The notes below the pieces were generated by a model. That model ran no database searches and was not told where the DNA came from. It worked only from the letters and a program-made list of their open reading frames with translations. From Ophelia neglecta (lineage: Eukaryota), in NCBI GenBank assembly GCA_965285935.1, contig OZ260666.1:49290001-49354000 (forward strand): a stretch of DNA of 64,000 nt. Reading direction: 5' to 3'. This document shows, piece by piece, positions 1-64,000 of the stretch (the stretch's first letter is position 1; the number at the start of each line of letters is the position of its first letter). The position numbers were made by a program, and so were the translations under genes.

Positions 1-3000
1 ACCCATATTCTTTTAATGACAAAAAAAGAAACCAAACTCATATATGAAGTTCTTATATCTTTAGAAATTCCATTTATCAATATGACTTGGTCATTTAAAA
101 TTGTAAAATGAAATAAAGTAATCAGTTTTGACAATCGAAAGGGATATGTAACTAATTAACACCCCCCAGACGAAAATTGACAGTAGGCTAGTCCATCGGC
201 TGTCAAGTCTGTCGACATGCCAACCGTGACGTAATGCGGTCAGAGTTTGTTGTGGTATCCACTATGTTGCTAAGGGTTTGTAAAAGTTTGTTGTCGTATC
301 TAAGAACGTCGCTAAGGCTTGCGGTTACTTTAAACATAAACAAATGACGTGTGACCTGTCTCGATTTTAAAAAGGTCACCCCGACACATATTGGCAGTGA
401 CAGTCTACATATGTTGCTCTTCTGTCTGCAATCATGTGAATCAGTTATTTTTTCGTGATAAATGATCAATCAATTTGGAATTAGCTGTTCAGAATTTGCC
501 CGTCAAATTACGCACACAAAAGCAAATGTTAGGACCTTCTTTAGGCCTATAATTTCCAAACCAAGGCCGGTTTTGAAACATGTTTTTCGCGGAAATTTGA
601 CACAGGGTTAGTGGGGCTCGGAAAATATTTGACAAACACACGCTTATAACTTTACAATTTTCTTGCATTCAGCCTGATCTCAGCTAATGTATCGAAATCG
701 TGTTAGCTTATAGGCTCTTCCTTAAACTTTAGTGTTAAAGTACGAACATTTTTTACACTCATTCTTACTGGATTAGGGAGAGATGTTTTTATAATAGGAC
801 CGGAATGGATACCCCTAAAACAATTATTTCTCAATTATCAGTGTTAGTACAGTTCCCGGGGTTCTGCCGAATGGATGAATTTGTTTCCTTGCGTTCGGTA
901 AAACTGTGGACAATTGTGACAGAGGACCAACGTAAAAGAGACTGATTGCCGTATAAAATCGTATCTTGGTTATTGGATTAGGTTTAGATACAGCGCGTGT
1001 TTGAGAATAAACCAAATGCTCACTGAATGCAAGTAAATTGGCATATCAGCCGTGTTTTGCGAAACAAATTCACTTGACATGATTTATAATGACACTTGGC
1101 AAGTTCCACAGCTGGTGGTTTGTGCTAGCCAGTTGGCAGTTGAGGAAAAAAAGAGGAATCTGTCGGGTGTAAAATGGAGGGAGAATGATTTGGAGGGGGG
1201 TGAGAGAGTGGAGATAGCGTAAATGAAATATGGGGGTGGGGAGAGGTGAGGATTTGGAAGGAGGCAAGTGGAAGGAGCGGGAAGTGATTTGGTTTTGGGG
1301 TGGGAGGGAGGGGGGGGGGGCATAGAAATATAGCAGAATAGTCCGTGGCTAATATTTATGTTGTTCCTTGTTTTACGGCCTTCGGGTGAAAGCAATTGGA
1401 GCATACGACATATTGTCTAATTCGTTGTACTGATTGCATCCAATGTTTGACCTTCGAATTCGGTAAAACATAGAATCTGATGACACTTATTTGACTGCGC
1501 GATTCTCCCGTAATCCGTCTAGGTGCCCTTGCGCACGCCAATATTTGATTTGGTTTACCGTGGTATCCATGGATCTTATGCGAGCGAATCTAGGCTGGCC
1601 AAACCACGATAGTTAATCAATCTTTGACCTCGGGGATTGTATAAATGGTCCCAGGATTTGTTTGGCGACATGTTTTGAGAAGGGCTTACGTACTTATACA
1701 TAAACCATGTTGTAACAAGACCTGGTAAACACGGACTGCACCAAGTGTGCTAATATCCTAGTATATGTTGGAAGTGGCTCCAATCTTTACTTTTTAAACG
1801 GAAAACTTTGGTACATTATCAATCCGGACTATTGAAATTAACAGTTAATCATTCACACCAAGTCGGTCTTATTTGAGAGATTTGAAAAATGATATTATTA
1901 GAGGCAAATGAATGTTGGCGAATGCAATATGAACTAATTTCGACAATATGCGCAATTCGTCATTGGTTTTCCACCTCTGATGGTGATAGCGTAAATGTGG
2001 GGATTCTGGAGGATGGTGCACACATTACGTGTGTGTGTGGGGGGGTGTGGGGGTGGGTGTGGGGGGTGGGTGGGGGGTTCTGGGAGGAAATGCACCGAAA
2101 GAAATCTCTGCCGGGGCCTGGCAGTTTGCCCGCCTGACATCATTTAACTAATTTTGACTTAGGCCTAAATGAATTCATTTCGATCAACGATTTTATGTTG
2201 TCTTATCGGTATCCAATCCCGTTTGCAGCCCACTGAAGCTTATCATAAACAAAGTTACATCAAAAGCTGTACACTTCCAAATGAAGTAAGTACCAGAGGA
2301 AATTTGTAGTCATGAAAGGAAAAGACACCCATGACATGCTCCTACATGAAGAATATAGAACAATGAATATGCTTCGGATGAAGCGTGCTCAAGATGCTTT
2401 CCCACGGATAATCACTCCATAGACAGTCGGCTCAGATTGAAGCACATTCTAAAGAAACCACCTTCAATTGGAATCGGGCTTAAAAGAGTGCCATTTTTAT
2501 GAAACCCGCTCTTGTAAAACTAATTGAAACATGATCTGGTCAAGTAATTAACTCTAAGAAAGTCATACCAAAAAAAGCACACATACCAGCGAAGAATCGA
2601 AAGTGCCTTTTTATTTGAAAAAAATGTCAATTGAAGGAAGTATTTATGAAAGAAACTGGCTCTGAAAGACAACCGTCCTGGAAAGGAAGGAAGTAGTGTA
2701 CTCTTACCTAAATAGAGTGGTGGAGTTCTTAACCTGCATTTCATGATACACTTAACACGAAATAAGTGTATGTTAATTAATAATGCCTTCCTCCCTCTTG
2801 CTGTAGAACATACTCCCCCTCTCCTCCTCAGATCCCCGCCCTAACTTGGTCATTCATAGGCAGACACTTCCCCCTCTCACCCGCCCTCAGCTATATAATA
2901 GTCTGACCGGCCCCTTTATCATATTATTCATAGGGAGTTAAATAAATGTTGTCTAGCAGAGCAGGCCTAATCCTTGGCTGTGCATCAGTATTGGATTTCG

Positions 3001-6000
3001 ATGTTTTATGGTTTAATTAATGACCAAATATTAATTCTGCAATAGCGAACAGTAGCGAGTAGATTCAGTCCTCTGAGGTAATAAAATACTACTGGTTTAC
3101 TAATAATATATATTTAACATTTCACACATTTGAAATATAAAATGCTTTCCATATTTCTTAGCATATTTCTTTTTCGAGATATATCCGCGGTCACCGATAG
3201 TCTTACAGTTATAAGAGAGTGTAGACCAGGACAAACTCTCCTCAGCCATATTTCATCATTTTGCTTTGACTCAAATCTAAGGCCGCCTTATTCCGAGCAC
3301 AACGTGCGTGGAATAATAATCAACCTTTGGATTATAATGAATATGAGTTTACATTCCTAGGTTTGATCCTCAAACCAATACTTCGTTTCTTTTCATTATC
3401 ATCGCGCAAAGAAAAATATCGTCCAGGAGACAAGCCCCAAAAATTGGCCTTACAATATAAGTGAGTTTGGTCAAGGTTTTGTTTAATGAAATAATTGCTT
3501 CAGAGATTCTCAATAGAGAAACTGATGGATGCCACGTTGTCATGGTTGATAAATGGAAAGAGGACCATCTAAAGCCCGCAGTTGGAATTGTTTCCAGCCA
3601 ACTCTGACCCATTACATATATATAAATTTAAAAGTCATGCATACCAACAAAAAAACACTCGAACATACATAAGTGCATTTATACCTAACACCCATAAATG
3701 ACTACATTCATACACAAAATATGCCTATATACAAATAAATACAAACGCGTTCTTACACATACACCGACTGAATATATATATGCAGACAAAACTATTCGAC
3801 ACACTCAGAATATGTCCTAGCTACGGGAATATTGTTGAAATAAATAATAATTATAATCAAAAAAGGTATATGACCTGCGAATTGTCGATTCAAATTCGTG
3901 AGAGGCCCAACAGTTTATTCACTTAATAAGCATTACCCGTTTACGAGATTTGAAGTGTTTAAATTTGGCATTACATATTAAGGCATATCACAAGAGACCA
4001 GGCAGTCCTTTCCTCGAAAGAGCAAAGGTCATTTTTGCTGGGTTTTGTATAATAAAGAATTTTTGCGATGACAGAAGTGTTACAAATCGATCGCTTTCTG
4101 ACATAAAGACCAAAACTAGGTATAATACAAGATATACGCTGCGAGTAGGTTCTCTAATAAGTTTTATTGCCGCGCAGGACAAAGGCGTTACTGTTCAACC
4201 TGCACAGGCGCAATTTAACTGTATTTTTTGGTCTCGTATCACGACCTCTATCAATCACCAGACTGTGACTTCTAAGCCGAATTTTTGAGCATGCAATTAT
4301 AATTTTGAAAAAAGACTTGTGTAAAGCTCAGTATCTCAATGTATTGGTCACTGGAATTGTTCAACTGCACACACGGGAAAGGCGTATTTAAGGGATACCT
4401 TGTTTGAGCGTATAGTAGAGTTGTTCAACCCTCACCGCCTACTTTATTACTTTATGTATAGAGTTTTCTACATTTTGTAATTGAGCAGCAGTGCCTGGAC
4501 ATAATTTTGAGCCTTTGTTCACCCCTCTGTTCGTATATTTGGTAAAATGACTCCCAATTTGGACTCCTGAAATGTAACCGATATTAATAGAATGGGAATG
4601 CTGAAAACCGAAATTACTTAATTTTAGCCCATGTATAAGACAACTTTATCATCACCAATATCAAAACAAGCATTCTCATCATCTTACATAATAGTTGTTA
4701 GGTTATTCTTGTAAATAAGTCGTTATCTAAAGCAATATCATGCATTTCAGTAGGAAGGAATACTATGTGCTCTGGCTCATGGCAAGTTATAAATTTATAT
4801 TTCTACTCTGACTCGCATATTTGAAAACCGGATATTTATGTAGAGTTCTTATGTAGAGTTCTGATGAAGACAGACTTGCCTCTGAAAATTCCAATATTAC
4901 CCGGCGTTTTGCCTTAGATTTGTGATATTATTTAGTAATTTTTTCGGCTTCATACCTTAATGGAACTGGGGAGATCTGTTTTATGGACTACCTGCTGATC
5001 GTACCAAAGGAGTTCCGACTGAGTTTATGGTACATTCTTGAATGCTGATTACACGTTGTCTGCCGAGTATCCTCTCCCCGTCTTCAATGAATGTGTTATT
5101 GCACCACAACCTGCTCTAGTGGAGTAATCAATATCCCGTTTTTGAATAAGCTGAACTTATACGTGCAGTATGACAATTCCAATGAATAAGACCACTTTCT
5201 TGTGTAACCACTGGGCTTTTTGGCCTTGGGAACCAATACTGATGTTTTACATTTTTACAATACTCTCAGTCGTAAGCTGGAATACAAGGGAATGAAAGTA
5301 CGCTATCATTTCCCATCTCAGTCGACTATCACTTTGGTTAAGGATATAATCCACATCGAGTTCCTGCACGATGTTGTAGCGTGAATAATTCACCACGATC
5401 TCCCTAACAGCAATGTTTTTTTTAGAATAGATGGGCTAAAGTGATACACTTCATTACACTCAAGACGACAGCTTTCGCACAGCGGCGATTGAACCAGAGG
5501 AATGATTCACAAATCTGCAAAAGGAAAGTGGGCCTCTGACTTTAGGGTTTTGAAAAATGTAGTGTGCATTATTGATCGAATGCAGCTTTTTTTAATTTCC
5601 GGAATACTGTACTGTGATATAATACAGCCATTTTTATGTGGTACGGATATTCCTCACAATTTCGTTGTTGGGAACGTTTCAACAATGTTTATAGGCTTTA
5701 TAAAAGCCCTATGGTACCTTACCAATTGTTCCTGAACTAGCTGAACTATTACTTTATCTGGCAGTGTTGAAATGCATGTCAATCTATTCTATGGGTATCT
5801 TGTAGTGGAGCCAAGACGCCATCAAACCTAGGCTGAGGTCTTGGATGCGCTCGTTATAATGTAATGATAGAATGGTATACAAGGTTAGCCTTTCAAATCG
5901 ACATTTTTTCTCCTGACAGTATTGTCAACCATGTTCCTCTAGTAACTGGTTACAGTATTTGACAGAGGCGCAAAAGTCGTAAGTGTAATTAGCATTGCAA

Positions 6001-7399
6001 GCATATCAGTCGACCGGAATAACATGATGAGGATGGAAGCATTGCAGTCTTTCATAAAATCTTTAATAAATATTCAACCAAAAGAGACCTTTAGCGTTAG
6101 TTATGTAGGGAAGGGCATGGACAGTCAGTGGTTCTGTCTGAGTTACATCAGCCTGACAACATGGGTTTCACGTGTTGTCCTTTGTGATTCTGGCTCGACC
6201 TGTTTACAGCGGAATGTAAACGTTTAGAGGTGGAATAAACCACATTACCAAAGCAACACAGGGATTTAATCCCAGAACCAATACGCGAGAAACGACAGTA
6301 AAAATCGGATTGACATCTTGGGACGCGGTCATGAATGCCAATACCGAAACCTGTAACGTGGCTTGTGGTTTATTCAAAATGTAATTGGTTTTTTTATCAT
6401 CATACAAGGGTTGCAAAAAAACTGTCTCTCGACAATCCTTACAAATTGTATTTTATGTAGCACAATCTCATTCAAAATATAATTAAACGAACTTTGCAAG
6501 AAGTCGTCTAATAATCACGGGAGCACGAATTCTGTACGGCAAAGAACTAAAAAGAAACCAATTTATTGAAGGACCTATTGGCGTACCATGGATGGGGTCA
6601 CAGAAAATAATTTGAGCTTAACTGAACGAAAATAGATGTTTTACAGTCATAGATTTGCCATTTTGAATTTCATGGTAAACCTTAGTAGTGACGTTGTCAT
6701 TGGTGGAGTGTGGGGGTAAGTCCTTGGGCAAGGGGGGGGGGGGTGTTATAGAGTTGTGACTCCATTTGATGGGGGAGGGGGTACCCTCATACGGTAACTT
6801 TAATATATTACGTATAAATTAATGAAGGGATTTAGAAAGTGCGTATTTATTTGCGTTACATGCAATTATCTTGAGCCACAAAACCTACAAATACCCTTCA
6901 AGTTCACCCCTGCTCTATACCTTATGTAACACCAATGAGGTCCCATGTAAAATATAATCCTTCAAACTAAATTTATAAAGATATCTGTTATCATCTGGTG
7001 ACTCTGTTAGATTGACTTTAATCCTTGTGGACTCGAATATTTTGACCTGAGTACAATTATTTTATATTATTATCATTCCTTTCCTCCTAATCACTATAAT
7101 ATACCTAAGTTTGAGAATATATTTTGTGTGATTCTCTGCCTTATTTTGTTATTTGAAATGCCCAGTATTGTTCATAGTATAATCTGATGAAATGGCATAT
7201 ACAACTTTTTGTTGTTGTCCTGCTCCCAAAACAATTATCCTTTGAACTAGGCAATATGATAAAATAAATGGATTGCACTGCAATTATGTAACACAGGGAA
7301 AATTTGGACGGGCCAAGGGCAGATTGGGACAGCAGTACCATACTTGTGCAATTTGGTGGCACAAAATGTGTTTGCTTCTTGGTCGGTGACCAAAACAAA

Positions 7400-7775
7400 T
7401 CTCGAACCAGGTTGGCTACGTAAAACAAAATCTTTATTGGGGAATCTTAAAGTCGTAAGTTGAAATTCCTGTTTATATAAATCATAAGGACATTCATGAT
7501 GTTCTTTTGGCCATGGACTTTGAGAAGGTATTTGCTTCTGTCGAATGGAACTTTATTTCTGAAACCCTTTTGAAATCTATCCTTGGAGATTATTTAAAAA
7601 AAAAGCAATATGGGCTTTTCACAAAATATTACTAGTTGGTCATTTAATGATGGAAAAAAGCAGTTGCTTTTAACTGCAAAGAGTCGTTTGCCACTCTCAC
7701 CATTATTTCTTCTATTGGGTGCTTAAATCCTGGCATTAAAGATCAGAGCAAATAAGAATATCTACGGTTTGAAAT
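7400..7775 (+). mobile_element. Decayed L1/Tx1-clade LINE reverse transcriptase fragment
   Basis: Translates, with frameshifts and stops, to NQVGYVK..FIGE, LLAMDFEKVFASVEWNFI and PLSPLFLLLGA*ILALKIRANKNIYGLK, matching Tx1/L1 RT motifs. Confidence 0.75.
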
Positions 7776-7781
7776 ATGTAA

Positions 7782-8320
7782 CCATCAGCGCCAGGTCCTC
7801 AGAATGTCCATTAACCCGATCTGACAACATCAGGAACCGTCATTAACAGGCCCCCAGAGTTTTATTTAACACGTCCAACAACTTCCGGAACCGCCAGCGA
7901 CAGGCCCACGGAGTCTCTTTTTATGGCTCACGGAGTGTCCGTTAACCCGGTTTGAAAACCCCAAGAACCGTCAGCGGCAGGACCACAGAATGTCGGTTAA
8001 CTCGGTCCGACAAAATCAGCAGCTGCCGGCGGCCGGCCCACAGCGTGTCCGAAACTCGGCCCTACACCATTAGAAGCCTTCAGCGGCCGGCCCACAGAAT
8101 GTCTGTTAACCCGGTCCGCCAAGACCAGGAACCGTCAGCGACAGGCCCACAGTGTCCGTTAACCCGGTCCGACAACTTTAAGAACTTCAGCGACAGTTCT
8201 ACACTGGCCCATTAACCTTGTCTGAAAACACCAGGAACCGTGCAGGCCCACGCTGCAGAATGTGGCCAGACATCTCCAGTGACTGTCAGCGACAGGCCTA
8301 TAGTGTCCATCAACCGTGAA
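7782..8320. repeat. Degenerate GC-rich minisatellite, about 55-bp unit, about 10 copies
   Basis: Recurrent unit approximating CCGTCAGCGACAGGCCCACAGAGTGTCCGTTAACCCGGTCCGACAACATCAGGAA, with substitutions and indels. Confidence 0.85.
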
Positions 8321-8664
8321 CGGCATTCCCGACGAGTAATACTCGATTTCAGGGGGTGACATCGGAAACCTCAAGCTTGCCACTCTCCAATCACAATAAA
8401 CGCTACTCGTGATTGCTTTGAGTGGCGCGAGCAGCTGAACGCGGGCTGAAATGTGTGCAGTGAATATCTCAGTCGTCTGTCGAGTTCCTCGCGGCCATTA
8501 TCGATCAGGATTGGCAGCAGGAGCAGCAGTTTAGAGTTCCTGATCGAACCGGCCATTGGGAACACTACCTTTTGTTTTTTTCAAACACTGAACTGCAATA
8601 TCGTAGATACAAATAGACTTGGAATTATCTGAAGGGAATTTTCATTAATTGCAAGGCACAAATA

Positions 8665-11600
8665 ATGAGTTGTAATATGACCAATACTGAGAGACGTGAC
8701 TCTAACACGAGCACGCGGGTAATTCTGCTAACTGTTGTGATACTTCTTGTCATTTCGGGGAACGTAATACTCTATCTTCGTCATAGGCAAAAGGTGCGTA
8801 AGTGGTCACCCAAAAATTGGCTGCTCAGCCAATTAGCTCTAATCGGGTTTTTGAATGGATCGATTATCACGGGTGCATACACTATTTTTTCACTTAAAGG
8901 TAAGCCGGAATGTTTGTTCTATCACATATAATAATATTATGCATTTTACACATCTTGCACTGCTGATATTTTTGTGTTATGTTAAGAACTTTATGTAATC
9001 AAGATCACAAAGACCCAAAAATGCATCATATTTCAGTTTCCAATTGGCTCCCCTTTGTCTGTTTTGCATTGAGAATTATATGGCGAAGCAACATTTTGTT
9101 ATTGCAAATAGGTCTGTGTACTAAGTAAAAAAAAAAGGCTTGTATATATCGAGTTTTAGGGCTATTTAAATAACAGTAGGCCAAGGATATCATGCCCCGC
9201 GAAGATATCAGTCGGTGATTGGAGGCCTGATATTTGCCTTTGTATGAGGCCGCGCGAGCATAGATCGCCTCTATGTGAATGTAGAAAAAAACTGGGTTCT
9301 AAAAAGTGCTTAGTATCATTGAGGTGCAGCCATTGAATTCCAAAAACCGTGGTGTCCAGTCTGACTGGGGGCCGCCATGGATTTACAGGAAGTGCGACAT
9401 ACACGGGATACGCCTAGAGCTTTTTTAATGGATTCTGCGTAAATGACGCACGCCTTAGTTATTCTCAGAATATTAGTCTCCCTTCTTATGCAAAGGTACA
9501 GCTCTTGTCTTCTTTAAACTAGAATGTAATAGAAGGTACAACTTTTAAGCAAATCCGCGACCGCTTTAACCATATATTAGGCCCCGCCTTTCAAACATCT
9601 GACATGAATGCCTTCAAGGCCTGCAGACTTCTTAATAATAAACAACAGTAATTCTTTAAGATTCTTTAATTTAAAATCTAAAACGATCAGACAAGACATT
9701 TTTGTATATAATAACCTAGCAAAAAAGCAAAACAAATTACAATCACGACAAGCATGTAGATTGCAAACTGCAAAGTTGCAATACCACAAAACAAAGCACG
9801 AAATCTAATTGACACCTGTTTTCAAACAAAAGTAATATATACTTCGTCCAAGTCGGACCTGAGACCTATGTTATCAGAATGATTACGCTTATTCCTATAT
9901 TGTAGGCCTTACATCGTTTCACGCTTCCGTAATAATAAATTTATTTCCATATTGTTAAACTACAGGCTCTTTGTCATGACATTTTAGCTAATAGCTTTCG
10001 ATAGAGTTTGTATGTTGAATCCGTTTCAGTGCCACATTGAATTTGTACTCTTTTACGTCAAGCATTGTTTGAATATTCTCTCCTATGTACATATCCTCAT
10101 GAAGCCGGTCTGATTGGGAGTGAACAAATTTCTGGCAGAACAAGTTTTATGCTGTGAGCTTGCAGTGGCTTTTGCCGCGAGCTTGTAGTAACAGCAAGGG
10201 AGAGATATTGGACGCCAGTTTATCAAATAAAGCGTGTATTTATCCTTTTTCGGAAGAACGAATATTACATCTTGGCATTGCGTGATCTCTAAGTTAGCGG
10301 TAGCCAAGCTGCTGCATATGGCTTTAACTAACCACGGTCCTATATCTGACCAAATATGTTTTAAAAATCACATGGCAATCCACCAATTCCTTGAGATTTG
10401 TCATTCTTGGTTATATCATGAAAGAGAAAAGCGCTTTAAAGTTTTCCTCTGATTTCTATCCTCCGATTTCCCCTCATCGTTCGTTCTAAATATCCGCCCA
10501 GGTATATTTTGCGTTGATTTACCGAAAGGGAAAATCCTTCCACCCAAGACCTATTGTTTTCACATCATTTCATGACCCTGTATTTCTTCAGCAACATGCT
10601 TTATCCAAAATATAATATTTTCCTCCCAAAGATTCCAGTTAAAATGAGGAGAAATTTGCATCTTATTTCTACTTATCCAGGTGTAAAATCTCTTATGTTC
10701 AGGAAATTTTATGAAAGTTTATTCTTATGTGCAATGGTCATTTTTACGCTCTCTATCAACCAGGGTGTGCAAGTAAGTGCGTCGATTGCTTGGTTTTACA
10801 GTAAAACACTTTTCGTAAATATTACTAAATGCACTATGAAGGTGAGAGAATGATGTTTGAGTATCATCAGTTTCAAGTATAGCGTTCCTGTTTATTATCT
10901 GAAGGGCATAACATAATAATGGCTAATCTATTAAAAAATCTGCTCCTAAGTACATTTTCTTTAGGCTCAGCATTGTTCGGAACACCAATAAAAATACAGG
11001 AAATTGGTCATATCTGTGCCAGGTATAATATGGTTGATATTACTAATATAGACGAATATGTTATCAATCAAGGAAGCTAAGCAGGAAGTTACCCACGGGA
11101 CTTATAACAGGTTGCTTATATCAGGTAACATAGAATAGAACGAAACGACATTCCAGAATTCACAAGTGGATTGAAAGGAATCTGAATTAAACAAGTTTAC
11201 ATTAAATTCTCCCATTATATAACACGTTTTTTCTCCGTATTAAGTTTAAAGGAACATTTGACTTCATTATACTGCCTGAGATCTGTGTCAGCAGGCCGAT
11301 ATATCACCCCAAAAGATTGCTTAGCTGGTGGCCACTCCCTTCGATAAAGAGACTTTCAATAGTCTTATCATAAACAATTTTCTCTCATAGTATTCTATTT
11401 TTTTCCTGTATAAACATAGACACGACGCCACCAAAAATATTATTTCTATAATTATGCACAGCAGTGTATTCTGGAAGACCGTTGCTGTTGATATTAAAAT
11501 CATTAAACCAGCTTTCAGTGAAACCAAATAATGTAAAATCAAAATTCAATAATTGTATGTTAGGTTTGGAAACGTGACAAATTCCTAGGTGCACTTCTCA

Positions 11601-14600
11601 TACAAGTATGAATTAATGATAAATGATTGTTCATGTTGACATCAATATTTTTGACAGCCTGATTTAATGATTTTTCGAACTATCAGTCACATATTTTAGC
11701 CATAGAATGTGTTGATAAATAAATAAGAAAATTAATATCAGGTTCCAAATCATGCAGAGGAGAGTTTTCGATTTCATTGAAATCAAATGGTTCAAACAAC
11801 ATGCTCTCAAGCTTTGTGAAAGTCATACGTTCGTTGGGCTACATAGAAGACATTGTCGGCATTCTCCCGCATAACCATATCTAATGCTACCTGTCAAAAT
11901 CCTCCTAAATTGATCATGACGGTCTACCTCCCATAAGATTCTTCTCTGATTCCTGTTTTGGGATTTTAGAAATATTTCAATACGTTGAGGGTCATTTATG
12001 AAGACGGGGCAATCCTTTAAAACGTGGTCACCCGTGGTTTATATTTAAACAAAACGAAAATTTGGTGTCACAACACTACCAGAGGTTGTAGGACTTGTAA
12101 CCTAACTGACCCAGAAAATAAAAAATGTTCATGCTCAAAATGGAATCATAATCCTACTTACAAATTATAAGGCAAACATGGCAGGTGTTTAGTGTGTTTC
12201 CCATCATTTGGGGCTTTGTTTATAAATAGCGTTTCGACGGCCCTATTATCAAGCTATAGTTTCCTGCTGAATATAATGTCAAGTTCGTAATAGGCAGAAA
12301 CGACCGCAAGACAGGTTAAAATTTCATATATAATTAAATGGCATTGAATGTAAATATCATATAGGTATGTTTTCCTTCTTAAATATTTTCTATTCAATTT
12401 ATTATCTTCAGGAAAATGCGCTTTTGGAGAGGTGTTCTGCCAGTTATATGGGGTGATCAGTTCCGTTCTTATTAGCATCTGGACTTGGCTACTGACAATA
12501 GCTGCTTTCGAAAGGTACAGTAATACAAAACAACGTCGTTTTAATGAGATGGCAATTCTCTATAGGGACATTAGGAGAAGGTTACGAGAAGTTCTAGAGA
12601 GCGATGCATCATAGGCCCTATATCTCCCACGATAATGCTGGAACTTTGTAACGACCATCTAAGGTTGAATGATACAAAGGCAAATGAAATGTTATCAGTG
12701 CAGAGTAACGTTCTCTTACAACATGGGAGTCGACATCCGGCAGACCAGACGAAATCAGTGACCAAGAATAATCCATTTAGACGGTCCGAAATCCCGAGAA
12801 ACCTTCTGCTGCAGGTCAGCAAATATCAAACCCGAAGTCATATACAGCAAATCAGCTTGGAATGAATTAATAACGAATAAAACGTGTAATTACCCGGCTG
12901 AATTCTAGTTTTACTGACAGTGGCCATTATCCGTTTTTTTTTTAAATAATTCAACCGATTTAGGTCTTAATAATGTTTTTTTGCCATGCATCGATAATTT
13001 AGTAGTTTTACCAAATGGGAGGGTGAGGGGGGGGGGGTTGCAATGGAAGAAAGAACCAGCCGATATTTGTCGAGGAGACAGCTTAGGGTGTTAGGGTGGA
13101 GGTTAAAAAATTTAAGCCCCTCTGTTAAGTTTGAAAAGCTAAATTCGGGCATTTAGCTTGTTAATATTTGTCGATTGTTTCGCATGCCCAAAAACAAGAC
13201 ATTCAAGTGTAACGTACTTATTAAATAAAGTCGTGTTTTGTTGGTTTCATTGCGATATAAAGGGAAATGTTCGAGATTTGAACTAATATAGTGATTTTGA
13301 TACTTGATAATAATAGAAAAAAATGTCCGGGTTGGACAAAACACTTTACTTTATTTGATATAATTTACAGTGAAATAACCGGTCAGGATATTGTTACCTT
13401 TGATATCATTAATGTAATTCTTCACGGGCGGGTAGCCCGTTAGAACCCCTAAAAGGTTATTGATGTTACAAGTGTTTTTGGATAAATAATTACAAGAAAT
13501 GTTTTGTAACGTGTGTGTCACTTCTTTAGTTCATTTGATAGTCTGTAATATTCTAATATGATTTACATAATGTACACAAGTTTGTTTTGTTGTTTTCGTT
13601 GCGATATCAAAGAAATAAGGTGATACTTCTCACGGTGTGGGTGGGGATAGAATGCGGCAATATAAGGTTCAATGCAATGAGCCCCCATACCCACAAATTA
13701 ATTGAAACCTGAAGCTAAAAAGATCATTTTAATATCTGATTATCGTTCAAAATATACAACATCACAGACCATATATGTGTCACAGGAGTGGGGTATCTTG
13801 CCATTGCCCTTGAGTACATTGAAAAATAACGTGCACCTTCAACAGGTAGGGTAATAACCGTACCTTTTTTCTTCAGATTTTTATGGCTGGTTTTACCCTC
13901 GGAACATCCGTCCCTTTTCTCGGAAGTTAATACTCGTATAATGACCTGGAGCTCATATCTTCTCATGATGGTTCTCTACCTAGGACCGATCTATGGATGG
14001 GGGGAATACTCTCACTTCAGAGGTATTCAATCTCTATTTGCTTGGCTGAATGTATATACAATTAAAACTAGGTTATAACAGACTATTATACAGACTATAT
14101 TTGTGAGCTGGAAACCAAACACCACTGTTTACTCTTAGCTTGGTTGCAGCGCGATTATATTGTTTTCTGTTGAGAAAACTGAATGCACTGTAATATAACT
14201 ACCTAATATGTCAGGCCTGGTAATTTCTCTTAGCTCTGAAATGTGATCTTTATGAATTTGAAAAATTGAAATCCTAAAATAACATCCCCAAAAGGTCATG
14301 GAAATCATCTTTCCATTTCATGGAGTTTGCTTCTTTGTACTTACGCAGGTACTATTCATCCAATGAAGAGTGAAACGTGAGATTTAGAATAAGCACTCTG
14401 GTCTTGTTTTATGTCGCAGTTAAATCATTTTTGTAGGCAAGGTCGACATCATTCTTACCATGAGTAATATTACCTCGATTGTGGAGGAGAATACGATGTC
14501 AGTGTCCCTCTTTGGCCTGCAGTTCTACCAAACTTACTTGACTTTATTTGGCCAAGGAAATATTTCAATGGAACGAAACATAAAGGATTTACCAGGTCTT

Positions 14601-15604
14601 GATGGAGTCGTGTTTCGTCGCCCAGCACCTTCAGCTTTTGGAATTGTATACCCGGTTCGCGTGAGTAGTAAGCAGACAATTGATTGCTTATTGGATCATT
14701 ATAAAGCGGAAACGCTCGCAGCTGGATTGAATCACGAGGTAAAGCACATGAACATTCCTGCATTGTTTGGAGTCGCCAATATTCACCTCAACATAGACGT
14801 CGATGTTTCGCAGGTCAGAGAATTTATGAAAGTGCAATTAGTGTACCAAGGTTAGTAGGAATTATAGTCCGGAGATGAATTCATATTTTTCCAGCGATTG
14901 ATAGTTTATTTGCGCGATATTGTCATTATTTTGGCCATTTCTTGCTTATGTAGTTATTGCAATAACCATATTTTATCTTTCATTTTCCATTATTTTCAGA
15001 TTCTGCAATGTGTGGTTTGGATTACACCCCAGTAAACGACAGCATATATTCATTTGTTGCTTTCAGTTGGTTTTGGGCCTTGGTGCTACCGTTCACATTG
15101 ATGTTTTACTTTCACATCCGGTCCTTATTCGGAAGTACATACTCGCAGGAGACGTTCATGGCCGACTCCGCCGCCCAGGTTGACCTCTACATAACTAAAG
15201 TGTTAGCGTGCAGCAGTGTGGCGTCATTTATGTGTGATGTAGCATACTTTTCAGTTAACCTAGCGGCAGGCTTCGGTATTAGCATCTCACAAGAGGCCCA
15301 CTTTGCGGCCCACATGTTATTGTATATTAGTTGGGCTTTGCCCTGGACTATATTTTTGCTGACCTCTAGCGGCTGGGAGTGCTTAGGTTGCTGTGCGTGT
15401 GATTGTATTTGCTGGGGATCGTCGTTTCGATTCACGTCATGTTTACGTCCTTCAGGTACAAGAAATAGTCAAGGGTTCACTGAAACCGGGCAGGAGTTCG
15501 AGGCCAGACATAGACTACTCAGCCAAGTCGGGGGTAGTGTCTCAAACTCGCCCGCTTTAAGTGTCACCTCAGCAATCGTCGAAGAATTGGAAACTATTTT
15601 ATAA
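8665..15604 (+). CDS. Class A (rhodopsin-like) 7TM receptor, opsin-related loops but no Schiff-base lysine; 5 exons, 500 aa with exon 4 or 362 aa without
   Basis: Exons 8665-8899, 12412-12514, 13877-14022, 14437-14850 and 15000-15604, all GT-AG with compatible phases (1,2,1,1) and an open frame. Motifs: TM1 ISGN; ECL1/TM3 GKCAFGEVFCQLYG; ERF at the DRY position; TM4/ECL2 PIYGWGEY...CGLDY; TM5 LVLPFTLMFYF; TM6 and TM7 hydrophobic segments; Cys-rich tail CLGCCACDCIC. AATAAA at 15742. Confidence 0.9.
10040..10300 (-). mobile_element. Decayed L1/Tx1-clade LINE RT fragment in GPCR intron 1
   Basis: Translates to LPKKDK..YLINWRPISL.CCYYKLAAKA, NQTGFM and YIGENIQTMLD, with frameshifts. Confidence 0.8.
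11090..11760 (-). mobile_element. Decayed L2-group (Crack/Daphne-like) LINE AP-endonuclease fragment
   Basis: Translates to DLEPDINFL, FTLFGFTESWF, YR...GGVVSMFI, GVIYRPADTD and YIMGEFNVNL, which are APE-type endonuclease motifs, interrupted by frameshifts. Confidence 0.75.
12600..12850 (+). mobile_element. Possible decayed L2/CR1-group RT C-terminal fragment
   Basis: NDHLRLNDTKANEML and GSRH resemble the N-x-L-x-L-N-x-x-K-T-E segment of L2/CR1 RTs. The match is short and degenerate. Confidence 0.35.
14437..14850 (+). CDS. Symmetric phase 1-1 exon encoding a 138-aa extracellular domain inserted in GPCR ECL2 (possibly SEA/ferredoxin-like fold)
   Basis: Acceptor catttttgtag|GC, donor CAAG|gttagt. 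The exon is 414 nt, stop-free and in frame with both flanking exons, with two N-glycosylation sequons (NIT, NIS). Confidence 0.75.
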
Positions 15605-18600
15605 AGACTGCACACGCTCGTCAAATGTGCTATGGTATTAGCGGTCGTGCTATATCATGAAAAGAACATAAAAACTATAGAACATTTTATTAATAGTTTA
15701 TTGAACCTCTTTTATATAATGAGATGTCAGATTAAAGAAACAATAAAGTTTAAAACGATACGGTAGGATCCCGTCGTCGCCGTACGGCTTTAAAGGACTG
15801 TTCCGAATTTAAAATGTTTCATAAAGAGACGACCGCGGCAGACGAATTAAAAGAGCGAGGCACATCTCTGTATTTTAAAATAATATCAATATATATCACA
15901 AATATATTATAATGATAAGACAGCTATCCCAAAAGAAAGTTGGTTATACATTATACACTTAATAAATGGCTTATATAACATGGTTGACAAGTTAGGCAGA
16001 ATAGAAGTGTATTTAAATTGGTATGACGTGTTTAAAAGAGATGCTAGCAAAAGAAAAGGTAGTGCTCATTTGTGAAACTATTTGCTTTTAACATACAAAA
16101 TGCCTGGAAGAAGCCTTATGACATGTGCGAAAATTCTAATAGTTCCTGTGGGAATGGGGTGGTGTTGGGTGGAGGCAGTTCCTGTGAAGATAATACCATT
16201 GGAAATGCATGGTAGAGGCTTGTATATAGACAACCCGGTGACCTTGATGGGCGGAAACCACCCACACGCATTTTTTAAAATAGCACTATTTAGAAAGTTG
16301 CTTTCGATTCATTAACAATCATATGAAAATGAAACTGTTAATATCTGTTCTTCTCGTGCGTATAAAATATCGGCAAAGGACACGTAGAATTCCAAAGAAA
16401 CATTGGCTTAATTTATAGCTGTTAATACTCTGAGGATATACATGTAGATATTAACTTTTCTATAGTCTGTACCTTTATATGGCAAATAAATTGTTTTATT
16501 CAATCATTATTTTCCTTTTGTTCATTGCACGTTAATAGTTAATACCAAGGTCAAACAGGAATCACTTTCAAAATGATTTTCGGGCTTATCACAAAATGCC
16601 CCAAAATTCCCTCTTTAGGAATGCAGCCTCTCAATAGGACAGACTCCTATTGACTCGTGTTTCGTTGCGCAAAAGTGCTGAGCATCAACTCCTACTTTAG
16701 GGATTATACCTCAACCATTTCCACAAGAATACGATCCTTGTTCGATACATTTAACATCCGTCTCTTACTTATTTCCTATGCTTACACATTACGGCTGCAG
16801 ATCTAAATCAATTCAGGATGTCTTTAATTAGACCATTAAGTAAATCTTGTAAGTTGTATACTTTCTATTACCAAACCATATAAACCATTGGTACATATTT
16901 GTAAAATTAGGCAATGTGCAAAATTGTGTACATTTCCTCTTTATATATATACCGTGAAAGAACATTAGTAGGCAGGTTGCGTTAGATCAAACAAAAAATC
17001 TATAAAAAATATTTTCCATTTTTCGTCGTTAGTTGAATATAATTTAGGCTTCTGTCGCACAGCTTGGGTGAAATATATCTGAGGAGCAAATTTGGTACAT
17101 TAAACAATTTGTGAATAGTGGCAGCTCACGAATACTGATGTGACATAATCTCACTATTCAAACATGATGGAGGATGTTTTTATGCATTTGTCTTACACGA
17201 GGCTAACATTATCTGTCGGCTTTAATACAAATGCTGTGAAGATAGTTGCACATTATAAACTATGGACCATTTTCTAAGGGGACAATATAGGAAGCTAATT
17301 AAGAAATGACAGCAAAAAACAAAACAAAAAAAAAACAATTGTTTGGCGAGGATAACATATGTTGTACTGTTTCTCTTTCATATTCATGTTATTTCGACTA
17401 AGCATATATTTCATTATTTTGTCTAATCAGACTGGTGTGTGCGCGTGATTAGGCGGGGGGGGGGGGAGGTTCTTGTATACAATTTGCATGCGAGGGGTAG
17501 GGGGTTGGGGTCCTTCATATTTTTTTTAACGGGTTTGCAGCTGGAAGTTCGGGAACCATACTTTTGGCATTGGTTAGTGAGATCTAACATACAAGGTACC
17601 CTTAGTTAGGTTAATCTGACCAAAGAAACCTGGTAGGATGGTCTGGAAAAAATAAATCATTCTCGTAACTACCTTGCCTGAAATAACACTATTTCGTATT
17701 ATCGTTAACACACGGTACTTCTACCTAAATTATATTATCATACTGAAAAATCGGGCTGAGTTAACCTTTGGAGTGACTGCGAAAAAAACATGCGCTTTTC
17801 CAGGAAATTTGGTAAGAAACTGACCCTTGATGAAGCACATTTGCTTGAAAAAAAAGCGCCCCACTTGTCAAGCAGATCTAATTTATCAAGATATTACGAT
17901 CATGGAGCTTGTAAGTTTAGATTTGGCTTTTATGACTATATATTTTATTCAGACACTTCACAATGTTTTTTTTTACTTTTTGATTCTCACTTATGTGGGT
18001 TTCGTTTCTCGTTTATTATTATTTCTGTACCTATACCTGTGTGATATAAAAACAAATTTATTATGTGATTTCTCGAGAGCAGTTCAAGTTTAGTTTATAC
18101 TTAATACAGTTCGTATAATACATGATACGTCCTTTCCGTTGCGTTTACAAAAAGTGTTTCGTATTTTGCATAGAGTAACATTATCAAACAATCAGAAAAA
18201 ATATCGAAAAGGCATGTGCTGCCTTAAGAGATTTATTCATCAACAGCAGTCGACGTTTTTAACTCCAAAACCATGCCAAAAATTAACACTGTGTAAGGTT
18301 CATTCGTGTTATTTTTGAGCATCATTAGGTAAATAGACTTCAGTGCTTCGTTTTGGCACGGCATATTTTCATTTTCCCAATCTGTCTTATATTGCATGGA
18401 AATATAAAGAAAGGCACGACAGCTATATGGGCAATGCCAAAAAATTAATAGTTCATGTTTTGTCCAATATGGTTGCAATTCCAATGATAACAGTACATAA
18501 TTTCATTGCAGTTCTATTGGGTCAGTAAACGGGTGTCCCCCACATCATGATCCCTATAGTGGCCTTCAGAAGAGATGGTCTAATGGCAGACAGGCAAATA

Positions 18601-19149
18601 GTTTATATCCTGATATGTTTATAAATATGAGGTTATCTCTATGAGGTCTGCCAGCTGAAAGTGGCACCAGACCAGATATTAATCAGATCAGGTTGCGTTC
18701 TGAACAGCACAGCAGGAATCCCGAATTTGATGAGTTTTTACATTACAGGACTTTCAGCAATATCTGCACTTAGGGTGTATATGGCGTTAGTTTAAAACAG
18801 CTACCTCCTCTCTGACAAGGATATCTTGGAAAGCATGGCGCAATTCATTTACTTAATTTCTTATTGTATCAGATTATTTTCGTACTGAAAAAGCCATAGG
18901 CCCCTACTGATTATACATATACAACATGTTTTAATATATAGGCAAAATTGTCACTACAGAGTTGAGAAATTGTCACTACATAATTGAGCTATGTCACAAA
19001 TATATTGGCATGTTATCGGTATGAACCAGAAATATAACTCTTCTCATTGTACAATATAAAGACATCGTGAATAAAGCTTGCTAGATCCTTAAGCTCACAA
19101 GCAGAAATTGTCGACATCAGCGAAAAAATCATCTCCAAATTTGGGTGCT

Positions 19150-20050
19150 CCTAAAATCATTTCTTAATATAAATTGTCCTAAGTTCTGTGAAAAATTGCC
19201 AAACTAAAAGATATGGTACTCGTCGTCAATTATAATCTTATTAAAAATATGTCGCATGACAATTCTCTCTTTCCTATTCAATTAATATTTATATTTCCCT
19301 ATGGCTAACTTGTGAGCTGAACATCGGAATCTGACTAATGAGACAAATATGCATAAAAGGTATATTAGGACAAGATAGATATTTCTCAGGTTCAAGCTGT
19401 GATGTATAGTCTGAATTCATATTTAATTTACCGTATGATTGCAAATGACAGCGCCATTCCTGGTCTGCCCTAGGCCTATATCAGACACTCTTTGTCGAAA
19501 TTCAAGAAAAAAATATGTCTATCGCCAACCCCTTGTTGAAACCAAACCTGACCAAAACCATAGGACAATAAGGTCCTGCGTACACTACCTGCCCATGTTT
19601 GTCTCCCAATATCCTCTTTTAGGACGAATTTATAGCATTTTCTTTGGATAGCCTCTGTCTGCTTCCCTGCATCATAATCCCAACATCTGCGCCACAACAG
19701 AGTACTGGTATGTATCAAATAAACGAAGACGAGGTGTAGCTCGCGCAGATTTCTCGACATGTGCGGCAAGAGTATTAAAACATGGTGCTTAGCATAATCT
19801 GGATGAAAACTATATACCCAAAATAGTTATAATAAGGCACTTCTTCAACAGAGTTTCCATTGTATTACAACTTATTACGTTTACGTTTATGTCCGCCATT
19901 GGAGATAACCTTTTGTTTTCAACAGATTTACTTGCAGACCTTACATTTTACAAAACTCACTGAATGTGTTGAATTATCTTTGCATTCGGCCAACCATATC
20001 ATTGACAATAAGAAAGTTGTCTGCCTATAACAATAATAGCACAAATATTC
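19150..20050 (-). mobile_element. Decayed L2/CR1-group LINE 3-prime region
   Basis: Contains LLL*ADN (degenerate YADD), TWAGSVRRTLLSYGFGQVWFQQGVG, RFRCSAHKLAI and IDDEYH, typical of the C-terminal region of Crack/CR1-like ORF2. Confidence 0.7.
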
Positions 20051-23000
20051 CTTTACAGTCATTTGAATCAAACAATTCAATATGTTTATTGATACATATA
20101 TAGTATAATCAAAATGACCTTATCATACAACTTTGCCTAGTCCCCAATATACAAAAAAAAACTTCATTGAATCAAAAGGCGTTTTATATAAAAATTAAAT
20201 TGGAATACATGCATCAAAGTACTTATAGAACCTTTGAATAGAATCCGTGAATACCTTTATCAACACATAACTAAGCCGCATATGAGTCGAAATGTAGGCA
20301 CAATAAAACCGACCTCTTTTTCTACTTAGATATTTTTGAGCCATAGTGTATAAAGAAAAGAAATATTGATACTGTATATTAAGACCAACATAACGATACA
20401 GACTCCGTTAAGGCATGCGTGGACAATGGCCGCCGCCTTATTGGAGGGTGCGGGATGAGCATTAAGGTCGAACGTATCTTATTCTTAGTTAAGTTATTAT
20501 TGTAAGTAAAATAAGCTGCGTTAATTCACAAAAGAGTTTCGATCATTCCCACCATCCAGCCTTTCATGTATCGTCCGTGAAACCCACCATTACTCAATCA
20601 TTGAATCTACCATTTTACCGGATTGAACACGCGAGTGTTTCGATCAATATTCATAAGGTATTAAGGTAGGGAATAATAACATGACAGGGGACCTTGACAA
20701 AATAGATTGATAGAGTTCATTGTGTTGTCGGTAATTTTTGACATTTCTACGTCAAGATACACATATTTATAGGTTCACTAAGAAATATATAGCTACGTCC
20801 CCAATTTATGGCCGCACAAAGAACTCTGTCAAGGTCCTCAACAAGGACTTATTTCCATACCTTGAAACCCTTTGTGTTGTATGAGCCATAAATGGACCAG
20901 GTCATTTTTTATCCTTTTTGTGTCATTCGTGGGCAACTGTCTGTTGCCCATTGTGAGATTGGTGTTCTTAGAAGGCATTTAGAAATTACATGTGTAAACT
21001 CGTTGGGATTGCTTAGGGGCACTTACTATTCTTATCTTCGGGGACAAGAAGCACGTTTCGGCCTAGCCGAGTATTTAATGATCGTTCTTGAGAGTTTTTT
21101 CCCGGTAAAAGATCTAATAAAGCTTCGCTTAATTTTCTCTTTCGGTTGAACACAAAATAATATCAAACGTCAGACTGTGGCAGCAAATGTTTTCATTAAG
21201 AGGCAATATGACTAGTATTAACGCGCCGAAAAGTAATCGACAGTATGGGAAAGGGAAATAAAAATGAAATCGTATATAAAATTCCGAGTTGGCATCATGT
21301 GGATAAGAACATGGTCATATATTCTATATGGGCTTTAGATATTCATTCTCGTAGAAATTGAGTCTGGGAACCAAGTAGAGACATTTGAATCACACAATAA
21401 TGATGATATATGGGAGCGTTGCTTATGAGAAACGGCTAATTTACAATTGGGAACTGCATATCAACGTGTTTGTGTGAAAGGCACGAAATAAAAGGTAACT
21501 TTCGTCTTTTTATTGCTTAGGGTACGCAATTTCCGTTTTGTGTATTAAAATGTATATTTCTAATTCAAACCGAGCTCCATTTCGGATGCAATAATTGTAA
21601 ATAATGCGTTCTTACAAAGCAAAAAGTCCTTATGGGCAAGATTGCGAAATTAAAAAAAATAATATTGGTACAGTGTGCGGAATCATTTTTCCTATTAGAA
21701 TCTTGGGTTTTATTTTTTCCAGCAATACTTTGCACGGCGTGCCACAATAACACCGGGGTCCCCATGCACTTTACATGGAGGGGCTGTATAGTCCGACCTT
21801 AACGCTCATAATGATGCAGTCATGCGTATTAACTCTTAAACCAGAAACACGGTGTCTTTGAGAATAACTATTTCTGTAAGGGTTTTCCATTCTCTATCAT
21901 ATTCGCTAGAACCCGGTTCAAAAAATATCAATATCAGTTCACATCGTTACAGGTTCGAAAATAAACCAGATGAGATAAATTAGAAACATATGGTCGCAGT
22001 TGCGATGAGAAAATTTCAACATTTCCAGAGGATGTTAGTTTAAACATAAAACAAAAAGTTAAAGGTAAAAGTAAATAGGTCAAGAATAAACATGCCCACG
22101 CCGAGTGTGTTAATCACAAAAACAGGATAATATATAGATGACATTGTCCACTTATATACTGTAACAGGACTAATTGTGGATACATCATAATATGTAAAGT
22201 AAGAATCGGGACACGTCATACAATTAAGAAACAAGATGGTGTTTCCTTCGTGAGGTGAATCATTCACTGCTTTATTGTGAGTGAGCACATGTCAGCAGCA
22301 TGCGATTGTGTATCAATTATGTCGCAAGCGTCTATTGTCCCTACCAACCCTAAGATAAGCTGATAGCAAACAAATTGTCACTAACTTAAAATGTGCTAAA
22401 TTCTAGACAGGAACATTCCAAACAACAGCCATACATTGAATTTTTAAACCTCTTAGAGGCTGGTAGAATGTTTTATTAAATCCCAGTCTTCAAGTCGTGT
22501 GATCAATTTAGATACTCTTTTCGAACATTAAACAGTGCTCCTCAGTAAATGTTTTGGAATCGGGCAATTCGAAGCTGTTGTCATGGAGAGTTCAATGCCT
22601 ATACACTTTCAATACCATGGAAGAAAGGTGGCTGTCTAATAGTACAAGACAATATTGAGATGGATGAATGGTAAACGTTCAAAGTTCACTACAATCGACT
22701 TACCGCGCTCTTTCGTTTGATTAAACGCATTCGTTGGCGTTTTATTGTATTTATGTGCCAGTTTAGATTGGAAATCCAGCGGGCAGAACATTGTGTCTGT
22801 TCCTTTTTGCCTATAAATCATGGTACTTTTATGCTCGCTTATGGCATGAAAATACACCTACCAGAGTTAATGACTAATCCAAAATATGGCTTTACAGGTG
22901 TTATGAAACATAATCAAAAGGAGCAAACATACGTATTTCAAATCTTACTGATAGACATTTCAGGATATAAATGTCGTAGGGCTCACCGCTCTGTTTGCAG

Positions 23001-26000
23001 ACAAAGAGAAATGGTCCTCATGAGTAGGCCAGCTCGTTCATAAAGCCAAGTCGATTTCTCATGCTATACCCGTCCAGTTGTAAACGACGAGTCGTATCAG
23101 TGACTACAATATGTGGAACAGCTAAGACCCAACCATATCGTCCAGTGGGATTATTATCACAAGGAAATGATTTTTTCTAAGAACACAAAATGTTTATTAT
23201 GTATGCCTAAGGTTGAAAGATAATTCCACTTAAAAACTATTGTATGTTGATTCATACGAACATTCTGTCCCCAAGACCATGCAATAATCACACTGGTGCC
23301 GACAGCAGCAGAAGATAATGTTTTTTGTTTTGTTTTTTCGACCCGTGTTTCAATTAAGACTTAGGCTATAATAAAAGAGTTTATGACACATGAATGTAAC
23401 ATTATATTCCAAATGACCCTCATAATAATTGGCAGCAACCCCTCAATTTATTTATGCAGAGACATCATTCTCTTATATTTATGTCGATATCTTAGCAAAT
23501 TTTTGTTGTGTAACCTGGAGCAAATAGCCTACGGTATTACAGAAGAATTTCAAATCGGCGTGTCTAAGCAAATGCTCTTGCCCTTGGTATGTCCTTGGTA
23601 CATCTCAATTGTCTGCAATTAAGGTACAGTAAACAGTAGTGCTTGTGCAGCTAAGGACGCAGGAGTAAACGAACTGTTGGAGCTAAGGAGGTGAAAGAAA
23701 AGAAATGCACATTGTCTGTACTACCAATGTAGACCTTACAAAAAGCAATACTCCCGGAGCTATGCGAAAAATACGAATGGTTCGCGAGAAAATCAATATC
23801 GTCAAACTTTATCTCTGACTCTCTGGGCACCTTCGTTTGTAACTAGGTATAGTTCTTGTCAATTCCGGGCATGGGTTTAGTTAGACAGGAAATCACAGCG
23901 AAAATATGTAATATCAGTATAATTTTCAGACTCCCCATTTGGTATCTGTTGGGCGATATTACCATTTTCCTGACCTCGGAGTTTTATTTTACAAAATTAC
24001 CAAAGCTCTACAGGTAATAATGGGAAATATAAATTTTGAATTATTCGGATGTTTTAACGCGTCAATGTATTTTTTTCAGACTGCACACAATAGCACACTT
24101 CGCAACTTTCGCCAGCTACTTGTCCCTGAATATTTTTCACATAACATAACATTTATTTAGGTCACTTATGACTATGCATGATTGTCGTCTGATTATTTTG
24201 ACTTTCATTTCTTTCATCCCCTCCGAGTTGTCCACGGAGTGACAAGATGGATTATACTCTGATGTCCACTGATGCAGTGTGCCCTGTAAAGTGAGTGAGT
24301 GCTGTACGCTGCTGCAATGTGTTAAGCTGTGTATGTAGGCCTAGGCGTGTGCATAAGTAGGGAACCAGGAGAAAGATGCTGCCTACGTGACATTGCGGTT
24401 CCCATCGATGGTGTTATTGCTCCTCGTCAGTCGTCACACAGAGTATTTTTTTAACATGTGGCACTGCGCCAGTAAAAAAGCGAGATCTTCGATCGCTGGC
24501 AGCATTGATAATTCATGTTTTTATCATGTTTTATACGTTGTTTAGTGACCAAATCTATACGATATAGAGTGACCATATGATGGTTATTGGAGTTGGGAGA
24601 CTGGTTTCACAGTAACAGGTTCTGTCGGTTCCTAGTTGCAGGGCCTTACAACAAACTTAGCACATTGCTTGATAATGGTACAGTTTTGGAGATGTTTCAT
24701 TTTTTTATATTTTATCACTCATTATTATTAGGTTTCTTAAGTTTATTTGTTGTGCAAATTAACTTAATTAAAGTTTGAATTTTATTTAATGTTCATCTTA
24801 CAGCTGCAGCCTATAATGCAAATTAGGGCCAACCTTCAAGAGTCAAAACTAAAAAAAAATACAATTTTCAGAGCAGTTGCCATTTTCAAATTTCTAAAAG
24901 AGGAGCTCAATTTTAAGTGAAAAAGGACAGATTCCAACATAATTGTATATTATCAAAAATGAATCAATTTCTGAAGAACCTGACATTTTGTGATGCCCTT
25001 TTGTAACCTTTGAGGTTGTTCAGTTGATTGTATTGAATTGCCAAGGCCGGCCGGGGTTGAGTGCTTAATTTCACTCGTGTTTTGTTAAATGATAATTGTT
25101 TACAGAGCAAATCAGCTTGCTTGTTGAAGGTCTGAAACAATACATACATACTTCAAACACACCTGGTTACTTAAAGCAACAGTGCTCCCACCGTGAAGAT
25201 GGTGTTATGAATAAGCTTCTGACAAATATACCTAATAAATTCTACTGAAATGGGTCAATGGGATATTAAGTGCTAGACGACGTCAAACTCTCGCTTTTTT
25301 GTTGGGCGACGTGTTTTATGCATTGCCGGAAAATCATTATGTTATTGTATTGTGAGGAAAAGTGGAATTTGGCAGCAGCTGACAATTTATCGTCAACTTA
25401 AATGTCAAGTTCCTACCGCCTACCGGGACCTTTTGGATAAGACATCTTGAACAAAATGACATTTCCGGCTATTACAGATTTCACCTTTAGATATAATACC
25501 TGGTTATTTATACCACTAATAGTAGTGAATTAGTATATACATATTGAATTAATATGTTCCAAATGTAATTAGCCTATTTATAGCTTGAACATAATGTGTG
25601 TTTCTGTTATTCTTGTATAATTATGTGGGCAATTACACGTTAGTAGTTTCCAGTTTTCCAGCTGTATGCATGGGCTGGTGAGATCAGAAGTAAATAACTA
25701 TCAGTCAGTACCTGAGAGCAAGTAAGATCAAACAATGAAAAGAGTTATAAAAATATACAGTAGGAACTGTACGTTTGAGAGAACAAGGCGTTCGCTTTAG
25801 CAATTCTATAATTGGCTCCGAAACATGTTATAGGCAAATATTGTATTAGAGTCACCCAGAAAACAATCAGCTTTTGCATGTAGGTCACCAACTGGATTTG
25901 ATCAAGACGGGAGGGAGGATGACTTGCGGAGTACGACTGTTGAATGTTGAAAAATTGGGGGGGGGGGGGGACGGGTATGACTGCTGAGCTCTTCCCATGC

Positions 26001-27559
26001 TGCCGTTGGGAAAGCAACTGACTTGAAGATTTAGAAAACCAAGTCAAGAAGGCTCTGGTCTATGAATTGAAATGCTAAAGGTAATGACAGTCAAAGGCCC
26101 TAAACCAACGCAGGATAGTGAGCCCAGGAAGTGAGCACAATACAGAACCGATTAGCTGAGTACTGCTCAGAGCCGAAATCGAGCTACCAAGCTAATTAGT
26201 GCTGAAACTATAGGGGCTTCTCTTTAAAGATCCACTTGGCAGGAGATAGGCCCCTCAGAACTTGCTTTAACCTATCACGTGTCCTATTTTCGGATCCCGT
26301 CCTCGACTGCCGGCGCCTTGCTGTGTGCCGGCCACGGCTAAAATGAATGAGCTTAATTTGATTAACGTAGGCCTACTTCTGAAAGTAGAACCTTTAATCT
26401 ATTTTACCAAGTGATCCTTGCCCTTACAGAGTTGACTGTGACCATAACATCAAGATAAATTTAAATTTGGGTGCAGTCTATTGTGTTATAAGAACAATTG
26501 AAATATTAAATTTAATAAATGATTAATTAGTAATGTCTTTCACCCAAATCTTAAATATATGATCTATAAGCCAAAACATAGCAAAATAATATAGCTTTGG
26601 CATATAAAACGAATATCATTAGAAAATTCGGAGTAAAAATCAATCAATGCGTGTGGTTCCATTTCGGGAACAAGTATAATAATCGATTTCGCAGGAAATC
26701 AAGTCATCTGTGATCAAGTACACGGTTTTTCATTTCAAAAAAAAAGTAGACTAAGCTGTGTTCACTGGAGTGTATTTAGGAAGGGATACCATTTTCCCAC
26801 CAGAAACGGGTAGAGCAGGGACCCTTATTCTACAATTCCATGCTAGGCATGTTGTATAGTAGGATATAATTTTCTAATTGTTTTTAACATTAATAGATTA
26901 ATTTCACTTGACAGGATGTTACAATAAAAAGCCCAATAAAAAATGAGGGTGTCAAATTCTATTCGCCAGAAATGCTGGCGGGGAGGGGGGGGGGGGGGGT
27001 CTGGGGGCATCTTGGAGGAGAGGACACCCATCGACCAATGAAAGACCTTCTCGAAAGAACAATTGGAAGGCCGGACGCAGTGATACCACCTTTAGATCGG
27101 TAGAAAAAAACTCAGTTTGACTTCAAGACTCAGTAAAATATATTATTAATGTGAAAGGGGGCTCTTAGCAAAGGCAATATGAGAGGTTCTATATCATCGC
27201 CTACTGGTCGTATGTAATGTAATGTCGCGAAATATCCATACTTTACTGTGTGATTACATTTTCCGCAGAGGGAGATTAGTTATGTTTAAATTTGAACAAG
27301 AGCAAAATTACCCGACGTTACCCTCAATACGGAAATCAACATATTCTCACAACGTGCGGGGTAAAATTTATAGTTCTTAGATCAGAAAAATCGAAAATAC
27401 TATCCTGTCAGTTAAGGCGGTACAGTGAGCTAGAAGTTGGAAGAGGGCGGTAGACGGGACACTATGTAAAATTCATCAGTCATTGATGGACGGCGTTTAC
27501 CAACAATCTCTGAACCTCCACATTACATTGTACCACCAATGGAGTAGTAAGTTGTGAAA

Positions 27560-28810
27560 TAATATCAACACCAACAAAGCACCAGGACCAGATGACATCT
27601 CTTGCAAAATCCTCAAGGAACATACACAAAAAAATGCTTCAGTGCTTTTCTCACTTATCCAGCAGTCGCTTGAAACAGGAAATATTCCTGGTAACTGGCA
27701 ATAGGTGTATCTCTCCTGTATTAATCGATTAGCGGAGAACTACAGACCAGTCAAGTTAAAATGTGTCTACTGTAAACTTTGAGAGCATACCATCGTTAAG
27801 CACATCCTCGTCTATCGGGAAAATCACAACAATGTCACTGAAGTCCAGCACGGCTTTAGATCTTATTACTCCTACGAAACCCAGTTCGTATTTAGCATCC
27901 ATGCTCTGGCTCGCTGTGGGGACACCAAACCTCAGGCGGATGTTGCAGGGCTGACGGCCGGACTTCTCTTAAGCCTTTGGCCTCGTATCTCACACTAGGC
28001 TGATAAGATCCGGCAGAAACTGGAAAAGTAGGGAGTGTAAGGCGCAATCCTGGTGTGGATCTCTGCATTCATAAAACAGACACATCAGAGTGTCGTAGTC
28101 GACGAATCAAGCTTACCTTGGGTCGAGATTGAGTCTGGTCGCTCAAGGAACCGTACTCCCCCCTCCCCATCCCCCTCCCCCCTCGTCTCTAACAGCGAGC
28201 TACCGGTGTACGTTCTCGTGACATCCCAGGTCAAGCGGTTTTACCATGACTGCCTATAATACTAGCTAACTACCTATTATACAAGAAAACCTTATTTATT
28301 TTAAAGAAAAAATTTGGATCGCTGGAGAAGTGGGATGAGGCATGGGGCATGCGATTTTACTCCTCAAAATGCAATACTATAAGCCTTCACAGGTCCAATA
28401 CCCTTCTGATCAAATTTGATGCACTCTGGATAGGTAGACAAAGCAAGATACCTGAGATTGTATATCAGCGAGAAGCTGGACTGGAATCCACACACACAAC
28501 AAACGGCGTCCAAAGCTTCAAAAGTCCTCGGTTTTACAAGAGGAATTTACGAATGTGTTTCCGACAGCTGAAGAAACAAGCATACATTAATCTGGATAGG
28601 TCAAACCTCGATTATCTCCTTGGACCCACCCAGGACCAAGGACATTAACATGCTAGAACAAGTTGTAGGAGAGAAGAAAAAATATCTACACCTCATAAGC
28701 AACAGCATTAGCTATAAATATTCAATTTTTCCTAGAACAATTGTGGAGTCAACTACCAGCCAATGTGTTCCATGGACCATCTTCTGTTTCTTTCAAAGAT
28801 AGGGTGAAGG
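27560..28810 (+). mobile_element. Decayed CR1-clade LINE ORF2 (RT) remnant
   Basis: Motifs in colinear order with many stops and frameshifts: KAPGPDDI..KILKE, ENYRPV, QHGFR...ETQ, DFS*AF, WISAF...QSVVVD, WGMRF..SKC, ASKVLGF, YKYSIFPRTI. Confidence 0.85.
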
Positions 28811-31800
28811 CTTCTCGTCTAGACTAATTTGTTCATGCGCATATTCGTGCTATACTACACTTGGTTGCCTCGGTTTATTTATTAGAATCAGAATCAGAAG
28901 GCATGTTTGACGGGGGTGATGGAAATTTTCACACGTGTGATCGGAAAGAGTCTACAGGCATTCGTGAGTTTTAATTGGCACAGGAGAAAAAAATACAAGC
29001 TCCATGGAACACGCAAGCCTCTTTGGCTCCTCGAAATTGTCAACAACAGCCAGCCCTTGAAATCAACATGCTGGTGATCAGCATACAAGTGTTCACTAAT
29101 GAAGCCTAAACGACCTCAAGTCTTGTCGTAATTGATTGTGCTTGCGTATTTTCCTTTCCATTGACATTGATTTCTGTCTCACGTTTTCCTTACAGCTAAT
29201 CTATTGCTTTCTTGTCACACAAGGAGCAAATCTTAATTGACAAAAAAGACAGGAGCGTAAATATTTTACTGAGTACTATTTTGATACATAAATTGAGTCT
29301 ATGCATCTTTTTTTCCTCCCACTCACTAACTGAAACGCTGACAATATCTTTTCTGTGTGTGTATAAATGTACCAACTCGCACTATATTACTTCGCACATT
29401 ACTCTAAAACAGATTAGTGTTTTGACACACGGAAAATGAAATAATGCAGCCTATATTTGATTGGCTCAGAAAATTTGTTTTTCCTTGTTTATGTAGATGT
29501 CTAATTCGAATATTAAAACACTTGAATACATATCAATAGAAAAGACAATATATGGATACAATCACACGATATCTGATAGTGTCATTGGATATACATATAC
29601 TTGACTCACGCTCTTTGTTTTCACAGGTATGTTCACTTAAAAGTGGTTAGGGCTTGCGTCTTAGCCAATCTCCCTGTCTGATATCGCCACATGTTTTAAT
29701 CTATACAACACCTTTAAGCCAAAAAAGGTGGATGACCATCGGCGACCTGGCTTCGTCTGGCATACTGACACGTCCATTTGTGCACTAAGTGAAAGTAATC
29801 GAAGGCCATCGTGATTTTCACAGTAGATAATCGGTGAATGAGTTATTTTTCATATCATGACTCTCAGTTTAGTCTACAGTTGTCATAATTAACACACTTA
29901 GTGTCTGCAGGCTGTACATTTAGTTGGCTTATCAATAAATAAAAAGCATTTCGTCATTTCATAACAGATTGAATTAAAAGGGGGGAAAGAAACTCGGTTA
30001 TGGTCAGGCTATTCCTACAACACCATTATAGTAGCGAATCGTATATATGGTTGTTTAAAATATGTATTACTGTGCATAATTAATATTAATATCAAATTAT
30101 TTTGTGCACGTTTAAGTAACGACGGAATGCAGCATGCAGCATGCATACTGGTATTCCGGAGCCGCAATAACAATTCAAACCTAACATCTAACTTGTACCA
30201 AAGCTCACACTACTCATGTTAGACAAATCAGAGCAGGGCTGACTTCACGTCTACTACTAGGCCTGAGTAGTTGAGGAGTTGCGTAATGGAAAAAGTGACC
30301 CCTGCAATAAGTTTGTCAGCTGTCGGGAAAGACTAGCACTTCTTCAGGGCATCATCGCAGAAATATATGAAGACAAGCATGATCTACAATAAAAGTGTGT
30401 TGTGAATGAGCAACCAGGCAAAAAATAAGTACATTCGGTAGATTCAACTCCACTTATTATTATTTGCAATTGTGGAAGAAGAAGACCCTGTCAACCATCT
30501 TTACAGAAGCTATAAGAAAGCGTTGAATTCACATAATTATTGATATTTGACTTAATTGAGCCAAATTCAAATTTCGTTTGGTAAAGCTATACTGCATTGC
30601 CTCCTGGTTGCTAAAAAGTACGAGGTAGTAGTGACAAATATACTGAACTGCCATCCAGTAGGATTTCGCAGGCACGAAATCTATCTGTGACCTTGGATGG
30701 ATGTTAACCATTTTCAACGTCAGATCGCCATTTAAGGATTTTCCATATTTTTGGTTTCATATGTTTTAAATGCAGACACGTCTAGTTGTATCACTGGCTG
30801 CAACTAGTCGCATTAAGCGCTAATAGAAAAATAATTCAAGTAATATATTGGTGACCACGAGTATGACCTTGACTTCTTTTTTATAGCGTTAAGTTGACAA
30901 AACTGAATTTCTAATTAGTTGTGGTGACCTAACGGTACCGGCATGGAAATGTAAAATGTATTAACCACAACTTCGAAGCCCTATGCTATGAATCTTCTGG
31001 TTACCATGAATTTGATCTTTACCTACTTCCCTTTAACAAATCGACATATAATAATGGATATACAGAATGTTATAGTGTATTCTGGTAGGTAAAATATTGA
31101 TCTTCAGCTTAAACTTAGCTTCTTTGACGGCTTCACAATGTCTTTCATAGTTTAAGGTTTAAAAGTTTTAAAATATTTTAACCCGCTAAATCTCAAGAAA
31201 CCTAGACCTGACCCCGCTGCTCTGCGGTCTGTAAGTAAGAACCTTTGACTATGGCCTCAGTCTATTCTAAACCTCGTGTTCTAATACTGCAAAGGGAACC
31301 CTAGTCTTTACAATATGCAGGGGCCGCTCTCTCCCCTCAAACGACAAACCCCACTCACACTTTGCTACAACTTCCGCCCCCTCCCTCCCAACCCATCCCC
31401 ACCCAATTTCTGGAAATAGCCTGTATCTCATTACAATGCTTATAATTATACATAGTCATGTCCTTTACCTTTAGCATCACATAGACATGTTATAGTTTAG
31501 TTTTCCCATAATGAGCATGACAAGTTGAAGTGTTATTTAGTCGCTTAGTTTACTAAACGTCTTTGTGTGGTCTTTTCAAGATATAACTTTTTCTCTTACG
31601 TTCCGTTTCAATCAGTTGCAGCTCTGCATATTTATTCTGTTTATCAAATTTCACTAAAAGTGTCACATTCATTAGATACAGAAATAAGAATGCTAAGAGT
31701 GGGACTTGTATACACTACCCCTGAACAAAATTTACATCTAGTTTACTGGTGAATACTTGTATAAGGCTAATAATTGCAAATGTTATCGAGTGTTGCCACA

Positions 31801-32075
31801 AACAATTTTCTAAACACTAAGTACATCAGTATAAGACTAGACAAAAGCAAAACTTGTGTGTTCCGGTAGGTAAAACTCTCGCTTTAACCAAGACAGTAAG
31901 ATTTCAGGATGTGCTTATCTGGAATAAAATATTGCATAAAGTTGAAACTGATAGTACATTTGAAAACTGATAAGTATGTCCCAAGAGGATATTTGTCATC
32001 AGTTGATGTGGTACAATACCATTAGTTCACCTACCGTAACATGTATTACCTTCACATTCATATGGTCATTTTTCT

Positions 32076-32099
32076 TATATATATATATATCTATACATA

Positions 32100-32132
<33 letters not shown>
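32076..32132. repeat. (TA)n microsatellite, interrupted
   Basis: Visible TA runs; a second run lies at 32427-32450. Confidence 0.9.
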
Positions 32133-35100
32133 GGCCTATTTGTCATTAAAATTGTCATTTTCATATTTCCATCTAATTTCAACTGTCACCAACCAATTAT
32201 ATAAGTGTGAGTTTTTGACGTGACACACGGTCTGTAAGCACCCAGTCCTTTCTTTTTTGTCATAAGACGGTCACGTGTGTTTTAATTTGGTCATGTATAT
32301 ATAACATGAGAACATAACCCATTTGGAAAAAATATATATAAAAATGTCTATAAATGTCGCAGGTTGGATAGGGATGGGGGTCGCGGTATTATTTTCCCCG
32401 TCCGTTATTCTTACTTTTACGCCTGCATATATATATATATATATATATATCCCGAAACATGGACTGACCTATTACAGTGTATTTTTAAGATGTTGGGTTT
32501 TAGAATATGACTGTAACCTACCCTCCTTACTTATTACCACCATACGTCTAAGTATACCTTACACTCGCGGCTCGTATTTTTCATGTATTTGTCAGAGCAG
32601 AGGCTTTGAGTACAGCATTCGTCTGCTGTCACGCATATATATATTTACAAGCTGCTAATAGGCAGCAACAAATGTCGCTGGGGGATCTATTAGAGTTTTT
32701 TCTGCGTTTTGTATATGTCATTCCGTGGTTTGGTTTCTTGTTGAAGAGAGTCGGGCACTAAACATGACAGCAATCAAGGCACTACGGTAGCTGTTGTCAT
32801 CCGCTTTAAGCGGGTGATTAGAAGTCAATCTGGAGAGTGTTCTCCATAAAAGCCGTACTGATTAAATTTCCAATACCCTGTATACCATGTCATGTGACAC
32901 CCTCAGAGCCAATGTCATTGTGGGGTCACAAGTAGCGATTAATTTCAGTTAACAAACAAAGAACGATTATTCCACTAGTCTTTCACTACAGCATGCTCAA
33001 CATGAATGGCACGTGGTAACCGGATATGACGGACTGAAAATTGTTGCTTACTCAGAAAACGTCTCGCTGTTGGAAGTTTGAGGCGAGCACAGATATCTCC
33101 GGGCATCCAACGTATCTACTGTTTAAACAGAATAACCAACTACACCGGCGTTAGGATTAGCTTTGATATTGAATTAAGATCGGTATTCGAACCACGCTGG
33201 GCTGTTTATAGATGTCGAGGGTTAGAGAGTCTGTGCCTCAGCTTGGAGGACTAGGCCCACTCTGACATGTCGCTCCCGGCCCTAGTTCACATTCTCCTGA
33301 TTCCTTCGTTCGTATCAGCTGTGGTGTCCATCTTCTCTGATGTGTAAATTGCGGTGAAGACAAATGGTGGCCAATCTATTACCACCTTTCTTAAGTTCTG
33401 ATTCAAATCAAGAGCCGCGAGTGGAAAGACGGAAAAGAAACTTGCAATAAGCAATAACTCAGTGAAAACAGTAAATACGAATTTAAGGCCCTCGTTGAAT
33501 TTTATAGCAAAATTTGGGTAGTTTACAAACGCATCACCTTCATATGTATATAGTATATTGATATATGTAGAGGCTCATGTCCTCCCGTGTTTTGCTTTGA
33601 TTATAGGCTAATGTAAAAATTACTCACTACTTTATATGATATATTTCCACTCGACTATGCATTATATAAAGCCATGAATTCGTTCATGACTGCCATTTGT
33701 AAGCTTTCCTATACTGTATTTCGTCAGGCGTCATACATTTGTCCAAAAACATGTAGCTAACGGGGTCACGAGATTTAATAGTGACCGTGTCAGGTGATTC
33801 GCTATTTATATGCCCTCACGGCAGGCATGCAACCTCCGAGAGACCCTTAAAACAATATGGAAGATAAGCGGCATTGGAGATTTTAGTAGGTCAATGCACG
33901 ATTCCGGTATAAAACTGCCAAGAATGATTCCGCCGACGATCATTTTGGGTGCGGTTACTTTGGCGCCATACTGGGGCAGCCGAACAGAATCTGTCCTTTG
34001 TAATCGAATAAACGAAATTAACTAGTCTGGTAATTAGGTTTTATTTAGGTACTATAACCTTTACTGATACTTAAGAGAGGATTCTGTCAAAAGACAATGT
34101 GCGTCCTGCTCATAACAAGGTAGATTTGACCTGATGAAAAAAACAATACGAGTAATATATTGTTACGGGAAGTGCGTCGACCAGTCCATCAAGTTCATTG
34201 ATACGCCTAATTCAATTTTGAATATGAACGGTAACAATCACAACTGAAAGGTTAATACAGAGAATAAAGCAATATTTTAAACTATACATGTAGCCGGAAA
34301 CGATTTTATAATTTACATGCCGGGTAGGGTAATATTATAATGAGAAAAAGGTTTATGGATTAATGCTCCAGCAGGGTTCTTTCGCCACCGCGAGACTTAA
34401 ATGTAGTAAATAATGGGCGATTAAAATGAAAAAGTGTGTTTCCTATCACATTTATGTGACATATGAAACGATTTTTTCAACGACGTGTCACGTTACAAAT
34501 ATAAGATGTGCACGTGTTTGGTTTATGTAAAAATTCTCAAAATCCCTTGACGCAAATGGACTGTAGGCCTATAGCTAAATTGTTTTTCTCGCGCACTCAT
34601 ATTACAACATCATTAGAGTTGCTATATCATTATTTCTGTTGAAGGCGAGATAATAAGATTATTCTACATTCATTAAAGACGACGTCAGACTTTAAAGTAA
34701 CAGAGGAAACTAAGAAGAGCTGATCCGGTTTATCTTACACCTGGCAAAATTCATTGGCAGGTTGTTCTTCCTCCATATATTTTCCATGGTAGATTTTTAT
34801 AGAAAAGGGTAATATCCAAAATGCCATGAGGTGAACGGAAGGGGGAATGTCGGTTGTCAGGTACCACCTTCCTCGGCGCACGGACGCCGTGGATCAGTGA
34901 TATTGAATTTCCTATGAACCTATTTATTAATTTGCCATAAAGTCATGTGCCTAATCTGATGACATACACAGGCCAGGGCTTTCCGACGAGGAAGATTTTT
35001 CAGGTTTCATCATCCTAGATTGCCAACTTATAACAAGGTTATAAATGTACCTTTCAGGTGGGCGTCCATGGGTAGTAAATACGATCTACTAGGTAGCGAT

Positions 35101-36019
35101 TCTCTTAATTAAGACATTTAGCCCTAATCACTCTACTTCAAAGCCCTGAAACACTTCAGGAGATCATGTATACCAAAAAAATAGTGTGAAGTGAATGTTG
35201 ATTAGATTAATATATGCAAAACACGAAGCCTATATCAACTATATCAGCGTCATCATTGGCTGGGCCTACATCATGCTTAAAAAGGCAAATACTATCTTGA
35301 TTCCATCCATGTATCGTGGTTCAAAGCAAGAAGGCTGCAAGGGGAACCCCTCGAGGGTACTCAACGTATTTTTGTTATGAATATCTGTTCTGCAGACATT
35401 TTCATCTGGCTGGCAAAATAACCTCACAAGAACCGATCAGCATATATGTGGTGCACACCTTTGTACTGACCCAGTGTTACTCTATAATGTACGGTGTGCG
35501 CAGCTCGGGAGCAGCAAATTATGCTGCTGGCTGCTCTTACATCTGCCATCTGGCTGGCATATAAGAAAAGATATTTTGTTTACCAAAGTTGATTAAAAAC
35601 TCGTACATTGTACTTTTCTATTTATTTTTGACCCAACTGACCTCGGCGATGGTTGTAGGGCCGTCACCCCTGCTTGGATGACAATAGTTGCGTTTTTCAG
35701 GCGATCTATTGAGACTATATCATCTTCGTTCTGAACCACGACATATGTATTCTATCCATGACCCGCTGGCCGGTATAGTCAGTCAATCAGCGACAACAAT
35801 ATCCCATGATAGGTCTCCGCAGTTCACTCTTCTCTTCAGATATGATAATAAAAAGATGAAGCAACTTTACTAAAATGCCTGTTTTAATTGCTTTTCAATG
35901 TTACTTGAAGTTAATATGATAGAATTTGCCATTTTAGGCCTACTTCCATAGTATTTTACAGAATAGTCGAAACAAACAGCAGTCCACTAGTTACTTTCCA
36001 GTTCCTTGAGACACCCATG

Positions 36020-36115
36020 TAAGCCTCTCGCGAGCTGCCCGCTGCTCGCAGACGGCCCCGCGACTCGCGTTTCACGTTGCGCCGGGGGCAGGCGGGCAGG
36101 CGCGGGAAACTTCAC
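36020..36115 (+). promoter_or_regulatory. CpG/GC-rich putative promoter of the secreted FN3 gene
   Basis: Local GC-rich, CpG-dense patch (cgcgagctgcccgctgctcgcagacggccccgcgactcgcg...gggcaggcgggcaggcgcggg) 60-150 bp upstream of the signal-peptide ATG, in an AT-rich background. Confidence 0.45.
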
Positions 36116-36172
36116 ATAACAAACACACGCCGTCTGTGTACACACCCCAAACAACATCATATACGGATTACA

Positions 36173-39100
36173 ATGACTGGAGTACGCGTATTTGTTATTT
36201 TCTTGATCGTATTGGGTTTGTCATCAAGCCATGCACAAGAAGAAGGATCTGATATCGATAAACCCGCAAAAGGTACGTTGGCGCAACTTTCCCTGCTCGA
36301 TGGCAAAGGCATTAGTACCCCCTTTAAACAAAATTCATACATGTCCATTTATTTTCATTTATGAACTGTGTATCCGAACCATTGGTTTGGCAATTAAATA
36401 ATAATTGTATCCATGTGAGTAGACATAATATAGCTTACTGAGCCTCGACAGCAGATGTTCTGTATTATTTGTTTTGGTTTTGGATGGTCTGAGCATCAGA
36501 TCAGTGGAGGTCTGATCAAGGTGACGGAGGTTTAAACGCGAATATCTGGTTTGAATTGCCGCAACCTCAGGTCAGGATAGTCTTACAAGACTTAACCATT
36601 AGCTCATCTCCAATTCCCGTGTGCTCTGTTCATCTGGCGAACACGAGGAAAAATGACCGCAGCGCTTACCGTCTTTGCCCCTCAACTCGACTACTCCGGG
36701 GTCAATGATCAATGCTCATCTTCAGCGCACATTTCGACTTATCAGATCACTTTCAAGACTTGTATTAAATATCACACACATTTAAAAAGAATTTAAAGTA
36801 ATCGATTCGGCATAACGCACCGTGGCCCTACGGAACTATATATCACATTAAATCCCTATGCTACTAAAATTAAGATGCCATCTTATTAAACGAATAGGTT
36901 TGGCCCGTAGAATACATGTGATTTATTTATTTATCCTATGCATCTGTTATATCTGTTATTTGGGCGGAGAGAGTTGAATCCTATTTAGCCAAGGATACCA
37001 GTATTTTAACCGATGACAAACAACCAACTCCCATGACACTCCCTGCTTTATAAACTGAAGTGCTAAGGACCCTTTGAAAATTAAATAGATAGATTTTGAT
37101 AGGTAGCCTCGCATCAAGTGCATGTCTCGTCCACAGTTTATATCACACCAATTTGTCTAGTTAACTCGGTGATAAATGAACGCCCTTGATCAGCTCGCCG
37201 CCCAGTTAATGATCTAGATTCTTTATATTCCTTCGGCTTGCTTTTGCTTAATAATGAACAGACACTAGACGAGAACCAGACTGCGTTTGTCGCATGCATA
37301 CTACACCGAATGTCCTGCAAAACCTGCTATCGATATACGCAGATTACAAATCTTTGTATTTCTTCATCTTTCTGATAAAAGATTTAAAACATTAAATATT
37401 TGCATTTCATAGACACACATTTGATCCCCGTCATTGATTCTCTGCACCTTTGGCCGATTATGGAAAGATACATTTTTCTCTTTGTCAATATTTGCGTAAT
37501 ACTTAAGCGTATTTTTTCAAGAACAACACATTCTTTGCATCTCTTGTGAAGCGCTTAGATTACAAAACCCGAAAGCAAGCATTTTACTGTGACATCTTGG
37601 TGCAATACATGTTATTCGTGGGTAAAATGACACCCTCTCGGCCTATAGTATACATGTAAAACACTGTATACGTATTTTTGTAAGCCGAATTCCTTGTGTG
37701 ACTGTCTGAAGAGTACATTCGAGTTGTTTTAAATTTGGTTCAGAACATATTTCTTTGTGCATAAATCAACAACGGTTTTTTCTCTGCAATTCTTTGTCTG
37801 TGATATTTTTGGCAGTATCACCATAGAGCAATGAACAAGTTCGATCTTTCTACCCGAGATAGGCACGGTTTCTTAGTTTGAGTTTGGGAACTAAATGTAC
37901 CTTTGTCAATATGCAAGTCGGTGTTTCCTTTGAACTTAATTTTCCACTAGCACCTTTGCATTTGCTTTTGGCGACAATCGTTAATTTCTCATTAAATTGC
38001 AAATTACCACTATGGCTAATGACCTGTGACACCGTGTCCGGTGTCACACACTAGCGGATCTAGGTATTTTCGACAGGGATGGGGGGAGGGGGGGGGGGCA
38101 CGAGGGGGGGTCCGCCATAATGTCGGGCGGATGCCTCTTCTGAAAAGAGGTAAACCCCCAGAGCTCTCTGGAAAATGAAAACTATCTCACGCAATGCCCC
38201 CTCCCAACCCCGAGATCCGCCCTCCAGTGCTTCACAGGTAGGCCTACAGGTAAGGGGCGTTCTCACTAGTCGAATTACTTTTCGAAGGTAACTTCATGCT
38301 ATTGCCCTGGTGGGGAGAAGTTCGCAGCGAGTTGGATGTTAATAGTTTAATAGTATCAGAAAGTAACAAGATACATATGAGCTTATAAGAAATGTCATTC
38401 TTGCCACATTAATGTCAGTTCTCATCTTGGGTGTGAGCGATAAATGACGACCAGATGTGATCTTACTGCTTGTTGGTATTTGTAAAACTACTAATAGCGC
38501 CACCGTGTGCCTTGAAACCAATCCGGACAATTAATCAAAAACTCAATTTGTCAGTCTCAATCTTGATTTTTTATTGTTGACCTTTGAATTTGAGCAGTAT
38601 CAAGATGGTCCTATACTGTAGTTAAGGGTTAAATTTTGATAATTAACGTTAACAAAATCGGTTCACCCTTTTAAAAGAAAATTGGCATACTGGCCTACTA
38701 GATTTCTCTGGTATTTATCAAAATTATAAATGCGAGTATTGCCACGAATATACTTTCTACGAGTTAGCAAGACGATATAGACAAATATGGACATGCTTGG
38801 CCTAGAATGTCTTATGAAATATACAAAGTTCACTCCTTAATTACAAAATAATCTAACTAATCTCGTCTGTACATGTATAATTAAGGAAGGGAATTATCCT
38901 GATATACCCGTGTGCGCCTCATGTAACAATTTTCAAAACAATACTGCCGTTTATCAAATCCGTCTAGTTTCCATTATCCCCGCTTAGAGTGTCTCCGGGT
39001 TTGATAATATACCTGAGATTGTGTTTACCTGTGAGACAATGAAAGATGAGCTAATCCTAGTCTACTTATACCCTGATAACTGTGTCAGTTCCGAGCCGAT

Positions 39101-42100
39101 TATTAGTCTGGTGTATACATAGGCTATCTGACTGATAATCACACGTCTTCTTGGAGATTCCACACAGGTGATGGTATGCCTGTCTTGTCAATTTTTCGCA
39201 TAGTCTTTGGCTATCCTAAGCATGTGAAGCCATGTACAATATTGACCGGGAATGATGATGAGGTTGTAAGTGTGCTCACAAATTAGCAACTTCCCTCTTC
39301 GGGTCAGTTAGAACGAAGAGGAGATCTTTCACTTCCCGATTTTCGTGGCTCCGACTTGACTGGGAGCAGACGATCGTGGGTATGCTGAGATATAACATGT
39401 TTTGTCCATCAGCCTCCATGCATTAGCCCGTAGGCCTTACGCCACATATATCTCCGACGGGCTTAGAAATGACGGACAAAATCCCACTGGGCAACATATT
39501 TCAATTTATCTATCATTAGTAATGTATTTATCGGCCGAAAAGAATTTATTTATCCGATTAGAAACGTGCCTCAATAATTTTATCTGGATACATGCAAGAG
39601 AGGATATCAAAGTATTCGACTTTGTTCGTTTTCAGTCAATGTTCATTTACTGCCGAGCTCTATTCTGTGTGGACGTACATGGTCTATGCATAATACATAT
39701 GCTTGCTCAGTTTTTAGGTGTTTTAGAACTGAGAGATTATGACAGGGAAAATAGAAAAACTTCCTGTCTGCGAGATTACGCCAAATAATAAAGACTTATA
39801 TAACACAAAGAGACAACTAAAATGGAAAACTCTGTGTTAAGTGCCTGCTTTAAAAATACCCTTATTCTACGACGGGTGACAAGACTCAACAGGCTGTTTG
39901 TTATGTCATGATAAACGGAATCCTCTGTCTTTGTCTGGTAATCCCTTGGCTGACGCCACGGCCGCGGATTACACCCCAGAAATTCTCTTCGATAGCTCTG
40001 ATTCTGTTGGCGTTGTCTCCAATGGCAAAGAGTCTACCCAAAGCATTAAATATTATCAATAAAATGTGCTGAACATTAAAATAACATACGGACATATAAT
40101 ACATATTATATGCACATGATCCCATTTATAACCAAGTTATAAACTTCCAGTTTTTATTATCTAAAACGCAAGTTGATGGATGAAGACGGAGAGCAGACCT
40201 AATGACACCATTGTGTGCAAAAACAATATAGCAATTGGCAATTGAGTAATACTTAAAGGAAATATAAGATGACTTATGACACTATATATGGAACAAGACC
40301 AATGGCTCCCATACCAAAGGATACATAATTATCACCATGACATGTTTCGAAATGAGGTATGCCAAGAGTGGCAAGAATCATAAACAGACACTTCAAAGCA
40401 ATTAGCGGCGGGCAGGTATCAAATATTCACATTAAGAATATGTACTCCGAACTGTGTGTCACTTAGCCTTCGGCAATTATAGAAAACAAACAGCATTCTT
40501 TGATTTGCTGCGCATTTTATTCCGCTAGCTAGCGCTACTGATATATTCTCGTTCACATAATTCTCTTAATGGCCATTTATGCGACATAAAACCAAGTTTT
40601 ATGACAAAAGCTTTCTTTAAGACTTTTTTTTTAGACAAATCTCATTGGCAGTGTCTTAGAGAAACGCACCATTATATGAGAACAGAAACGCTCATCAGAT
40701 AGCATCAACCATCTTATCAGCTTATTGGCCTACTGGCCTAAGCCATCGCATCTTCTCTGAATTCATTAAGGCCTTCTGGGAGGTTCCAGGAGTCTTTTAT
40801 AGACAGTCTAAATGAGCCCGCATGAGAAATTGTATGGTTTGAAAATCAATGGTTTTCTTGGTAAAATATAATTTTGCTATATGTTTTAATAGTATAGGCC
40901 TTTTAGTTTTTTGTTTCAAATGTATCTCTGTGTTAAACTTTTTCGAGCTGCCGGGTTTATTCAAATGTATGATTAATTACTCAATCAGTATAATAAACAG
41001 ATACCAAACCTAAGTTAACACTTGCTCACGTCTAAAATGTGATTTAACCCGTACACGAAGCACTGAAATAAGGCTATTGAACTCGTCCTTTTCAATGCTG
41101 ACCCCCAAACTGTGAATAGCGCCTGTCTGTAATAACAAACAGAAAACAGTTACATACATCGCTTTTTTGAATTCAGTAACCGTCTCTAACAACAGACATT
41201 ATATCCAGTACATCTATTAGATTAACAATAATATATTAGACAGTGGACATCGACACGGGTGTGCCAGTGTACTCTTTATTGTAAAAATACCCAATAAAAC
41301 GTTCATTTAATTTCATGTTTAATTCCCATCTTGACAATAAATGCTATAGGCAAGCGTGTTTTCTTGATCATCCTATGTATAATGTTTATTTTATTCTATC
41401 CCACCTATATCTGATTATCATAGGATGTCTTTTGTGTGACATTGCTCTTGCGAAAATGTGGACAGTATATTAATTACAATTTGTATGTATATGTGTAATG
41501 TAAAGTTATCCTCGAGTTAGTGTTTGAGTGATACGTAAATCTACGACAGTCGGGACTAAAGATGAATCTTTATATTGTAAATAATGGAAACTTGGCCATG
41601 AAAGAAAAACATGTTTAAGACATAATACGAATATGATTTTATTGGTATATTCAGCTAAGAATACAGTAATTAACAACAGGGTAGCAACCAGAAGCTCCTA
41701 GATGGCATTTATACTAATTAACAGCATTTGCCCGTATACGTATTGCTGTCTATCTTAATTAAAAAAGATGAAAGACTATGAAAAGAGATTTGGTTTTCAA
41801 CAAAGACGAGAAAGACAAGCAGAAGACGATAGCTTTAGTAAGGTGGTTTTCCTGCTCACAAGATATCACGTCCATTTTCAAACAGGGTCGTTCTCAGTTC
41901 TGTCAGGATCAATTTACCAGGGCCATTGGTCGGCAGCCGACAGACTCCAAAGACCACAAGTTATTTCACGACTCGCTGGCTGGCCTTGATGGCCGTTGTG
42001 AAAAGTTACGACTTTTCCAAGGCCAGGCTCGGACGGCTGACATCTACAGAGCACTGGTCATCATTCCGGTGGCTCTCGTCTGATGTTCGTATGCACGAAC

Positions 42101-45100
42101 GACTTTCTCTACCTGCCTTGGTCACAGGTTGTAAATAGTGAACCCTCAAAAATCAGTCCGGTCGCTGCTCTGTAGCCTTTATTGTTAGTTGAAAACTAGT
42201 TTGATATAAATGTAAATAATTGCGCACGCCAAAAGAAAAACAGAGTTGCCACTTCATCGGTCGTCTTGCTTTTACAATACACCCTTGAACACTTGTGTTG
42301 TTTGAAAAACATTCCATGACAAATGTACTCGTTAATTCAATGTTTCTAAACCATACATGATGAAGCAGTTTCGTTCAATTTGTAACGGAGTAGATTTCGT
42401 GGGGCTCACTCGCAGTGCATCCGAATCTGATGATAACTCTGACCACATTCACCAGCTTTAGAATTGACCAGGCCAGCAAGTACTCTAATAACCGTTATCC
42501 GGCAATCTGAACTGCTGTTAACCTCTGTTAGTCTGTGTTGTTATGCGAAACTCGCGGGAATTGGAGAGTATGTAATTTTAAATCTAGTTTAATCAGCGGA
42601 TAAAGTGCTGCGTTTGGCACGTCCCATTTTTGTTGAATATTTCTTTTGCAGATAAAGTGAAATTTCAGATAAATTGTGAATTGTTTGAAGTGTGGTGGAG
42701 CGGCGATTTGCTGTCTGATGCTGGCGTTCAGGCCGGCTGCCACTCAGGCACGCCCCGAGGTGATGAATTCAAAGATAAGATGACGATGGCCGACCGTGAG
42801 TGTTCCGCAGGGAACGGTTAATTCCTCATTATTAGTTAGAGCTCATTACTTGAGCTAACATATACTTTGGCAGATGGTTAACGGTCAGGTCTAAATGCCG
42901 AACAAACCTCATCATCCGTGCTTGAAATTTCCAGGGTTTGTTTGGTTAATCACAAACCGGAAGTAGAAGCCATATGATAAGCTTGTCGGTTACAGTTTCT
43001 TGTTGTTTTTCCTCCAACAACTGTTTGTTGATTGTGGCAATTGAATAGCAAGGTATACGTGAAAGAAAACAAATAGTCCCATAGGAAGCGGTCAGGGGGC
43101 ATGACTAGGAGCAAATTGTGCCAGTCGTGTATACTATAAACATACTAAAACTCTCGGGTTCTACTGCGGCAGCTAGAGTACACGGGAGGTGTAGAAATAA
43201 GCCTCGTGTCTCTTAACATCCTTAACTGACATCGCACTCGGTTTGATTTACTGACTGTTTACTTATGATAGTTAGTTTATTTTGCTGGATAAACAGAGTA
43301 AAACAGAATCACTTGTTTCATGGACCGGATTCCTTCAGAAACACCAAGCTTTGTGACTGTCTGTTGTTAATAAGCAAACGACACCGGTGTTCAAGGGGGC
43401 TTTCACTTATCTACCAAAGCCGAAAAACCACGTTTAATAGTTTTCCTATGATCGCACTTGATGGCACCAGCCATTCTCATGCGGTTCATCGAAAATACCC
43501 AATGTACTCTTCAACCAATCCTAGTTTTGCGTGTTACCCTTTAGGGCTTTATCTAAGTGGTCACCGTTTTCATTTTGTGCCTAAGTAAAATAACATTCGT
43601 TTAACCGACCGTTTACCTCGAGTACAAATATCCCCACTATACCATTTGGTTGAAATTATCATGGTTTAGTTGATAAACACTGGAAACGATTTAATATGTT
43701 CGATGTTGTGGAACAACGGGCGCTGCCTGTGACTGCACTACCTCATACCCAACTCTCCTCTTTTTCTTCCACTTTTCATAGGAGTATTTATAAATGGAAG
43801 CCATATCGGCAACATCATCATTGGCCTGATGTGAAAATGTGTAACATATGTGATATTAGGGGGAGTCTGCCAGGGATATAGAGCAACGCTGTCCATACAC
43901 CGGTTATCGTTATTTTTCCCCGTCCGGTGATGGAGTCCGCAGATGGGAGATGTGGCCTCTATCTTAATCCAACCCCTTACCAGCCTAATAAACGCCCTTT
44001 ATGATAGTATATGTCGGCACCTTTGATAAATGAGAGAGAACCATATTTTCCATTTCAAACGCAAGTCTTAGAAATATGTATGTTAATAGATTTGTGTTTT
44101 GACCAAAGACATTTATTTAGTTCCAGTGCACTGCTTATACGATATAAATAATTTCTATGCGCGGGATTTGTTGGATTGAAACGACATTTGATTAAATTAA
44201 AATCTGATCGGTGCTGCTGAAGGTTGATTGCTAAGTTCGGAAGGCGATCGATTAAGGTCAAGCGTCAAGTACACAGGTCGAAAAATTCCTTCACATACTT
44301 TATCTATAACACCAACAAGAAGTGCATCTCAAGACCTAGCTGGAACTCGCTCTGTCAACGAATCATGATCACGTCTTTGTCAGGATGTTTTATTGATTCG
44401 TATAGTCTATATTCAACACATTTTAGGCTGGGGCTTTCAACTTGCTGGCCTAGACCTTATCTTGTCCCTGGGACATTCTCCAGTTCTAGAGGATCACGAT
44501 ATGTTGATAAACATTCTGTCCTGTCGTGGAAACGTTTGGAAACATCTCGCCAGACATTTTCTCGCATTACCTGAAGGTGAGATGTCTGCGCGTACGTCCC
44601 TCATCAAGCGGGGGCAAATTGAAAACCCAATGCATCAAAAACAGTGCTAGAAATGAGCTATTCCCACTTACTCAACTAACACAACATTGGACTAATCTGT
44701 CTGTTTTACTAACTTGAAACCAATAATACTTTTTTTCGTAGATAATCAGGACTAAAATACGAAATACTAACCTGCTATCTTACGAGTGATGAGTGACACA
44801 TCCGCCCCGGGAAAGTTTGTGTCTATGGGAGCAGCATGGCATCTAGGCATGTCAGTGCTTGTTATTTGCGTCTTGTAGCCAAAGCAGACGATCCGGAATC
44901 ACGTGATTATCGTGTAGAAAAGAGAAAACGACCTTGTTGTAAAAATGTGAAAATTTTACATTAATAATTTGAAAGAATGTTGTGTTAAACGAACAATCTT
45001 TTTTCGAATACTATCTTTACACTCTTCCCCAAACTAAAGGGATGGTTTTAAATCAGCGCGCGTATGAACTGCATTGTCTCCTGGCATTGTAAGATACTTA

Positions 45101-48100
45101 GTCTGCAGACTCATATAGGATTTCTCATGGATATTTGTCTGTTGTCACTCGATGAGATGTGTGGGTAGAGATAAGTCCGCGTGTACGCAGGTAACCAGGC
45201 TTGTAGGCTCATTAGCTCGGGGCAACTCACCACCAGACATCGCGCATTGACGGTTATTCCGGTAAAACCCCAGTAACTGTAACCCTCCCTATCAGAATGA
45301 CCTCAAACATCACACCTGTATAAAAACATAAAACTGGACCACCCATCTCGCTAAAATGATTACAAGGTCGTAATTTGCTGCCTTGTTTTCACCTAGAATT
45401 ACCCCGTTTGTGCTATATGAAATGTATCTGATGCGGCAGCTGTGTTTGATATGTCAGAACAGGTTCACCGTTTTATCAAAAACACCGAATGAATTAAAAC
45501 CTAGTAGCAGAGTGGAAACTATCTGCCTTTCATCACCTCTGTTTTAAGAGCCAAATTTCTGTTTAACTGAGATTAATGTTGATGATATTCTACACGCTGT
45601 TTGAACGATACACTTTCATTGTAGGTTTATTTGCAGTTTAGTTGACAGTCGGAAATCCCAACACAGACGTAGGCCAAGTCATCATATGTATCGCGATATG
45701 CATCAGCCGATAAAATGTCTCATATTTTTTTGTTTAATCTGTCGATTAATATCAATAAAGGCTCTGAATGATAATTTGTATCAAAAAAATGATCTTAATG
45801 TTATCATTTTAACATAGTGAATAATAATGTGGACATTTTGGAGAATATCTTTTTGTGCAATATTGAGAATTTCACTGCGTCAGGAAACTTCCAAGGGCTG
45901 ATATAATAATATACAATTATACATAATTTATTAAATATATTTATTTTCCTTCCCTTTAATGGATAATTAAACGCTAAAAAGCTCTAGGTCATTCCCGTAA
46001 GCTCATAAAACGCCACACGGGAGCTTTGATGCTCATTTGTGGGCAGCAAGAGGACTCCATGAGACAAGAGGAGACAACTTCAGATCTTAGACCTTTCACG
46101 GATTATTTTTATGCAAGTTCCGTCAGTATCAACGAGCTTCTAAATATCGTACAGAAAACGGTTGTTGTTTCTAAACTTCTGTTGCGCGCAATCATGTTCG
46201 AATTGATGGTCCAGCTGGTGGACAAATGGCCAGGCTATAATATATTGTTTTAAACTGTTATCTACCAAGGCTGCCTGGAACATATATCAACGATATGATT
46301 TCGTTGCCCTAAGTCGCAAATAAAAGCGTCGGCCAAAACGCATTCTTTCATTCTAATCTGTATACCAAAACTCACCGAAGACGTAGGCGCTCAACAGGTA
46401 AAAATGTTATTATAAACGGGCGTTTTAGGGGGAAAAACTACTATTTACAACTCTCGTAAACACGGGTTAAGGGAAGTTGAGGGATGATGATTTATCTACC
46501 TCGGCAGCTTATTAATTTTGTCTTGGCAGTTTAGTTTATGTTCGATTTGATTTGCAAGTAGTACTTTAATTATAGTGATTTTGTTAAAAAAAATATACCC
46601 ACCCGCGTGTAAACGTATGTGTCTTTCTTGTGTATGACAAAAGACCAATACGTGGTGCCCGTGTACGTACGTTTGACATACGGGGTGGCAATTGAGTACT
46701 CCAAGCTTAACACGTGTGTGTATGGCAAATGAGAGAGCAACTAAATATCCTGGGTGATCCTGGGTATGTATCACATACTGAATGGCAAATAAATACTGCT
46801 CAAACTTACGTTTGACCACTGTTGGGTAACTCGCCCCAGGCAGAAGATTAGTCTGGTAAGTAAGGTGAAAGATGTTTCAGCTCACAACTGTCACTAGACA
46901 ACGCTTCTTGCTAGAGCGGGTTTCCAACGACAAGTAGATAATGCCAATAGTTGGGCACATGGCTCCGACGTTTGTATCGCACCGGTCGGCAAATAAGTAG
47001 TGCTCCTATAAGTATGTATATAGCAAACAGGAAGGCATATATAAGGACCGCTTTTACGTGTGTATGACGTAAGGGCAAACGGTAAGACAGCTAAGTACTG
47101 CTCCTTCAAGCTAACAGGATGAAAATTGATTGCAACTCTTGTGCCAATTTATGGCAAACGAGTTGGCAAATATGTACTGCTCTTGCGTTTGTATGATAAA
47201 GGTGATTCCAAATGGCAGATCATTTTGTAAAATAAGTCAAGACTGAGTCACAACATGCCTTAAAACAATAAGCTTTCTCTTATTTGAAGTCACAGTAACA
47301 TAATTCTATAAGAAAGCTTCATCGTCGTTACTCCTTACACTCCCAGCCCCCTGTTACCGCGGTCTATACGGATCTGAAAGGTCTCACCCTGATTTGCTTA
47401 CCCCTATCGAACACCCCATGACACCTAGTCAAACTACATCAATTTTGCAGCAGTTGCACCTTCAAAGCACTGAGCAAGCAGCCCGACTCACCTCTCAAAA
47501 CTGTTACATTTATAAGCAATGAAAACTGGAATGAATGCCTGGCAGACAAAGCCACGTCGTTGATCAAGAAGAGTCTCTTATATCGATCCGAAATCACCAG
47601 GAACCAGCAGCCACAGTGAATCAACAAATAATAAACAAAAGTGAGCAGAAATTAAGGCGTCAATGAACTAAGCATTCGAACAGAAGATGGGTGGAAAAAA
47701 TAATCCTGATTTTTTTCTGATGAATGTCGCAACTATTGCAGTGAACTTGGAAAACAGAAAAAAACCTCAAATACGCAATCTCATTTAGTACAAATATTTT
47801 ATATTGCTGGGTTCATGGCGTGTAAGTTTTCACGTGTATATATCGTCCCAACCGAACGTATTGGAATACACGTAGCTAAACTTTTTTCCCCTGCGTCCTC
47901 TACTCAATGATATCAACCGAGCAATTTTACAGGCCATTTCATGGCTTTGGCCCTGCACTTCGGTAATAACCGTGACTTTTGACAGGTTGATAAGACAACT
48001 TAGATGGAGGACAAGCCACGTAGCAGCCGACACCTGTCAGAGGGTTATCTGGACGAGTTTACCGCATGCTGATGTTCTATTTCTGGGTCTGATGTCAAAC

Positions 48101-51100
48101 ATCAGAAAGCAATTTAAAATTAAATTTGAAGGAGGAAAACGACGCAAGATTTACTTCGAGTTGATTGTCCTATATCAATAATTAACTTTTCGTAGACTTT
48201 AAAACTCATATTTACTTATGTTTTGCCGTGGGACTGGGACCTATATTAAACGAGGAAGAGTAATATTTAACAACAACACGGGTGCTGTGAAGGAGACCGG
48301 TTTGACTGATGTCTGTGTCTAAAGTACGTCCGACTTGCCGGTTGTCACAAATATAAACAATACTTATAAACCTACGATACCATCACATGATCCTATTATC
48401 TAGCCGATGGATATTCTACCGATTACTGGGATTTTTGTAGGAAAATCTTCGACTACAGTCCTTTATTTGTCTTTGAACATCATAAGTATCACTTCCACAA
48501 GTCATCAGATTTGCACAAAAAGACATGAATGGCGACGTTTTAAAGCTGACGGGGAAAAAGTTGATTTACCTTGTTGTACTCTTAATGAAAAAGTTAGCGA
48601 TAAAATCGCTAGCCGTAAACTAAATTTCATCTCTATGTAAGTATTTAGCGAAACACCGATGTGATAAGTTAAGCGCCTTTTTAATGTCAAGATATTTTTT
48701 ATTTGAGATGACAACCGATCACAACCGATCAGACAAACACGACTCAAGACAAGAAGTAAGACCATACACATTAGCCAGTCAGTGGTGGCCAGGGCTGCTG
48801 ACCAGACCTGCTTTCAAGTCATCTTTTTGCCTCCAAGCTATAAGTGTTTAGGTGAAGACAGCATTGCTAAAAAATAAATGTTGTAAACAGCCAAAATTGT
48901 GAATATTCTAAGAATATATGTTACACATTAATAATAATCACTTTTCCGAGTGGAACGTTAGTAGTGTCCTGAACTAACGAGAAATGAGCTGAAACCTTAC
49001 GACAACACGGTTCTAACAACCCTTGATACTTCGCAGTACCAGAACAGCCTTCTAAATGATCTTTATCCGGTATATATTAATGATTGGGACTTCCAATTTC
49101 CGTGGTAGTTTGTACCTACATGTATCATCCTGGTGCAGTCGTGCTCCTATGTACGTAAGGAAGGACTTGTCACCTGGTGGCATAAAGCTATACAAATATA
49201 GTCAATCGGCAATAGGAGACATTCAAATTAGTGCACATACCGCAGGAAGTATTTGCAAGAAAAACACTGGTAATAGAACACTAGCTGAAGGCTATTGTGG
49301 GATGCCACTTAAATGTCGGATTTAACCCACAATGTACATTATTGTCGGCTTCTATTAAGCCAAACTTCATTTGACTTTTGTCTTTTTATCACAGAGAGAA
49401 AAATCACCGGCAAACCGCGGGCTGTGACAGTTGAAGTGGTGAATGCGACGGTAAGCTCAAGTGTTGATTTTTTTCGATTGCCTAGTTAGATTACAAAAAA
49501 AGACAATTAAGATATGATTTTTTTCTATTTGTTTATGCCCTTATCTGAATAGAGCATCGACGTAAAATGGCAAAAGCCACGAGGCAACAAGGAGTGCCCT
49601 GCCGAACGATACCTCATCAGACTCAAGCACGACGGAGCGCGGCGGGCCAAAACATGGAAGATAGATGGCGCTCGAACCTCTCTTACTGTTCACAGTCTAC
49701 TAGAGGGCACCACGTACGTGTAGATGTCTTTTTTCTCGAATGTCATATCGCTTCTTCATGCAGAATATTAAAAAGGCGCATTACGCCGCTAACACTTTTT
49801 TCTTAAGGTATTTCATACGTTTGGTGGCAGTGAACTGTGAGGGAAGGAGTAATCCTACTAAGTGGGTAAAAGTGAGAACTGCAGAGCACGACCATGTCTT
49901 CAGGCGAAACAACATTCTGCCTGGCTCCACCAGAGAGATCACATCTCCCATTCATCCCTCACCAATAGATGAAAGCCCCCAAGAAGACGAATATGAGCCT
50001 ATCGGAAATGGTATAGCACCGCTACACACTACCTTATATATAACCCTGCTTCACACTTCTACACTATGTATACGGAAGAAATCCCATAAAATGATCAATT
50101 GCGGGCGAATCCATAGGCCTAGATGAATTTGTGGCATAGGTTAAAATGGACTGTTATTGGATTTTGTGTCTATGGCCAGACTATAGTAGCTTCTGAATCG
50201 CCTATAGTATAAAATGTACACATATTTTTCATGGTAGTATGCCGAGGTTTCGTTCATGTATAATGCATGTTTCATCAACGAAGGTTTCAGGAAGTTCCTT
50301 GTCATTTGCTCGCAAAAGGCAAATTACGTGTCTGAGTTTCAGACGACATTCTATAAGTGAAAACGTATCATTATTTCAGAGACTGTGGTGCCGGGAAAAG
50401 CCACATACGTGCGAACGCGGACGTTTCCCGACTCCGTGTTTGTTATGTGGAGACCCCCAGATAATGAGGACATTTTGGTTCGAGGTTATATTGTCGGGTA
50501 TGGTGAGGGAGTTCCAGATGTAAACTGGCAGTATGTAGACGCTTTGCGGCGGAATGTCACCATAAAAAATTTAAGTAGGTCATACACTTATTGGCATTCA
50601 CATCATTAAAGGCATATATTTAAACAGTTTTATATAATTAAGATGGTATGTTTCCCATTGCCCACAACTTTTGATTTTTTTCAATGAATGACAGACACAG
50701 GCCTGTGTATGTATTTGGTATCCTCTGACCCTAGCTCATATAAATACTGACTTCAGTTTGAATTATTTTCATCTAGAGTCGGCCACCCAGTATGTTATTA
50801 GTCTTCGGGCCTTCAACAACTTTGGCAAAGGCGATGTGGTCTATGACCTGATTTATACCCGCGAGAAGCCAGGTAAGTGCGTACGCAGCCGGAAATCCCA
50901 ACGCCGCCATGTCTGCCATGTCTGCCTGGCCGTCGTTAGGCGACTTTAAAGCTTGACTGTACCTGTCAATTATGACACGGAACAGGAAATGCCTTGAGCG
51001 GGACATTTCCCTCCGTCGTTAATCAATAATTTCTAAGGAATTCACCACCGCTCGTAGCGACTTTGTACTGGTGACGTAATGACTGTAATAAAGGTGCTAT

Positions 51101-54100
51101 GGGCCTGGAACTCACGTATACGTACCATAATATGAGCTTCTAAATGTCTGCTCTGATACAAATTGACTAACAATAGTAAACATGTTTAACACATGTCCTA
51201 ACTATAGGGAATTATCTAAGGACCAATACTAATTTTTTTGATTTAATAATTTGGTAATGCACCAACATAGTTTCCCCTTCAGTGATTTATTATATTACCA
51301 GCAGGACCGACGGTGGGCCCCATCTCGCAGCCCACCCAGGTACGAGCCAAGGTGCTGTCCCCGTCCACAGTGTGGTTACAGTGGACAGACCCGACCCTCG
51401 GCCGACACCAACAGATCACCGACTCGAGGTATTACAACGTACATTACCAGGTAGGTCAGCAATCCACCACAGACACTAACCTACATTTACCTGATATTAT
51501 GCATGGTCCGTTATATATATTCTAATTTCGACATTAGATCTGGAACATGTATATATATAAAGCAAGTTTTCTTAAACAAATTTTACAAAGACTATTGTAT
51601 CATAGTATGCAAATTGCTTTTTTTATGTGGGGCGGGAAATGCTATCTTATGTGTGGACCATATACATGCACATATATCAGGCTATTTGACTTTGGCAGGC
51701 GTTGCCCCAGGGCAAGACGCTGTCTGTGATTGTCAAAGCGTTACACGTTGTGTTGTACGACCTAACCCCGGGGACCAAGTATGGCTTCAAGGTGAGAGTC
51801 ATCAAGGACTCCCAATCCAGCGGCTTCTCAGCACACGCGGTCAACAAGACATTTGAAACAGGTGAGATCAGATGAATATAATACCTGTATAGAACAAGAA
51901 AGTAAGTGATTTATCGGGATGTCTGATCGCAACGCCTTTAAATGCCCTCAAGGTCCTTGAAATAGAGTGTAAGCCAACCGCTTCGATCTGAACTTCTCAA
52001 AGACGTTGGTCTGGACCACATCAAAGCACTTAACCAAAAAATTGCAACATCATTATAGAATAAACGCGCATTGCAACTTATGACTGTTGCTGCTTTTGAC
52101 AGGCCAAATGGTTATCATTGATAGAGAAGGATTCCCTTTAAGTTGAATCTATTCGAGGTATTTCCCCTTCAAATTACTTTTCATAGCGAATTTGAGATAG
52201 CAATCTGCGATAAGTGGACATTTAATCTAAATAGACGAAGAGAGAAACATTTGTGGACTGAGTAGGTTCATTGAGTTCTGCCTTTGCCCTGCCACTTTCC
52301 TTGTGACTTCTCATCTCTTATCTTGTCTAATACATCTCTGAGGAGAGTGCCATTTTGTGGGACGAATGAGGCGATATGACCCTTGGGAGATTTACTTGAC
52401 TTTCCTGTGTCTCTTCCGGGCAGTTTATCTGACCTTTCACGATCCCTCCACTCATAATATTATTTACTATTGATTCGCGTTGCACTTGTAATCCTGCGAG
52501 GACAATTCACGATTGGGAGATGGTTTAACACGGGACTGAGCACAGGGGCTTTCACGCTAGATGGAGCAGATACCGACTTCATGCATGGGACTCTGCAATG
52601 CCCGATTTTTTCTCGTTGGATTTCATCATAGTTGAGCACAGTATTCAATTATAAGACACTGAATAATCTAGATGACTTTACCACTGAACAGAGTTTCTAT
52701 GAGGGAACACTGAGTACAGACACATAAAACAAATACTCGAGATGACTGCATCATATCACTACAACACCCAAAAGACGACTCATCACAATATATATGAGTC
52801 TGTACAGAGTACACCTTCTTACAACTGAGAGAATCGAATATTTTTATTCAGATTCCAGAAAGATAGAGTCATCGTTCGTGTAATTTTCACGGAGCAAAAT
52901 AAGGATTTATGAACCATCTGTTTTGTACCCTCATAGGTTGAATTTGCACCAAGGGTGTAGACAGCAGAAACAGGATATAGACTAAGTCAGGAGCTAGTTA
53001 ATCTGTATATCAAGTTGGAAGTGGTCGGCTGCCAAATAGTTGTACCTTTCCCCTCCCACATCGCCACCATAGCGAAGCATACTATCCCACATATCATGGC
53101 AGCCTGACCAGGAAAGATACACAAGTCACTCAAACTTCATCCACTCGAACTCGACATATGCTAACTTAATCGCTGTTTCCTCAAAATGCTAACTCAACTT
53201 ACTCGACATAACCTATTCGGGAATTCTCATATAATCATTATAATTCATTTGTATTTTCTCCACTTATTTCGCTTATTTTATCAATTTATTTCTCTTGGCA
53301 ACTCTTCTAGATTCATGGTCACAATTTTTAATTTTTATATGAGTAAAATCTTAACTGTATAAAGCGAACTTCCTGCGTGGATTTAAAACCATTATACAAT
53401 GGTGCCTGGGCGTTACAGTATTAAAAACATCTCAGAACACTGTATATTTTTTATCTGCCAATCCCATATTTAGGAGAATGGATATAATGCTTTAGGGGGA
53501 AACGTAATATATACTCCTTTGCGTGGCAGTAGACATTGCCACTTTTCATTGTGGCCGGGTTCAGAGTGTCGTCTGCTGGCATCCTGTGCTAGGTAGCCGG
53601 GTAGTACCAAGCCAGAGACGGTGCAATCAATTTGCCAGGCGAGCGCGCTCTTGCTCTGACCTTCCGAACTGAGGGAGTTTCCGGAATGTCGCGTACGACA
53701 CAAAAGATGCGGCTATCCGCTTTTGTTTATTTACATCGTCATACTGGCTTGGCAGTATCTTCTCGGCGCTTCCAAGACACGTTCAAAACGACTACCTATA
53801 TTTTGCAGCTTTTTATAGCCCTGTTGGCTTTCATAAAGAACTATCCCAGGGCACCTCAATATTGATATTCTGATAACCGCCCCATCCCACAAAGAATCAA
53901 CTAGATTATTAATAAATAAGTAGCCTATTTATGTTGTAATTATAAATTACACATTAGCTACTCGGACGTCGTTAATGCTGGCTGGTTCCATCAGCTTAGC
54001 GGAATTGTATTCGTAATTTATATAAATATATAACTAGGATCAAAACATGCAGCTGAGAAATTAATCTCGGTATTTCACAAGTGTGGAAGGAAGAGACATT

Positions 54101-55798
54101 TATAGAATAGGCCTATATATAACTGATATATACTATAATATAGGCATGTGTAAGATTTAAGGAACTAGCAATATATTGTAAGATCTATATTCTTGGAGCC
54201 TATAGCTTTGTCGTTCACGTGTAAACGTACAGGTAGGCTTATGGGCTTTGTAAACGTACAGGTAGATCTAAGGGTTTTGTCAATGTACAGGTAGATCTAA
54301 GGGTTTTAAAAGATACATGTAGGCCTATAGACTTCGTGATGGTGCAGTTAGGCCTATAGGTTTTGTAAACGTATGGTAGGCCTATAGGCTTTTGAAAGTA
54401 AATTATAATGTATGTATAATCCACAGCGCCGACGTCTGCTCCGAGAGACATTGAGATTGTCAACGTACCCAGTAACACCTCCGAGATGGCCGTGCGGATA
54501 TCGTGGAAATCACCGAGACAGCCCAACGGGATTATCTCAGGTTAGCCTCAGATACTGAACAGGGGTGGGTGCTCGGGGGTATTTAAAATGTCAATGACTA
54601 TGGTAAAGGTAAAATAAAACTTACAAAAGCATATTACACAATGGAAGTAGATGGAAATGTCGATCTCTGGGGATGCACTAATGCTTAAGTCGACTATAAT
54701 TGATCATTTCAGGCTATTTGATATTCTACACTTGGAATCCCTCACTGCCCCCCTCCAGGTGGATGGTGGTGCCCGTCGTGCCCAGCAAAGGATTGACACA
54801 AGAAGCGTTTGTCGACGGATTGGACTCTAATGTCACATACTACTTTCAACTGCAAGCAAGGAACCAGCAAGGATACGGTCCCATGTCAGACACTCTGCCC
54901 TACACTACTAGGGTCAACGGTGAGTATGTTTTTGTATGAATTTTACAGGTTAGTTATACTGAATGCAATGAAACTTTGTCAGAAGGGTAGAAAGTAGGAC
55001 GTTATTATGAGTATAATAAAGCGACGGAAGTGTGTGGTTGAGAACCAATCAGTATTTAGTTGATGGTAAGTCGGATGAACATGTCACCATTTCCATATTC
55101 GTCTTCGTTTTTTCGGCATTTAGCTATTTGGATTGAAACTCCGTGGCTTTTGTCTTAGATTGAATATTGGCTTTATTATTCCCCCAACACTGTTTCTTCT
55201 AGGCGGTGACAACCGTGAACCTGACGTGACGGCCATGTTATCCGAGGCAGACGAGATTGATCCGGATGAGGAAGTTGAAGCCATTGAGAACGAGCCAGGC
55301 GAGGATGATAAAGAGGACATGTCTTATCGCACTAACGAATATAAAGACAGCTACCGTGAGGTGTATGGGGAGCCTGTGGCCGAGACCCTGACGTCAGAGC
55401 AGGAGGTCGAAGTGGCGTCCAGTAAGACCAAACGAGAGCAGGGCTTCCTCGCCCACGGCGGGAACGGAGTCGACGTGGACGAGCAGCAGGGCTCGACTAA
55501 CAAACTCAAGGTCAAATTTCAAGCCAAGGTTAGGCATCACGTGACGGGCGTGGTCACGTGGCCCGATCCGTGTCCGGCTTCGGACGCCAAAATTGTAGGC
55601 TACATATTTAGATATTACGAGAGCCACGGCGATGATCACATAACAAATCCAGTGTCTCATAATCTGGCTGAAAACTTTATCATGCTTGATCACCTGGAGC
55701 CGGACACAAAATACGGATACCAAATCAAGTATATTTATGATAACAACACGGAGAGTCAATGGACGCAGGAGGACACTCTGGATACGCACAAAAAGTGA
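36173..55798 (+). CDS. Secreted fibronectin type-III protein (signal peptide + 5 FN3), neogenin/DCC FN4-6-like core, FNDC1-like architecture; about 679 aa
   Basis: Exons 36173-36272 (signal peptide MTGVRVFVIFLIVLGLSSSHA), 49395-49450, 49553-49713, 49808-50010, 50380-50574, 50777-50872, 51302-51450, 51699-51861, 54427-54540, 54713-54919 and 55203-55798. They sum to 2040 nt, all GT-AG, phases consistent. Neogenin/DCC-like motifs: WRPPDNEDILVRGYIVGYG, YVISLRAFNNFGKG, HQQITDSRYY, APTSAPRD, YYFQLQARNQQGYGPMS. The stop is followed by AATAAA at 55851. The link from exon 1 across a 13-kb intron is the least certain part. Confidence 0.88.
36500..36611 (-). mobile_element. Possible tRNA-derived SINE head
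   Basis: The minus strand reads GGAGATGAGCTAATGGTTAAG...CTGAGGTTGCGG..TTCAAACC, giving A-box-like and B-box-like segments without a complete cloverleaf. Confidence 0.4.
38049..38228. mobile_element. MITE-like element with degenerate GCGGATC terminal inverted repeats
   Basis: Left end CACTAGCGGATCTAGG, right end CCGAGATCCGCCC, with internal G-runs and C-runs. Same type as the element at 56068-56239. Confidence 0.45.
54221..54396. repeat. 29-bp minisatellite, about 6 copies, intronic
   Basis: Unit approximates TGTAAACGTACAGGTAGGCCTATGGGCTT; the array ends about 30 bp upstream of the exon 9 acceptor. Confidence 0.85.
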
Positions 55799-56067
55799 AG
55801 AAATCTTCACGCTTGTCATTGAGTGATTGGGGGAGAGGGGGGAGGGGGGCAATAAAAAGCAAAAATTTGGTTATTTTCATAAAATGATCATAACACCCTA
55901 ACCGTAATATGTCTTTGCAGAATCAAATGATACTGTGAAAAAGACAGTCCAATAACCAAATAGTTTTGTCCACTAAAAGAAGAAATTGGTTTCTAATAAG
56001 ATGTAGGCTGTTGGATGCTACTCCAGAGTAACCAACAAAGAAAAGTGTTGATTTTATTAGACGCAAA

Positions 56068-56239
56068 CAGTGGCAGATCCAGGATTTCAGGAAGGGGGGA
56101 GGGCCAAAATTTTTCAAGCCTGACAAGGCAAATGTCTAGTTAGTCCCCGTTACCAACTGTCTGAAAGCATGTTGCGTAGGTCCAGAAATAGGCCCTGGTC
56201 CGGGCCCACTTTTTGGCCAAAGGCCTAAATCCGCCACTG
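56068..56239. mobile_element. MITE-like non-autonomous element
   Basis: Terminal inverted repeats CAGTGGCAGATCCAGG ... CCTAAATCCGCCACTG enclose 172 bp with no coding content. No clean target-site duplication is visible. Confidence 0.65.
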
Positions 56240-58160
56240 CACAAACACAAAATAACGACTTGTATATTTGTAAATACAATTAGTCCTGCTGCTTTGAAAA
56301 AGAAAGAATCAATATGAGTGCAATATGTAAATACATGTGTTTTGACTTTAAATCTTTTAGATACATATCTTCATTGTGTAAATATGATATGATTTTAGAT
56401 AGAAATGTAGGTTGAAAAAAAAAGACAGTAACACTGACCTTTCCAGTCCGTTTCCTCTTTTAGTGCTACTTAGGTACTCATGTGACTATATTTTATTAAC
56501 ATTACTTCTGCATTTTCCTAATTGATAGTATACGTGTATTTTTTAAAACACACTAAAGTACTTTGATTTTGAACAACATCTTTGAAGGATATATTATGTT
56601 CATTGTAGAATATGATAAATAATCATCTCCAAACGTTGAGTGAGTTGATTTTATAGTTCTGAGATTCTTCTACGCCTAACACCTAATCTACTTAACTGCA
56701 AATTTTACCATCGAAGGGGCGACTTATTGTTTAAAAAACACCAATAGGTGGCTGGAAGAGGGTGTGATTTGGTACGTTATAATAAAATGACGTCTGATTT
56801 GGCAAAACTTTGGTCATGTGATCAAACCATAGCGGCATCTGATGATATTCATATACCTACTAGGGGATCATCCATATTTATAAACACATTTTGAGGTCAG
56901 CGGCTTTGCGGGTTTTCCGACACATTTTTAAATGTTGATTTTCCATTAATTCTAATTTGGCAAATTTTATTCCGCTCATGTTTCATGCACATATTAAAAC
57001 GCATAATCCGTCCGCGTGAAACCGCTGCGTGCAAGTTATAAAATAAGGACTCGACCACCGATTTGTCCACCGTTTTAAAACTTTTCAACACTTTCGGGCA
57101 TGCTTCTGATAATTGAAACTGGTCTACATTGTTTTTGATGTTTTACCTGACACAAATCCCTCTCCTCTAATCCCTCTTGCCATTCTTCCCATTTATTAAC
57201 CTGATTCCTTTCACTATCTTTACAACACTTATCTTAAATTTATGGTTAATTCAAAGTAAAGGGGGGCTATGAGTATTATATCTTAGAAAAAAAGATTGAA
57301 AAGGAAATATCATATTATAAAGGTTAAAGCACAACAACGCAATGCCTATTAAGACTGATGGCAAGGCTGTGCGCGCAAAGTTATACAAATATAGATGTGG
57401 AACTACTTCTGCAACTGGTTTAGATAATAGGCCTATATGCATTTTGTGCAAACCGTGGTATTTTTCTGTTTGATTTATTTCAGCCTTTGGCCCTTATGTC
57501 GGTTTGCAAAATAGCACACGGTGTCATGTGTTACATTTTTTAATCAAACATTGATTTTACATAGTTTCTGTCTTGGGACAACACCTGTTTAAAGATCACA
57601 GATATTCAGTATTGATTGCTGGAAAGCTGAAATCAACAATAAAATCACCCAGCGTCACGCCTCACCTCAATGGGAGGCAAGACATTGGTTCAATCAAACT
57701 GACCATGTTTCAACAACTGTTGTCAATCGATCCGTTTTAAATAGTCATTGTTGACTATGTGTCTGCTGAGTTCAGCTACCGTATGCTGCGAAATATCTGT
57801 CCTTATCAGTTAACTGCGCTTCATCACTAATTGCCCGTGACAGGCTATTGTTCACAGATGTAACGGAGTATTTGAAAGATTAAAAATATCTAATCAAAGA
57901 TTGGCACTTGGTTATCGGCATAATCTTCAATCGAGCTGCTCAATCGCGGGATAAATCTGCATCTACAATTAAGTGGAAAACTATTTATCCAGACCATAAA
58001 GACAGTGTTTTTAAAACCGTCCGCCTATCTTATATTCAGTGATTGGTTGAAAGGGAATTATTCATTACATCGTACATAAAGTACAGCTTGATATTTATTA
58101 ATACTTGTTCTTGGAGTGTGATCCTGCCTCGGTCAATTCGGTACTTCAACGTCGGACACC

Positions 58161-59566
58161 ATGGTTGGCCTGTCCTGGATAGCTTTACTGGCTGCTGTTT
58201 GTTTCTTAAAGCACACACGTTCACAAAACATCGGTAAGAAAACTCACGCTATGGTATACTATTTGATATAATAGTTCTGATAATTCGCCTGTCTATTCCC
58301 CTTTATATTGCCGTTGAACATAACCTTTAGTTTTGATAAAACGTTTAATTTGTGTTCATAACTTAAACGAGAATCCAGTCCTCTCTATGCCTATGAGATC
58401 TGATGTTTTCTTAAACCTGTTTCCAGATATAGTAGAGATAATGAAAAACCGAAACAAAGTCCCCAAGTCGGACGGAAGTAGATGTATGAGTAAACCCCGT
58501 TTAATGTACGGGAACGCCGACACGTCGGATAGGCAATTCGCGACTTATTCCTGCGGAAATGAATATGTATTGGTGGGACAGAAAAAGTCGGCATGCGCCG
58601 GTGGTTCATGGCCGTCACTCACTTTATGTGCAGGTATGGCTATATTTTCTTAATCGGAAAATCTATTGTGGAGATATGACCATGTACGGTTGTCACCATA
58701 CATGCATTAAAGCTAATTAAATACATACTCCATACAGAGTATTCTTATTGTCGATTTATATTTTAAGCCAAGATTTGAGTATTATGATGATAGGTACGAA
58801 ATGATTGCTTGATAAATTGTAAGAAAATCACTATTTTTAGCAAAGAAGTGCAAATTACTATCTAGCCTGATGACGGGACCAAACCGTACGACTACCGTCC
58901 GCGCCCAGAGGAGTGTGCTCGTATTTACCTGTGACCCCGGGACAAATATGACCGGAGACCCGATCATTTACTGTGGCGGTTCTTACGTCATGCCCTCCTG
59001 GCGTGGGCAGGCGCCTTCCTGTGATGGTAGGAATCACAAAATTTACATTGACAAGTTTCGCTGGAATCACCGGCTTATCGCTCAAAGACGCCCTTGTTAG
59101 CAGATTTTAATAACGCAAACTTTAAATAAGAAACAGTTCATAATTCGCCTATCGATACTAACTAGCTTTAGAGATTCCATTATTCTTCACAGGGCCGACA
59201 CCAACTATATTTACTACTGAAACAACGCCTACTACACAAGCTCCCCCGATTGAGACTACTCAAACCTTGAATGTAACCAGCTCGGTTTACACAAATGACC
59301 CTCAAGAAAATGGACAAAGCATAAACGGAACTGCAGAAAATACCAGTTATAATGTAACGACTGTCGCGCCTCTAACGACTACAAATGGAACTGATATCAA
59401 TGGGACTATGACTGCTCCATACAAACCCAAAGAAACACTCACGGGAATCTTTATTACAAATTTTCTAGGTGTTTTGATCGGTTTTACGGCACTAGCTGGC
59501 GTTATTGTTATCTCTATAATCGTTTGCAAACGTATGCAGAAGAATCAGTATTCAGAAATAAGATAA
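58161..59566 (+). CDS. Type-I membrane protein with 2 Sushi/CCP domains, Thr-rich mucin stalk, TM and short tail (paralog A, about 279 aa)
   Basis: Exons 58161-58233 (signal peptide MVGLSWIALLAAVCFLKHTRS), 58427-58633 (C..YSC..EYVLVG..C.GGSW..C), 58841-59026 (C..FTCDPG..MTG..IYC..W.G.APSC) and 59193-59566 (T/N-rich stalk, TM FLGVLIGFTALAGVIVISIIV, tail KRMQKNQYSEIR). All introns are phase 1. Confidence 0.88.
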
Positions 59567-59589
59567 ATGTGACACTGTATGGAGTAGAG

Positions 59590-59682
59590 AAATCATGGCC
59601 TTTAGACCATTAGGGAATGAGAAATACCTATAGCCGCAGGCGACGTATTTGCTATTCCTAAGGGAACATTAGGCCTTGATGT
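59590..59682. repeat. Imperfect inverted repeat/hairpin just downstream of the Sushi paralog A stop
   Basis: Arms ATCATGGCCT..TTAGGGAAT..AAATAC and GTATTT..ATTCCTAA..AGGCCTTGAT surround a central GCCGCAGGC. Confidence 0.55.
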
Positions 59683-60599
59683 ATCTGTGTTAGGCTGGTT
59701 GTCGGTATGTGCGGTAATAGTTCTACAGGCATAGGCCTAAAGTGTGACAACAGACCACAGGCCTATGGGGCAAAAATCAATATCATATCGTCCATATAAA
59801 TAGATCGTGTTCGTGTTTGTTAGTTTACATCGTTCTCTCTTTAAATATAATTTTGTGTATATAGGCCTATATGGCCTTAGGTTTATCCGGATTTAAAAAT
59901 CTTAGTATATTAATTTGTTTGTAAGGCCTATCTGTTAGGGTTTTGATTTCAATATCTCAATTGCCAGGTTCTTATTCTGATGAAGAAGGTTGGTATCTCG
60001 AGATATTAAGGCCTATATGTTGTTTACAGTAGGAATATAAGACCTTTGTAGCATAAACCTCACATTTGTTGCTTAAGTAAATAAGGATAAAATAACGAAT
60101 ATGGCATGCACACCCGCTAAGGCAGATCTTTAATGGCATGCACCGGATATGTGAATTTTGTTGATAAGACTCAGGCAATTGGAGTTGACTGGGTTCCAGC
60201 AAATGTCACAGAGATGTCTCCTTCCGGTGTATAATTTGATATGGGGCTCTTAACAGTACACTGCACTTAACCAAATAAAATAATCATTACTAATCAAATT
60301 GGTGTGGAACACATTAATCGATACACAAACATATAAATATATTCATGTAAAAGACTGAATAATAAATATAGTTATAGTGTTTTGTGTTTACAGTGTATAG
60401 TTTAATGTACCTCTGTCGCCAAGGGGTATTCAAATTTGAATTAACGAGAAAAAAATACCCATCACCAACAGAAATTGTCCCTGTGGAGCCCATTGGTTTA
60501 CAGGAAGTCGAAAAGCATCCATGGCATGTGACTATAATGCACAAAATTATGCAATGAACATAAATCTCACTTCTATACTTTCGCGGCGGACAAGTGACC

Positions 60600-62665
60600 A
60601 TGCATTGTTTAAGGGATGCCGTTCTGGTATTATCGTTCATAACCTTCTTGTTGCGTTTAAATGAAGCAGTCTACTCGGAATTCAATGAAATAAGTGAGTA
60701 ATTAATCTAAACAATAACACTTTCATCGATCTTCTATTTCCGATATTTGCGTAAAAAACTTGGACCGTTTTCCCCTCGTAAAGGATTTCTCAGTGGACAC
60801 CGTCCTGACTTATAAGGTATATAAGTAAGGTGTTTATGTTTTCCATCATACCCAGGTAAGGTAGACATCATTGATATCCTCAAACAAAAGGATAATGTGT
60901 ACGTGCGTGACGGAAGTTTATGTACAGCTACCAGGCTGAAGTATGGCCGTGTCAAGCAGACAGTGAAGGGTATGGTGGCCAGGACTTCGTGTCGCCGGCG
61001 GTACGTTTTGGTGGGAAAGTCGTACACATTCTGCATTGGAGGAGAATGGACACCGCGACCCATCTGCTTAAGTAAGTTTCGGGTTTTGTAGAACAGAAAA
61101 CATAAAAACTTATTTTCTATGATGTAATATGTGTATATTTTTAAACATCATGTCCTTACCTTTGTTTTCGAAATTAGTGAATGTTTAAAAAGTACACACA
61201 ATAAAATTGACTCTTTAATGTTGATGAAATTGTTAATCTTATATTCTTATTGCATGATTAACATCTAATTCCCTTATCAACATTTAATATTTAAGCTCCT
61301 GCCTTTTTTCATTGACAAATTCTAATTTATAAGGCTATAACTGTCTCTTTCAATACATTAGATGAATATAAGTCTCTCCAAATCATAATCACAAAATCAT
61401 AAACAGCACCCCCCCCCCCGGCTATGTCCCAATGAGCAACGATAATGGACTTAATTATTAGTGCAAAAATTTGTCCTCGTAAAAAGGGAGACCCCTTCTA
61501 GGCTGACTGGGCCTATTTTCTGTACATTCTAGAGTCGTCGGTTAACTTAATTTGTTTCAAGTCAAGTTGTTTGAGAATGTGGTCCTCTTGTTTTGATTTG
61601 GATAACATTTAGAGTTCTAATCGCCTCCTTTGATATAAGAATATAATTATTAAAATAGGTTTTCTTTTGCTTCTACAGTTAGTAGGGATTGTGCAGCATA
61701 ACCTACATTTTTAATGGATAATTACCATAATACTCTTATTATTACGTTCACTTATTACATTCCCAGCCAATATCTACTGGGGTTTTTCTGTATTGATTAA
61801 TGGATTTCTCCTTGCACATTTTACTTTACAAATAATTCAATGTAGCTGGCATTTCTTTTAAGCTCTAGGATGTGATATCACTAGCCGCCTGCTGAGAGCC
61901 TCCTCGCCTCACCGACAGACTAAAGTCGCCCAGCAGCAGACGGTGCTGATATTTTCCTGCGATGAGAACTATGTCCTGCAAGGCGATTCAGCTATGTATT
62001 GCTCCGGTGATAAAAGGAATCCGCGGTGGATAGGAACGCCGCCTGCTTGTGTGGCTAAAGGTTAGACTTACACTCATCTGCAGGAAATCCACCAAATTAT
62101 ATTCCACATTAAATTGTCAAAATACCCTACAAATACTAGTATATTAAAATTACAATGTATGTCTTCAGATGATGTGCGAAACACACCAGCCAACATCATA
62201 GCATGGAGTTCAGAAGCGCCCACAACTGATCTGCCAACAAGCAGGCTGACCTCCTCGAGGTCGACACTGACGATTACCAACCAGTCATCGACCGATACCG
62301 GTACTTCGCAGACGAACTTCACCCTAACAGTTCTTGGGATAAGTAGAGATTCTATAAGCACGGTGATTCCGACTTCCGTTTCATCGAACTATTCCTTCGG
62401 TTATTCATCCGAACAAAATGGAACTGAGGCTATAACAGACTCTATGGCGGCATTCCAAAACGAACTTGGTTTTTTAGGCGAGATACCAGACTCTAGATGG
62501 TTCGCTAATCTTAAAGTAACAGGAATAGTTTTAGGTTGTATTTTGTTCATAGTTGGAACTGTGATTATGCTTTATTTGGTTTTAAAACGACGAATGCGCA
62601 TGCGAGTAAGAGCAGACGAGTACGGCGACTTCCGCTTTGAACCTCTACATTCCGGTACCGGTTAA
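60600..62665 (+). CDS. Type-I membrane protein with 2 Sushi/CCP domains, Ser/Thr stalk, TM and short tail (paralog B, about 334 aa)
   Basis: Exons 60600-60693 (signal peptide MHCLRDAVLVLSFITFLLRLNEA), 60856-61071 (SCRRRYVLVG..C.GGEW..P.C), 61863-62060 (FSCDENYVLQG..MYC..W.GTPPAC) and 62169-62665 (stalk, TM VTGIVLGCILFIVGTVIMLYLVL, tail KRRMRMR..YGDF). All introns are phase 1. AATAAA at 62807. Confidence 0.86.
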
Positions 62666-62797
62666 TACACAGGTAGATCGAAACACTCGATCAAAATGCT
62701 ACTTTATCACCACGTGATTTATATATAATATCATAAACACTTAAAATGTGAATGAAAAGACGAAACATATAGGCCTAGTACGCTCTAGTGTAGTTGT

Positions 62798-62812
62798 TTT
62801 ATTTTCAATAAA
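62798..62812. terminator. Opposed poly(A) signals for convergent genes
   Basis: TTTATT at 62798-62803 (AATAAA on the minus strand) and AATAAA at 62807-62812 (plus strand) lie in the 180-bp gap between the two stop codons. Confidence 0.6.
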
Positions 62813-62845
62813 TATATTTTTTATCTTCTTATCCATGTTGTGTAA

Positions 62846-64000
62846 CTAGTCCTGAAATGAGATTAAATAATCCTGAATGGCCGATGGGAGGGAAAGTCTT
62901 CTCACATATGTACACCTTTTGGTATGATCAAGGTTGTTGAGAATCACGAAGCGACACAACTGCTTCAGTGATCGGGGATTTGTTAAATGTGCTCGTAAAA
63001 ATAATGCAAACCTGGCACAACGGCCGCAGTCGCAGATTTCGGGTTCATGCATAGCTGTGAATTGAGTATTTAGTGCGTTGACGACATCTTGGAGAGTATA
63101 GTGGTCTGCGTGGTGGCAAAGAAGTGCCGCCAACTCAAAAAATTCCTCTCCGTCATTGACAAACTGGAGGTTGAGCGCTCCAAACTGTAGGACCTGGTAT
63201 AGAAAGCTGTGATTTGGCATGTAATAACACCAAGGTACTTCGGCTAGATTACCTGGGTCCCCGTACAAAAGTTTGTGGTATACAACAGCCCTGGCACCAT
63301 ACTGCAAAAGCGGCTTAGCGAGTTCCCTTACCAATGTCAAATCTGCCACAGAACGGTCCCTCGGGTAATCTTGCATCGTGTCCAGAACGCCCATTAGGAG
63401 GTCAAATCCGCCCACCATCCGACTCAGCCGCCTGCGGGTGCCAACCTCACATTCTGTTTTCGCGCCACCTTCAAGGAGAACGCGAACTAGTTTGGCTAAA
63501 CCGAGAGCCGAGGTCACGTCGATGACGTATCCCTCTACGTCACTGGTGACGGAAAGTAAATGTAGTAATGGAGGCAGGCGTTCTGGGGGGCAGTGATTGG
63601 GATCGCAGCCTGCGCCTAGTAAAGTCTTTATTACTTGCTGGTACAAATCGAGAATGGAGGGAATACACAACAAATCCAGTGCGTGAGTTCTAGAGCCATC
63701 GAACTGATTTAACTCCGATAAGCACATTACATCAATGAGATCACAAAGTGGGGTCATCCCATAGTCATTTACTGTCACACTGGCCCCATGATCTATCATC
63801 ATTTGCAGTAGCCGCAGTGTGTTATCGAGGCCATAAAGATTTCCTCTCATAGCGTCTCTTGTATCTGGGTGAGCCATGGGGTTATTGAAGACCGAATATC
63901 TCGTTAGATAACCTTCATTCATCAATAGCAAGTTGACAGAGCTTTTTCCATTGCAGTCGAGTACATTGAGGTTCGCTCTATTTTGAAGCATGCAGAGCGT
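62846..64000 (-). CDS. Ankyrin repeat and SOCS box protein (ASB-like), 3-prime terminal exon; gene continues beyond the window
   Basis: Open frame of more than 380 codons with ankyrin-type turns (ANLNVLDCNGKS, DHGASVTVNDYGMTPL, LLGAGCDPN, LLEGGA, LLQYGA). It ends in a C-terminal SOCS box, PRSLKQLCRFVILNNL...LSLPSAIQDYL. Confidence 0.9.
   Translation of the reverse strand, partial: TLCMLQNRANLNVLDCNGKSSVNLLLMNEGYLTRYSVFNNPMAHPDTRDAMRGNLYGLDNTLRLLQMMIDHGASVTVNDYGMTPLCDLIDVMCLSELNQFDGSRTHALDLLCIPSILDLYQQVIKTLLGAGCDPNHCPPERLPPLLHLLSVTSDVEGYVIDVTSALGLAKLVRVLLEGGAKTECEVGTRRRLSRMVGGFDLLMGVLDTMQDYPRDRSVADLTLVRELAKPLLQYGARAVVYHKLLYGDPGNLAEVPWCYYMPNHSFLYQVLQFGALNLQFVNDGEEFFELAALLCHHADHYTLQDVVNALNTQFTAMHEPEICDCGRCARFALFLRAHLTNPRSLKQLCRFVILNNLDHTKRCTYVRRLSLPSAIQDYLISFQD

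What the first reader, a model, noticed from the sequence alone, without database searches (positions are those of the whole stretch)
13877..15030. GPCR with a whole 138-aa domain plugged into ECL2 by a clean cassette exon
Seen in sequence: joining exon 3 directly to exon 5 gives GWGEYSHFRDSAMCGLDY. Exon 14437-14850 sits between R and D, has good splice sites, is phase 1-1 and stop-free for 138 codons, and carries two N-glycosylation sequons. Established: the rhodopsin ECL2 GWSRYIPEGMQCSCGIDY has the same 18-residue spacing, and ECL2 forms the lid of the ligand pocket, disulfide-linked to TM3. Inference: exon shuffling placed an independent extracellular module in the ligand lid, and splicing could switch between a compact 362-aa receptor and a 500-aa receptor with a docked domain. 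By eye the hydrophobic pattern reads beta-alpha-beta-beta-alpha-beta (KVDIILTM / helix / LPGLDGVVFR / GIVYPVRV / helix / IHLNIDV), reminiscent of a SEA/ferredoxin-like fold but without the GSVVV autoproteolysis motif. I know of no described class A family with this layout.
Basis: partly seen in the sequence, partly recalled or inferred. Interest (0 to 1): 0.85.

Follow-up and report, generated by a model that had tools for sequence, protein, structure and literature searches.

The report
Receptor with extra domain in loop
A three-gene family of opsin-like receptors in this invertebrate has a conserved extra exon that puts a 138-residue, sugar-bearing, probably folded domain into the loop that normally lids the ligand pocket; I found no description of such a layout for this receptor class, and whether the exon is ever skipped could not be tested.

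Summary
Window 14437-14850 is a stop-free 414-base exon in phase 1-1, with an AG acceptor and a GT donor. It lies between the TM4 exon (13877-14022) and the ECL2-Cys-to-C-terminus exon (15000-15604) of a five-exon class A receptor gene. It is a real, constrained coding exon, not a chance ORF or a repeat.

- **Other copies:** the same exon sits at the same place and phase in a tandem paralog 24 kb upstream (54% identity). A third paralog 1.4 Mb away has it too (19% identity, hhalign E 1.6e-4). So does a contig from another organism (36-40% identity).
- **Constraint:** introns between the paralogs do not align. Synonymous sites are saturated while pN is 0.27.
- **Extracellular side:** two N-glycosylation sequons are invariant in the three close copies, and no copy has a membrane-like segment.
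- **Position:** the exon-5 profile matches bovine rhodopsin best (E 2.7e-6). The insert therefore lies four residues before the ECL2 disulfide cysteine.
- **Fold:** AlphaFold gives a medium-confidence ferredoxin-like alpha/beta fold. SEA-type domains match only weakly. No Pfam, PDB or database family matches.

No RNA data exist for this organism, so the proposed splicing switch is untested; I consider constitutive inclusion more likely. No donor gene was found. The scan has a separate first-reader note on this same gene (s1-748453).

The parts
8665..8899 (+). Exon 1: ATG, N-terminus with sequons NMT and NTS, TM1, TM2; ends in phase 1 (AAAG|gtaagc)
   Evidence: homologous exon in the tandem paralog (44% id) and the third paralog (22% id)
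12412..12514 (+). Exon 2: TM3 with the conserved cysteine (FCQLYG) and E-R of the E-R-F (DRY-type) motif; ends in phase 2
   Evidence: weak positionally correct hits to TM3 of GPR52/GPR21 (E 0.2-0.4); the 7tm_1 hit (E 0.0014) was on the read-through ORF
13877..14022 (+). Exon 3: ICL2, TM4 (W4.50) and the first half of ECL2 (GPIYGWGEYSHFR); ends in phase 1
   Evidence: 79-83% identical in the close copies and 40% in the third paralog; the only PDB hits are squid rhodopsin GPIFGWGAYT (E 3.7-7, weak)
14437..14850 (+). Exon 4, the finding: a 414-base phase 1-1 exon coding a 138-residue soluble, N-glycosylated alpha/beta domain placed at the turn of the ECL2 hairpin. Sequons at 14466-14474 and 14559-14567; invariant single Cys at 14685-14687
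15000..15604 (+). Exon 5: second half of ECL2 (DSAMCGLDY with the disulfide Cys), TM5-TM7, a Cys-rich stretch, and a conserved tail ending -ETIL; stop TAA at 15602-15604
   Evidence: The three-sequence profile hits bovine rhodopsin residues 186-272 at E 2.7e-6. Pfam 7tm_1 hits the same exon of the paralogs at E 1.5e-4 and 5.5e-6

Best explanation
Window 14437-14850 is a genuine, selectively maintained coding exon of a five-exon, opsin-like class A orphan receptor gene (8665-15604). It places a ~137-residue soluble, N-glycosylated alpha/beta domain of no recognisable family at the turn of the ECL2 beta-hairpin, four residues before the cysteine that is disulfide-linked to TM3. The two 9-residue hairpin arms are kept. 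The domain is an old, defining feature of a small receptor family: all three genes of this genome have it, and so does a homolog in another organism. Shown: the exon is real, it is conserved, it lies on the extracellular side, and its position in ECL2 is as stated. Inferred: (1) the exon is included constitutively, or at least predominantly; (2) the domain sits as a cap over the pocket entrance of a receptor that has lost the retinal lysine. There it would serve as the site where an extracellular ligand or partner is sensed, or as a built-in lid, and its movements would pass to the helix bundle through the hairpin and the TM3 disulfide.
For: Exon anatomy and splice sites. The same exon, at the same phase and place, occurs in the tandem paralog (54% id, all five exons collinear). 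It also occurs in the third paralog (same R|G...Q|(D/E)SxxCG(I/L)D(Y/F) junctions; hhalign E 1.6e-4, probability 50%, over the collinear C-terminal 57 columns). A contig of another organism, ENA ERZ25069296, has it at 36-40% id. Constraint: DNA similarity between the tandem paralogs is limited to the exons. For exon 4, pN is 0.27 against a saturated pS of 0.78. Its amino-acid identity (54%) matches exon 5 (56%), and it is 19% against 21-24% in the third paralog. Extracellular side: two sequons are invariant in the close copies, each copy has 2-5 sequons, and no hydrophobic segment reaches the TM threshold (max KD19 1.06). Position: the exon-5 profile aligns its Cys-Gly-Leu-Asp-Tyr with rhodopsin S186-C187-G-I-D-Y (E 2.7e-6), and Pfam 7tm_1 starts at profile position 136-137. 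Fold: two AlphaFold runs give the same beta-alpha-beta-beta-alpha-alpha-beta-alpha order (pLDDT 63-64.5, pTM 0.54-0.57). The 20-residue stretch missing in the third paralog falls in the mostly coil segment (residues ~39-60) of the model. All three family genes in the genome carry the exon, and no insert-less member was found.
Against: No RNA evidence exists, so inclusion of the exon in mRNA is inferred from conservation only. The structure models have medium confidence and rest on 3-4 sequences. Homology of the third paralog's exon rests on a moderate hhalign score plus position. The other-organism contig has two frameshifts in exon 5 (one at a G run, L011:10833-10836); that copy could be a pseudogene rather than a low-coverage assembly. 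The functional part (cap, sensor or lid) has no direct support.
Confidence: 0.7

Rival explanations
1. The exon is a regulated cassette. Splicing switches between a compact 362-residue receptor with a canonical 18-residue ECL2 and a 500-residue receptor carrying the domain.
For: The exon is symmetric (phase 1-1) in all four copies. Skipping it leaves exactly the 9+9-residue ECL2 spacing seen in rhodopsin, and that spacing is kept in every copy.
Against: Symmetry is required of any exon sitting in a phase-1 intron, and the 9+9 arms are equally needed as the stalk of the hairpin. Both splice sites are strong, the flanking introns are short (414 and 149 bases), and the exon is large (414 bases). 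No conserved intron sequence flanks it between the paralogs. There are no RNA data either way.
Confidence: 0.25
2. The domain is a divergent, non-cleaving SEA-type (mucin/TMPRSS/protocadherin-15 MAD12-like) membrane-adjacent module, acquired by exon shuffling from a gene that is now lost or unrecognisable. This concerns the origin of the domain and can hold together with either splicing reading.
For: The predicted topology is beta-alpha-beta-beta-alpha-beta. Among the top structural rows are the SEA region of TMPRSS6 (Z 5.2 and 4.3), PCDH15 MAD12 (Z 3.8-4.4), the membrane-proximal region of SorCS2 (residues 959-1066; Z 4.6) and MUC16 SEA (Z 3.5). From my memory of MUC1 (a lead only), FRRP...G-IVYPV resembles FRPG-SVVV.
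Against: All Z scores lie below the tool's stated noise level of about 8. The top hit is the unrelated TRADD N-domain (Z 5.5-5.6). Foldseek gives nothing below E 0.1. No Pfam SEA hit appears even at E 10, and the profile finds no SEA chain in the PDB. No other gene in the genome carries the domain. The nucleophile after the Gly is absent (Ile).
Confidence: 0.2
3. The ORF is not part of the receptor mRNA: it is a separate nested gene, or a conserved element read by chance as an exon.
For: No transcript evidence ties it to exons 3 and 5.
Against: It has no start codon at its 5' end and no signal peptide. In four copies the open frame is bounded by AG and GT/GC sites at the same codon positions and in the phase that fits exons 3 and 5. 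It is found only inside genes of this family, always in the same intron.
Confidence: 0.04
4. It is a transposon fragment, an assembly artefact or a chance ORF.
For: Intron 1 of the same gene holds a reverse-transcriptase fragment, so mobile DNA is nearby.
Against: The genome holds only three copies, all within this gene family. There are no flanking repeats and no Pfam or transposon match. The sequence is confirmed by DNA contigs of three runs from one sample. It shows purifying selection.
Confidence: 0.01

Closest known systems
Animal opsins (bovine rhodopsin; squid rhodopsin)
   Same: Bovine rhodopsin is the best solved-structure match of the ECL2-TM6 exon (E 2.7e-6). The end of TM4 matches squid GPIFGWGAYT. 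The 18-residue ECL2 frame GW..Y........CG(I/L)DY is shared, with the cysteine aligned to rhodopsin C187. Also shared are the TM3 cysteine 24 residues before E-R, W4.50 and P5.50.
   Different: TM7 has no lysine, and NPxxY is replaced by LPWTIF. CWxP is absent. A 137-residue domain sits at the hairpin turn. By my recollection of the human RHO gene, its intron 2 lies about 5 codons upstream and in another phase, so the host intron is not obviously the opsin one.
Human C3a anaphylatoxin receptor (C3aR)
   Same: A class A receptor with a very long second extracellular loop (~172 residues) that is glycosylated and takes part in ligand binding (PMC10518620).
   Different: The C3aR loop is reported as highly flexible and unresolved by cryo-EM, and it extends after the disulfide cysteine. 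Here the extra residues lie before the cysteine, at the hairpin turn; they are coded by their own exon and are predicted to fold. No sequence relation was detected.
GPR52/GPR21 (self-activating orphan receptors)
   Same: Weak TM3 similarity (E 0.2-0.4). From my own knowledge, the ECL2 of GPR52 folds into the pocket and acts as a built-in agonist, which is a precedent for ECL2 as a functional module.
   Different: Their ECL2 is short with no inserted domain, and the similarity is not significant.
SEA / MAD12-type membrane-adjacent ferredoxin-like ectodomains
   Same: Predicted beta-alpha-beta-beta-alpha-beta order, extracellular, glycosylated, next to the membrane.
   Different: No sequence or profile match. 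The structural Z scores are in the noise range. There is no G|S cleavage site. The domain is inserted in a loop of a 7TM protein rather than in a single-pass stalk.

Membership tests
Class A (rhodopsin-family) GPCR, Pfam PF00001 7tm_1 | Match to the 7tm_1 profile | tested here: inconclusive
   Only single exons could be scanned. Exon 5 of the third paralog: E 5.5e-6, 26.5 bits, profile positions 136-253. Exon 5 of the tandem paralog: E 1.5e-4. The window's own exon 5: no hit. The exon-2 ORF: E 0.0014. All lie below the 30.5-bit whole-protein cut-off, as expected for fragments, and all are positionally correct.
Class A (rhodopsin-family) GPCR, Pfam PF00001 7tm_1 | Seven hydrophobic segments with an extracellular glycosylated N-terminus | tested here: inconclusive
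   Reading the exon translations by eye gives two hydrophobic stretches in exon 1, one in exon 2, one in exon 3 and three in exon 5. The KD19 test reached the 1.6 threshold for only one segment in exon 1, one in exon 2 and two in exon 5; TM4 peaks at 1.32. Sequons NMT and NTS lie in the N-terminus.
Class A (rhodopsin-family) GPCR, Pfam PF00001 7tm_1 | TM3-ECL2 disulfide cysteines and the E/DRY motif | tested here: met
   The Cys in FCQLYG is invariant and lies 24 residues before E-R-F. The ECL2 Cys is invariant and aligns to rhodopsin C187.
Class A (rhodopsin-family) GPCR, Pfam PF00001 7tm_1 | CWxP (TM6) and NPxxY (TM7) microswitches | tested here: not met
   TM6 reads SFMCDVAYF and TM7 reads ALPWTIF in the window copy.
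Opsins (retinal-binding) | Schiff-base lysine in TM7 (K296 of bovine rhodopsin) | tested here: not met
   No lysine occurs in the TM7 segment of any of the three aligned copies (HFAAHMLLYISWALPWTIF and its paralog equivalents). The gene is opsin-like by similarity but not an opsin by this criterion.
SEA domain (Pfam PF01390) | Profile match | tested here: not met
   None of the four copies has a SEA hit (window copy scanned at E<=10, the other three at E<=1). The A5 profile finds no SEA chain in the PDB.
SEA domain (Pfam PF01390) | Ferredoxin-like beta-alpha-beta-beta-alpha-beta fold similar to solved SEA domains | tested here: inconclusive
   TMPRSS6 SEA region Z 5.2 and 4.3; MUC16 SEA Z 3.5. 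These are below the tool's noise level and tied with unrelated ferredoxin-like proteins.
SEA domain (Pfam PF01390) | G|S(V/I)VV autoproteolysis site (present in a subset only) | tested here: not met
   The equivalent beta2-beta3 turn reads SAFG-IVYPV, SVSG-IVYPV or SAEG-IVFPV; no Ser, Thr or Cys follows the Gly.
Alternatively spliced cassette exon | Both inclusion and skipping junctions seen in RNA | not testable with these tools
   No RNA run holds this stretch. The three holders are DNA contigs that run through the introns.

The most novel reading that the evidence does not exclude
This is a natural class A receptor family in which an autonomous folded ectodomain, grafted onto the tip of the ECL2 hairpin, has taken over ligand or partner sensing from the lost retinal pocket, or acts as a tethered lid or agonist. 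Inclusion or skipping of its exon would then toggle the receptor between two signalling modes. That would be a new way to build a GPCR sensor, distinct from N-terminal ectodomains.
Probability: 0.2. Interest if true: 0.85.

Novelty: new variant of a known kind. Interest (0 to 1): 0.65.

Why it matters
Known class A receptors add sensing modules at the N-terminus (LGR receptors, protease-activated receptors) or use short loops. ECL2 is the lid and a key activation element, but I found no report of it hosting a folded domain. A conserved natural example would show that the hairpin turn tolerates a whole domain. It would offer a model for how movement of an extracellular module is coupled through ECL2 and the TM3 disulfide to the helix bundle. 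It would also mirror, in nature, the fusion-partner insertions that structural biologists engineer. In addition, it marks a lineage-restricted, lysine-less opsin relative whose ligand is unknown.

Tried and rejected
- **Pfam on all four domain copies:** nothing except a chance KH hit at E 0.05.
- **PDB by sequence:** the single sequence gave nothing and the profile gave only a chance KCNQ5 helix at E 0.14.
- **ESM Atlas:** only sub-threshold phage hypotheticals, score 0.88.
- **Foldseek against the PDB:** nothing below E 0.1.
- **phmmer against 1.84 billion representatives, and two profile searches of 5.8 billion proteins:** only P0001. The length window of the latter tool means full-length annotated receptors could not be seen.
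- **Exon-5 profile against 5.8 billion proteins:** blank, and it did not even return the ORF known to exist on L011, so the blank is uninformative.
- **SEA family search of the own genome:** no match, but the controls did not ring either, so this is also uninformative.
- **RNA evidence:** no RNA run is on record. The three runs laid are DNA contigs.
- **Repeat and transposon reading:** rejected.
- **Weak exon-3 profile hits on C2 and C9 (L021-L023):** these are not receptors.
- **Literature searches for a domain in ECL2 of class A receptors or opsins:** nothing beyond C3aR. The paper on lysine-less gluopsins (PMC9368030) mentions no loop insertion.
- **Joined protein:** Only base counts of the model were made.
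Full report
**1. What is there**

The window is G000:C9:49290001-49354000 of a 762-Mb animal genome. Earlier notes of this scan take it for a lophotrochozoan, most likely an annelid; I did not check that.

A five-exon gene lies on the + strand between 8665 and 15604:
- Exon 1, 8665-8899: ATG, a glycosylated N-terminus, TM1 and TM2.
- Exon 2, 12412-12514: TM3 with its cysteine and the E-R of an E-R-F motif.
- Exon 3, 13877-14022: ICL2, TM4 and ...GPIYGWGEYSHFR.
- Exon 4, 14437-14850: the finding.
- Exon 5, 15000-15604: (D)SAMCGLDY, TM5-TM7, a cysteine cluster and the tail.

The phases after the exons are 1, 2, 1 and 1, so exon 4 is symmetric. Its sites are tttttgtag|GC and CAAG|gttagt. It has no stop in 138 codons and carries the sequons NIT and NIS. 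By base count the CDS is 500 codons with exon 4 and 362 without.

**2. It is a receptor of the rhodopsin class, and the insert is in ECL2**

- A profile of exon 5 from the three paralogs finds bovine rhodopsin as the best solved chain (E 2.7e-6). Its C-G-L-D-Y aligns on rhodopsin S186-C187-G-I-D-Y and the match runs through TM5 into TM6. MCHR1 and SSTR2 follow.
- Pfam 7tm_1 matches exon 5 of the third paralog (E 5.5e-6) and of the tandem paralog (E 1.5e-4), starting at profile position 136-137.
- The exon-3 profile finds only squid rhodopsin: GPIFGWGAYT against GPIYGWGEYS (E 3.7-7, weak but at the right place).
- The exon-2 profile finds TM3 of GPR52/GPR21 (E 0.2-0.4).

The TM3 cysteine lies 24 residues before E-R, as in rhodopsin by my recollection. 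The insert therefore sits nine residues after G-W and four residues before the disulfide cysteine. By my knowledge of the rhodopsin structure, that is the turn of the ECL2 beta-hairpin.

TM7 has no lysine, NPxxY reads LPWTIF, and CWxP is missing. The gene is thus opsin-like, not a retinal opsin by the usual criterion. This agrees with another first-stage note on the same gene.

**3. The exon is real and constrained**

A six-frame search of the whole genome with the exon's translation finds exactly one further close copy, 24 kb upstream (54% identity over all 137 residues, no stop). That locus is a complete tandem paralog with all five exons in order. Exon identities are 44, 55, 83, 54 and 55%.

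A third, distant family member lies 1.43 Mb away on the minus strand. Between its TM4 exon (...VYGWGQYSVWR) and its last exon ((E)SSTCGIDF...) it has a 136-codon phase 1-1 exon with a strong acceptor and donor. Two results tie this exon to the insert:
- hhalign against the three close copies gives E 1.6e-4 (probability 50%) over the collinear C-terminal 57 columns.
- The four-way alignment keeps the predicted strands and helices, and drops only a 20-residue stretch that is mostly coil in the model.

Its identity to the window copy (19%) equals that of exon 5 (21-24%).

The only hit among 1.84 billion representative proteins is a 195-residue ORF, P0001 (E 7e-21). It lies on a 15.6-kb ENA contig of another organism. 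That contig carries the TM3 exon, the TM4 exon, the insert exon (145 codons, open) and the last exon in the same order, with the same junctions. Its last exon has two frameshifts, one of them at a run of four G. Together with the '2x' in the contig name, which may indicate low coverage, this points to assembly error, but a pseudogene is not excluded.

DNA similarity between the tandem paralogs is confined to the exons; the introns do not align. For exon 4, pN is 0.27 while pS is 0.78, which is saturated. Exon 5 gives dN/dS 0.19 and exon 3 gives 0.20. The insert is therefore under purifying selection of about the same strength as the 7TM core.

Profile searches of the genome with exon 3, exon 4 and exon 5 find only these three genes, and all three carry the exon. 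It is not a repeat or a transposon. Contigs of three DNA runs from one sample confirm the sequence and show no variant inside exon 4.

**4. What the domain looks like**

No copy has a segment near the membrane-helix hydropathy threshold. Each copy has two to five N-x-S/T sequons, and two sequons are invariant in the three close copies. One cysteine is invariant in all four copies.

AlphaFold2 on the 3- and 4-sequence alignments gives the same order of elements: beta1, a long helix, a loop, a beta2-beta3 hairpin, two helices, beta4 and a terminal helix. Confidence is medium (mean pLDDT 63 and 64.5; pTM 0.54 and 0.57).

Foldseek finds nothing below E 0.1, and its weak rows are all ferredoxin-like proteins. 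The Foldseek-independent search gives:
- TRADD-N: Z 5.5-5.6
- The SEA region of TMPRSS6: Z 5.2 and 4.3
- The membrane-proximal region of SorCS2 (residues 959-1066): Z 4.6
- Protocadherin-15 MAD12: Z 3.8-4.4
- MUC16 SEA: Z 3.5

All of these lie under the tool's own noise level of about 8. Pfam, the PDB by sequence or profile, and the ESM Atlas give nothing.

My reading is a soluble, glycosylated alpha/beta sandwich of ferredoxin-like topology. A SEA-type relationship is an open lead, not a result.

**5. How it most likely works**

Shown:
- The domain is an integral, conserved, extracellular part of this receptor family.
- It is hung on the two conserved 9-residue arms of the ECL2 hairpin, next to the TM3 disulfide.

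Inferred:
- The exon is constitutive, or mostly included. The arguments are strong splice sites, short introns, a 414-base exon, no conserved flanking intron sequence, and its presence in every family member.
- The domain caps the entrance of a pocket that no longer binds retinal covalently. It acts as the sensing or gating module, and its movement passes through the hairpin to TM3-TM5.

The cassette reading stays open at about one in four, because no RNA exists for this organism. The origin of the domain is unknown: no donor gene was found.

**6. Comparison with what is known, and novelty**

The closest relatives by sequence are opsins, but the defining lysine is absent.

The closest known long ECL2 is that of human C3aR, at about 172 residues. 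It is reported as flexible and unresolved, it extends after the cysteine, and it takes part in ligand binding (PMC10518620).

Full-text searches for a domain in ECL2 of class A receptors or opsins found nothing else. I therefore rate the finding as a new variant of a known kind: a rhodopsin-class receptor with a previously undescribed domain architecture, so far seen in one genome and one further contig.

**7. Limits**
- There is no transcript evidence.
- The alignment is shallow, with four sequences.
- The structure models have medium confidence.
- The phylogenetic spread is unknown, because eukaryote genomes other than this one could not be searched.
- The full-length spliced protein was neither searched nor folded.

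Noticed in passing
window 15374-15415 and 15530-15601: After TM7 there is a cysteine cluster (WECLGCCACDCICW), a likely palmitoylation patch. The tail motif GSVSNSPALSV...LETIL is kept in the tandem paralog and, in another frame, on the foreign contig. The third paralog ends -TNL. The ends look like class I PDZ ligands.
   Followed up: partly
window 14685-14687 and 8671-8673: The domain has one cysteine, invariant in all four copies. The N-terminus starts M-(S/T)-C-N-x-T in both tandem paralogs. This may be an extra disulfide tying the domain to the N-terminus, or a free or dimerising thiol.
   Followed up: no
window 10086-10367 (- strand): A reverse-transcriptase fragment (Pfam RVT_1, E 1.3e-4) lies inside intron 1 of the receptor gene. 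It is decayed retroelement debris.
   Followed up: partly
window 7925-8175: A tandem array of a 55-base unit (4.6 copies, 71% matches) lies about 500 bases upstream of the receptor's start codon.
   Followed up: no
window 12473, 12478, 15230, 15417: DNA contigs of the same sample show allelic differences in exons 2 and 5: I=I, I>S, M>L and G>E. None falls in exon 4. The I>S change in TM3 gives the residue found in the paralog and in the foreign copy.
   Followed up: partly
L011:10833-10836 and about L011:11180-11290: The homolog on ENA contig ERZ25069296 has two frameshifts in its last exon, one of them at a GGGG run, while its insert exon is intact. This is either low-coverage assembly error or a decaying copy.
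   Followed up: partly
L005:4518-4523: The insert exon of the tandem paralog ends CAAG|gcaagt. This is a GC rather than a GT donor, in the usual strong GC-donor context.
   Followed up: no
G000:C9:50734163-50743753: In the third paralog the intron after the insert exon is about 9.5 kb, against 149 bases in the window gene.
   Followed up: no
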